Positions 1 to 64,000 of a stretch of DNA of 64,000 nt are shown here, in pieces (within the stretch, counting starts at the first letter, position 1; every line of letters starts with the position of its first letter). Made by a program: the position numbers and the translations under genes. The DNA is from Mobula hypostoma (lineage: Eukaryota). The DNA is taken from contig NC_086108.1 of assembly GCF_963921235.1 (NCBI RefSeq), positions 89,840,001 to 89,904,000 on the forward strand. Direction: 5' to 3'. The notes beneath the pieces were generated by a model that was not told where the DNA came from, made no database searches, and saw only the letters and a list, made by a program, of their open reading frames with translations.

Positions 1-2098
1 CTCACGTCTCAGGAGTTCCACGATTTATTCACCCAGCATGTATTGAATTGCAGTGAACATGCAAACTTGCAGTGCTTGTGATATAAAAAAAAGGAATTCT
101 TAAAAGTCTGAAAAACTTATTAAATTTTTTAAAAGCAAAGATCATATTTACTGGTCCTCACCAACCACCTTCTGCTTGAAATATGTATCAAATAAATATG
201 AATATCTCAACTTATAAATGGCTGCACCTGGCACATTTCATTACAAAAAGATGGCTCAATGCAAAGAAATCCTTGTTTCTGAAATAGACAATAGGTGCAG
301 GAGTAGGCCATTCAGCCCTTCGAGCCAGCACCACCATTCACTGTGATCATGGCTGATCATCCACAATCAGTACCCTTTTCTGCCTTCTCCAATATCCCTT
401 CACTCCGCTATCTTTAAGAGCTCTACCTAACTCTTTCTTGAAAGAATCCAGAGAATTGGCCTCCACTGCCTTCTGAGGCAGAGCACTCCACAGAACCACA
501 ATCCTCTGTGTGAAAAAGTTTTTCCTCAACTCTGTTCTAAATTGTCTACTCCTTATTCCTAAACTGTGACCTCTGGTTCTGGACTCCTCCAACATCGGGA
601 ACACATTTCCTGCCTCTAGCGTGTCCAATCCCTTAATAATCTTATATGTTTCAATCAGATCCCCTCTCATCCTTCTAAATTCCAGTGTATACAATCCCAG
701 TCGCTCCAATCTTTCAACATATGACAGTCCCTCCATCCCGGGAATTAACCTTGTGAACCTACGCTGCACTCCCTCAATAGCTAGAATGTCCTTCCTCAAA
801 TTTGGAGACCAACCACAATATTCCACATGTGGTCTCACCAGGGCCCTATACAACTGCAGAAGGACCTCTTTGCTCCTATACTCAACTCCCCTCGTTATGA
901 AGGCCATCATGCTATTAGCTTTCTTCACTGCCTGCTATACCTGCATGCTTACTTTCAGTGACTGATGAACAAGGACACCTAGATCTCGTTGTACTTCCCC
1001 TTTTCCTAACTTGACACCATTCAGATAGTAATCTGCCTTCCTGTTCTTGCCACCAAAGTGGATAACCTCACATTTATCCACATTAAACTGCATCTGCCCA
1101 CTCACCCAACCTGTCCAAGTCACCCTGCATTCTCATAACATCCTCCTCACATTTCACACTGCCTCCCAGCTTTGTGTCATCGACAAATTTGCTAATGTTA
1201 CTTTTAATCCCTTCATCTAAATCATTAATGTATATTATACATAGCTGCGGTCCCAGCACCGAGCCTTGCGGTACCCCACTAGTCACCATCTGCCATTCTG
1301 AAAGGGACCCATTAATCCCTACTCTTTGTTTCCTGTCTGCCAATCAATTTTCTATCCATGTCAGTACCCTACCCCCAATACCGTTTGCTCTAATTTTGCA
1401 CACTAACCTCCCATGTGGGACCTTATCAAAAGGCTTTCTGAAAGTCCAGGTACACTACATCCACTGGCTTTCCCACGTCCATTTTCATAGTTACATTCTC
1501 AAAAAATTCCAGAAGATTAGTCAAGCATGATTTCCCCTTCGTAAATCCATGCTGACTCTTTCCTATTCTGCCACTGCTATCCAAATATGCCGCTATTACA
1601 TCTTTTATAATTGATTCCAGCATCTTCCCCACCACTAATGTCAGACTAACTGGTCTATAATTGCCTGTTTTCTCTCTCCCTCCTTTCTTAAAAAGTGGGA
1701 TAACATTAACTACCCTCCAATCCGCAGGAACTGATCCTGAATCTATAGAACATTGGAAAATGATTACCAATGCATCCACGATTTCTAGAGCCACCTCCTT
1801 AAATGGCTGGGACCGCAGCTATTTAGAGACCATCAGGCCCTGGGGATTTATCAACCTTCAGTCCCATCTGTTTACCCAACACCATTTTGTGCCTAATGCG
1901 AATTTCCTTCAGTTCCTCTGTTACCCTTGGTCCTCTGGCCACTATTACATCTGGGAGATTGTTTGTGTCTTCCCTAGTGAAGACAGATCCAAAGTAGCTG
2001 TTCAGCTCGTCTGCCATTTCCTTGTTCCCCATAATTTCACACGTTTCTGTCTTCAAGGGCCCAACTTTGGTCTTAACTAATTTTTTCCTCTTCACATA

Positions 2099-3657
2099 CA
2101 GGTTTCCTCTGCCATCCGAAGGTAGAGCGTTCCTATGAAAAGGTTCGTAAGCCGGAATGTCATAAAGCGAAGAAGCAATTACCATTTATACGGGAAAAAT
2201 TTGTGAGCATTCGCAGACCCAAAAATAACCTACCAAATCATGCCAAATAACACATAAAACCTAAAATAACAGTAACATATAGTAAAAGCAGGAATGATAT
2301 GATGAATACACAGCCTATATAAAGTAGAAATACTGTACTTTTCCACAATAATTGCCTGCACTTTCCTCCGTAGCGAAAATCTCACGCAAGCACTCTTGGC
2401 AAAAACACGGCACAAGCGCTCTCCAGTAACCTTTAAGCTATGAAGCTGCCAAATCATACCAAATAATGCATAAAAATACACGGCCTATATAAAGTAGAAA
2501 TAATGTATGTACAGTGTAGCATCACTTACGGGAATCGGGAAGACAGCGCAGAGCACACTGATGATGGTGTGTTAGGCTGAGTCATCGCAGGTTGGGGTGG
2601 TGCAGTGGCCCCCACCCTCCGGGCAGCAAACCGATACCGGGCCGCGAAGCATGCAGGGGTACAGCGGTAACCAGGAGGCACACAGCGCATCTTTAAGAAA
2701 AAAGCCAAAATAAACAAGCTAATTAATTAGGTGCCGCCCGGTACGTAAATGTTGGCCCAGATCAGAGGCGTCGCAATCAGCAATCACCTCTGATCTGGGC
2801 TGACATTTACGTGCCAGGCGGTACCTAATTAATTAGCTTGTTTATTTCGGCTTTTTCTCTTAAAGATGTGCTGGGTGTCTCCTGGCTACTGCTGCATTCT
2901 CTGCGAATCGGTATCTGTCCGCGGCCCGGGGTTTGGGGTGGTGGGACACTGGGGTGTCATCTCGTCGTCTGCTTCCATTAGGGCAGGCAGCTCATCTTCT
3001 CCTATGTCTGCCTGCCTCAATAGAGAAGGTCGAGGTTCGTCATCTGCTATGGCTGATGTAGAAGGCTTGAAAAACGACAGTATGCTTGACTGCTTAGCCT
3101 CGCGCATTTTTCTATCATACAGCTCTTTGTAAGCACTCAAACCATCCTGCAAATATGCCCTAAACCGACGTACCCAGTTCCTGGACGACTTCACTTTCGC
3201 TACTGCATTCAGTTTTGATTGTTATCCTTTCCTCTTGCAATTGCATCAGCTCTTCATCTATCAGTTCTTGGTCATGGGATGCCAAAACCTCTTCAACATC
3301 ACCTTCGTCAACTTCCACAAGCTAAACTCACTTTGTCCTTACTTCGTTCACCACGATTGAAACCCGTAATTATGTCTAGTTTTATGCTAAGTGTAACACC
3401 CTTATGAGCTCTTTTAGGCTTTTCTGATACCTTAGAACTCATTTTGCTCAGAGGCATGTGTGTAAGCAATGCCGGTGAGAATGCAGTTCTGAATCCCGGG
3501 GAGAGCGCCTGCTTGGGGCACGTGCTGATTTTTATCACGTGCTGCTTTTTTCATAACAGTGAAAACACCTTCTGTTAGCAAAAACAAGGAACTAATGTAG
3601 GTCTTTCCTAACAGTGGGGTTTCGTAAAGCGAACGTTCGAAAAGCGGGGGACACCTG
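2099..3657 (-). mobile_element. Non-autonomous Tigger/pogo-like DNA transposon
   Basis: Termini CAGGTTTCC...GGACACCTG with TA duplication at 2097-2098 and 3658-3659. Removing it rejoins CR1 (KSFFRYVK). Carries pogo N-terminal HTH-like (KRAHKGVTLSIKLDII) and C-terminal (YKELYDRKMREAKQSSILSFFKP) remnants. No DDD domain seen. Confidence 0.9.
2603..2951. mobile_element. Palindromic hAT/Charlie-like MITE nested in the Tigger element
   Basis: Ends CAGTGGCCCC.../...GGGACACTG resemble the left end of the hAT element at 17842, sharing ACCGGGCCGC..AGCATGC. Internal inverted arms of about 110 bp (2662-2770 and 2784-2894). Flanks share GGGTG, a partial TSD. Confidence 0.65.
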
Positions 3658-4269
3658 TACCTAAAGAAGCTTTTACTAACCTCCTTTGTATTTTTGTCTA
3701 GCTTACCTTCTTACCTCATCTTTTCCCCCTGTATTGCCTTTTTAGTTTCTTCTGTTGCTCCTTAAAGGTCTCCCAATCCTCTGGCTTCCCACTCATCCTT
3801 GCTGTGTTATACTTCCTCTCTTTTATTTTTATACTGTCCTTGACTTCCCTTGTCATCCACGGTCGCCCCTTACTCCCCTTAGAACCCTTCTTCCTCTTTG
3901 GAATGAACTGATCCTGCCTCTTCTGTATTATTCCCAGAAATACCTGCCATTGGTGTTCTACTGTCATCCCTGCTAAGGTATCTTTCCAGTCAACTTTGGC
4001 CAGCTCCTCCCTCATGTGTCCATAGTCCCCTTTGTTCAACTGTAATACTGACACTTCCGATCTTCCCTTCCCCCTCTCAAATTGTAGATTAAAACTTACC
4101 ATATTATGGTCACTACCTCCTAATGGCTCCTTTACCTCGAGTTCCCTTATCAAATCTGGCTCATTACATAACACTAAATCTATGCATTTTTTAAAAAAAA
4201 TTGTATTATTAATCTACTTTAACTGTTTCCAGTACAGAACATCAAAAATTTCATCATGACAACAGTTAA

Positions 4270-4472
4270 TTAGCTCCTCCCAGCGCCTTGAGGCATATCA
4301 TCAGGCAACCTTGCTGTCTCTTTAGTGTTTATGTGTTTTTTACATGGCCGAATTGTTAGCTTGATGTTCAACCCAGCACGGATGGAAAGTGTGCAAGAAG
4401 TCGGCTGGGTTCGAACCCAGGACCACTCGCCTCAAAGTCTGGTGCAGATGCCACTACACCACTAGCCAGCTT
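4270..4472 (-). mobile_element. tRNA-headed SINE
   Basis: Minus strand has Pol III A-box TGGTGTAGTGG and B-box GGTTCGAACCC. A second copy lies at 47640-47819/51094-51120. Confidence 0.75.
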
Positions 4473-4519
4473 ACCATGTCAACAGGTGATTCACAAAACG
4501 TGGAGGATAGCATCTACCT

Positions 4520-5300
4520 ATCATAAAGTCTTACAGCAAGGAAATAGACCTTTTGGCCCACTACATCAATGCCAATATTTATTTATACTAATCTCATTTA
4601 CCTGAACTTGATTCTCAGTCTGTATCTGGCAATTCAACTGGTCATTGAGATGTTACCTAAATGTTGACTAAATACCTCCTTTCATCACCCTCGCAGGTAG
4701 TGTGTCCCAGATTGTAACCATTCTTTGGTTGAAAAGATTCTTCCTGTGCACGCTCACCATAAACCTATGCCCTCTGGTCTTAAACAACACTACCATGGCA
4801 GAGAGTCTCTGATTATACATGTTGATCAGGTCACCCTTCAGCCTGTTCTGCTCTAGTGAAGCAAATACAGTTCTTTCTGTCTCTCCATACATGTAATTAA
4901 AACGTTCCATTATTGGCTGCATCCCTCGTAGGACTAGCTCCAAAAAAAAGTCCTCCTGGAGGTATTATAAAAATTCCACCCAGTCTCATTTTTTCGCAAA
5001 GTAAATACTGAATCTAAAATCTCCATGCTATTATAAAGATTTATTCTGAACCCCTCTATAGATTGTCTTCTTCTGTCGCCTGCTGACTTGGGAGGCCTGT
5101 ATTATAATCCATGCAAAGTAATTGTCCCCATTTCTGACCTCTGTCAACATGGCCTCATTTGTAGAACCTTCAAAGAAATCCTTCATCACTACAGCAGAGA
5201 TGATCTCACTGATCACTAATGAACACCCCCTCCTCTTTTACATTCCCCATTATGCCTGAAATTCCGGGACCTTGAAGGGTTACGTTGCCAGTCTTCAGGC
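4520..5300 (-). mobile_element. Old degenerate CR1 fragments
   Basis: Residual peptide SLEQNRLKGDLI...TRGHRF...FNQRMVTIWDTLP and a CR1-like tail. Confidence 0.7.
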
Positions 5301-5454
5301 AAAATGTCTGATTATTTTCTACTCCATTTTGCATTGTCTATAACTTCTATTTTACCAAAGTAATTGATACTTCTGTATCAATTGTTATCCCTGCAAATAT
5401 CAAAGACACACCTCAAAGCAAGGGTCAAATTCTATCTAACGCAGACTTCGGGAA

Positions 5455-5945
5455 GAGACAGTAGCATAGCAGTTAGTAGAGCACTATTACAGCGCCAGTG
5501 ACCTGGGTTTGATCCTGCCGCTGCCTACAAGGAGTTTGTACATTCTCCCTGTGACTGTGAGAGTTTTATTCCGGGTGCTCCAGTTTCCCCCACATTCCAA
5601 AGACATGTGGGTTAGTTGGTTAATTAACCGCATGGGTGTAACTGGGGAGTAAGAGCTCGTGGGCTGTATCTCTTAGGGCAGCATAGTGGTTAGCACAACA
5701 CTTTACAGTACCAGCGACCAAGTTCAATTCCCGGAACTGACCAGAAGAAGTTTGTACGTACTCCTCGTGACCGTGTGGGTTTCCTCCCACAATTCACAGA
5801 CATACCAGCTGGCAGGTTAATTGATCATTGTAAATTGTCCCATGATTAGGCTAAGGTTAAATGGGAGGTGGGGGATTGCTAGGCGGTATGGCTTGAAGGG
5901 CCGGAAGGGCCTGTTCCACACTACCTCAATTAATAAACAAAACAG
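5455..5945 (+). mobile_element. Two tandem V-SINE (HE1/SacSINE-like) copies
   Basis: tRNA-like heads (GTGGTTAGCAC...GTTCAATTCC) and V-domain-like GGAGTTTGTACATTCTCCCTGTG...CCGGGTGCTCCAGTTTCCCCCACATTCCAAAGAC. Confidence 0.8.
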
Positions 5946-6974
5946 AATTCTTCAGAGCAGCTTCTCAACGTATATACCATTTTACAATTAAACTTCTGCA
6001 TGTTTCACTCTCAATTTTATTTTTGAGTTTTCTGACTTGCAAACCACCTTTAATTTCGGCATATGATTTTTAATTACCAGTAAATTCGATATAATTTTGT
6101 TGCCCAGCTTTTGTAGCAGCAATCGTTAAATGATGAGATTGAACCTTAGCAAATTCAGCAGGTGATTCAGAAGGAGAAATATAAGATTTCAGTCTCAAGG
6201 TTAGCAATAAAGTTGAATATTAGATAAGGCCAAGCCAGGAATCTAGTTGAAGCTGTAATGGTTTCCACTCTGAATTTCTTGGCAAGATCATCAGTTTGAA
6301 AAGATTTTTTTTCTGAGCTATGACTAAACACAGGCAGTGCTGAATCAATATTAGCATTACTTTCACAGTTTCCTGTTCAAGTTCTTTCTTCCCCCTCCCG
6401 AAACACCTTCAAGATTCTCTCTTCAAAATTCCGAAAGCACTGATTTCAGAAACCCCAAGAATTAATGCAAGTCTTTTCAAGATGCAATCAATAGACTATT
6501 CTTTCAACCGAGTAAAGTCTTTTCTTTTGAATACAGTAACTTGAAAAGTTAACTCTTTCATTTATCACAGACGTTGTCTGAAATACTTGTTTCCAGCATT
6601 TTCATTTTATTTCAGATATCTTTGCATTTTTTAAACCCCCTCCTGTCATCTCTCTGCTCTAGAAAATAGAGGTCCAGATTACTGAGTACCTTCTCATTCA
6701 AAGATCTGCCATTCCAGACACCTATCTAGAGAATCTTTGCTGTCTTCCTCCACTACACATGCAATGAGACCAAATTTAAATGTAAGTCACCAGATATGGT
6801 TCGTAATATCCGACTCAATTGCAGCAGGGAATTTTCTACTGTAGTCAAATTCTCTTTCACTAAATGCCCACTACCATTTGCCTTTCTAACTGCTCTGTTG
6901 CACTACCATTAAAAACATTCCTGTCAAAGCTCACATTTTCAGCACTTTACACCATCTGCCATGATGGAGTCAGA

Positions 6975-7328
6975 GAAAGAGTTGGGGGGGGGGGAGAAGG
7001 GAGGAAAAAAACACTGGGTGATAGATGAAACAGTGAAGGAGAAGAGTAAAGGTTTGGGAAGTTGATTGGTGAAAGAGATACAGGGCTGGAGAAGGGGGAA
7101 TCTAATAGGAGAGGACAGATAGGTTTCACCTATCACCTTGTGTATCTCTCTCCGCTTGCCCCATCTTCTTACTCTGACTCATCTTTTTTTCTCCAGTCCT
7201 GCTGAAGGGTCTTGGCCCAAAACGTTGACTGTATTCTTTTCCACAGATGCTGCCTGGCCTATTGAGTTCCTCCAGCATTTTGTGTGTGTTTACTTGGATT
7301 TCCAGCATCTGCAGATTTTCTCTTGTTT
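6975..7328 (+). mobile_element. Penelope-derived short repeat with inverted 5' part and decayed hammerhead motif
   Basis: CAGTC-CTGCTGA-AGGGTCTTGGCCC-AAAA-CGTT-GACTG at 7194-7231, followed by the family tail GATGCTGCCTGGCC..GAGTTCCTCCAGCATTTTGTGTG. GGTGATAGATGAAAC and GTTTCACCTATCACC form an inverted pair. Confidence 0.7.
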
Positions 7329-7409
7329 GGATTATTTACAATTCCACTCACTTAAGTCATCACCAGATCTGCAAATGTTATTTGCTGTACTCAGCCAAAT
7401 AGTTGATAT

Positions 7410-7685
7410 AGGGGTGTCACCGTAGCGTAGCGGTTAGTGCAACGTTATTACAGCTCGGAGTTCAATTCTGGTGTTGTAAGGAGTTGGTATATTCTTACAA
7501 TCACCACACATTTCCTCCAGGTGCCTCAGTTTCCACCCTCAATCCAAAGATGTAACAATTAGGAGGTTAATCAGTCATTGTAAATTGTCCTGCAATTAGA
7601 CTAGTGTTAAATAGGTGGGTTGCTGGGCAGCGCAGATCAATGGGTTAGTAGGCCTGTTCACACTGTATCTCTAAATAAAATAAAT
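7410..7685 (+). mobile_element. V-SINE (HE1-like)
   Basis: GTAGCGGTTAGTGC head, GAGTTCAATTC B-box, V-domain remnants and an A-rich tail. Confidence 0.7.
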
Positions 7686-8808
7686 TGTCCACACTTACAG
7701 GGCCCAAGCATTGATCGTCATGACGCTCTGCAGCTTTCAATCTGTCGACGTGAGCAGCAGCCATTTATTCCCACTGTTTTGTTAACCAATTCTCAAATAT
7801 ATAACCCCCAAATTCATGTGCTCTAAATTTATTCACTAACATCCAGTGTACATCCTCAAAGATGTCTGCTTGATTAGTCAAATATGATTCCCTTTTTGCA
7901 AATCTAAGCTGAGTCAGCAAACTGTGATGGAACATCCTTTTATCAATGATATGTTTGCAATTAAGATGAAAGACTAAGAGGTAAATCTCTCCTTTGTTTC
8001 TTACATTGTGGAGACATATTTGCTATCCTTAACAGTAGTCATCCAGGAGAGTTGCTGTACTGCAGCCATTTGGCTCCTGGACCATCTTCACTCACCTCAG
8101 TACTCACTTTGCTGCTATTTACTCACTTTCAGGAACTCGGCAGCTTATGCGCTATGTTATGTTATGCGCTGTTTTTTCCTATTTGCATGACTTGTCCTCT
8201 TTTGCATATTAGATGTTTGCCAGTCTTTGTTGTATGTGTTTTTTGTGGATTTTATTCTGTTTCCTTGTTTTGTGTATGCCTGCAAGATGAATCTCAAGGT
8301 TGTAAATGGTATACACACTTTGATAATAAATTTGAACTTTGAATAGAGACCATTCCTGAATTTACAGAATTCTATACAGTGACAACCAGAGCATTAGCCA
8401 CATTTTTCAAAACCCTGGGATGCAGATCAGCAAGTCCTTGTGATTTAGCAGGTTTGAGAATCATTTAATTCACCTAGTATTTTGTTTTACTAGTAACGAT
8501 TACTTCTCTCTTCTATCTGGATTCTTAGTTCTCTAATAACTCCCAGAGCTTTGTATGCCTGCTCCATTAAGTATTTAATTCCTCAGCCATTTCCTTCATT
8601 ATAAATCTCCTATCTCTGTACGTGTTCACATTGCTAGTCACTTAAAAATCAAAACTATAGAAATACTAAATTTTATTAAATACTCTTTCACTAGTCTTAA
8701 ACAGTGACCCATTGCTCTAGATTCTCAGCATTCAGCATTCTCCAATGAAAAACCGTGCTTCAGACAAGACCAATATGACTCACCTACACTCCAACGGATA
8801 CAAGTATA

Positions 8809-9000
8809 ACAACAGGAATTCTGCCGATGCTGGAAATTCAAGCAACACACATCAAAGTTGCTGGTGAACGCAGCAGGCCAAGCAGCATCTGTAGGAAGAG
8901 GTGCAGTCGACGTTTCAGGCCGAGACCCTTCGTCAGGACTGCAGTCGACTGCACCTCTTCCTACAGATGCTGCTTGGCCTGCTGCATTCACCAGCAACTT
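8809..9000 (-). mobile_element. Young Penelope-type short insertion, palindromic, 13-bp TSD
   Basis: GGATACAAGTATA is duplicated at 8796-8808 and 9001-9013. Inverted arms 8855-8911 and 8944-9000 match at 56/57 positions. Confidence 0.85.
8902..8943 (-). ncRNA. Minimal type I hammerhead ribozyme
   Basis: Minus strand reads UGCAGUC-CUGACGA-AGG GUCUCGG CCU-GAAA-C-GUC-GACUGCA. This gives a complete CUGANGA/GAAA core, a GUC cleavage triplet, 7-bp helix I, a short helix II and a vestigial self-complementary helix III (ACGU). Confidence 0.8.
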
Positions 9001-10305
9001 GGATACAAGTATAGTCTGCCTAACTTTCTCACAAGGCATTTCATGCATTCGAATTATTAGTCGAATGAAGCTTCTCTGAACAACTTCAAATGCATTACCT
9101 TTCCTTAAATATGGTAAACACTATGCATAGTACTCCATATTGGATCACACCAATGCCCTATAACTGAAACCCAAACTCCCAATTTTTATACTCAATGCTC
9201 CAAGGAAGATTCAGTTTGCTTTCATCATGTGATGTTCTTGGAGACTAGTCATTTGTAAACCATATACCAAGACACTCTCAGAGCTTTGCAGTCTCTCATG
9301 ACTTAACCAGTCAACAAAGGTATTGATGACATCCCTTATTAAGAATGCTACACTATTCGTTTTTACTTTTTTCTGTCCTTCCTATATTTTGTCTCTAGTA
9401 GTTAAGATAATTTTGTGCAAGGGAGGGTCGCGGGGGGGTGTGTGAGTTATTGTTTCTTTTTATTTTCGTGCGGTGGAGATTACAACTAGAGTGTGTGGGG
9501 GGGGGGTGGGATTATGTCTTTCTTTCAACTACCTCTATGGGTTTCTGTATTTAACGGCTATCTGGAGAAGACAAATCTCAGACATTTACTCTGCATACAT
9601 ACTTTGATAATAAAACGAACCTTTGAACTTTGAATTAAATCATACTCATTCAAAACTATATTTATCTTTAGGTCACCTAACTTGCCATGAATGTATTATG
9701 CAATTAAGGCAAGTGCATTTATATTTGCTCTTTTGCAATTTTTATCTGGACTTTGTCCCTTTCTGCTAATTGCCTATTTATTTTGCTTACCAACCTGCAT
9801 CGTCTACTTCCAACTTTGCTTCTTTCCTCCGGATCCATCAACCACTAAGCTAGTTTAAATCACTCCTTCTCCACCCCCCCCCCACCAAAAGCAGTAGCAA
9901 ATACCAATGTAAGGATCCTGAACATGGTGCTGTTGAGCTGTGATCTGATTTACAATCCAGTTGCTCCAGTAAGACGACAAAGTTTCGGAAATCTAAATCT
10001 TTCCCTCTTGCACTATCTTCCCAACTACATTTCCATGAGCTCCGTCCTATTTCTGAAAGCTGGTCTAAACAACCCTGACCTTATAATTTAATGGTACTTT
10101 CTTCAACTGCAGAAATCCGCATGCAAGACCTCACTTTAACAAGGTCATAGCTAACAATGTGGATAACAACTTCTGGTCCCTCATCCACTTAAAGGATGTT
10201 ACCAAGTGACAACCGTGACCCTGATACTCATGAGGCAATATACCCTGCTGCATTCATGTCTGCTAACAGATGAATGCTTCCTGTAGATGCGGCTACTTAG
10301 AGTCA

Positions 10306-11290
10306 AGAGTTATACAGCATGGAAAAAGGTCCTCTGGACCAATTTTCCCATGCCAATCAATGTGCCTTTGAGCCAGTTCAATCTGCCTGCCTACATTTGG
10401 TCCAAGTTCCTCCTCTGTTCCAGGGAAAACAGTCCAGCCTATCCCATCACTCCATACAACTCAAGGCCTCCAGTCCTGGCAGCATCCTTGTGAATCTTTT
10501 CCACATCCTCTCTATCCATCCTATAATATGTGACCAGAATGGCACAATATTCTAGATGTGGTCTCAACTGTAATATAGCATCTCAGCACTTGTATTTAAT
10601 ATCGCACACAACAGAAGTAAATGTGGTAAATACCTCTCTACCACTGTGTCTCCCCATATAGCCACTTTCAGGAAACTATGTACTTTTACCCCTTAGCTTT
10701 CAATCGACAATATTTTGCAGGACTCTGTCAAACATAGTATATGTGGTGCCCCAGTTTAACTTCAAGAAATGCAACAGTAATCCAAGTTAAATTCCGTCTG
10801 CCATTTCTTAGCCCAATTTTCCAGTTGTTCTAGATCTTGCTATAATGTATGAAATCCTTCATCACTGCCCATCACAGACAAATTACATCATCTGCATCTT
10901 GATCCCAGTTGTTAATATATGACAAGCAAAGTGGACCCAGAACTGAACCCTGCAGCACACCACTGGTCATGTGAATCCAACCGGAAAAAAAACACAACTC
11001 CTCACTATCAACTTTTCCTCCACCAGCCAACTTTACATCCAATTAGCTAGCTCACCCTGCACCTCATATGATCCAACTTTTTGGACCAGCCTGCCTTATA
11101 GAAGGTCATCAAACGATTTGCCGAAGTTTATGTAATTACACCTACAATCCTCTTGGGTCACCTCTTCAAAAAAGGAGCAGTGCTTTTAAGACATGATTTT
11201 CCACATACAAAGCTATGGCAATATCACTAATCAGTCCTTGCCTTTCAAAAAAAAAGTATGATGTCACTGAGAATCCCCTCCAGTAACTTT
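10306..11290 (-). mobile_element. Degenerate CR1 LINE fragment
   Basis: CR1-like tail at 10306-10400. Plus strand shows reverse-complement RT motifs such as GGACCCAGAACTGAACCCTGCAGCACACCACTGGTCA (the GVPQGSVLGP region). Confidence 0.7.
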
Positions 11291-13019
11291 CTCAAGAAAT
11301 ATACGTGACTTTTCACATGACAGAATGCATATTCAACTCAGCTGCCCCACCATAACTCACTTTTATAAATAACTTATGAAGTAGAAAAGTCAGAAAATAC
11401 TCACCGCCTCTGAATAATCAGACATCTACATTGCACTAGAATCGTTTTTGAAGTGCGGTGTCACAATTTCAAGTCAATGCTAGGGTTGAGTCACTCTTGT
11501 GTAGCCTACTCATCACACCACCTCCTCCATCTCACTGAAGTTCACCTTCACTTCTATCCCCATATACCAGGAGACCAGGAATTAGTCACCTGACTAATTA
11601 GTTAGCATGACTACCAGTCAACTAATAGCAACTGTTCTAATCCACACCAACTTGTTTACTAATGCAAAAAAAAGCTGAAAGTTACATCTTAGTTCTCCAG
11701 CTTTAAAATAATTAAACTAATTCAATTTGAACAAAATTTAACCCTCTTACTCAAAGTCCACACTTGAATCAGGCCCTGTGCACACAAGAACCACTATATT
11801 CAAACCACAAATGTTAACTGCAATAAAATAATTCACAACAGCATCATTAACTAAATTTTTGTTGAGACAACAGTCATGAATTACTCTTCTCAGCACCTTA
11901 GACTTTAGGATAGGAAAAAATATCCAGGATATCCAGTAATGAAATTTGAACAGGTCATAGCTAAGAAGCAGGTTTTTAAAAGAGGTTCTTTTGAAAAAGG
12001 GTGGAAGCTGCAGCATCGAGATTTAATTAAGTGAAGCCCAGACAACTGAAAGACCAAAAACCGATGGTAGATTTAAGTTTACGAAGGGCATGGATCTTTA
12101 GAAAACATAAGAACATAAGAAATAGGAGTAGGTCATCTGGCCCATCGAGCCTGCCCTGCCATTTAATAAGATCATGGCTGATCAGTAAATTCAGCTCCAT
12201 CTACCTGCCTTTACCCCATGACCCTTAATTCCCCTACTATGTAAAAATCTAGCTAACTGTATCTTAAATATATTTAGTGAAGAAGCCTCATTGCTTCCTG
12301 GAGCGTGTTACAGAGGAAAGGGGACAAAATTGTAAAGTTTAAAACTATATTTAAAAAAGGGCCCTGTTATTTCAGAGTTTAAGAGAATTAAAATAGTAGC
12401 ACAAAGATATTTTAACCTACAATAACAGCTGATTGAAAGCTTTTATTTATCCTGACTCACATTTGAATACATGTTTAATACATAAAAAGTTAATCTCACA
12501 AGAGATAATTTAAAATAGAATAGAATATAATTTGATCAAAAATCATTAGCAAATGAAAATGATTTACATATCAGAGAACTTGGTTAAAAAGGATGAAGAA
12601 TATAATGCCAATGAAATGGGTTTAATTTTTTTAAAACAATTGCTTGTTGGGTTAAATAATATGGTCTGTATTTACTTCCCATTTCATAAAAGCAGCTTTA
12701 ATTTCCTCTACTAACAAAGATGTGCACTGTGGCTGAAATTTAGTGCAGTAAACCAATTTGGAACAAAGGCAAAATGGTCACCAGAATTCCTTAATGTGTA
12801 TTGATGTTTTTAAGAGCCTCGAGGATTCTGGTTCCAAGCAGAGACAAGAGTGCTACCATAACCGTATTTTCTGTGAATAAGATCATGGCTGATCAGTAAA
12901 TGGAAGGCATGTAAAATTCAATTGAAAGCAAGGAAAACTGCGTGAATGGTCAAGCAGACACCAAGATAATAAATCACAAGCTTGCTTGGGCCACATTGTG
13001 AAATTGGGAAAGGTGACAG

Positions 13020-14421
13020 AATGTGGTCTGATCTTCATCTAAGGCACAGTAGTAGACAAAGACAATCTGCCTAACGAATAACACACAATTGTACTACTTC
13101 TCATCAATTACGTTTAGGTTCAAAAAAGTAAGTGAACCTCAGGGTTAATGCCTTCTACAAAAGCTATTTGAAGTCAGCTGTTCCAATCAATGTGTGGGTT
13201 GTCAAGGTGCCCTATCCTATAAAAGTCAGGTTTCTGACAGAGCCCACTCTTCAAGAAAGATCTGTTTATGCACATCAAGCCTCAATCAAAACAACTTTCA
13301 GAGGACCTTAGATGAAGAATTGTAGAGACACATGAAGCTAGAAAAGGCTACAAAAGCAGTTCTAAGGACCTGAGTGCTATCAGTCCACAGTAAGAGGAAC
13401 TGTCTACATATGGAGGAAATTCAGCGCTGTTGCTACTTCCATTACGTGTAGGTATCCTGCAAAGATCACATCAAGAGAACAATGTGCAATGCTGAAAGGT
13501 GAAATGAGCCCAAGGGTAACAGCAAAAGATCTGCAGAAATCTCTAGAATTTGCTAAGGTCTCTGTTCATATGTCCACTACATAAAAAAAACAAGAATGGT
13601 GTTCACAGAAGGACACAACAGAGGAAACCACTGCTCTCCAAAAAAATATTGCTGCACATCTTCTGACCACCTGGATGTTTCACAACACTTCTGGGACAAT
13701 GTTCTGTGGACAGATGAGACAAACGATGAACTTTTTGGCAGAAATGCACAATGCATGCACTATGCTTGGAGGAAAAAGGGCACTGCACACCAATTCTGAA
13801 GCCTCATCCCAACTGTGAAGTGGAAGGAGCACTGTGGTTTGGGGCTGCTTTGTTGCTTCAGGGCCTGGACAGCTTGCATTTTACAGGAGAACGTCAGGGT
13901 ACTGGTGTATCACCTGAAGCTTAACAGACGTTGGGTGATGCAGCAAGATAGTGATTCAAAACAAAAGAATAAATCAACAGAATGGTTTCAAAAGAAGAAA
14001 ATTCATGTTTTGGAATGGCCAAGTCAGAGTCCAGACCATTACTCAATTGAGATGCTGTGGCATGACCTGAAGAGGGCTGTTCATGAAGGTATCCCAGAGA
14101 CAATGGTGAACTTAAATAGTTTGGTATGGAGGAATGGTCTAACATTCCTCTTTGCATTGTGCAAGTCTGATCAGCAGCTACAGGAAAACATTTGGTGGAA
14201 GTTATTCCTGCTAAAGGAGGTTCTACCAGTTATTAAATACAAAGGTTCACATACTTTTTCCAGCCTGGACTGTGAAAGACTGAACAATAAGTTCAATAAA
14301 ACATGAGAAGTACAAATGTTTGTATTCTTAGTAGTTTAGGCAGATTATGTTTGTCGATTAGAAGAATACTCATAAAATGTAATCAAACTAATGCAGAAAA
14401 CCAGGTAATTGCAAGGGGTTC
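13020..14421 (+). mobile_element. Tc1-family (IR/DR-type) transposon with decayed transposase
   Basis: Fragments HFWDNVLWTDET, WVMQQDSDSK and LEWPSQSPDHYSIEMLWHDLK (DDE region). AAAAAGTA(A/T)GTGAACC repeat motifs in long terminal repeats. Outer ends are missing. Confidence 0.9.
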
Positions 14422-14539
14422 TGGTCTCCCTGATATATGGTTGATTATAAGTTGATCCCTGAGACCAGAACTGTACACAGGGCTGGTGCAGTCTCATAGG
14501 GCATGATAGGTTTGGGCTACAATCCTGCTATAACACTTA

Positions 14540-14758
14540 CAGTCACAAGAAAAAGTTTGTGAACCCCTTGCAATTAACTGGTTTTCTGCATTAATTTGAC
14601 TACATTTTATGAGTATTCTTCTAATCGACAAACATAATCTGCCTAAACTAATAATACAAACATTTGTACTTTTCATGTTTTACTGAACTCACTGTTTAAT
14701 CTTTCACAGGCCAGGCTGGAAAAAGTATGTGAACCCTTGTATTTAATAACTGGTAGAA
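14540..14758 (-). mobile_element. Inverted second copy of the Tc1 right end
   Basis: Begins TA|CAGTCACAAGAAAAAGTTTGTGAACCC. 14563-14758 is an imperfect reverse complement of 14221-14421. Confidence 0.85.
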
Positions 14759-15493
14759 TAACTGGCATTCTCTGCAATAAAAGAGGCAGAGCAAAAGTTC
14801 ATCAAATTTATCACTAATTGTAGGGTGTTACTCAAGTAGATAGGCCTACCTGTACACCAAAGATAGATTACAAAAGCACAATTATACAGCTGTACAAGAG
14901 GACTGATTACCCCAATATCAACTGTCATACTCTCAGATAGACTGAAAGGCAGAGAAAATGAAAGTATCAGTTTCAGAATAAGGTTTCTTATGTTTAAGTC
15001 AGTTGAAGATTTTTTCCTTCGAAGTGTTATGACCTTTTGGAATGCTCTATTACAAAATGCTGCAGGAGCAGGGTCATTGTACATACTCAATGCAGAGATG
15101 CACAGATGAATGCACGATCAAGTAGCATGGGAAGACACTGAGAAATTTGCACATGATCAACTTACAATCAACCGTGATTTTATGAAGTAGTAAACATAAC
15201 ACAGATGTTTACTGTGGTATCAAGAACTCAAGAATTAAGTTCAAAGAAATAAAATGAAACCTACACTAATTGGAGTTAGTTCACACTCAAAAAAAGATGT
15301 CATCCCCAGAACATACAGCCCCTCAAAGCATCCAAATTGAGCTATCTCCAGCAAAACCTTTCCTCCAATACAAAGTGAGAAAGCTCAGTGATAAATGCAG
15401 TGATCAGTTCCATTCCTAATCTCTCATCTAACGAAGCACTGTATGCCAGCATGCTGCAAGACCGTCAATATTCCATTTTAGACTTATACAGTA

Positions 15494-16009
15494 CAGGTTT
15501 TCCCCGTTATCCGAATATAGAGCATTCCTATGAAACCGTTCATAAGCCGAAATGGCGTAAAGCGAAGAAGCAATTACCCATTAATTTATACGGGAAATTT
15601 TTTTGAGCATTCCCAGACCCAAAAAATAACCTACCAAATCATACCAAATAACACAAAACCTAAAATAACACTAAAATATAATAAAAGCAGGCATATGATA
15701 AATACACAGCCTATATAAAGTAGAAATAATGTATGTACAGTGTAATTTCACTTAACAGAATCGGGAAGTTTGAGCCAAAATCGATTTGTTGAAAAAAATC
15801 AGCACGTACACGCATGTGCACGTCACGCATGCACACACACCTGCCCACGCAAGGCTTCATGGTCATGGTAGTTTTTCTAGGGGTAAACACAAGTTTAAAG
15901 CAAGCGTCTTTTTTTGCAAAAGCGAAAATCCGCTTTTGGTTAACGAAAATAGGTCTTTCGTAAAAGCGAAATGTCGTAAAGGGAACGTTCGGAAAGCTGG
16001 GGACACCTG
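15494..16009. mobile_element. Tigger/pogo-family MITE
   Basis: Termini closely match those of 2099-3657 (CAGGTTTTCCCC...GGGGACACCTG). TA TSD at 15492-15493 and 16010-16011. Confidence 0.9.
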
Positions 16010-16305
16010 TACATGAAAAACAACATTCAGTGACAGACAATAGCTATATAGAATGAGATGTAACGTCTGTGACCCCAACTGACTCCTGTTGCCTAGGGTG
16101 AATAGCCGCCGACCCCACCAAACAGTGCAAATGCTTTGGTGCGGATACGGTGTGAGGCACCCAAATATCAGCCACGACACAAATATCAAATAACATACAA
16201 AGTACGAGTACAGAAATATACTTTTATAGTAGTTATTGGTGATGGGTTAGTAGAAACAACTAAAAGAAAAGGCACCACATAAGTACCTTATCAGTCTTGT
16301 GCACA

Positions 16306-17841
16306 CAGGATCCAGAGCGATAGAGCAGTGAAAGAAGTGCATGGAGTAAAGCCAGATCTAACATATAGAGAGGCTTTGAGGAAAGAGAAGCAGAATAAAG
16401 GGTGTAAAAGTAGGAAGGTAGAAGAGTTAAAGTGCGTGTACTTCAATGCAAGAAGTATCAGGAACAAAGGAGATGAACTGAGAGCTTGGATACATACATG
16501 GAATTATGATGTAATGGCCAATACAGAGACTTGGCTGGCACCAGGGCAGGAATGGATTCTCAATATTCCTGGATTTCAGTGCTTTAAAAGGGATAGAGAG
16601 GGGAGGAGGGGGAGGGGAGGAGGTGTGGCATTGCTGAACAGGGATACTATTACAGCTACAGAAAGGGTGGGTAATGTAGCAGGATCCTCTTTTGAGTCAG
16701 TATGGGTGGAAGGCAGGAACAGGAAGGGAGCAGTTACTCTATTGGGAGTATTCTATAGGCCCCCTGGTAGCAGCAGAGATACCGAAGAGCAGATTGGGAG
16801 GCAGATTTTGGAAAGGTGCAAAAATAACAGGGTCGTTATCAGGGGTGACTTCAACTTCCCTAATATTGATTGGCACCTGATTAGCCCCAAGGGTTTGGAC
16901 GGGGCAGAGTTTGTTAAGTGTGTCCAGGATGGATTCCTGTCACAGTATGTTGACAGACCGACTAGGGGGAATGCCATACTAGATCTAGTATTAGGTAACG
17001 AACCGGGTCAGGTCACAGATCTCTCAGTGGGTGTACATCTGGGGGACAGTGACCACCACTCCCTGGCCTTCAGCATTATCATGGAAAAGGATAGAATCAC
17101 AGAGGACAGGAAAATTTTTTTATTGGGCAAGGGCAAATTATGAGGCTATAAGGCTAGAACTTGCAGGTGTGAAGTGGGATGATGTTTTTACAGGGAAATG
17201 TACTACGGGCATGTGGTCGATGTTTAGAGACCTCTTGCAGGATGTTAGGGATAAATTTGTCCCGGTGAGGAAGATAAAGAATGGTAGGGTGAAGGAACCA
17301 TGGCTGACAAGTGAGGTGGAAAATCTAGTCAGGTGGAAGAAGGCAGCATACATGAGGTTTAGGAAGCAGGGATCAGATGGGTCTATTGAGGAATATAGGG
17401 AAGCAAGAAAGGAGCTTAAGAAGGGGCTGAGAAGAGCAAGGGGGCATGAGAAGGCCTTGGCGAGTAGGGTAAAGGAAAACCTCGAGGCATTCTTCAATTA
17501 TGTGAAGAAAAAAAGGATGACAGGAGTGAAGGTATGACCCATTGGAGATAAAGATGGGAAGATGTGCCTGGAGGCTGTGGAAGTGAGCGAGGTCCTCAAT
17601 GAATACTTCTCTTCGGTATTCACCAATGAGAGGAAACCTGATGACGGTGAGGACAATATGAGTGAGGTTGATGTTCTGCAGCATGTTGAAATTAAGGGAG
17701 AGGAGGTGTTGGAGTTATTAAAATACATTAGGACGGATAAGTCCCCGGGGCCTGACGGAATATTCCCCAGGCTGCTCCACGAGGCGAGGGAAGAGATTGC
17801 TGAGCCTCTGGCTAGGATCTTTATGTCCTCGTTGTTTACGG
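16306..17841 (+). mobile_element. CR1 LINE ORF2 5' part (APE endonuclease), truncated at the hAT element
   Basis: ORFs with YFNARSI, TETWL, YRPP, GDFNFP, LDLVL, SDH and KSPGPDG motifs. Same subfamily as 55460-57590. Confidence 0.93.
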
Positions 17842-19066
17842 CAGCGGTCCCCAACCACCGGACCGCGGACAGGTACCGGGCCGCAGAGCATGCGCTACCG
17901 GGCCGCAAGGAAACGATATGATTTGGCGATATGAGTCAGCTGCACCTTTCCTCATTCCCTGTCATGCCCTGTTGAGCTTGAACACACGTGAGGTCATTAC
18001 CCACGTGATGTCATTACGCACGCGTCATCCATGTCAGCGCGGGAAGAAGATCAACTCCTCGAGCTTGCAAATGATGGTGGGCTGAAAAGTATGTTTGACA
18101 TAACATTTCTGCCGGCATTCTGGATCAAAGTGAAGGCTGAATATCCTGAGATAGCCACGGAAGCACTGAAAACGTTGCTTCCATTTCCAACGTATCTCTG
18201 CAATAAATGCAACGAAAACTAATTTGCAGAATAGACTGGACATAAGGAACCCCGTTCGAGTATCGCTGTCTCTCGTCACCCTTCGACAGGACTGTCTTGT
18301 TGCAGGAAAACAATCCCAGGGCTCCCACTGATTCAGCAATATTGGTGTGTTGCAATGATTTTATATGTTCATACAGGGAAAATATGTGCTGCGTGTTTAA
18401 TATCCAAATGATACTTAAAATGTTATGATGCTATTGACTTATATAACTATATAACAATTACAGCACGGAAACAGGCCATCTCTGCTCTTCTAGTCCATGT
18501 CAAACACTACTCTCACCTAGTCCCACCGACCTGCACTCAGCCCATAACCCTCCATTTCTTTCCTGTCCATATACCTGTCCAATTTTTCTTTAAATGATAA
18601 TATCAAAGCTGCCTCTACCACTTCTACTGGAAGTTCGTTCAACATTTACTTCAAGCTCCCCGTCCTCCCCAATAATTGACTTATCACTATATACATGTGA
18701 GGAAAATATATGTTTAACATTAAATTCGTTAGATAAACCCTTTTAGAAACGAAATTGAGTGTATTAGCTAATTATCATCTATATTCCGGTCGTGATTAAC
18801 ACCGCCCTCCCCTCCCCCGAACAGAATCGCCAAAAATGATCCGTAGAAAAAAATCATACACGCATGCATAACTTACACATGCGCACTGATGCCTGCGCAA
18901 GGCTTCATGGTCATTGTAGTCTTACTCGAAGTAAACCCAGCGTATTTGACTGATACTCTTGTCCGTTGGCAACCCTACCCCCCCCCCCCACCCCGGGTCG
19001 GCCGTTCCTCAAGAATATTGTCAATATTAAACCAGTCCGCAGTGCAAAAAAGGTTGGGGACCCCTG
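17842..19066 (+). mobile_element. Non-autonomous hAT (Charlie/Buster-like) element
   Basis: TIRs CAGCGGTCCCCAACC...GGTTGGGGACCCCTG. Retains the hAT C-terminal dimerisation region (FWIKVKAEYPEIATEALKTLLPFPTYLC). Contains a CR1 3' tail at about 18460-18635. Confidence 0.88.
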
Positions 19067-20030
19067 AATTAGAGTAATGTACACTGAATAGATTAAAAAT
19101 TGTGCAAATACAGAAATGATATGTATTAAAAAGTAAGGCGATGTTCATGGGTGCAATGTCCATTTAGGAATCAGATTGCAGAAGGGAAGGAGGTGTTCCT
19201 GAATCACTGAGTGTGTGCCTTCAGGCTTCTGTACCTCCTACTCGATGGCAAGAGCGAGAAAAGGGCATGCCCTAGGTGCTGGAGGTCCTTAATAATGGAC
19301 CAGAATAGCCTCAGAATAGAAACACTTCTCTTTACAGGAGGAATTCCTTTAGCCAGAGGGTGGTGAATCTGTTGAATTCATTGGCACAGACAGCTGTGGA
19401 GGCCTAGGCATTGGGTATATTTAAAGCGGAAGTTGATAGGTTCTTGATTAGTCAGGACACAGTCATGAAGCAGGCACCTCAGTGGATCTACTTCGTTAGG
19501 AATTTGATAAGACTTGATATTTCACCAAAGAGTCTCACAAATTTCTACTGGTTGCATCACAGTTTGGTACGGAGCCTCCAATGCAGAGCCTGAGATTGCA
19601 AAAGATTGCAGAGGGCTGTGCACTCAGTCAGCTCCATCATTAACACAACCCTCACAGTCAGAGGACATCTTGAAGAGGTGGTACCTCAAGAAGGTGAGAT
19701 CCATTATGAAGGATTCTCACCATCCAGGACATGCCCTCTATGAGGGAGGAGGTAAAGGAGTCTGAAGACCCACAATCAACGATTTAGGAACAGCTTCTTC
19801 TCCTCTGCCATCTGGGTTGAATAGCTCTTATAAAGAGCCGACATTTGTACGATGCTTAAATGGTCACTTTTTATATACACTGTTCATGTATAATCTAGAA
19901 AGAAACATCTACAGCTTGGCAGAAAAGTTGTGTAAAAAGTAAATAGTAAAAATCACTGTTGGAAAAGAAACTGAAAGGAGAAATACAGGGAACAAGACTT
20001 GTAAAAAGGAAAAGTTACTCTAAAAGGATA

Positions 20031-21107
20031 CTAGACAATGGGGTGACCCGTTGGGGCACCCTATGAGAGAAGGGTAGTGCAATCTGATGTGACCAGAATG
20101 AACATTAAATTTTCCTGAAGGCTATTGGTATGGCTTTGCTTTGGAAACTGAAGTAGAAAACCTCAGTTTATTAAAGAAGAACGACGCGTAGCAAAGCAAA
20201 TATAGCTCCTCCTCATTTAATGAAGGACACTTTTGATGGCATCATTTCTGGTTTATCTGCCACCCTTGTGCCTCTCGTTGTCATTCTGGAGACATGCAGC
20301 CCTTTCATCCCCCGTCTCTTCACCTCTTCTGCTGTTTGTTGTTTGTCTCTGATCCTGGAGACATGCATGCCTCTCCTCCTCTGTCTCTTCTTCTCTCATC
20401 TTTTTCTGTCCTGACTCTTTAATCCTGGAGTCGTGCAGCCCTGGCCTCATCCGATTCTTGTTCTCTCCCTCTCCTTGCCGCTTCCCGACGACATTTGGCG
20501 TCATCTCTTGACCATAATGTCCCCCTTCCCTTTCCACGCGGCATAATTAGGCTGACCATTTTTTTTTACACTAATGTTGGATAGAAGACATGAAGCACTA
20601 ACACCAAAGGATGCTGATTATTCTTGATGAAGTGGTTGGCGCTCTCCTAAATGGATGTGATATAGTCACCGCTGTCTTTTGACTGCAGCAAAGGGTTTTA
20701 TGAGTGTCTCGAAGTAGGTCATTACAATAAGATTTAATTATCTCTTATTGATGGGTGGCAGTTAGATCTGTCCCAATCCTGCACATTAGCAGAAGGTGAC
20801 CCCTCGAAATAGAGCTGCTCTGCCCTTTAGCTCTGGTAGGTGTTGCTGCTGAGGCTGGCCGTGCGAATGCGTCGGGCTGTCGCGTCCCGATTTCCATGAT
20901 GGCGGTTCGTCTCTTGGGTGAAGGTGAGCCTGTTGATTTTTGCAAATGAGCAATTTTATACGAATATATAACCCCGAAATTTGCCTACATTCTGTAAGTT
21001 AGCGCATTTTAAATCCATTTAGCCAAAAAAAAGTGCCGCTGTGATGCACCGTTTGCGCTAATTAGGTCACAAACAGACAGGGCATGAGAGTTTTAGTAGT
21101 ATATAGA
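20031..21107 (-). mobile_element. Non-autonomous Helitron
   Basis: Minus strand begins A|TCTATATACTACT and ends CTAG|T. A GC-rich hairpin (20041-20061) lies just before CTAG. No TSD. The internal ORF remnant has ETEEERHACL/ETGDERAACL repeats like Helitron RepHel N-termini. Confidence 0.8.
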
Positions 21108-22679
21108 TACCAAAACTAGGGTGCTAAAGGGAAACAAGAGCAAATACAAAACTAAACAGAAACCTCATGAGAAAAGCAGCAAAATGATAATCGCTATATT
21201 CACATCTCAGCACAATCAATTCCAGCTTTGTAAATTTTAGACCAAGCAGTTACTTAATCAACTTTAAAACTGGAATGGACCCAATAAACTGTTGCAACGA
21301 ACAGAAAGAACCTTCCCCTTACTTATCGGCTTCTGATTTTCTGCGGCTCTCTCTAATAGGTTTGCCTTGGCAAGAATTTTCTTATTTATCAATCAGACAT
21401 TCAGACTTTCCAGCTCCATTCCAAAATATAAATAATTTATACTGATACTCAGAGATCTAGGTAAGTTCTGCACTGCTGATGTACTGTCCACTGGATGAAA
21501 TGCATACCCAAGTTGAAAAGGAAACATTGCTGTCCATATCATAACTCCATTTACTTCCACACAAGGTGCCTTCCGCAATTACTCCTCAAAGTTGGTTCCA
21601 GATCTGGAAGGTAAAGCTTGTCAGCTACCTGATAGGCTTTGTATTCTGAAACATTTTTCAGCCATACAATCCTCTGAAATTATACTCCTTGAACTCTGAT
21701 TCCTGTACATTCTCAACTTACATTGCACGCCAACGGGTCAGGGTGCTGGTTCTGCCCACTGCTCCGCAACGTTTACTCAGCTCTGCGCTGAACTGAGGCT
21801 GTAGCCTGCCCTAGCTCCAGTGATGCCTGGCTTCATGCCTTTAGTAAAACTTCAGCTCAGAATACTCTTTGCTTTTATTGTTTGCATAGCTTGTGTTTTT
21901 TCTCTCTCTGTGCTTTGGGTGTTTGACAGTTTTTTTTTTAAATGGGTTCTTTTGTGTTTCTTTATTTTGTTGCTGCCTGTAAGGAGATGAATCCCAAGGT
22001 TGTATAAGATATACAAGCTCTGACAGTAAATGTATCTTGAACATTTTTTGTGGACTGTGATGACCAGAACTCCAGCAATCAAATATTTAAGGATCACAGC
22101 AAGGTGACAGTAAATACATTGCTCCCATTGGTTAGTGATGAGCCCAAGCTCATGATAAATGAAAAAGGAAAATTTAGCTAAACCTCTTTTGCAGAGAATA
22201 TGAAATTATCTGCCAAAATACAAGTAAGGAATTGTTTGAAATAAATATGAAGGGTAGCTTTTAGTAAGTACAATGGGAATTGGGTGACTGCTATACAGAA
22301 TTAAAAATCTGACTACTCGTTTGAGACTGAGGGACATGAGCATGTATACAGGTCTGGCCAGCACTGGGATGAGAAAACTAAAACCTCAGACTTCCTCTGT
22401 ACATCAACCTACTGAAATAACAACAGTGGAGCAAATATCTTTACTGCATACTTGAAGTTTCTGCTACAACACCAGGCAGAACGTATACAAACAATGGCTG
22501 AGGATGGGATTCTCTAGCCTAAAGCATTTATGGTGATGGTCAGATTCAATGAGAAAAATTTACAAGTTCTCCGGCTCAGGGCATATTCAAACTGCTTACA
22601 GCTGGGTTAGATTTTAATGAACTGATGAATTCAGAGTACATAGTAATCAGGCAACTACTGTTTCTTGTTAAGTACAAAA

Positions 22680-22880
22680 TGCAAGGAGTCTATACACTCT
22701 CCCCGTGGAACACATACGTTTTCCCTGGGAGCGGGGGTTCTTCCCACAGTCCAAAGATGTACTGAGTAGGTTCATTGATTATTGCAAACTCGGTTAGAGT
22801 TAATAGAGTTTGTCGGGGGTTGCTGGGGCTGCGTGGTTTCAAGGGTCTACTCTGCACTGTATCATTAAATACATAAAATC
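22680..22880 (+). mobile_element. V-SINE fragment
   Basis: CAAGGAGTCT..CTCTCCCCGTG...TTCCCACAGTCCAAAGATGT, similar to 5455-5945. Confidence 0.6.
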
Positions 22881-23220
22881 TAATTTGTATTGTACCTTTC
22901 ACATCACACTGGGATTGCACAGTGAAGCCACATCCACCAGCATATGCCCCGTTATTTACCATAGAACTAATTAAGAATGAAGATAAACCTATGACATTGC
23001 GTATTACATTGCATACCACATTGCGTATTACAGCTTTACAAATAATGTAAATATAAGCATGTTTACAAACAGCAACAGCAAATTCTCCGACTTCAGGTAA
23101 ATTACTTTGTTTCTATATCAGAACTGGGTTTTTTTTTGCTTATTCTATTTGTATTGTCTGCCAGGCAGTTATGCCCCTCAATTTTGTCATTAGCAACACA
23201 TTACAGACAAAAAAATAATC

Positions 23221-23370
23221 TAAGCACGAGAAATTCCGCAGATGCTGGAAATCCAAAGCACCATACACAAAATGCTGGAAGAACTCAGCAGGTCAGGCAG
23301 CATCTATGGAAATGAATGAACAGTTGACATTTCTTCAGGACTGGAAAGGAAGGGGTAGATGCCAGAATAA
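23221..23370 (-). mobile_element. Penelope-derived short repeat, hammerhead helix II deleted
   Basis: GCAGATGCTGGAAATCC...AATGCTGGAAGAACTCAGCAGGTCAGGCAGCATCTATGG...CAGTTGACATTTCTTCAGGACTGG. Confidence 0.7.
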
Positions 23371-23529
23371 ATCTCTCATATTCCCTATGTTCTACTCATC
23401 CCTCCCCGACCGAATACTAGTACTTTCTTATTTCCAGTTTTAACAAAGCTCATTTTCTCTTACCACAAACTTGATCAGCATTTCCAACATTTCCTGGTTT
23501 TATTTCAAGAACAGTGAGATAACAGTGAT

Positions 23530-24560
23530 GCCCTCCTGCCATCTGGCAAAAGGCACCGAAGCATTCGGGCTCTCACGACCAGACTATGTAACTGTTTCTT
23601 CCCCCAAGCCATCAGACTCCTCAATACCCAGAGCCTAGATTGACACCAACCTACTGCCCTCCACTGTGCCTATTGTCTTGTTTATTATTTATTGTAATCC
23701 CAGCACTGCTATTTTTTAGATTATGAGAACACTCAGTCCTCTTTTATTGTCATTTAGAAATGCATACATGCATTAAGAAATGATACAATGTTTCTCCGGA
23801 GTGATATCACAGAAAACAGGACAAACCAAAGACTAAGACTGACAAAACCACATAATTATAACATATAGTTACAGCAGTGCAAAGCAATACCATAATTTGA
23901 TGAAGAACAAACCATGGGAACGGTAAATAAAGTCTCAAAAGTCCCCGAGTCGATCAACTCCCAAGTCCCCGATAGCAGGCGGCAAAAGGGAGAAACTCCC
24001 TGCCATAAACCTCCAGGCACCGTCAACTTGCCGATGCCTTGGAAGCAGCCGACCACAGCTGACACTGAGTCCACCCGTCCGAAAACTTAGAGCTTCCAAC
24101 CAGCTTCCCCAATATAGCCTCCCAAGCGCCATCCTCTGCTGAGCGCCTTCGACCTCGCCCCAGCCACTGAAACAAGCAAAACCGAAGATTTCGGGGCCTT
24201 CTGCTCCGGAGATTCCAGTTACCACACAGTAGCAGCGGCAGCGAAACGGCAATTCGGAAGTTTTCCAGATGTTCCTCCGTACTCTCACGTCTGTCTCCAT
24301 CAAATCAGAATTGAGCACAGTCCCCTACATGACAGATAATAGACATCACCACCAAAGAGGCCGTGCGCGCTGCCATCTTCTCCTCCTCTTTATGCACTTT
24401 ATGCAGTCCTGGTAGGTCTGTAGTCTAGTGTAGTTTTTTACGTAGTTCAGTGTAGTTTTTGTATTGTTTCATGTAGCACCATTGTCCTGAAAAACGTCTC
24501 ATTTTTACTGTGTACTGTACCAGCAGTTATGGTCAAAATGACAATAAAAAGCGACTTGAC
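23530..24560 (+). mobile_element. Rex1/Babar LINE 3' end interrupted by a minus-strand non-autonomous retroelement (about 23718-24388)
   Basis: ORF end encoding LLPSGKRHR...CFFPQAIRLLN, then a 3' UTR with AATAAA and a GACTT tail. On the minus strand the insert starts GAGGAGGAGAAGATGGC and ends with AATAAAAG plus a short tail. Confidence 0.65.
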
Positions 24561-25259
24561 AATGTATATTAAATTCTCAACATAAATATTGATTTGTTAA
24601 AAGATAGCACAAGATGAAGATACATTCTTTGTGTTTAATGTACTAAATCAATACTCTAAATAACAACTTTGCTTAACGCGTTGAATTCAACTATAAAAAA
24701 TTAAATCAAACATATTTTCTACATTCTGCCATCACACCCTCCCTTGAAATACCTGTAGCTGAGATATCTTGAAATATTTCTTTTAAAATACCACCAACTC
24801 ACCAAACCTGTAAACTTCACCAGAGGCAGGCAGACTAACTACACAGGAATCTGGCACAAATTTCACAGCTGGATAACCACACCCTCCCTTTAAACAGGTT
24901 AAAAAAACTTGCAATATATTCAACAAAATATGTATCACCACACCTGTAAACTTGACAAGAGGCAGACTGACCATATAGAAATTCAGTACAATTCCCCCAG
25001 TTCTGTGCAATCCTCCATTCTCTCAGAACTTTTGACTCAAAGCAACTCTTGAGACAGTTTCCCAAACATGGTTAAAATGTACACAACATCAGGTTATCAG
25101 GGCATCTTACTAGAATGCAGTGCAATTAAGCGCTGGGCGTATCAAATTAATTGTGCCCCCCAGAATTAAGTCTTACAGCCAACTCTCTCTCCAGTGTTGT
25201 GATAAACATACAGCGATATTAAGTCTTTCTCTGTAGTTGTTTGAATTTCTGCATATATC

Positions 25260-25575
25260 GTAGAACAGTACAGCAGAGGCCTCTCAGCCCACATTTGCTG
25301 AACCAACTGAACTAATGACATCTAATGCTTTCTGCTGCACATAGTCTATATTCCTCCAATCTCCGCATATTCATGTATTTGACAGCTATTAAACGCCCCT
25401 ATTGTATCTGCCTCAACCACCACGCCTGGCAACGCATTCCAGGCATCCACTAGTCTGAGTAAAATAAAACTTACCACACACAACTCATTGAATTTTCCCC
25501 CTCTCACCTTAAACATGTATCCTCTAGTATTAGACATTTCTATGTTGGGAAAAATATACCAACTATCTACATCCT
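25260..25575 (-). mobile_element. CR1 3' fragment
   Basis: NTRGYMFKVRGGKF...DAWNALPGVVVEADTI. Confidence 0.75.
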
Positions 25576-25977
25576 TACATAGATATATCCTATTATATCC
25601 CAAGTGTTTTACTTTAATGTGACATTTCAAACATTCATAAATGTTTTCCTCCAGTCCCCAGCTTTATCTTCACCCTAGATATGCAACAGAAGACCAAGAA
25701 AAACTAAATTGACTAAATTATCAGTCATGAAAACAGTAATAGCAACACAAAAACAATTTTAACATTACTGTAACAGAGTTGAAGCCATAACTTGATCTCT
25801 CCCCATAATTCTGTCTGACTTCTGAATATCTCCAATACTTTGCTTTAATTTCAGATGTACAAACACAGAGGTTTGTTTTTAATTCCAAGTACATATAGTA
25901 CAACAAACAATCTGCTGAACGAATTCGGCAAGGGTGTGTGTGTAAACTGTAGAGATTTCGGGCTGAATTCCTACATT

Positions 25978-26315
25978 AGGGTACTGAAAACCAGTGACCA
26001 TCAACTGGCTGGAATATTCAAGGGCATCTTCAACCTCTCACTGCTGCAGTCCAAGACTCCCACCCGCTTCAAAAAGGGCATCATTCCCGTATTCAGGAAG
26101 AACAGGACGAGCTGCTTCAATGACTATTGCCCAGTACCACTCAGAGCTATAGCAATGAAGTGCTTCCGGAGGTAGATCATGGCTAAAATTAACTCTTGCC
26201 CGAGCAGGACCTGGACCCGGTGCAACTCGCCCTCCGCCACAATAGATGCAATCTCACTGGCCCTTCACTCTGCTTTGCAATACCTTGACAACCGCACTTG
26301 CTATTGTGCAAGTGG
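25978..26315 (+). mobile_element. Rex1/Babar RT fragment
   Basis: QLAGIFKGIFNLSL...NDYCPVPLRAIAMKCF...DAISLALHSAL. Confidence 0.75.
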
Positions 26316-26329
26316 TTCTGATTTAGACC

Positions 26330-26990
26330 CAAAATATCGACATGTCCTTTCCTGCACACTCCGCCACAGACTGCTTGCTGCACGACCTGCGGAGATCCTG
26401 CAGCAGATTCCGGCGTCGGTATCAATATAAGCAATCTTAACAACCGCGACATTAACCAAAGCAATAGAATCAGTTCTAACAAGTACAGCGATTGTGGCAA
26501 TCAGTTCAGAGTTTTACAGCGTCTCCCGCAAACTTTGCTCGCTCCTGCGGAAGTTGTGCAGGTTGCCTGGGCGCTGATCGAGAATACCAGCCGCTAACCG
26601 GGGGTCAGCCCGGGGGGAGGGGAGTACAGCAGCCTTCGACCCCACCCACCTCACCTTACTGAACACCTCCAGATCGTCGTCATCCTCCTCGTCGTCGGCG
26701 AAGCCCAGCACGCCCTTGGAAAGTGAGTGCGGAGCCAACCGAGGGACTTTGTCACTGGCCGTGCCGCCTTCCATCGTCCCGACTGCCGGGGGGACGGGGG
26801 ACGAGAAGGGCGCCTCAACTCCCGTTCGGAGTCTCCTTCTGCGCAGGCGCAGACCGGCTCCCACTCCACCGGAAGTGACGTCTCCCCCTGCCAAGAAGAC
26901 GGAGGGCAGATTGAAGGGGCAACCTGGCCGCATGCTACACGCATGCGCACCTCTTCTTCCTCTGCCCAGATGTTAGTTGAGAAGTGGGTA
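26330..26990 (-). promoter_or_regulatory. CpG-island promoter/5' region of SNX7
   Basis: Locally GC- and CpG-rich against an AT-rich, CpG-depleted background. NRF1-type motifs TGCGCAGGCGCA (26840-26851) and ACGCATGCGCA (26939-26949). ETS-CRE composite CCGGAAGTGACGTC (26869-26882). Confidence 0.85.
26655..26774 (-). CDS. SNX7: First coding exon of sorting nexin 7 (40 aa, MEGGTASDKVPRLAPHSLSKGVLGFADDEEDDDDLEVFSK)
   Basis: ATG at 26774-26772. The exon ends AAG|GTGAGG, a phase-0 donor. The C-terminal DDDLEVFSK matches my recollection of the end of vertebrate SNX7 exon 1 (DEDEDDLEVFSK). It lies in the only CpG-rich island of the window. Downstream exons were not found in the window. Confidence 0.88.
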
Positions 26991-27254
26991 TGGAGGATGT
27001 CTTCGTGATTCGTTACGGGGCAACTCCAATCACGGTGCATAGTTTCTAAAAAATGTACAGGAGCAAAACCAAATAACAAAATCAGGTTGTTCAGATTCAG
27101 ATTAATTTATTCATTACATGTACTTCGAAATCGCTCATTTAAATGGTGGTTGTTGGAACCCAAATGTCCAAAGTGAATAAAATGTTGCAAGCATTTAGTT
27201 CACCCCCATGCAATTAGAGTTATAAAGTTACGTGGTAGTACAATCACTCAAGTC

Positions 27255-29090
27255 AAGAAAGACACTCTCCTCAAGGGTTGTCTGTTGGTGGCTGTAGAGG
27301 TCGATTCAGGATCCACATATCCTGGGCCAGTGTGTGGACACAAGAAGTAACCTGTGGCTGTGGTTAGTGTTTGGACCTTCTGGTTGCTCAGGCTGTACTT
27401 TCACAGCAAGTGCTTGCTCTCTGCAACACACAGTGGAGGTCACCCGTAGCACAGCTCCCTCTTGAACAGGTTTGCCCAGGCAGTTCGCCTACCGGAGCAA
27501 CAGGTCAACGGCAGATGCCATCTACCTGGCCCTACATTCCTCCTTAGAAGACCTGGAGAATAACAACGCATATGTAAGTTTCCTTTTCATTGACTACAGC
27601 TCTGCCTTTAATACCATCATTCCAAATAAACTAATTCCTAAGCTCCGGAACCTTGGCCTTAGCACTCAGATCTGCAGCTGGATCTTCAGCTTCCCCACAG
27701 ACTGGACCCAGGCAGTTAAAATAGGGAACAAGCTCTCCTCTACAATCACTCAGAGCACCGGTACCCCGCAAGGCTGTGTACTCAGCCCCCTGCTGTACTC
27801 ACTGTACACCCATGATTGTGTAGCCAAGTTTCCATCGAACTCAATATATAAGTTAGCTGATGACACAACAATTGTAGGCCATATCTCGGGTAATGATGAG
27901 TTTGAGTACAGAGAGGAAATTAAGGACCTGGTGGCATGGTGCGAAGACTATAACCTATCCCTCAACGTCAGCAAGACGAAGGAATTGGTTGTTGACTTCA
28001 GAAGGAGTAGCGGACCGCACGACCCAATTTACATCGGTGGTGCGCAAGTGCAACAGGTCAAAAGCTTTAAGTTCCTCGGGGCCAATATCACAAATGACCT
28101 GACTTGGTCCAACCAAGCAGACTCCACTGCCAAGAAGGCCCACCAGCGCCTTTACTTCCTGAGAAAGCTAAAGAAATTTGGCCTGTCCCCTAAAACCCTC
28201 ACTAATTTTTATAGCTGCACCGTAGAAAGCATTCTTCTAGGGTGCATCACAACCTGGTATGGAAGTTGTCCTGTGCAAGACCGGAAGAAGCTGCAGAAAA
28301 TCGTGAACACAGCCCAGCGCATCACACAAACCAATTTTCCGTCTTTGGACTCACTTTACACCGCACGCTGTCGGAGCAGTGCTGCCAGGATAATCAAGGC
28401 CACGACCCACCCAGCCAACACACTTTTCGTCCCTCTTCCCTCCGGGAGAAGGTTCAGGAGCTTGAAGAGTCGTATGGCCAGATTTGGGAACAGCTTCTTT
28501 CCAACTGTGATAAGACTGCTGAACGGATCCTGAACCGGATCTGGGCCGTACCCTCCAAATATCTGGACCTGCCTCTCGGTTTTTTTTGCACTACCTTACT
28601 TTCCCTTTTCTATTTTCTATTTATGATTTATAATTTAAATTTTTAATATTTGCTATTGATTTGTAATCCAGGGAGCGCAAAGCGCAGAATCAAATATCGC
28701 TGTGATGATTGTATGCTCTAGTATCAATTGTTTGGCAACAATAAAGTAAAGTAAGGGTTTTCTCCAGGCGCATCTATTGAGTACAATGTCTTCCTGGTCT
28801 TTAGATGTAATATTGAACGTCTTCAACTGATATTGATATTATCATTGTAGCATTTCTTTGGCTCACCAGAGGCTTGCTGACCTTCTTTCAACTGGGAGTA
28901 AAAGGATCTGTTTGGGGAGACATGAGTTAGGCATCAAAATGACATGATCTATCCATTGGAGTTGGCTGGTTGGGCGATGGCTTATATAGGACATGTGACT
29001 TTTTGACATTCAGAATAAGAGCCAGGAGCCTATATACCTTGGCAAAAGCATTCAGGATACATTGGAAGTCTTCTTCAGACCTATTATGCA
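27255..29090 (-). mobile_element. Old RTE-like LINE remnant flanking the Rex1 insertion
   Basis: Minus strand near 28945-28968 encodes QLQWIDHV, cf. the RTE C-terminal QLRWAGHV motif. Degenerate sequence lies on both sides of 27478-28755. Confidence 0.5.
27478..28755 (+). mobile_element. Young 5'-truncated Rex1/Babar LINE with an uninterrupted RT ORF
   Basis: 353-aa ORF without stops ([40 protein letters not shown]). 3' UTR with AATAAA and a (TAAAG)n tail. Confidence 0.93.
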
Positions 29091-29829
29091 GGATAACACC
29101 TTACAGTTACACAGCACAAAAACAGACTCTTTGGTCCAACTCATCCATGCTGACCAAGGTGCCTTTATGAAATCGTCCGATTTGTCTTCTTTTGGCCCAT
29201 ATCCTAACGACGAACCTGTCCAAATATCTTTTAACTATTGTAATTGTACCCTGCTACTATGAAAATAAAATAATTTGGAAAAGGTAGCTTCACTGTAAGT
29301 GGATCTGAATGCAATGCCATTGTCAGTGAACACCTCCCTTTCCTGTATTACAAGGAAGACCACTAAGGCATAGCAGCCTTGGTTTATAATGCACTCTTAT
29401 AATGACAACAACCATGCTAAGGAGTTTACGGGAGCTACCAAAAAATAAAAATCACACTGAATAAGTTGGGAAATTAGCGAACCATTAGAGGAACTGAAGT
29501 TGATTGGGCCAAGGGTAGTAAAATTTCCTGTTTATCCTGGTGTCTCATGACTGCATACATTTCATGTAAGCTTCTCTTAAAGCTCCCTTGTATGAAATAT
29601 ACAACTTCACTATGACCAACCTCTTCTCATGGTTACATTTTCCATAACTTTTTCTAGTCCTGGCAGAATACTCATGAATATCATTTCCAGTGGCAACAAG
29701 TATTTCCTATAGGGCAGTAATCAGAATACAATACTCAAATATCATATTAAGCATTTGAATCTTATCTCAAATTCTATACTCTTATAATGTATAGTCCTAC
29801 AGAACCTGATTGCCTTGTGACGCATTAAC

Positions 29830-30945
29830 CTTAAAAAAGTTGGAATAGGACGCAGAGCCTGCAGGAATTGAGGTTATATATTGGTGTAACTAGGGGACAG
29901 GCTAACAGAAAACTAGGATAAATGGTTCACTTTTGGGTCAGCAATGGGTAACCAGTGGAAAAGATAGTATTTGTAGTGGTCAATATTCGGGCCTCAATTG
30001 TTACAATCTCTAATAACCTGGATAAAGAATCCGAACGTACTGCAGGTTATCCACTTTTGAAAGAAGAAATGAAGAAGTAAATTCCCCTCTGCCCCACCAT
30101 TTTTTTACATTTTAGCAACTACACCCTTCCTTTCCAATCCTGAAGAAGGGTCTCGGTTGAAATCCTGACCTTTTGAATTCCTCCAGCATTTTGTTTGTGT
30201 TACTTTGGATTTCCAGCACCGCAGAACCTCTCATGTTTATAAAGCAAAATATTATTTAAATTGAGTGAGACTACAAAAATGCTGAGGTAAAATGAAATGT
30301 GTGTGAAATACAAGAGATCTATGTGTGTGTACAGCAAGTTGGCAGAAAGTCTAAAGGTATGTTAGCCTTTATTGTAATAGTAAAAGTAGGCAAGTAGGGA
30401 AGGTTTAATGCATATTTACAGGACACTGCTTAGACTATACCTGGGGCACTGTACGCAGTTTTGATTTCCATAAAAAAATCAGTATTCTGATTTCTCGGAT
30501 GAATAAGTTGACATATGAAGAGAGCTTGAGCGAGATTACAATTTGGAGTTCAAGCGAATGAGTGCAGTCTTACTGAAATATGCACTATGTTGCATACAGT
30601 ACATGCAACATGAGGGGAATTATCAGGGTGGATGCAAAGATGATGTTTCCCCTAGTTTAATCCAAGTGGCATAACTTGGTTAAAGCTATGGGCATCATCT
30701 CAGGTGGATGGGAGAAAGAATTTCTTCTCTAAAGACGGTGACGCTTTGGAATTTTCAGAGAACAGTGGAGGTGGAATTATGGAATATATTCAGCACAGAG
30801 ATTACAGGTATTTGAACTACAAGGGAGTCAAGAGCACAGGGTAAAAGTTAAAAATTGATGTTGAGACTCTGATTTAGTGTAGTGGAGAGGATGTGAGAGG
30901 CCTATTGAACTATTCCTGCTCCAGTACTTTTATGTTCCTATACCT
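29830..30945 (+). mobile_element. Very degenerate CR1 3' half containing a Penelope-derived repeat (about 30085-30240)
   Basis: CR1-like tail CTATTCCTGCTCC...TTATGTTC. Internal CCTGAAGAAGGGTCTCGGTTGAAA...CTCCAGCATTTTGTTTGTG. Confidence 0.55.
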
Positions 30946-32027
30946 CTCTATGTTTGCTTTCCTTACTTGAAAAAGTGAGAGACTTTCAACAATTTCCTTC
31001 TCACTGAGTGTTAGTAGAGAGAACACAGATAGAGATCTAGATGTTTAATCTGCAATAAAAAAATGGCATCTTTGAAAAAACGATCACAATTTTAGATTTA
31101 AGAAGTTTTATTTTAATAGGGCTGCAATTAACCAAACACCACCCACCTCACATAGGAAGTAACAAAGTTAGTTTGAGTCCTAAAAGTCCCAGAGTCATAG
31201 AACACTACAGCGAAGAAACAGGCCCTTCAGCCCATCTAGTCCATGTTGAACTATTATGAAATAGTAACAAAGTTGAGAAAATCTGTAGATACTGAACAGT
31301 CTCACCCTGAAACTTTGGCTCTGTTTTCCAGATATGCAGCCTGGCCTGCAGAATTCCTCTGGCATTTTGGGTGTGTTGCTAAGAAATAATAAAACTGACA
31401 CATAAATAGATAATGTACAGTTCATATCATGTATATACAATTAGTTACATAATAAGGACAACCTTTGGAAGCAGTGTTTTGTTTATAGAATTTAAAGGCA
31501 CTGTAAGCGTATACAGCAACAACTAATTCTCGGATTAATAAGCATTGTGTACAAATATTCATGGAAAGTAACACAAGTTGGATCATGACCTAAAAGTCAT
31601 GGTGCCATAGATCACTACAGAAACAGGCCATTCGGCCCATCTGGTCTGTGTTGAACTTATAAATTTAATAGTTTAATAGGGGACATTCATCAATATTAAT
31701 GCTAAGAAGTGTTCCTACCTACCTGAGAGTTGTATGTGAATATTAATAGATGAGATTATACTTATTAGCTAATAAATTTGTATATGACATACACATGACT
31801 TTACTCTAAATTTATTCTGATCAGGTCAGTCATGACTTCATTTTTTTGAAAATATCCCCACTTCAATTTCCTTTGATGCTTCACAAGTGTTTGTACTTAA
31901 AAAGTTACACATCTTATGGTATATGTAAATATATTAAATATTTTAACTGGATATAATGAAAGAATGCTTTTAAGGTGCCTTCAAATATCTCCAGTTAAAT
32001 ATCACCTATTTCCTCCATATCATCCTC

Positions 32028-32047
32028 TATCCACTAGATGGTGCTGT
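32028..32047 (+). promoter_or_regulatory. Candidate CTCF site
   Basis: TATCCACTAGATGGTGCTG matches the CTCF core CCAC[CT]AG[AG]TGG[CT]GC. It lies in unique sequence about 5 kb upstream of SNX7. Confidence 0.55.
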
Positions 32048-34579
32048 TGTATAGGTTTGCTTTGCTAAACAGCTGCTTTCCAATATCTGCCCTAACTCTG
32101 ATTCTTCAAGATGAACCAATGAAAAACTATTAATGACATGTTTTAATAAAATTTCCACATACTTATTTTTGAAACTATTAATATATTATTGATATATTAT
32201 TGTTGAATTATTAATATAAAATATTTATTCAGTTGTGTTCATTTGGGATAGGCCATCTCATTTGTATGTTCATCGAAGAAAAAGACGAACAATACATTTT
32301 ACAAAGTTGTGAAGATTTGCTAATGATAACACAATTAAAGAGGTATGGAGCGTATTTACCTCTAGACTATAATTAAATAATTATGATAACTTTGGGAGAA
32401 TAATTGAAGAAAAATTCTAGAGATAAAAGAAATCAGTTTTTGTTATCACCTTTAAAGATTTCACAAATATAAAACAATAGTACTCTCAGAAAACACAAGC
32501 TAATAAAATATATGTCTGCATACTATAATAACACTTCGATTGACATTCAGTGATGACACTGTCAAGATAAAAATTATCTCAGGAAACTAATGCTAATTCT
32601 GCAGATGTGTGTTGATTTTTTATTTGGTAATTTGTATGAATTCCTAATTTATATTCTGTCAATTATAAAGGAAATCATTTGACCAACATAATATGAATAT
32701 AATAACAGTATACATGTATCATAAAGAAATCAAAAGAAGCAATCACGTGTATTAAACTGCTTTCTCTATATTCTAAGATTATTTATAATTTAATAATAAT
32801 ATTTGAGAATATAAATAAAATACAAATTTATGGCAAGTTTTCTCTGGCATTATATAAAATAATTGTTCACTGAAATTTGTCTACAACAATAGCTACGGGG
32901 ATTAATTTCAAGTGGCCCTTTAAAATGCTGAAATGCTGAAATGTGATTCAGTGCTTTATTGTTCAAATTAAATCTGGAATCCGAACTTGGAGAGAGGTAC
33001 AATAATAAAAGAGAATAATTTTACTGCTGGTTATAATCTTACAGAACTCACATATGAAGTTGAAATATGCATTCCACATGAAGTAGTGATATTGGAGTTA
33101 CAATTCATCTTTGGCAGTAGCTGTACACAGATGATGGCCTGGAAACTATGACATAAAATTATCAGTGTTGTCTGTGGTCATGCGTGGGCCAGAATGACTA
33201 TTTTTCTCATGGGATGCTGACGTTGGGTGCCATTCATTCATAATTACACACTCACATCTCGTGGCCTTCAGGTTTGCGGGGACAGAAGATCAGTTGTCGG
33301 AGGTCTGATTGGGGCATTCCAAGGAGAGAAGAAGGGAGTTTGGCCAATCAGAGGAGCAAAACCTGAGCTGAGGGAAAGAGTAAAAACAGATTTAGTTCTC
33401 TGTTGGGAAGTACAGACATGGTTGGCTGGATGACTAGGGTTGTAGTTGCAATGGGGCCAATAATGACTAACGATTCAAGGCTGGGGGAAATAGGGAGGGA
33501 GATGGACTGGAGAAAGTCTTGGGTCTGGGCAAATGTGGCTGTTAACTTTGAACATTGAACAATGTGACCAGTATAATATCACCTGCTTCGCTATAAGGTA
33601 ACAGTCTTGAGAGAAATCAAAATCAGAATCAGATTTAATATCCCTGACATATGTCATGAAATTTGTTGCTTTGTGGCAGCAGTACATTGTAATACATAAA
33701 AATATAACAAATTACAATAAGATATATATAAACATTTAAATCAATAATTAGTGCAAAAAGAGAGCAAAAGTAGTGAGGTAGTGTTCATGGGTTGATTCAT
33801 TGTTCATTCAGAAATCTGATGGCGCAGGGGAAGAAACTGTTGCTAAGATGTTGACTATGTGTCTTCAGGTTCCTGTACCTCCTCTCTGATGCTAGTAAAA
33901 AGAAGACAGATAATTGAAAATAACATCAAGAATAAAGGCCATTACTTTTTTTTTAAACTCTCTTCCATGTCTGCATTAGATTATCTAGCAACAAGGTTAT
34001 GCATTCACATCTTACTTTGGAGACTAGAGCACAAAGATGAATCTGACAGACCAATGTAACGTTGAAAGAAAGATAAACTGTAGGACTGCCATCTTTCAAA
34101 AGAATGCAGTTGAACATATAAATATATTGTGATTGTATTCAACAACAAATAGAGAATTACTCTTGTGTTCTGGGCAAAATATCTTTTCAAGCTGAAAGGT
34201 ATTACCTGTTTCTTTTTTCAAAATCAAATTTGTGATTGTGTATGTGAAAATTAACTGCTCCTATATCAGGGACTACCCCTTAAAAGCATTAAATTGATGA
34301 TAAGGTGCTTTGGGACATCCCAGAATTTTACATACATCTTTTAAATGCCAATCTTCCCCTTTTGCTTACATCTTCTTCTCAGGAAAACATAATAACAAAA
34401 AGATGACCTTTGCTCAATTTTTCAGAGCATCAGCACCGAGTGAAGCACTTGGAATGGCACCTCAGAAAACCTTTGCAAGGAACATGATGTTGCCTTGGTG
34501 ATATTGAGCTGATTGTTGGCGTTTTTCATGCTGCTCTCTGAGGGGACTTGGTGTATCATTGCTAGTATGTTAACAAGCA

Positions 34580-35165
34580 CAGTGGTCTTTAGATGCACGC
34601 AACTGAATGCCAATGCAGTCAGAACCAAATTTGCCAATTTTTACAGGAGCACCATTGAGAGTGACCTGACCAGCTGCATCACTCTCCAGTATGAGAATTG
34701 AAAGGCATCTGACCACAAAGGATTGCAAAGTCTGCTGAGAAGATCACTGGGGGTCTCTTCCACCCAGCCGAAGGCCCTTAGCATTGTCAATGATCCTTCC
34801 GATCCGTCCAAGAATCACTTTAACACACTACCATCAGGCAGGTGGTACCACTGCATTTGGAGAACAACTGCTAGGATAGGGAACAGCTTCTTACCCCAGG
34901 CCGTGAGACAGGGGTAATTCCCTGCTTCCAACCAGGTCTCATGACATATGAAGCGAGAATAGCGTTATATGGTTTACTTTCTAACTTGTATCATAAATGC
35001 ACTGTATTGTTTGTTAATTTATTTGTGGTAATATCACTTTACATTTTGTGTGTGAGTTATATGTATTATAAGTGCACCTTGGTCCAGAGGAACATTGTTT
35101 TATTTGATGGTATACATGCCTATGGTTAAAATGTCAATGAACTTGAAGTAGAACTTGGACTTGAA
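34580..35165 (+). mobile_element. Rex1/Babar 3' fragment
   Basis: NFYRSTIESDLTSCIT and LPSGRWY...NSFLPQAVR, with a GAACTT tail. Confidence 0.75.
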
Positions 35166-35889
35166 CTTAGAAGCCTAGACTCACCATCTTCCCCATCTCC
35201 AACTTGACCAAATCCCAGCAAAGTAGGTAAGAAACTTCTCCCCTGCTTGAACAGAGCAGTGTGAATTGGGGCTAGGGTGTAGATTGTGTAGAGGCAGTTT
35301 CTGGGGCTGATCACCAGCCTGATGTTGACAGGAACCACAATTTTGAAGATGGGGCAGGCACAGCCATCATCTTTCTATACAATACTTACAAAAAACAATG
35401 TGTAAATATCATTCTCTGGAGGCAACCCAACATAAAGCATACACATTATAACGAGCTTCATCAATAAACACCTAAAATGTTCATCAAACCATTACATGAG
35501 AATAGAAGAAAATAATTTGAAATGATAATAAATAAAAAGAACAGATGGGATAGATATTCAAATTATTCTATATTTTATCTTGTTGCTTCAATAAAATAAT
35601 ATACATGATTTTTATCTCCCAATAATCTTATAACCCGGAAAACTATTTATATCTATCTTGATTTAAATCTTTTTGTGTCAGCTTTAGTACTGTGCATACT
35701 GTTAATTCCATGCTATTCCTATACAGTGACAATAAGAACAAAGATAATTTACATGCTTTATTTCTCTCTGTCCATTTGATATATGATACTTCCAGAAAAT
35801 TCAAACTAAAGTGGAACCTAATGAGAAAGAACTTCTTTTGGCCCAGTAAAAAAAGTAAATACCTGTCCCAAAGAAAAGTAGGCACTTCC

Positions 35890-36012
35890 TTATATCTGAT
35901 GAAGAGTCTCAGCCAAAAATGTCGATATGGAAATGTTATTCATTTCCACAGATGCTGCCTGATCTGCTGAGTTCCTCCAGCATTGTATGCTTGTTGCTCT
36001 GAACTTCCAGGA
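35890..36012 (+). mobile_element. Penelope-derived short repeat with decayed hammerhead
   Basis: CTGATGA-AGAGTCTCAGCC-AAAA-ATGTC followed by the family tail GATGCTGCCTGATCTGCTGAGTTCCTCCAGCA. Confidence 0.65.
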
Positions 36013-36441
36013 TGCCTTATGTTTATGACTTCCTTGCATCTGAAGAGTTTAGGCATCATTGGTGTGAGGTCCTTGCCCTCACATGGCAAATTCTTAATAT
36101 ACGAGTAGAGTAACAAGTTATGTCAAGGGTCAACTTTTTTTTACTGTATACATTTAAATGTATTAGGAATTTGCTCTCCAAATTTTAAAGCCAGGTTGAG
36201 TTGGTTAAACCCAATTAAATCTATTCAATTGCGAATAGCAATTTCAACAACTGCCTCTCTATCCAGTCATGCATTGAATTCTAGGCATATCCTAGTCACA
36301 GTTGAGTGGAAAGGAATTTGACCTCAGAGTGATGGGGCTAATCTTTGAGTTTTCTCTAATGAGCTGATTTGTGCTGAATTAAACTTTTGTCATGCTGATA
36401 CCAGAAACTTCTTTTCAGCTGCACAAAGATCAACTCAGCTA

Positions 36442-37419
36442 GTGATCAGCAGCACTGGGACTCCACAGGGGACTGTCTTTTCTCCCTTTCTCTTCACCGT
36501 TTACACCTCGGACTTCAACTACTGCACAGAGTCTTGTCATCTTCAGAAGTTTTCTGATGACTCTGCCATAGTTGGATGCATCAGCAAGGGAGATGAGGCT
36601 GAGTACAGGGCTATGGTAGGAAACTTTGTCACATGGTGTGAGCAGAATTATCTGCAGCTTAATGTGAAAAAGACTAAGGAGCTAGTGGTAGATCTGAGGA
36701 GAGCTAAGGCACCGGTGACCCCTGTTTCCATCCGGGGGGTCAGTGTGGACATGGTGGAGGATTACAAATACCTGGGGATACAAATTGACAATAAACTGGA
36801 CTGGTCAAAGAACATTGAGGCTGTCTACAAGAAGGGTCAGAGCCGTCTCTATTTCCTGAGGAGACTGAGGTCCTTTAACATCTGTCGGACAATGCTGAGG
36901 ATGTTCTACGAGTCTGTGGTGGCCAGTGCGATCATGTTTGCTGTTGTGTGCTGGGGCAACAGGCTGAGGGTAGTAGACACCAACAGAATCAACAAACTCA
37001 TTCTTAAGGCCAGTGATGTTGTGAGGATGGAACTGGACTGGAACTGAACAGTGGTGTCTGAAAAGAGGATGCTGTCCAAGTTGCATGCCATCTTGGACAA
37101 TGTCTCCCATCCACTACATAATGTACTGGCTGGGCACAGGAGTACATTCAGCCAGAGACTCATTTCACCGAGATGCAGCACAGAGCATCATAGGAAGTCA
37201 TTCCTGCCTGTGGCCATCAAACTTTACAGCTCCTCCCTTGGAGGGTCAGACACCCTGAGCCAATAGAGCTGGTCCTGGACTCATTTTCTGGCATAATTTA
37301 CACATTACTATTTAACTATTTATGGTTTTATTACTACTTAATTATGTATGGTGCAACTGTAACAAAAACCAATTTCCCCCAGGATCAATAAAGTATGACT
37401 ATGACTATGACTATGACTA
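36442..37419 (+). mobile_element. Rex1/Babar LINE 3' part
   Basis: [26 protein letters not shown] and RLYFLRRL motifs. AATAAA then an (ATGACT)n tail. Confidence 0.92.
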
Positions 37420-39333
37420 ATGTATGAGAACATTGCCAATGTCTTCCCTACCCCAATGAATAGTGGTTCCATGCAGAAAACCTAAAGCTTCAGTAGCAGA
37501 GCTACTTCAAGTGTGAGCTAGTTAGGACATGTGGTAAATCTGGGAATTCTAGTCTAACAGTTTCTGGGCAAATAGCTGTGCTTTCCAAGTGGAACAGCAG
37601 TGGTTTCACTATGTGTTTCACTTTATTTTATTGTCATTCAAGTAAGCGACCGTGCAAAACTGTGCTCGGAATAATGTCCGCAATAGGGCGGGTACTCTAA
37701 CTTGCATTTGCCTTCTTTTTTCCTCATGAGAAAGGTGAGATGGTGCATGTTAGATTGTTTCCTTTTACAAATAGAGTAATGATAAATGGAATAAAACGTT
37801 CTAAAGAGATATATGGATGTTTCATTTTTTTTGTAAAATAAACATAATAAAGAAACAGGAATTAAAATTCTGTGCAACACCCAGTTAAAAACAGCTTCTT
37901 TAATCTAATACCTATTGTTATAGTTTGTAGGATATACACCCAGTACTTGATCTTCCAGTTTCACCGTCTAGAGAAAGAGAGACTGCAATGTGTCATTCAC
38001 TGTCACTGTCAGTCTCTCTAGAGGAAGAGGGAGTAAAACAAAGGCTGCCCTTTTGATCCCTCCCACAACTCTGTCTGTCAGGGTTTGGTTTGCCAAACTG
38101 CCAATCAAAGTCAGCAACTCAAGTTGATGTGATCCTAATGGTAGCTTTTGTGGCTGCTTTCACCAAGCCCCTGCCATGTACGATGACTAAAATGGACATG
38201 AACAACTTTGGAATGAATTCTCCACTGTCTCAAAACTGATACTGCATAGACAAGTCGACAGCCCTTCTTTCCACTCAGTCAAAAATAAAACAGTGCTCAA
38301 AATGGTTTCTGAATTTCTAGGGATTAAAACTATTTGGCAAGCCAAATCTCACCTTGCAGCACTAGAAGTTCCTTTAAAGGAAAGATCGAAATATTACATA
38401 AAAACCACCATAGCAGTCTCAGAATTTTCTCATTACCAACATGATTGACTTTTAATTTTAATACAACTTAAGAACAAACTTTATCTGGGTGAGTCACAAT
38501 ATAGAGAGTTGAATACCCAACTTCTCTCATTCTGCTTTCAAATAGCTTTACAATGGCATCTAAATTATGTTATTGAAGTAAATGGCAAGTTATTTTCAAT
38601 AAAAAGGAAACAGAAATAATTCATGCTGATGACTCTTCACCAAAATTTTTATCAATACCGATGAAAAGTATTTGCTTTTAAAAGTTAGCAATCGTCAAAG
38701 TGCTAGGGAAATTCAGTAGGTCAGGCAGCATCTGTGAAGGGAAATGGGCAATTAACATTTGAATTAAAAACCTTCAATTGGACATAACATTAGCTCAGTT
38801 TTTCTCGGCATAGATACAGATTTCCAAGTATCTCTGTCATGGTCCAGTCCGTGAAATCCGTATTCCGGTTCACAGTCCGGTCCATCGACCCTTGCTCCAG
38901 GTTTTCCTGTTTACCCTGTTTCTGTTCTTGTTTAGCTCTAATTGAGGCAGCTAATGCTCATTGGGGCTGGCTTCATTAATATCTCCAGAGCCCAGGGCGC
39001 GGGTGCTGGATTGTTCTTGTCCTTACTCCTTGTATCCCTTGCTCTGCCTTCTGTTTCCTTGCCTGAAGCCCTGCCTTGTCTTGCCGGTAACTCTCGCCTC
39101 ATCTGAAGTTCTCGTCTCGCCTTGCATTGCCTGAAGCCTTGCCTTGTCTTGCTGATAACTCTCGCCTCGTCTTGCCTGCAGTCTTGTCCTGAAGCCACCC
39201 TGTACCTAGCTCCCTTCCTGTCCCTTGCCTCCGCCCAGGTAAGCCAGCCCGTCTTGCCGTTACCTGCGATTGGTTCTGTCCCTTCCTGTCCCTTGCCTCT
39301 GTCGGGTGGTGATCTGCGCCTTTCCCAGGAGTA

Positions 39334-39409
39334 CCGCGCCCTGCCCAGATGATCCGCGCCCTGCCCAGGTGATCCGCGCCCTGCCCAGGTGATCCACGCC
39401 CTGCCCAGG
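39334..39409. repeat. 20-bp tandem repeat, about 4 copies
   Basis: GATCCGCGCCCTGCCCAGGT units. Confidence 0.9.
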
Positions 39410-39412
39410 AGG

Positions 39413-39750
39413 AGCCTGCCTAGCCTCAAGCCTAAAGACTCCAGCCTCCTGCCTAGCCTCAAGCCTGAAGACTCCAGCCTCCTGCCTAGCCTCAAGCCTG
39501 AAGACCCCAGCCTCCTGCCTAGCCTCAAGCCTGAAGACTCCAGCCTCCTGCCTAGCCTCAAGCCTGAAGACCCCAGCCTCCTGCCTAGCCTCAAGCCTGA
39601 AGACTCCAGCCTCCTGCCTAGCCTCAAGCCTGAAGACCCCAGCCTCCTGCCTAGCCTCAAGCCTGAAGACTCCAGCCTCCTGCCTAGCCTCAAGCCTGAA
39701 GACCCCAGCCTCCTGCTTCGCCTCAAGCCTGAAGACTCCAGTCTCCTGCC
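39413..39750. repeat. 30-bp minisatellite, about 10-11 units, with alternating variants
   Basis: Unit AGCCTCCTGCCTAGCCTCAAGCCTGAAGAC[T/C]CC read directly; T and C variants alternate. Confidence 0.97.
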
Positions 39751-41041
39751 TCCTGCCAAGCCTCGCCTCGCCTTAAGTCTCCTGCCTCCTACCAAGCCTC
39801 GCTTCAAGTCTTTAAGACTCCAGCCTCGTCCTGCCTGCCAGCCAAGCCTTGTCCTTGCCTAATTCTGGGGTCCGAGCCAGAGGCAAGACCCAGGTACTGG
39901 GTCCTTGTCCAGTCTCTGGCTCGGAGTCCGAGTCCGGGCTCCTAGCTCTTTTGTCCAGTCCTGTTCCAGGTTCCTGATTTTCCTGTCCATGTCCTTGCCA
40001 TCGCCCTGTAGCCTAGTCCTGTCCCTAGTACTTCAGCGTCTGTGTCTTGCACTTGGGTCTGCACCCAGCCACCGCCTTATGACAATCTCTAGCATCTTCT
40101 GGTTTTATGGCAGAAATCCATTCTCAGTTGCCCAATTCATACATACTATACACTGGAAATTAATTTTAACTAGCCATATTTGTTTACCACGACTTGAACC
40201 TGGGAAGTAAAGCACTTCGAGAAAGAAGTACTGGTAAATGCCCAAACTGGGAAGAAACTTTTGATGAAATGTGGATGTACAGTATATCATACAGATGCAG
40301 TGTCAGTCATTTAATACAACTGATTTTATGGATCTTGTTACGACATTTGTGAACATATTCCACAGAACTAAATAATGACTACCCTAGGTAACTGGACATA
40401 CAATCTGTTTAACATGAAAATAGTTATGGAGGTCAAAGAAAGAATGACTCATGTTTTGGCCAAGAGCATTTCTTTCTGATTCAAATTTTTAATTGGAGTC
40501 TCTGCCAATTGAAACTATGATTCAGTGCTATTTGGATTATCATACTCACAAAAGTCAAATAAGTTAAGGTTTTATTTAATATAATATGGAAGTACATAAT
40601 CCTGGGGTAGAAATCAAACCATTCAGCTACAGTGGTTTAAAATCCTTTGCAAGTTAATGCAATACTTGAGATGTTTATATGCTCAAAATTTGAAACAGGT
40701 CATATTTGTAATGGTTATTTGAACTGTTGTTCACAATATAATAGACCAATATATTGATCAATTTATAGTAACATTTATTTTGGTGCAAATATAACCTCTA
40801 ATTGAAAAGAAATCATTGACCACTGAAGTTCGATATAAATAGTACCTGCACAAGAGCAAGAGTAGTTGTGATACAGAAAAGGAAACAAATGATCTGTTCC
40901 ATAGCATTTCCCCTTTTTATTTCTGTTCTTTACACATTTACACACAACCACTCAAGATCTGGTTCTGCCATCATCAGTATTACATATTTTATATATTAGA
41001 CTTTTCTTAAACAACATCTAAGATTGAAAAGCAGAAAATCT

Positions 41042-44000
41042 AAAGTTCAAAGTTCAAAATAAATTTACTATCAAGTTACATATATGTCACCATATACAAT
41101 CCTGAGGTATATTTTCTTGTGGGAATACTCAATAAATGCATACTAGAATAATAACCATAATAGAATCAATGAAAGACCGTACCAGCTTGAGCATTCAACC
41201 AGCATGCAAAATACAACAAACTGCAAATACAAAAAGAAAGCAATAACAATAATAAATAAATAAACAATAAATATTGAGAACATGAGATGAAGAGTCCTTG
41301 AAAGTGAGATCATTGGTTTTGGGAACAATTCAGTGATGGGGCAAGTGAAGTTGACCGAAGTTACCCCTTTGCTTCAAGAGCCTGATGGTTGAGGGGGTAA
41401 TAACCGTTCCTGAACCTGGTGGTGTGAGTCGTGATGCTCCTATACCTTTGATTGCAGCAGCAAGAAGAGAGCATGGAGGGGGTCCCTGATGATGGATGCT
41501 GTTTTCCTGCGACAATGCTTCATGTATGTAGTATGCTCAATGGTGGGGAGGAACTGGGTCATATCCATTACTTTTTACAAGATTTTCTGTTCAAGGGCTT
41601 CGGTGTTTCAATACCAGGCTGTGATGCAGCCTGTCAATATACTCTTCACCAAACACCTATAGAAGTCTGTTAAAATTTTAGATGTCATGCCCACTCTTCG
41701 CAAACTCTGAAGGAGGTAGAGACTCTGCCATGTTTTCTTCATAATTGTGCTTATGTGCTGTGCCCGGACAGATCCTTAGAAATAATAACACTGAAGAATT
41801 TAAGGTTGCCACCTCTGATCCTCCGATGAAGGCTGGCTTATGGACCTTTGGTTTCCCCTTCCTGAAGTCAATAATCAGCTCTCAGTCTTGCTGACAGTCA
41901 GCAAAAGGTTGTTGCTATGGCACCACTCAGCCAGATTTTCAATCTCCCTCCAATATGCTGAATCATCACCACCTTTGATTCAGCTTACAAATATGATGTT
42001 ATCAACAAACTGGAATATAGCCTTGGAGCTGTGCTTAGCCACATAGTCATAAGTGTAAAGCAAGTAGAGCAGGGAGCTAAGCACATGGCCTTGTGGTGCA
42101 CCCGAGCTGATGGAGATCATGGAGATGTTGTTGCCAATCCGAGCTGACTGGGATCTATAAGTGAGGAAACCGAGGATTCAATTGCACAAGGAGGTATTGA
42201 GGCCAACGTCCTGAAGCTTATTGATTTCCTTTGAGGGGATGATGACATTGAATGCTGAACTGAAGTCGATAAAGAGTATGCTAATGTAGGAACCTTTGCT
42301 GTCCAGATGTTCCAGAGTTGTGTGAAGAGCCAGCGAGGTGGTATCTGCTGTGGATCTGTTGCACCGGTAGGAAACTGAGTGGATCAAAGTCACTTCTCAG
42401 GCAGGAGTTGTTATGTTTCATCACCAACCTCTCAAAGTACTTCATCACTGTGGATATAAGTGCTATTGAACAATAGTCACTGAGGCAGGTTACCACATTC
42501 TTCGGAGGCACCGGTATAATTGAAACCTGCTTGAAGTAGGTGAGTACCTCAGACTGCTGAAGTGAGAGGTTTAATAAGTGAACACTCCAGCCAGTTGATC
42601 AGCACAGGTCTTGAGAACTTGGTCAGGTACCCCATCTGGGCCGGATGCTTTTTGTGGGTTCACCCTCTTGAATGTTGCTGCACATTGGTCTCAGAGACTG
42701 AAATCACAGTATCACTGGGGGCTGTCGGAGTTTATAATGGTTCCTCCATGTTTTGATGGTCAAAACAAGCATGGAAGGCATTGAGCTCATCTGGAAGCAA
42801 TGCCCTGTTGTCATTTATGTTTCTTGATTTAACTTTATATGAGGTGATATTATTCAAGCCCTTTCACAATTGTCGAGCATCCTTTGTTGATTTAAATTTA
42901 GTTCGGAATTGCCACTTCACCCATGAGATGCCTTCCTGGAGATGGTACCTGGACCTCTGGTAACTTCCTTGTCAAAAGACTTGAATGCCTCTGACTTGGT
43001 CCTCAGCAGATTGTGGATCACATGGGTCATCTAGCACTTCTGGTTGGGGAAGGCTTTGATTTTGTGGGGACACACTTCTCTACAACTGTTTTAATAAAGT
43101 CTATGACAACCGTGGTGTATTCATTTAGATCCACAGGTGAGTCTTACGACATGGCCTAGTCCACTGACTCAAAGTAATCAAGTAGCCGCTCCTCTGCCTC
43201 CCGAGACCACCCCTTTGTTGTCCTAATAGGGAAATGCAGTCTGGGGATGGAACTGTAGGCGTTCCTTACCTTAGTATAACAATGGTCTAGTGTATTTGGA
43301 CCTCTGGTGCTACATGTTATATGCTGATGATCGTTTGGCAGGATTTTCTTCAAACAAGCCAGGTTGAAGTCCCTGACAATGATTTGAAATGCATCTGGAT
43401 GGACTATTTCTTGTTTGGAGACATCACGAAGTATCTAAAGTGTTTCATTATGGTCAGCCACTAGTAATATGTAACTAATAGTCAGGATTATGAAGGAGAA
43501 CTCCCTAGGTAAATAGAACAGTTGGAATTTGACCTTTAAGTGTTCAAAATCAGGGGAACACGAGTTCAACAAAATCACTGGATCATCACCGAAAGTTTAT
43601 CATGAAATGCACACCTCCACCTTTTGCCTATTCCAAATCAGTAGTTTGGTCCATCCTGTGAATCAAAAAGGCTCCAGGTCTGATCGTTGTATCTGGCATG
43701 CTGGGAGCTAGCCACATCTCGTTCAAACACAGAATACAACAATCTCTGATTTCTGAAAATACAGCAATGTTGTCCTCAAGTTCTCAATTTTTTTCTCCAG
43801 CAACTGCACATTTGCTAGCAAGGTGCTGGGTAGAAGGGATTCTATTCCTCTGTGTTTCAGCCTGGCTTGGAGCCCTCACCTCCTCCTGCCTCACTTCCAG
43901 CCATAGCAATGAACCTTTGTCTGCTTAAAGGTGCTGTACCTGTTTCCATAAGAATTAAGTCCACCAAGTCCTCCATAAGTTTGTGAAATCTACAGATCAT

Positions 44001-44140
44001 TAAGTTGATTCAAAAGTACATTGCTTAAAGGGAAAGTACATGACTCAGATTCCAGTGTGAGTAATTCAAAAGAGGTATATTTATAAGTATTGTACGTAGC
44101 CTGCAGGACGTCACCATGGTTCACCAGCACCATCTTGGAA
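41042..44140 (-). mobile_element. Old near-full-length Rex1/Babar-like LINE
   Basis: Minus-strand remnants of APE (HQHITCSTRGPNTLDHCYT) and RT ([29 protein letters not shown]). 5' start CCAAGATGG near 44138 and a (TTTGAAC)n tail near 41042. Confidence 0.8.
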
Positions 44141-45175
44141 ACCTATGGAACTCCCAAGATTGGAGCACCTTGCAAACATGCAATAAATTCAAATTACTTG
44201 AGTTCTGGTTAAAAGGTACATAGAAGCTAAACGATTGGGCGGAAATTCATGTAGTAAGAAGAGATCACACTAAGAAATACACAGCAGTACAAAGAGGAAC
44301 AGAGATAATATTCAATTTATGTCAACAATTTATTTGGTCACGAGAAGCTCAATGGAACAATCATAATCATTTTTATTCTGGCTACACACATGTATAAATG
44401 TTTGCGATTATTGAGTTTTTCTTACATCTAATGCCTTCATTGGAATGTGAATTGACAGAGTTAGAGGCAGTTATGTGCTGATCTCAAATTGATAGAGATG
44501 TGTACATAATAAAAATCAAGGCTTTTAAATAACCACAATTCAAACTCACATTTTAAATGTGCACACTCTACTAGGTAAAATATTGCTTGAATTTTGTCAA
44601 TATGCAGACAATCTTATACACTAGTGTGCAGACTGAAGGCCTCATCTAGCCTGATCTGTCATTATGGCAATTGCGAGAGGCTCATATGCTGAGATAAATA
44701 ATAATGGCGATAACAGACAGTCCACTCTAGTGTCTGTTCCTTATTTAAAGAGTGTCAAAACCATGACATGTACTATGGCTGCAAGAGAGATTATGCATAG
44801 AGAGAAGATTTTTTTTAATAAACCTAGAAGCAATTTGATCATTCCTTTCAATATATCAGCCTATCATTCGGCAACATAGCTACAAAATTTCAAATTATGG
44901 TGAACTTGTGCAGCGTTTAAAATGAACACAGCAGTCAGATGGAACGAGACTGGATCACCTTATATTGAAGTGCAAAAAGTTTGACAGGATCAATTCCATA
45001 AGTTAGCTTCACCACCAAGAGTTCCATATTAACTGGAAAAATGAGTTTCCCAAACTTTCATTAAGAGAGAAAGGTAAACCGCAGGGGATACAAACTTGCT
45101 TGTGTTGAAACTGTACATTAAAATAGCAAATCAGAAGGACCTGCCCCATTCTGTCTACTGCCTTTCACACAAGGT

Positions 45176-46105
45176 AAGAAATAGGAGCAAAATTAGGCCT
45201 ATAGTCCATAAAGTCTTCTCTGCCATTTGATCGTGGAGTTGATCCATCTCTAACCCATTCACTGGCCTTCATCTTTGACTTCCTTACTAATCAAGAATCT
45301 ATTAACCTCCACCTTATTCTGAGGTTGTACCCTCTGGTCCTAGACTCCCCCACTCTTGAAAAAATACTCTCCACATTCACTCTGTCAAAGCCCTTCCATA
45401 TTCGTTGCGATTCAGTGAGATTCCCTGTCCTCATTTTCCTAGACTTCAGCAAGTACAGGCCCAGGGCCATCAACCACTCCTCATACGTTACCCCTTTCAT
45501 TATCGGCATCATTCTCGTGAACTTCCTGTCGAACTTCTCCAAAGCCAACTTATCCTTTCTTAGATAGGGGCACAAAACTGCTTTCAGTACTACAAGTGCA
45601 GTCTGACCAATGAATTACAAAGCCTCAGCATGACACCCTTGCTCTTGTATTCTGGTCGTCTCAAAATGAATGCTAACACTGCATTTGCATTCCTTACTAC
45701 TGAGTCAAACTGCAAGTTAACCTGTAGGGAATCCTGTACTAGGGCTCCCAAGTCCCTTTGCACCTCCGATTTCTGAATTAGCTTCCTGTTCAGAAAATAG
45801 TCCACACCGTTACTTCTTCAACCAAAGTGCACAACCAAACACTGTCCTACACTTTATTCTATCTGTACTTCTTTGTCCATTCTACTAATCTGTCCAAGTC
45901 CTTCTTCAGACACCCTGCTTCGTCAACACTGCCTGCTCCTCCAGCTAGCTTTATCTTGTCTGCAAACTTGGCCACAAAGCTATCAATTCCATCATCTAAA
46001 TTATTGACATTTCACGTGAAAGAAGTGATCCCCACACAGACTCCTGAAGGATACCACTAGTCACCAACCATAAAAGGCCCCTTTTATTCCCACTCTTTGC
46101 CGATC
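45176..46105 (-). mobile_element. CR1 3' fragment (older)
   Basis: QRDLGALVQDSL, RKDKLALEK and ESRTRGYNL, with a CR1 tail. Confidence 0.85.
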
Positions 46106-46159
46106 TTCTGGCTGTGCTAGTACAATGGCAATTATGCTGTTTTATTTTGCAAGCTCATG

Positions 46160-47113
46160 TAAGACCATAAGACCATAAGACACAGGAGCAGAATTAGGCC
46201 ATCTGGTCCATCGAGTCTGCTCTGCCATTCAATCATGGCGGATAGTTTTTTCTATATCCTCCTCAACCCCAGTTCCCAGCCTTCTCCCCATAACCCTTGA
46301 TGCCATGCCCAATCAATAACCTATCAATCTCTGCCTTAACTAAATTACCTGGCCTCCACAGCTGTATGTGGTAACAAATTCCACAAACTTCCCACCCTTT
46401 GGCTGAAGGAATTTCTCCGCATCTCTGTTTTGAAAGGGTGTTTTTCTATCCTGAGGGTGTGCCCTCTTGAACTAGGCTCTCCCACCATGGGAAACATCCT
46501 TTCCATATCTACTCTATCTAGGCCTTTCAACATTCGAAAGGTTTCAATGAGATCCCCCCTCATCCTTCTGAATTCCAGCAAGTACAGACCCAGAGCTATC
46601 AAACGTGCCTCGTATGATAAGCCTTTTGTTCCTGGAATCATCCTTGTGAACCTCCTCTGGACCCTCTCCAATGCCAGCACATCTTTTCTTAGATGAGAGG
46701 CCCAGAACTGTCTACAATACTCAAGATGAGGCCTCACCATTGCCTTATAAAGCCTCAGCATCACATCCTTGGTCGTGTATTCTGGACTTCTTGAAATGAA
46801 TGCTAACATGGCATTTGCCTTCCTCACCACCAACTCAACCTGCAAGTTAACCTTCAGGGTGTTCTGCACAAGGACTCCCAAGTCCCTTTGCACCTCAGAT
46901 TCCTGGATTTTCTCTCTGTTTAGAAAATAGTCCACATGTTTATTTCTACTACCAAGCTGCATGACCATGCATTTTCCAACATTGTATTCCATTTGCCACT
47001 TTCTTTCCCATTCTCCGAATCTGTCTAAGTCCTTCTGCATCCTACCTGTTTCCTCAACATTACCTGCCCCTTCACCAATCATCATATCATCTGCAAACTT
47101 GGGAACAAAGCCA
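46160..47113 (-). mobile_element. CR1 3' fragment (younger)
   Basis: 246-aa ORF from the RT end to the C-terminus. (CTTATGGT)n tail. Confidence 0.92.
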
Positions 47114-47639
47114 TAATATAAAAATATATAATATATACAAAGCCATATAATGACAGAGTAATATCAGATGTTCTTTCAAACAAACATAGGCTGTTTCAGC
47201 TGTATTCAAGCCAACAATCCTTAGAATGAAACTGCCAGTTCAACACACTGCTGTGTAGTTTAGATAGCATTAAAAATGGGGATGCATAGGGCACCCTATT
47301 TATCAGATGCTGTCTTAGGCCTTTTTGTGAAAGTGGTAATCCCTAGTTTAAATCCCTCAAACTCATGGGGCCAGGAAGCCATGTAGAACCTAATGAAACA
47401 TCAGTGGGCACAGCAGGCTAGGAAATTTGTACTGTGTATATTTCCACAAATGCAATTCAGCAGGACAGGGTAGGAGTCAAATGAATGTTGAAAATTGATT
47501 TAACTACCACTGGGGATTCAAGATTCAAGATTTAAGATTGTTTATTGTTATCCTTCAGTACACGAGTGTAAAGGAGAACAAAATGATTGTTACTCCAGAT
47601 CTGATGCAGAATAAAAACACAATAAATGTCAACGTGAAT

Positions 47640-50600
47640 GTGTTATTCCTTTCCCAGCTTGTGGCGCATCGGGAGGCAACCGCGCTACTTCTTGAGCATT
47701 TTTGTCTGTTTTTAACAAGGCCCAGTTGCTAGCTCAAAGCTCAAAGCAGCATGGGTGAAAAGCGCACGAGGAGCCAGCCAGATTCAAACCCGGGAACATT
47801 CACCTCACAGTCTGGTGCGAAAGTTGAAAAGCAGGACCTTGAGGGTGGTAATCTCAGGATTGCTACCTGTGCCACGTGCCAGTAAGGGTAAGAATAAGAT
47901 GCTCTGGAGGATGAACACGTGGCTGAGGAACTGGTGTAGGAGGCAGGGTTTCAGATTTCAGGATCATTGGGACCTCTTCTGGGGCAGGTGGGACCTGTAC
48001 AAGAGAGACAGATTACACCTGAACTACAGGGGGACCAATATCCCTGCAGGGAGGTTTGTTAGTGCTTTTGGGGAGGGTTTAAACTAGATTTGCGGGGGGA
48101 TGGGAACCAGAGTGCCAGAGCAGATAGTGGAGCAGGGGTGAAAATAAATGATGTTAAAAGTTCATGCAAAGTCACAAATAGAAGGGTCGTGTGTGGTAGT
48201 AATAATCTTCTGAGGTGTGTCTATTTCCATGCAAGGAGTATTGTGGGGAAGGTTGATGAGCTGAGGGCGTGGATTGACACATGGAATTATGACATTATAG
48301 CCATTAGTGAAACTTGGCTACAGAAGGGGCAGGACTGGCAGCTTAATGTTCCAGGGTTCCGATGTTTCAGATGTGATAGAGGCAGAGGAATGAAGGGTGG
48401 CGGGGTGGCATTGCTAGTCAGGGAAAATATTACAGCAGTGCTCAGGCAGGACAGATTAGAGGGCTTGTCTACCGAGGCCATATGGGTGGAGCTGAGAAAC
48501 AGGAAAGGTATGACCACATTAATGGGGTTGTATTATAGACCGCCCAATAGGCAGCAAGAATTGGAGGAGCTAATCTGCAGAGAGATAGCAGACAACTGCA
48601 GGAAATATAAAGTTGTGATTGTAGGGGATTTTAATTTTCCACATGTTGATTCGGATTCCCAGACTGTTAAAGGTCTAGGTGGGTTAGAGTTTGTAAAATG
48701 TGTTCAGGAAAGTTTTCTAAATCAATACATAGAGGTACCAACTAGAGAGGATGTAATATTAGATCTCCTATTAGGAAACAAGTTAGGACAGGTGACGGAA
48801 GTGTGTGTAGGGGAACAATTTGGTTCCAGTGATCAATACACCATTAGTTTCAACTTGATCATGGATAAAGATAGATCTGGTCCTCGACTCAAGGTTCGAA
48901 ACTGGAAAAAGGCCAAATTTAAGGAAATGAGAAAGGATCTAAAAAGTGTGGATTGGGACAGGTTGTTCTCTGGCAAGGATGTGATCTGTAAGTGGGAGGC
49001 CTTCAAAGGAGAAATTTTGAGAGTGCAGAGTTTGTACGTTCCTGTCAGGATTAAAGACAAAGTGAATAAGAATAACGAACCTTGGTTCTCAAGGGATATT
49101 GGAACTCTGATAAAGAAGAAAAAAGAATATATGACATGTATAGGAAACAGGGAGCAAATAAGGTGCTTGAGGAGTATAAGAAGTGCAAAAAAATACTTAA
49201 GAAAGGAATCAGGAGGGCTAAAAGCTGACATGAGGTTGCTTTGGCAGTTAATGTGAAGGATAATCCAAAGAGCTTCTACAGGTATATTAAGAGCAAAAGG
49301 ATAGTAAGGGATAAAATTGGTCCTCTTGAAGATTAGAGTGGTTGGCTATGTATGGAACCAAAAAAAATGGCGGGGGTATCTTAAATGGTTTTTTTGCGTC
49401 TGTATTTACTAAAGAAACTGACATGGAGTCAATGGAAATAAAGCAAACAAATAGTGAGATCATGGAACCTATACAGATTGAAGAGGAGTAGGTGCTTGCT
49501 ATCTTGAGGCAAATCAGAGTAGATAAATCCCCAGGACCTGACAGGCTATTCCCTCGGACCTTGAAGGAGACTAGTGTTGAAATTGCAGGGGCCCTGGCAG
49601 ATATATTTAAAATGTCAGTATCTACGGGTGAGGTATCGGAGGATTGGAGGATAGTTCATGTTGTTCCGTTGTTTTAAAAAGGTTCTAACAGTAATCTGGG
49701 AAATTGTAGGCCGGTACATTTGGCATCGGTAGTAGGTAAGTTATTAGGAGGAGTACTAAGAGATAGGATCTACAAGTATTTGGATAGACAGGGACTTATT
49801 AGGGAAAGTCAACATGGCTTTGTGCATGGTAGGTCATGTTTAACCGATCTATTAAGAGTTTTTCAAGGAGATTATCATGAAAGTGGATGAAGGAAAGGCA
49901 ATGGATGTTGTCTACATGGACTTCAGTAAGGCCTACAACAAGGTCCTGCATGGGAGGTTAGTTAGGAAGATTCAGTCGCTAGGTATACGTGGAGAGGTAG
50001 TAAATTGGATTAGACATTGGCTCAATGGAAGAAGCCAGAGAGTGGTAGTGGAGGATTGCTTCTCTGAGTGGAGGCCTGTGACTAGTGGTGTGCCACAGGG
50101 ATCAGTGCTGGGTCCATTGTTATTTGTCATCTATATCAATGATCTGGATGATAATGTGGTAAGTTGGATCAGCAAATTTGCTGATGATACAAAGATTGGA
50201 GGTGTAGTGGACAGTGAGGAAGGTGTTCAAAGCTTGCAGGGGGATTTGGATCAGCCGGAAAAATGGGCTAAAAAATGGCAGATGGAGTTTAATACAGACA
50301 AGTGTGAGGTATTGCACGTTGGAAGGACAAACCAAGGTAGAACATACAGGGTAAATGTTAAGGCACTGAGGAGTGCAGCAGAACAGAGGGATCTGGGAAT
50401 ACAGATACAAAATTCCCTAGAAGTGTTGTCACAGGTAGATAGGGTTGTAAAGAGAGCTTTTGGTACATTGGCCTTTATTAATCAAAGTATTGTGTATAAG
50501 AGTTGGAATGTTATGGTGAGGTTGTATAAGGCATTGGTGAGGCTGAATCTGGAGTATTGTGTTCAGTTTTGGTCACCAAATTACAGGAAGGATATAAATA

Positions 50601-51120
50601 AGGTTGAAAGAGTGCAGAGAAAGTTTACAAGGATGTTGCCGGGACTTGAGAAACTCAGTTACAGAGAAAGGTTGAATAGGTTAGGACTTTATTCCCTGGA
50701 GCGTAGAGGAATGAGGGGAGATTTGATGGAGGTATATAAAATTATGATGGGTATAGATAGAGTGAACGCAAGCAGGCTTTTTCCACTGAGGCAAGGGGAG
50801 AAAAAAACCTGAGGACATGGGTTAAGGGTGAAGGGGGGAAAGTATAAAGGGAACATGGGGGGGGGCTTCTTCACACAGAGAGTGGTGGGAGTGTGGAATG
50901 AGCTGCCAGATGAAGTGGTAAATGCGGGCTCACTTTTAACATTTAAGAAAAACCTGGACAGATACATGGATGAGAGGTGTATGGAAGGATATGGTCCGGG
51001 TGCAGGTCAGTGGGACTAGACAGAAAAATGGTTTGGCACAGCCAAGAAGGGCCAAAAGGCCTGTTTCTGTGCTGTAGTGTTCTATGGTTCTATGGATGCC
51101 ACTGCACCACCAGCCAGCTA
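47640..51120 (-). mobile_element. tRNA SINE split by the CR1 (pieces 47640-47819 and 51094-51120)
   Basis: Joining AGTCTGGTGCG to GATGCCACTGCACCACCAGCCAGCT reconstructs the sequence seen intact at 4436-4471. Confidence 0.8.
47820..51093 (+). mobile_element. CR1 LINE: ORF1 esterase C-terminus plus near-complete, frameshifted ORF2
   Basis: ORF1 SGNH-like end (VVISGLLPVP...DRLHLNYRG), APE ORF 48090-49256, RT ORF 49877-50812 (GVPQGSVLGP, FADDTK) and a (TTCTATG)n tail. Inserted inside a SINE. Confidence 0.95.
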
Positions 51121-51129
51121 TCAATGTAA

Positions 51130-54050
51130 AAGCAATCCTAGAGACATAATGTACAGGTAACTGTTGTGTGTGGCTGTATATACATCAGATTAGCTTATGC
51201 ACACACATAAAGTAATACTAGGTGCAAGAGTGTCTGAACATAAGTGACAGTCAGGAAATGCTACAGTGGCAGATGTGTTTGTAATGGTGGTGAGACGTGT
51301 TAATGGGTGGAGATGTTGATCAGCCTGATGGCCGGTGGGAGATAATTAATTTTGAGTTTAGTGGTCCTGGTGTGGATGCTGCAGAGACTAATCCCTGACG
51401 GGAGTGGGACAAACAGTCCATAAGCAGGGTGGGAAACTTCATGATATTGCTGGCCTTTTTATTTGAAACCGTTCTGAATATACAGTATTCCTTGATGGCT
51501 GCTGTTGCTTGGGCTGTTATAGCTACCTGTTGTAGAGCCCTCCTGTCTGCTGCATTGCAGTTTCGCAACATGTCAGGATGCTCTCAACAGCACACCTGTA
51601 GAAAGTTGAGTATTGTTAATTCCGTAACACTGTAAGATATAGGAGCATAAATAGGCCATTTGGCCCATCGAATCTTCTGCGCCATTTCATCTTGGCTGAT
51701 CCATTTCCCTCTCAGCCACAATCTCCTGCCTTCTCCCTGTAACCCTTCGTACCCTGACTAATCAGGAATCTATCAACTTCTGCTTTAAATATAACCAATG
51801 ACGTGGTCTCCTGTGGCAACAAATTCCACAAATTCATTACTCTTTGGCTGGAGAAATCCCTCTGAATCTCCACTCTAAATGGTCACCCCTCAATGTTGAG
51901 GCTGTGTTCTCTGGTCATAGACTCTCCCACCATAGGAAACATCCTTTCCACATCCACTCTCCTCAGGCTTTCGACATTAATAGGTTTCAACAAGATCCAG
52001 CCTTATTCTTCTGAATTCCAGTGACTACAGTCCCAGAGCCATCAATCAGTCCTCATATGGTAACCCATTATTCCTGGAATCATTCCTGTGAACCTCCGCT
52101 AAACCCTCTCCAATGTCAGCACGTCCTTTAGATAAGAGGCCCAAAACTGCTCATAATACTCCAAGTGAGGCCTTACCAGTGCTTTATAAAGCCTCAACAT
52201 CACATCCTTGCTTTTATATTCTATTGCTCTCAAAATGAATGCTAAAATTGCATTTGTCCTCCTCACCATCTGCTCAACCTGCAAATGAACCTTTAGGAAA
52301 TCCAGCACGAAGACTATCAAGTCCCTTGCACCTCGGATTTTTGAATTTTCTCTCCCTTTAGAAAATGGCATATGCTTTTATATCTTCCACCTAAGTCCGT
52401 GACCACATGTCAACTCCTGTCTGAGTGGCGACTTGGATCTGCTCCTATTCGCCTTCCAAAGCAACAGATCTATAGCAGTTGCTATCTCATTGGCTTTTCA
52501 CACAACCCCGGAACATCTGGACAGCAAAGGTGCATATATCAGGATGCTCTTTATCGATCATAGCTCAGCATTTAACATCATCATCTCCTCAAAACTAATC
52601 TGTAAACTCTAAGACCCGGGCTTCAATACCCTCTTGTGCAATTGCATCCTGGATGTCCTCACTTGTAGACCCCAGTTCGGATTGGTAAAAACATCTCCAC
52701 CACCTCTATCAGCACCAGGAGCACCACAGGGATGTGTATGTAGCCGTCTGCTCTACTTGCTTTACACCTATGACTGTATGGCTAAGTACAGCTCCAACAC
52801 CATATTCAAGTTTGCTGATGTCACCACTGTCGTGGCTGCATCAAAGGGGGTGATGAATCAGCATACAGGAGGGTGATTGAAAATTTGGCTGAGAGGTATA
52901 ATAACAACAACACCTCTCACTCAAGGTCAATAAGACCAAGGAAGTGATTGTAGACTTCAGGAGAGGGAAACCAGAGGTCCATAAGCCAGAATCTAGTGAT
53001 TCTTGGAAGATGCCTCCACAATCTCTTCAGCCACCTCTTTCAGAACCCCGGGGTGTACACCATCCGGTTCAGGTGATTTATCTACTTTCAGACCTTTCAA
53101 TTTCCCGAGCACCTTCTCCCCAGTAATGGCAGCTTCACTCATCTGTCACTGACACCCTCAAACTTCTGGCATTCTACTAATGTCCTCCACAATGAAGACT
53201 GATGCAAAATACTTAGTTTGTTTTGCATTTCCTGGTCCCTCATTACTACCTCTACTTCATCACTTTCCAATGCTTTTGTTTCTCTTTCACTCTTTATATA
53301 TCCAAAGAAACTTTTGATATCCTTGGGTATTTTTGGCAAACTTACCTTCATATTTCATCTTTTCCATCTTTATGACTTTTTTAGTTGCCTTCTGTTGGCT
53401 TTTAAAAGCTTTCCAATCCTCTAACTTCCCACTAATTTTTGCTCTATTATATGTCCTCTTGTTGGCTCTGACTTCCCTTGGCAGCCATGGTTGCCTCACC
53501 CTCCCATGAGAATACTTCATCTTTGGGATATATCTATCCTGCACCATCTGAATTGCTCCCAGAAATTCCAGTGACTGCTGCTCTGATGTCATCCCTGCTA
53601 GTATCTCCTTCTAATCACCTTTGGCCAGCTGCTCTCTCATGCCTCTGTAATTCCCTTTACTCCACTGTAATACTAATACATCTGACTTTAGCAATTCTGC
53701 CTCCAAAGGGTTCTTTTACCTTGAGCACTCTAATCATTGCACAACACCCAATTCAGAATAGCTGATGCCCTTGTGGACTTAATCGTGAGCTGCTCTAAAA
53801 AGCCATCTTGTTGCATTCTACACATTCCCCCTCTTGGGATCCGGCAGCAACCTGATTTTCCCAATCTACCTGTATATTGAAATCTCCCATGACTATCATA
53901 TGTGCGTAATCCAGCTCGCTTCCGCCTCCACAGAAAGTAAAGGCATTGATGTGCTTTCTTGACTGTTGAGGATGTGTTCTGGGACCATTAGAGGTTGTAT
54001 GAGATATGCACTCTCAGGAGCTTGAAACTGCATGCAGTTTCCACGGCTGT
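51130..54050 (-). mobile_element. Nested cluster: Rex1 (-) containing CR1 (-, 51633-53900) containing a Rex1 fragment (+, about 52440-52985)
   Basis: Rex1 peptides on both flanks of the CR1 (AHQCLYFL near 53960; FYRC-AVESIL-type segment near 51600). CR1 ORF remnants 52099-52371 and 53139-53592. Inner GAPQGCV...FAD motif. Confidence 0.7.
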
Positions 54051-55459
54051 GCTGCAGAGTTTAAGCACTGGAGAACAAACTACATGCGCTGCACACATGC
54101 AACGCGTGTTTGAACTTTGTAATGAACAACAAGTAAGATTTCTTATACCAATTGTAATTCACTAATAAGGTAACTCAAATGAGCACTCATTTAATAACGT
54201 ACAGTAAACAATCATATTGTGGGGCTGAGGAACCTAAACTACCTTGAACTACTAGTTCTACTTGTCTCTGTAACTACAATTAAGTTCTTACACGTTGTTC
54301 TAGTTACATTATGAATACTTATGTAAGGATAATGGCTACATGATTCATGACATATAATCAGATCAGATTAATTTATTGTCATATATACAAAGAGTCAAAG
54401 ATTCAAAGTACATTTATTATAAAAGTATGTATACACATAATGTAACTTCGAAATTCATCATCCCACAGTCAGCCACAAAATAAAGGAACACCATGGAACC
54501 CGTTCAAGAAAACATCAAACTCCTAACACGTGAAAAAAAGAACAAATTGCATAAATGGCAAACAGCAAGTGAACAACTCATAGGATATCAAACATTAAAC
54601 CAGGAGTCCAGTCGCATTCAGTTTCATTCAGTTCAGGCCATGCCACTGGCCCACTGCAGGCAGCAGCTCAGTTCTTTGCTGAAGAGCCCCAGTCCGCGTT
54701 GTTTGCCCCAATCAAACTGTTCAAAAACAGCAAAAAAAAGAGCAACCAGCTTCCAGAAATATATGCTCCGTGGACAGCAAAGTCCCCCAAAACGAGTCCA
54801 TGGACTCGCCGATCAATCCTTGCAACGTGGATCCAAAGACTCCTGCACTTTCTTTTGAAAGCAGCTAGCAACGGGGAGAGAAAGATTGGTCAAAGGCAGG
54901 CGGGTGGTGTCAAACTCCTGCCAATCCTCCAGGGTGTAATCAAATTCCTTGCTCATGTTAAAATCACAGAATAAGCAGTACACATAGTTACAATAATACA
55001 ACAATAAATATGGAATAAAACAACAGAATTATGTCACTGCGAAGAAACACAAAAGGAAATGCCAAAGTGACAAATGCAGAAAAAAATGATAGAGGTCGAA
55101 ACAAGAGTCTGAGAATATTGCAGCAACAATAAAGAGGTGGTTGGTTCAGAAGTCTGATAGCAGCGTGGAACAAGCTGTTCTTGAATCTGGTTGTCTGAAC
55201 TTTCAAATCCCTGTATCTTCTTACAAGAGAGCAGACAAGAGCAAAGGGAATGGCCAGCGTGGCAGTCAACCTGGACAATACAATCAGCTTTTCAGAATCA
55301 ATGCACTGTGAAGATGGACTGAATGGAAGGAAGTGAAGATTCTGTGATGGACTGAGCATTGTTCACCACTCTCTGGAGGTTCTAACAGTACAGGGCAAAA
55401 CAGACACCATAGTCATCTGAGATGCAACCTGTCAGGGTACTTTCTGTAGTACTTTAATA

Positions 55460-57590
55460 GAACCAGAGAGGACAGGAACATTTTTAATTGGGGAGGGGCA
55501 AATTATGAGGCTATAAGGCTAGAACTTGCTGATGTGTATTGGGATGATGTTTTTGCAGGGACATGTGGTCGATGTTTAGGATGTTAGGGATAAATTTATC
55601 CCGGTGAGGCAGATAAAGAATGATAGGGTGAAGGAACCATGGGAGACAAGTGAGGTGGAAAATCTAGTCAGGTGGAAGAAGCAGCATACATGAGGTTTAG
55701 GAAGCAAGGAACAGATGGGTCTATTGAGGAATATAGGGAAGCAAGAAAGGAACGTAAGAAGGGGCTGAGGAAAGCAAAAAGGGAGCATGAGAAGGCCTTG
55801 GCAAATAGGGTAAAGGAAAACCCCAAGGCATTCTTCAATTATGTGAAAAACAAAAGGATGACAGGAGTGAAGAGATAAAGGTGGGAAGATGTGCCTGGAG
55901 GCTTTGGAAGTGAGCGAGGTCCTCAATGAATACTTCTCTTCGGTATTCAGCAATGAGAGGGAACTTGATGACAGTGAGGACAATATGAGTGAGGTTGATT
56001 TTCTGGAACATGTTGATATTAAGGGAGAGGAGGTGTTGGAGTTGTTAAAATACATTAGGACGGATAAGACCCCGGGGCCTAAGGGAAGAGATTGCTGAGC
56101 TTCTGGCTAGGATCTTTATGTCCTCATTGTCCACGGGAATGGTACCAGAGGACTGGAGGGAGGGGAATGTTGTCCCCTTGTTCAAAGAAGGTAGTAGGGA
56201 TAGTCTGGGTAATTATAGACCAGTGAGCCTTATGTCTGTCTGTGGTGGGAAAACTGTTGGAAAAGATTCTTAGAGATAGGATCTTTGGGCATTTAGAGAA
56301 TCATGGTCTGATCAGGGACAGTCAGCATGGCTTTGTGAAGGGCAGATCGTGCTTAACAAGCCTGATAGAGTTCTTTGAGGAGGTGACCAAGCATATAGAT
56401 GAGGGTAGTGCAGTGGATGTGATCTACATAGATTTTAGTAAGGCATTTGACAAGGTTCCACATGGTAGACTTATTCAGAAAGTCAGAAGGCATGGAATCC
56501 AGGCAAGTTTGGCCAGGTGGACTCAGAATTGGCTTGCCTGCAGGAAGCAGCGGGTCGTGGTGGAGGCAGTACATTCGGATTGGATGGTTGTAATTAGTGG
56601 TGTCCCACAAGGATTGGTTCTGGGACCTCTACTTTTTGTGATTTTTATTAACGACCTGGATCTGAGGGTAGAAGGGTGGGTCGGCAAGTTTGCAGACGAC
56701 ACAAAGGTTGGTGGTGTTGTGGATAGTGTAGCGGATTGTAGAAGATTGCAGAGAGACATTGATAGGATGCAGAAGTGGACTGAGAAGTAGCAGATGGAGT
56801 TCAACCCGGAGAAGTGTGAGGTGGTACACTTTGGAAGGACAAACTCCAAGGCAGAGTACAAAGTAAATGGCAGGATACTTGGTAGTGTAGAGGAGCAGAG
56901 GGATCTGGGGGTACACGTCCACAGATCTCTAAAAGCTGCCTCACAGTTAGATAGGGTAGTTAAGAAAGCTTATGGGGTGTTAGCCTTCATAAGTCGAGAG
57001 ATAGAGTTTAAGAGTTGCGAGGAAATGATGCAGCTCTATAAAACTCTGGCTAGGCCACATTTGGGGTACTGTGTCCAGTTCTGGTTGCCTCACTATAGGA
57101 AGGATGTGGAAGCATTGGAAAGGGTACAGAGGAGATTTACCAGGATGCTGCTTGGTTTAGAGAGTATGGATTACGACCAGAGATTAAGGGAGCTAGGGCT
57201 TTACTCTTTGGAGAGAAGGAGGATGAGAGGAGACATGATACAGGTGTACAAGATATTAAGAGGAATAGATAGAGTGGACAGCCAGCGCCTCATCCCCAGG
57301 GCACCACTGCTCAATACAAAAGGACATGGCTTTAAGGTAAGGGGTGGGAAGTTCAAGGGGGATATTAGAGGAAGGTTTTTTACTCGGAGAATGGTTGGTG
57401 CGTGGAATGCACTGCCTGAGTCAGTGGTGGAGGCAGATACACTAGTGAAGTTTAAGAGACTACTAGACAGGTATATGGAGGAATTTAAGGTGGGGTGTTA
57501 TATGGGAGGCAGGGTCTAAGGGTCGGCACAACATTGTGGGCTGAAGGACCTGTACTGTGCTGTACTATTCTATGTTCTATGTTCTATCTA
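55460..57590 (+). mobile_element. CR1 LINE (tether, RT, 3' end) inserted in a minus-strand Rex1 remnant (about 54960-55455 and 57590-57620)
   Basis: ORFs 56242-56790 and 56794-57519 (QHGFVKGRSCLT, GVPQG, FADDTK) and a (TTCTATG)n tail. Confidence 0.93.
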
Positions 57591-57619
57591 TAGATGTTTA
57601 AGAGAATCCTCAAAGGCAA

Positions 57620-58435
57620 GTGTGTGGTTTTGCACTTCAGTACGACAAGCCAGGGTAGGTCTTACACAGTGAATGGTAGAGCACTGAGGAGTGTGGCAGA
57701 TCAAAAGGATCTGGGAATACAGGCCTATAATTCATTAAAAGTGGCATCACTTTTATAATTCCTAGGCCTATAATTCATTAAAAGTGGACGTAGAGTCCTA
57801 AAGAAAGCCTTGGTACATTGGCCTTCATAAATCAATATATTGAGTACAGAAGATAGGATGTTAATTTGAAGTTGTATGAGACATTGGTGAAGCCTTATGT
57901 GGAGTACTGTGTGCTGTTTTGGTCACCTACCTGGAGGAGAGATGTAAACAGGTTTGAAAGAGTGCAGAGTAAATTTACAAGGATGTTGCCAGGTCTGGAG
58001 GACCTGAGTTACAAGGAAAGATTGAGAACGCTTTAGAACGTAGAAGGTTGAGAGGAGATTTGATAGAGATATACAAAATTATGAGGGGTGTAGAAAGTGT
58101 AAATGCAAGCAGGCTTTTCCCACTGATTCTGGGTGGGACTACAACTAGAGGTCATTGACTAAGGCTGAAAGGTGAGAAATTTAAGGAGAACATGAAAAGG
58201 AAACTTCTTCACTCAGAGGGTCATGGAAGTGAGGAATGAGCTGCCAACATAAGTGGCGCATGCAAGCTCTTTCTCAATATTGAAGAGCGGTTTGGATAGG
58301 TACATGGATAGTAGGGATGTGGAGGGCTATGATCCCGGTGCAGGTCAATGGGAGGAGGCAGCTTACATGTTTTTGGAGTGGACTTGATGGGCCAAAGGTC
58401 TGTTTCTGTGCTGTATTTCTCTATGACTCTATGAC
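57620..58435 (+). mobile_element. CR1 3' fragment, related to 47820-51093
   Basis: Parallel sequence to 50320-51090 (GGATCTGGGAATACAG...GTAAATGCAAGCAGGCTTTTCCC) with a CTATGACT tail. Confidence 0.85.
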
Positions 58436-58537
58436 AAACTAAATCTTCAGAAACACATAAGAAAGTATATACACTATGTATCCAGACACATATAATACAT
58501 TATGTCTATGTATGCATAACATTTGGCATATAATTTA

Positions 58538-59044
58538 AGTCATAGTCATAGTCATACTTTATTGATCCCGGGGGAAATTGGTTTTCATTATAGTTGCACC
58601 ATAAATAATAAATAGTAATAAAACCGTAAATAGTTAAATAGTAATATGTAAATTATGCTAGTAAATTATGAAATAAGTCCAGGACCAGCCTATTGGCTCA
58701 GGGTGTCTGACCCTCCAAGGGAGGAGTTGTAAAGTTTGATGGCCACAGGCAGGAATGACTTCCTATGATGTTCTGTGTTGCATCTCGGTGGAATGAGTCT
58801 CTGGCTGAATGTACTCCTGTGCCCAACTAGTACATTATGTAGTGGATGGGAGACATTGTCCAAGATGGCATGCAACTTGGACAGCATCCTCTTTTCAGAC
58901 ACCATCGTCAGAGAGTCCAGTTCCATCCCCACAACATCACCGGCCTTACGAATGAGTTTGTTGATTCTGTTGGTGTCTGCTACCCTCAGCCTGCTGCCCC
59001 AGTACACAACAGCAAACATGATAGCACTGGCCACCACAAACTCG
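58538..59044 (-). mobile_element. Rex1/Babar 3' end, same family as 36442-37419
   Basis: Near-identical C-terminal peptide (SFLPVAIKLYNSSLGGSDTLSQ) and an (ATGACT)n tail. Confidence 0.92.
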
Positions 59045-61669
59045 AGCTATATAACAAGTTATATAACAAATTTATGAAAGGTATCAAATCATAAGTATTT
59101 AAAGTAGCATTATTTACAGCAGGAAGCCGAATTGTCAAGTATTTATGTTAATATTTTTAACTAACATTTGTTCTTTTGAATTCCTATTTTTAAAAAATGG
59201 CACTGCTAAGAACTTGTATTTTTCGACTCCACATTTGAGTTGGAAGTAAGACTTCCTGCCACTGATCTTGCAATTCAGCTGTTGAAGTTTCCTACAGGCA
59301 CTTGTACATAAGTTATTTACTGTGCCTTTGTAATAAAATGCAATGCAGGTATGCAGGTGACATAATGACAAAAAGAATAGTTTCTGAAATAGCAGGTATT
59401 AAATAAGCAAGCTCCATCAATATACCAGGTTTGAAAAGAATTAGCTCTGGAATACATTTGTGTATGATTGAAACGACAATTCTGTACTATATGCTTGAAA
59501 GAATTTTCCTTGTCCAACCTTATTCAGTTCAAAATTCACATAATAACCTCAATATTCTGATATCGATACATCCACCTAGAATTGAGTTCATCCTGTTAAA
59601 CTGTTTCTGATTCAATAGTTAGTATACAACTGTGAATCGTTTAGTTTCTGGAAACATAAACCATTATCATATTTGGTGTGTGTGGTATTACATTTTTGGA
59701 TCATTTCAAAGGAAGATTGAGTGGTGGTCTCATTTAAATACAAAATCAATGAGGATTTATCGAAAAGTAGATATAAAATTCAAAATATCATCACAAGTAA
59801 ATAATTTCCTGCACCTGAAAGAACAGTTTTGAAGTTACATTGCCATAATAATGAAGATTCAATATTGCTTTCAGCAAATATAAATTTCAAGAGTTTCAGA
59901 TAACTTTAAATTTTTTAATAATTAAATTAACAGATTAGACAAGAGATTACAATGTTTATGGTAGCAACTGTAATGTATGACATGTATGTATGACATTTTG
60001 ATAAACAATTTAAGAATAATTAATAGGATTAATTTCAGTAAACTGGAAAATGCTGGAACATTCATCAGCTCAGATAGCATCTTTGGCAAGAGAAGCAGGG
60101 TTAACATTTCAGATCAAGATTCATCAGCAGAAAACAAAATGGTCTCTGATTTCAGATGTTAACCCTTATTTTTTTCTCTTCCCAAATATGGCAAGACATG
60201 TTGAGTGCTTTCAGCATTTCTATTTTTGTTTCAGGCTCTCAACATCTACATTTTTATTATATTTTCAAATATGTTAGCCATCAAAGTTTAACAGTTTCTG
60301 ATTGGCTCTCCCCTGTTCATTGTTTTCAGTGAGATGGGCCCATGGTTGTTTGAACTCATTGAATCTGCACATTTTATGGTTATCAGCAAGATGCTAGGAC
60401 TGCCACGCTCAATCCACCAACCATCTGTTCTTGATTAAATTCTTAATTGTCCTTGATTGACATTTCTCAGGGTGGAAATGGCTAATCAAAGAGGTGTCAT
60501 TTTAAGACAATTGGAGGAAAGTACAGGGGGCATGTCAGAAGTAAGTTCTTTACACAGAGAGTGGTGGATGTTGTGTACTTAATATTTCAGTAAGGTTTGA
60601 ATAATATTGTAAATATATTGTTTGATTAGCATTCTCTGTTGTTTACATAATTCATTATGGGTTATATGTAAAAGTACACAAACGGTATTATACCACCACA
60701 TCATGCATGCAGGGCCTGCTAGAAGTAAAGTATGAAGTCGACACATTATTCCTAGCTCTATTTTTCTTTCAATTGGTTTTATGTTTCAGAGTTACAAAAC
60801 ATAGTGGTGGTGAGGAAGTTGAACCCAAGACAACTACCTACTTGTTGAAGTGCAGCAAAATGTTCGAGTTAAATAAAAAGTAGTACATGGTTTCCTCAGG
60901 AAAGAAGAATTAAGTGGTGGAAAAAAGGCAGAAAACTGATGAAATTCACATGCTCGTAAGCAGTGAGTACTGGGTGATAATAATCATAATTTTTTAAAAA
61001 GTAGAAATAGCAGGCTACATTGGAAAGATAGACGCATTCAATTGCACAAGGGATAACTGGACATTGTATACTGATCATTTTGAACAGTATTTTAAAGGAA
61101 TTAGAACAGCTGATGAAAAACAAGTGCCAGTTTTGCTAAGTGCATTGGGTGGAAAGGCATACAGATTGCTTAGAAATTTGACTGTTCCAACCAAACAAGC
61201 CACAATGAGCTTTGCTGATATCATGAAAGTAATGTAGGAACATTTAGAACTGAAATCATTGTTGATTGCAGAACGCATTGGGTTTCATAAGCAGAATCAA
61301 AAGGAAGGGGGTCTATTTCAGTTTACATAGCTGAATTGAAGAGATTTTCTGAGCGTTGCCAGTTCAGTGATAGGCTATATGATGCACTGAAAGATAACTT
61401 AGTTGTGGAATCTGACAAGAAAGCATTCAAAAATGCCTCCTAACTAAAACACAGCTCATATTTAAAAGAGCAGTTGAAATCGTTATATCAATAGAAACCC
61501 ATCCAGAGACACAATTGAGTAGCAGTCAGGAATGAAAGTATGAACAAAATTTCAACATCTAAACAGAAACTACGTGGCCGAACAAATTGTGTTACCATTG
61601 TGGCTGGGGCTCACATACACCAGACCAATGCAGGTTCAAAGGCAAAGCTGCAGAAGATGCATAGAAAAT

Positions 61670-61948
61670 GCCAGATTTGGGGACAGCTTCTTTCCAACTG
61701 TGATAAGACTGCTGAACGGATCCTAACCCAGATCTGGGCCATCCCCTCCAAATATCCGGAGCTGCATATTGGTTTTTTGGACTACCTTACTTTCCATTTT
61801 TATATTTTCTGTTTATGATTTATAATTTGAATTTTTAATATTTACTATCAATTTGTAATCCAGTGAGCAGGAAGCACATAATCCAATATCACTATGATGA
61901 TTGTACGTTCTGGTATCAATTGTTTGGCGACTATAAAGTATAAAGTAT
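61670..61948 (+). mobile_element. Rex1 3' end (family of 27478-28755) inserted in Gypsy gag
   Basis: GCCAGATTTGGGGACAGCTTCTTTCCAACTGTGATAAGACTGCTGAACGGATCC is nearly identical to 28477-28530. TAAAGTA tail. Confidence 0.9.
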
Positions 61949-61960
61949 AGTAAGACACAT

Positions 61961-62509
61961 GTTGTTCGTCCATCGTTGATGTCGAAGAGGACCTCGACAC
62001 CATAATGATTGTGTCGAGACTAGCGTGTGATTTGGATTTAAGTGAGGGAGAGTTGCACAGCGTCAGCCTCACTCTCTCTTCCCAATTCCCATCTGGATCC
62101 AGTGACAAGACAGAATCTAGACAGCTGGAGATGGGACTAGGCGCAGTGGATGACCAGGACGTCTTCTGTGTCTTGTCCTGCTCTACACGTTCCACGACGC
62201 TTGCAGAGACTGCCTTCTTGACCGTTGGACCTTCCGCTGGTCTCGTCCGCTCAATCCGCCGGAGTCTGTCTTCACATGCTCCCTATCTCACTGAGGGTTT
62301 GAGACCCGTCGGCTACCCTCACCTGGTTTAGCCGGCTTGTCGAAGCTGTTGCCCGGGGTGTGGCCGCTGTTGCATGCAGACAGCTACGGGGAGCCACAGG
62401 TGAGAGCTGAGTGCCAGGTGGGGAGCAAAGGTGGACTAACCGCCCTGAAAAGGACGCGACATGTCCCCCCACCAGAGGTGCTACCCCTCCCTGACACCCC
62501 ATATAGCCC
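61961..62509 (-). mobile_element. Short non-autonomous non-LTR element (RTE/ingi-Vingi-like), 12-bp TSD
   Basis: AGTAAGACACAT is duplicated at 61949-61960 and 62510-62521. The minus-strand 3' end is ...GATGGACGAACAAC. The 5' end folds as an HDV-like ribozyme. Clade assignment is tentative. Confidence 0.75.
62316..62500 (-). ncRNA. HDV-like self-cleaving ribozyme (candidate)
   Basis: P1 GGGGUGU/ACACCCC; P2 CUCUCACCUG/CAGGUGAGGG; P3 GGC/GCC; L3 UCCCCGUA plus hairpin GCUGU..ACAGC; GG after P1' able to pair with L3 CC (P1.1); P4 region GCAACAGCUUCGACAAGC; J4/2 GGCUAA with a C at the catalytic position. Confidence 0.72.
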
Positions 62510-64000
62510 AGTAAGACACATACAAAGAGCATGTCTGGCAAACTAAAGGACATGTGCTGCACAGGGAAGAGAAAAAAATTCAAGTCAAGTTGTAGTTTAA
62601 AAAGAGCACTAATCTGCATGCTGTTGGTAAAAAAAAATCTGATAATGATAAGACTGACAGACCTGTGCAGACTTGAGATTTACAATGTGAAAACTAACAA
62701 TGTGACAAGCAATATGGCTTACATCAGAAGTGAATGGCAAATTAATTAAAATAGAGGTGGACACTGGCTCGGTTGTTTCAGCCATTCCACAAAATAAGTT
62801 TGAGTGACATTTCAAAGTTACTGAACTGAAGCCTGCAGATATCCAGCTATGAACTTACACTGGAGAAAAGATAACTCCTGTGGGAATGACATTCATAATA
62901 GTGAAATACAACAACCAACAAGACACATTGGGATTGTATATGTAAAGGCATGAGGACCAGCATTGTGAGGATGTGATTGGCTGAGACAACTACAACTTCA
63001 TTAGAGATCCATCGACTATTTGCAATGAAAGCAAATTAAGAAAGGTAGCGGATGATACCACAGCAGTGCTCAATGATGGCATTGGAATGCTCAAAGATAT
63101 CAGGAGCAAAATAGTGTTAAATGAAAATGCTGCACCCAGGTTTTACAAAACCCATCCGGTTTCTTATACCATCTGTGAGCTGGGTGGCAAGGCTTTCTTT
63201 CCAAGGTTGAGCAGAGTCCATGAGCAACACTACTGGTCTCAGTCACAAAGAATATTGGGTCTGTCAGGATCACTGGTGACTTTAAGTTGAACATCAATCC
63301 AATGCTGAAAGTAGATCAATAGCCTCTGCCCAGGATAAAAGATATCTTTTTAAACCTTTCTGGAAGGAAACATTGCAGCACAGTGGATTCAGCTGATGCC
63401 AGACTATAGATGGAAATCGAAGAAGAGTTCAACGTGTTACTCACCATAAACACATAAAGGGTTTATTGCTACAATAGGCTTATTTTTGGGGTAGCATCTG
63501 CACCCGCACCCTGGCAGAGAGCCATGGACCAGGTGCTGCAAAGCTGATCAGAGATTCAATGTTGCCTGGATGTCAGCATTGTTACCAGCAAGGATGACAA
63601 AGAACATCTCCAATATCTCAAGACTGTTTTAAAAATATTATGAAGATTATGGGCTCAGAGTATAAAGCAACAAGTATGAATTCTGTAAACCAAGCTTCTC
63701 TTACTTTGGTAGCACCATTGAAACATAAGTTTTACACAAGTGTGCTGAGAAAATTCAAGCAGTGGAGGATGCCCCCATCCCAAGGGAGATGTAACAGTTG
63801 TGGTCCTTTTTAAGATTTGTCGATTACTGCTACAGGCTCCTGCCAAACCTGGCTACTGCGTTCCGGCCCTTGAACTCATTACTACAGATTGAGAAGAAAT
63901 AGCAATAAACAACACAGCAAGAGGTGGCTTTCCAAAAGACAAAGGAAATGGTGACTTCAGACACTCTACTCACAAATTATGATCCACACTACCCAGTGAA

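What the first reader, a model, noticed from the sequence alone, without database searches (positions are those of the whole stretch)
62316..62500. Intact-looking HDV-like ribozyme at the 5' end of a 549-bp TSD-flanked retroelement
Seen on the minus strand: GGGGUGU...CUCUCACCUG-U-GGC-UCCCCGUA-[GCUGU cugcaugca ACAGC]-G-GCC-ACACCCC-GG-GCAACAGCUUCGACAAGCC-GGCUAA-AC-CAGGUGAGGG. All helices of the nested double pseudoknot (P1, P2, P3, P1.1, P4) can form in the correct order. G1 lies 9 nt inside the 12-bp TSD. The fold has a long J1/2 insertion of about 85 nt and an extra hairpin in L3. Known: HDV-like ribozymes define the 5' ends of R2, RTE and ingi/L1Tc-type retrotransposons. Inference: this is a ribozyme-headed, Pol III-independent SINE-like element that excises its own 5' end from host read-through transcripts. 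I do not know whether this family has been described in cartilaginous fish.
Basis: partly seen in the sequence, partly recalled or inferred. Interest (0 to 1): 0.78.

Follow-up and report, generated by a model that had tools for sequence, protein, structure and literature searches.

The report
Ribozyme-headed mini RTE, worn copy

Summary
The fold and the 549-bp TSD-flanked element are real, but the cut site and "intact" are wrong. Family copies share nine more bases upstream of 62500: the TSD abuts 62509 in 23 of 46 copies and never 62500. A distant RTE (L277) changes P1 on both sides in this register, and L275 does so in P2 and P3. This copy has two P1 mismatches. The element is an internal deletion of a ~4.06-kb RTE LINE in the same genome (5' ~521 nt plus 3' ~40 nt), not an independent SINE. 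Ribozyme-headed RTEs and two-part RTE derivatives are known. Less usual: a hairpin inside L3, a composite subfamily carrying a tRNA-SINE between the two ends, and an 8-11-bp helix between the parent's ends whose loop holds the deletion point. The scan reported this family before at other loci of this genome and in other genomes; the helix lead came from those notes and was re-tested here. Cleavage is untested.

The parts
61961..62509 (-). Whole element, 549 bp (family length 562 bp); internally deleted RTE LINE
62510..62521 (.). Target-site duplication, 5' side (12 bp), abutting the predicted G1
61949..61960 (.). Target-site duplication, 3' side (12 bp)
62503..62509 (-). True P1 5' strand; G1 = 62509. 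Family GGGGUGU, this copy GGGCUAU (2 mismatches)
62409..62499 (-).
   Evidence: pair probabilities 0.91-0.96
62397..62406 (-). P2 5' strand (10 bp)
62362..62395 (-). P3 (62395-62393 with 62364-62362) and 28-nt L3 with U 62392, P1.1 CC 62391-62390, G 62387 and inserted hairpin 62384-62366
62353..62361 (-). P1 3' strand (62361-62355) and P1.1 GG (62354-62353)
62333..62348 (-). P4, 6 bp in the family, one mismatch here (62347)
62327..62332 (-). J4/2 with candidate catalytic C at 62331
62316..62325 (-). P2 3' strand
62279..62280 (-). Site of a 13-bp deletion private to this copy
62005..62170 (-). RTE 5'-UTR domain resembling RTE-1_PSi 27-196 and RTE-3_AMi 147-292 (compared by eye)
   Evidence: Kojima 2018 supplement; also in L275, L277, L280
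61993..62018 (-). 11-bp hairpin: 5' arm (62018-62008) comes from the LINE 5' UTR, 3' arm (62003-61993) from just after the LINE stop codon; the deletion junction lies in the loop
61961..62003 (-). RTE 3' tail (~40 nt) ending in AAC repeats, shared with the LINE

Best explanation
[quoted passage not shown] Shown: family, ends, parent LINE, deletion junction, pairing potential, compensatory changes. Inferred: a source copy lying in a Pol II transcript is read through; P1 (first 7 nt) with P1.2, P2, P3, P1.1 and P4 folds; C62331 acts as general acid; cleavage frees a 5'-defined RNA; the RTE protein, supplied in trans, recognises the shared ~40-nt tail and inserts a copy by target-primed reverse transcription with a ~10-bp TSD. 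The window copy is a passive product with a weakened P1; it may cleave poorly at 62509 or, using the second GGGGUGU, at 62500.
For: Family: 2005 exact matches of a 24-mer, control 0; 40 of 4741 candidates scored, the 39 others all full length at 93-95%. 5' end: TSD abuts position 1 in 23 of 46 copies with a TSD, within 1 nt in 30, at 62500 in 0 (57 copies had both ends); run X19 has 62 contigs with mixed loose ends at 62510. Covariation: L277 has P1 GUGGUGU/ACACCAC and its reader-register strand pairs at 3 of 7; L275 has a C-G to A-U change in P2 and G-C to A-U in P3 and a plain 7-nt L3; both keep U, CC, G of L3, GG and the C of J4/2. Older family B: two-sided changes at 2 P4 pairs and 3 J1/2 pairs. 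Parent: L212 and L214 carry element positions 1-~521, an ORF with endonuclease PF03372 and RT PF00078, then positions 520-562; 29 of 30 LINE internal-UTR loci have the head, and all 30 ORF-end loci carry one shared tail. Architecture (short linkers, P1.2, long P2) matches the fast drz-Agam-2-1 ribozyme (PMC4908430).
Against: No cleavage or RNA-end data. Within the genome P1, P2, P3 and P1.1 show 0 two-sided changes in 22 pairs, and the count of pairs with such changes (8) is not above shuffles (mean 9.6; 442 of 500); core covariation rests on two single contigs, L277 and L275, and L275 lacks the P1 5' strand. Only 2 of 80 metagenome RTE loci gave a significant profile match; L280, L287, L292 and L325 have 5' UTR sequence but no hit. 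Rfam finds nothing. Only 20 of 52 heads keep a full core, and 0 of 16 family B heads pass the strict descriptor. Neither full-length LINE read has an unbroken ORF. The 90-copy sample was chosen by an exact match across P4-J4/2-P2, so invariance there is by construction.
Confidence: 0.8

Rival explanations
1. The 5' end is set by an internal Pol II promoter starting at position 1; the fold is active or vestigial but serves another role (5' protection, translation of the LINE ORF), as in the promoter-plus-ribozyme Pr77 of L1Tc.
For: Clustered 5' ends fit a fixed start site as well as cleavage. Kojima 2018 argues that bipartite LINEs are Pol II transcripts and that LINE 5' ends drive transcription. 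Pr77 is both promoter and ribozyme (PMC3383444, abstract in search listing). Several related RTEs show no detectable ribozyme.
Against: Catalytic-core letters and pairs are kept across L277, L275 and families A and B, and G1 falls exactly on the TSD border. This rival is compatible with an active ribozyme and differs only in where the precursor comes from.
Confidence: 0.14
2. One reading: cleavage at 62500 with GGGGUGU 62500-62494 as P1.
For: Perfect 7-bp complement; in this copy alone the two registers tie (-47.1 against -46.4 kcal/mol); 2 of 60 copies in two other sets start at position 10; the strict descriptor finds only this register in the window and in 8 of 63 family A heads.
Against: 0 of 46 TSDs end there; the strand is sequestered in P1.2 (probability 0.91-0.96); in L277 it pairs at 3 of 7 while the first 7 nt pair at 7 of 7.
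Confidence: 0.04
3. The fold is a chance arrangement in a GC-rich UTR.
For: No Rfam match; post hoc descriptor.
Against: 0 hits in 1.46 Mb background and 0 of 2000 shuffles; compensatory changes in P1, P2, P3, P4.
Confidence: 0.02

Closest known systems
Bipartite non-autonomous RTE elements (RTE-N2_Lch from RTE-4_Lch, WALLSI3/RTESINE2, Bov-A; Kojima 2018 PMC5786205, parts 1-4 of 5 of the text and supplement part 2 plus passages read; Kojima 2020 PMC7245038, passages)
   Same: 5' end plus short 3' end of an RTE LINE, ORF deleted, AAC tail; the 5'-UTR domain and tail resemble RTE-1_PSi and RTE-3_AMi by eye.
   Different: Keeps about 521 nt of 5' UTR including the whole predicted ribozyme; the paper mentions RTE ribozymes only as predicted for some families and shows none in these elements in the parts read.
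Extended HDV-like ribozyme drz-Agam-2-1 (Webb et al. 2016, PMC4908430, part 1 of 4 and passages read); its link to RTE elements is from Ruminski et al. 2011, recalled, not held, cited in PMC6765202 and PMC5786205
   Same: Nested double pseudoknot with structured J1/2 (P1.2), short linkers and long P2; cut at the first base of P1.
   Different: 19-nt hairpin inserted in L3, an unpaired U between P2 and P3, G-C rather than G-U at the first P1 pair; activity untested.
R2 SIDEs and R2/R1 hybrid SIDEs (Eickbush and Eickbush 2012, PMC3414825, passages read)
   Same: Ribozyme head plus LINE 3' end, ORF lost, mobilised in trans; SIDE ribozymes were shown to cleave.
   Different: SIDEs are rDNA-specific, few in number and use R2/R1 proteins; this family is dispersed, in thousands of copies, and uses an APE-type RTE.
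NARTc/RIME with the Pr77 ribozyme-promoter (PMC3383444, PMC4035085; search listings and abstract starts only)
   Same: Short non-autonomous partner sharing a ribozyme head with its LINE.
   Different: Ingi clade, 77-nt minimal ribozyme, trypanosomes.

Membership tests
HDV-like ribozyme | P1, P2, P3, P1.1, P4 in nested double-pseudoknot order | tested here: met
   91.7% of 2495 cells paired over 41 rows; this copy has 2 P1 mismatches and 1 in P4
HDV-like ribozyme | Core letters: U, CC and G in L3, GG of P1.1, catalytic C in J4/2 | tested here: met
   Kept in the window, family A, family B majority, L277, L275
HDV-like ribozyme | Compensatory change in core helices | tested here: met
   P1 (L277), P2 and P3 (L275), P4 (family B); none in P1-P3 within the genome, one event per helix
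HDV-like ribozyme | L3 of 7-8 nt (recalled canonical size) | tested here: not met
   28 nt with a hairpin here, 26 nt in L277, 7 nt in L275: a variant, removable in a relative
HDV-like ribozyme | Match to an Rfam HDV-type model | tested here: not met
   No match at E<=10; about 110 nt of insertions may explain it
HDV-like ribozyme | Mg2+- and C-dependent cleavage 5' of G1 | not testable with these tools
   Needs an in vitro assay
Bipartite non-autonomous RTE | 5' and 3' ends shared with an autonomous LINE, ORF absent | tested here: met
   L212, L214; 29 of 30 and 30 of 30 loci; 88-94% identity over heads
Bipartite non-autonomous RTE | Parent is RTE clade: one ORF, APE + RT, no RNase H, short 3' UTR with microsatellite tail | tested here: met
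   Pfam; homologues of about 1060-1070 aa with only APE and RT domains; tail and UTR like RTE-1_PSi by eye
Bipartite non-autonomous RTE | RT phylogeny places the parent in the RTE clade | not tested
   No labelled reference proteins were returned; no tree built
Bipartite non-autonomous RTE | TSDs and 5' truncations of target-primed reverse transcription | tested here: met
   TSD >=7 bp in 46 of 57, median 10; 21 of 90 truncated beyond position 26
Pol III SINE (tRNA, 5S, 7SL head) | Internal A and B boxes at the 5' end | tested here: not met
   No A or B box by recalled consensus patterns; one loose A-like match at 195; T4 at 59

The most novel reading that the evidence does not exclude
RTE RNAs of this lineage are built as a cassette: a self-cutting head with an L3-inserted hairpin, a conserved 5'-UTR domain, and a short covarying helix that joins the 5' UTR to the 3' tail across 3.5 kb. 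Whatever lies inside the helix is cargo (the ORF, nothing, or a tRNA-SINE, all three seen in this genome), and the helix is both part of the signal the RTE protein reads and the place where deletions fall. This would explain why RTEs in particular spawn two-part parasites and would give a design rule for RTE-based gene writers.
Probability: 0.4. Interest if true: 0.68.

Novelty: new variant of a known kind. Interest (0 to 1): 0.42.

Why it matters
[quoted passage not shown] Kojima 2018 leaves open why RTE, Ingi/Vingi and R2 alone yield ORF-less two-part derivatives; the end-to-end helix makes that question testable by compensatory mutation. RTE UTRs already flank payloads in gene-insertion platforms (PMC13708176, passages), so a pairing between the two UTRs would be of practical use.

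Tried and rejected
Rfam scan: no ribozyme match. First partner candidates rejected: L065 continues into a CR1; the AT-rich RTE-type LINE in L181 ends in GAT repeats and merely hosts a copy. A 3'-tail pattern (902 matches) returned only short-element copies in the 30 loci read. Nine 'family C' loci looked like a new SINE head but are a DNA transposon carrying a clipped family B copy. Expression: runs X1, X2, X9, X10, X12, X15, X19 are contigs only, RNA status is a guess, and repeats pile up, so they show presence in other organisms but no RNA end or cleavage. A 3214-nt contig in X10 looked like a full LINE but could not be read. End-to-end helix by free energy: not exceptional (rank 258/396, 62/382, 209/395, 11/391, 15/391, 15/391 among 60-nt windows; L214 failed the anchor); only the exact-run test supports it, and L212 fails that (5 bp). 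Literature: 10 searches listed no paper on this family, on an L3-hairpin HDV-like ribozyme or on an RTE end-to-end helix; Ruminski 2011 was not held and Repbase/Dfam cannot be searched, so any of these may be in print. The 2026 preprint on ribozyme discovery has no RTE or shark passage in its main text (supplements closed). Sequence look-up in earlier findings gave nothing; the word look-up did. Family B's parent LINE and the host gene context of the window were not looked for.

Full report
Observation. A 12-bp duplication flanks 61961-62509. Rfam gave no ribozyme match. My own strict descriptor hit the window once on both strands, hit nothing in 1,459,078 masked background bases and 0 of 2000 shuffles; it was written after seeing the sequence.

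The family. A genome search returned 4741 candidates, 40 scored, all full length. A 24-mer from the P4-J4/2-P2 region occurs 2005 times exactly, its reversed control 0 times; this is a lower bound and includes the longer forms described below. I read 90 of the first 91 places listed on contig C1. Among 25 of the 48 full-length copies pairwise identity has median 93.4% and maximum 96.5%, so the family is not very young. The window copy lacks 13 bp at 62279/62280.

The cut site is misplaced by nine bases. Alignment starts at family position 1 (=62509) in 45 of 90, at 1-4 in 61, at 7 in 6, at 12 and 14 once each, further 3' in 21, and at position 10 (=62500) in none; 1 of 30 and 1 of 30 did start at 10 in two other sets. 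The window copy reads GGGCUAU there, breaking two P1 pairs, and its two registers tie (-46.4 against -47.1). Eickbush 2013 reports that single P1 mismatches can abolish cleavage in vitro, though about a quarter of R2 ribozymes have 1-2 at the top of P1 (PMC3774820, passages). Only 20 of 52 heads keep a full core.

Covariation. An older sister family B has the same first bases. On 41 aligned heads (16 family A, 10 LINE, 14 family B, the window; chosen from 63, 17 and 16 with whole heads, dropping near-duplicates and gapped rows) 91.7% of cells pair. Two-sided changes separate A from B at two P4 pairs and three J1/2 pairs, but P1, P2, P3 and P1.1 show none, and the number of covarying pairs does not exceed shuffles. 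Core support comes from distant RTEs among 80 metagenome loci, of which two match the head profile. It keeps the L3 hairpin with a different loop. L275 is cut at its 5' end but shows two-sided changes in P2 and P3 and a plain 7-nt L3. Short linkers, a stable P1.2 and a long P2 are the combination that makes drz-Agam-2-1 fast (PMC4908430).

The parent. Three of the 90 copies continue at position ~521 into a LINE. L212 and L214 are ~4.06 kb: element positions 1-521, CAT repeats, about 330 nt more UTR, one broken ORF with endonuclease and RT domains and a C-terminal CCHH-type motif, a stop codon, then element positions 520-562. Of 30 loci found by the internal UTR, 29 carry the head or a 5'-truncated part of it; all 30 found by the ORF end carry a single shared tail. 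So the short element is an internal deletion of this LINE. RT homologues are single ORFs of about 1060-1070 aa without RNase H, closest 80% in a turtle, 73% in a frog, 72% in a fish. The UTR domain and tail resemble RTE-1_PSi and RTE-3_AMi in the Kojima 2018 supplement, by eye. No tree was built. No Pol III boxes were found.

A third form. Ten of the 90 copies carry a ~135-bp tRNA-SINE-like cassette with A and B boxes between position ~517 and the tail, inside one TSD. All 30 best matches to that cassette have the RTE head upstream, 22 of them starting within the first seven bases (the query came from a composite copy, so free copies may be missed). These were copied from RNA that began about 510 nt upstream of the internal Pol III promoter, which fits a head-defined 5' end.

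End-to-end helix. The 11-bp inverted repeat at 62018-62008/62003-61993 has one arm from the LINE 5' UTR and one from just past the stop codon, with the deletion junction in its loop. Earlier notes of this scan proposed that such arms pair across the whole LINE; I tested it. In windows fixed by homology, exact complementary runs were 11 bp in L214 (3 of 395 control windows as long), 10 in L277 (3 of 397), 9 in L287 (3 of 393), 8 in L275 (14 of 384) and 5 in the mutated L212 (258 of 398); the three distant elements combine to p of about 0.0002, with overlapping windows and a window size narrowed. The arms differ in sequence yet stay complementary, as do those of RTE-1_PSi (CTTGACATC/GATGTCAAG) and RTE-3_AMi (CATGACATC/GATGTCATG), and the WALLSI1A junction also falls between them (by eye). 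Against: by duplex energy the pairing is not exceptional in 3 of 6 elements tested, and in L287 the offset differs.

Mechanism. Most likely a source copy inside a Pol II transcript folds the ribozyme, cleaves before position 1, and the RTE protein copies the freed RNA from its tail. The sequence facts are shown; cleavage, the origin of the precursor and the role of the helix are inferred. An internal promoter at the same base remains possible.

Comparison and novelty. HDV-like ribozymes at RTE 5' ends, including non-autonomous elements, are described (PMC6765202, passages; PMC5786205), as are bipartite RTE derivatives and R2 SIDEs. Ten searches listed nothing on this family, the L3 hairpin or the helix, but Ruminski 2011 was not held and repeat libraries could not be searched. 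The scan has reported the same family at two other loci of this genome and like elements elsewhere; these are unchecked notes, not support. Verdict: real, a variant of a known kind, this copy worn; interest 0.42.

Noticed in passing
L080, L088, L091, L104, L112, L117, L121, L122, L126, L138; L355-L384: Composite subfamily: ribozyme-headed RTE 5' UTR, then a tRNA-SINE-like cassette, then the RTE tail, in one TSD. The reverse of the usual tRNA-head-plus-RTE-body SINE.
   Followed up: partly
L151, L153, L156, L162, L166, L172, L174, L176, L178, L179: A non-autonomous DNA transposon with ~24-bp terminal inverted repeats and TA ends (Tigger/pogo-like by recall) that carries a 5'-clipped family B copy without the P1 5' strand and spread it.
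   Followed up: partly
L152-L180: Older sister family B (~535 bp, about 71% to family A over the shared part) with the same 5' end and a different tail whose junction region also forms a small hairpin; parent LINE not sought.
   Followed up: partly
L015, L092, L150, L240, L373 (5' junctions): Inverted copies of the element's own first bases sit at the 5' junction; L011 and L066 have direct duplications. The first three bases vary more (13-19%) than the rest of the head (2.4% outside CpG).
   Followed up: no
window 62509-62494: GGGGUGU occurs twice nine bases apart at the family's 5' end, in families A and B; the second copy could act as a back-up P1 in copies whose first strand has decayed.
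   Followed up: partly
L181 (G000:C1:105052000-105060500): A second, AT-rich, decayed RTE-type LINE ending in GAT repeats, with a family A copy inserted in its endonuclease region.
   Followed up: no
L065: The first ~271 nt of the element joined directly to a CR1 endonuclease region; nested insertion or chimera.
   Followed up: no
L287, L288, L289, L292, L325: Related RTEs keep the downstream UTR but have unrelated 5' regions with no match to this ribozyme profile; they may carry other heads.
   Followed up: no
runs X10 and X12, at window 62503: Three contigs each suggest a leader one base different (GGGUGUGUAU) in other organisms; too few to read.
   Followed up: no
window 55600-57520 (+): A decayed CR1-type LINE with RT fragments; further repeats lie at about 61800-61950 and 62540-62700 beside the element.
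   Followed up: no
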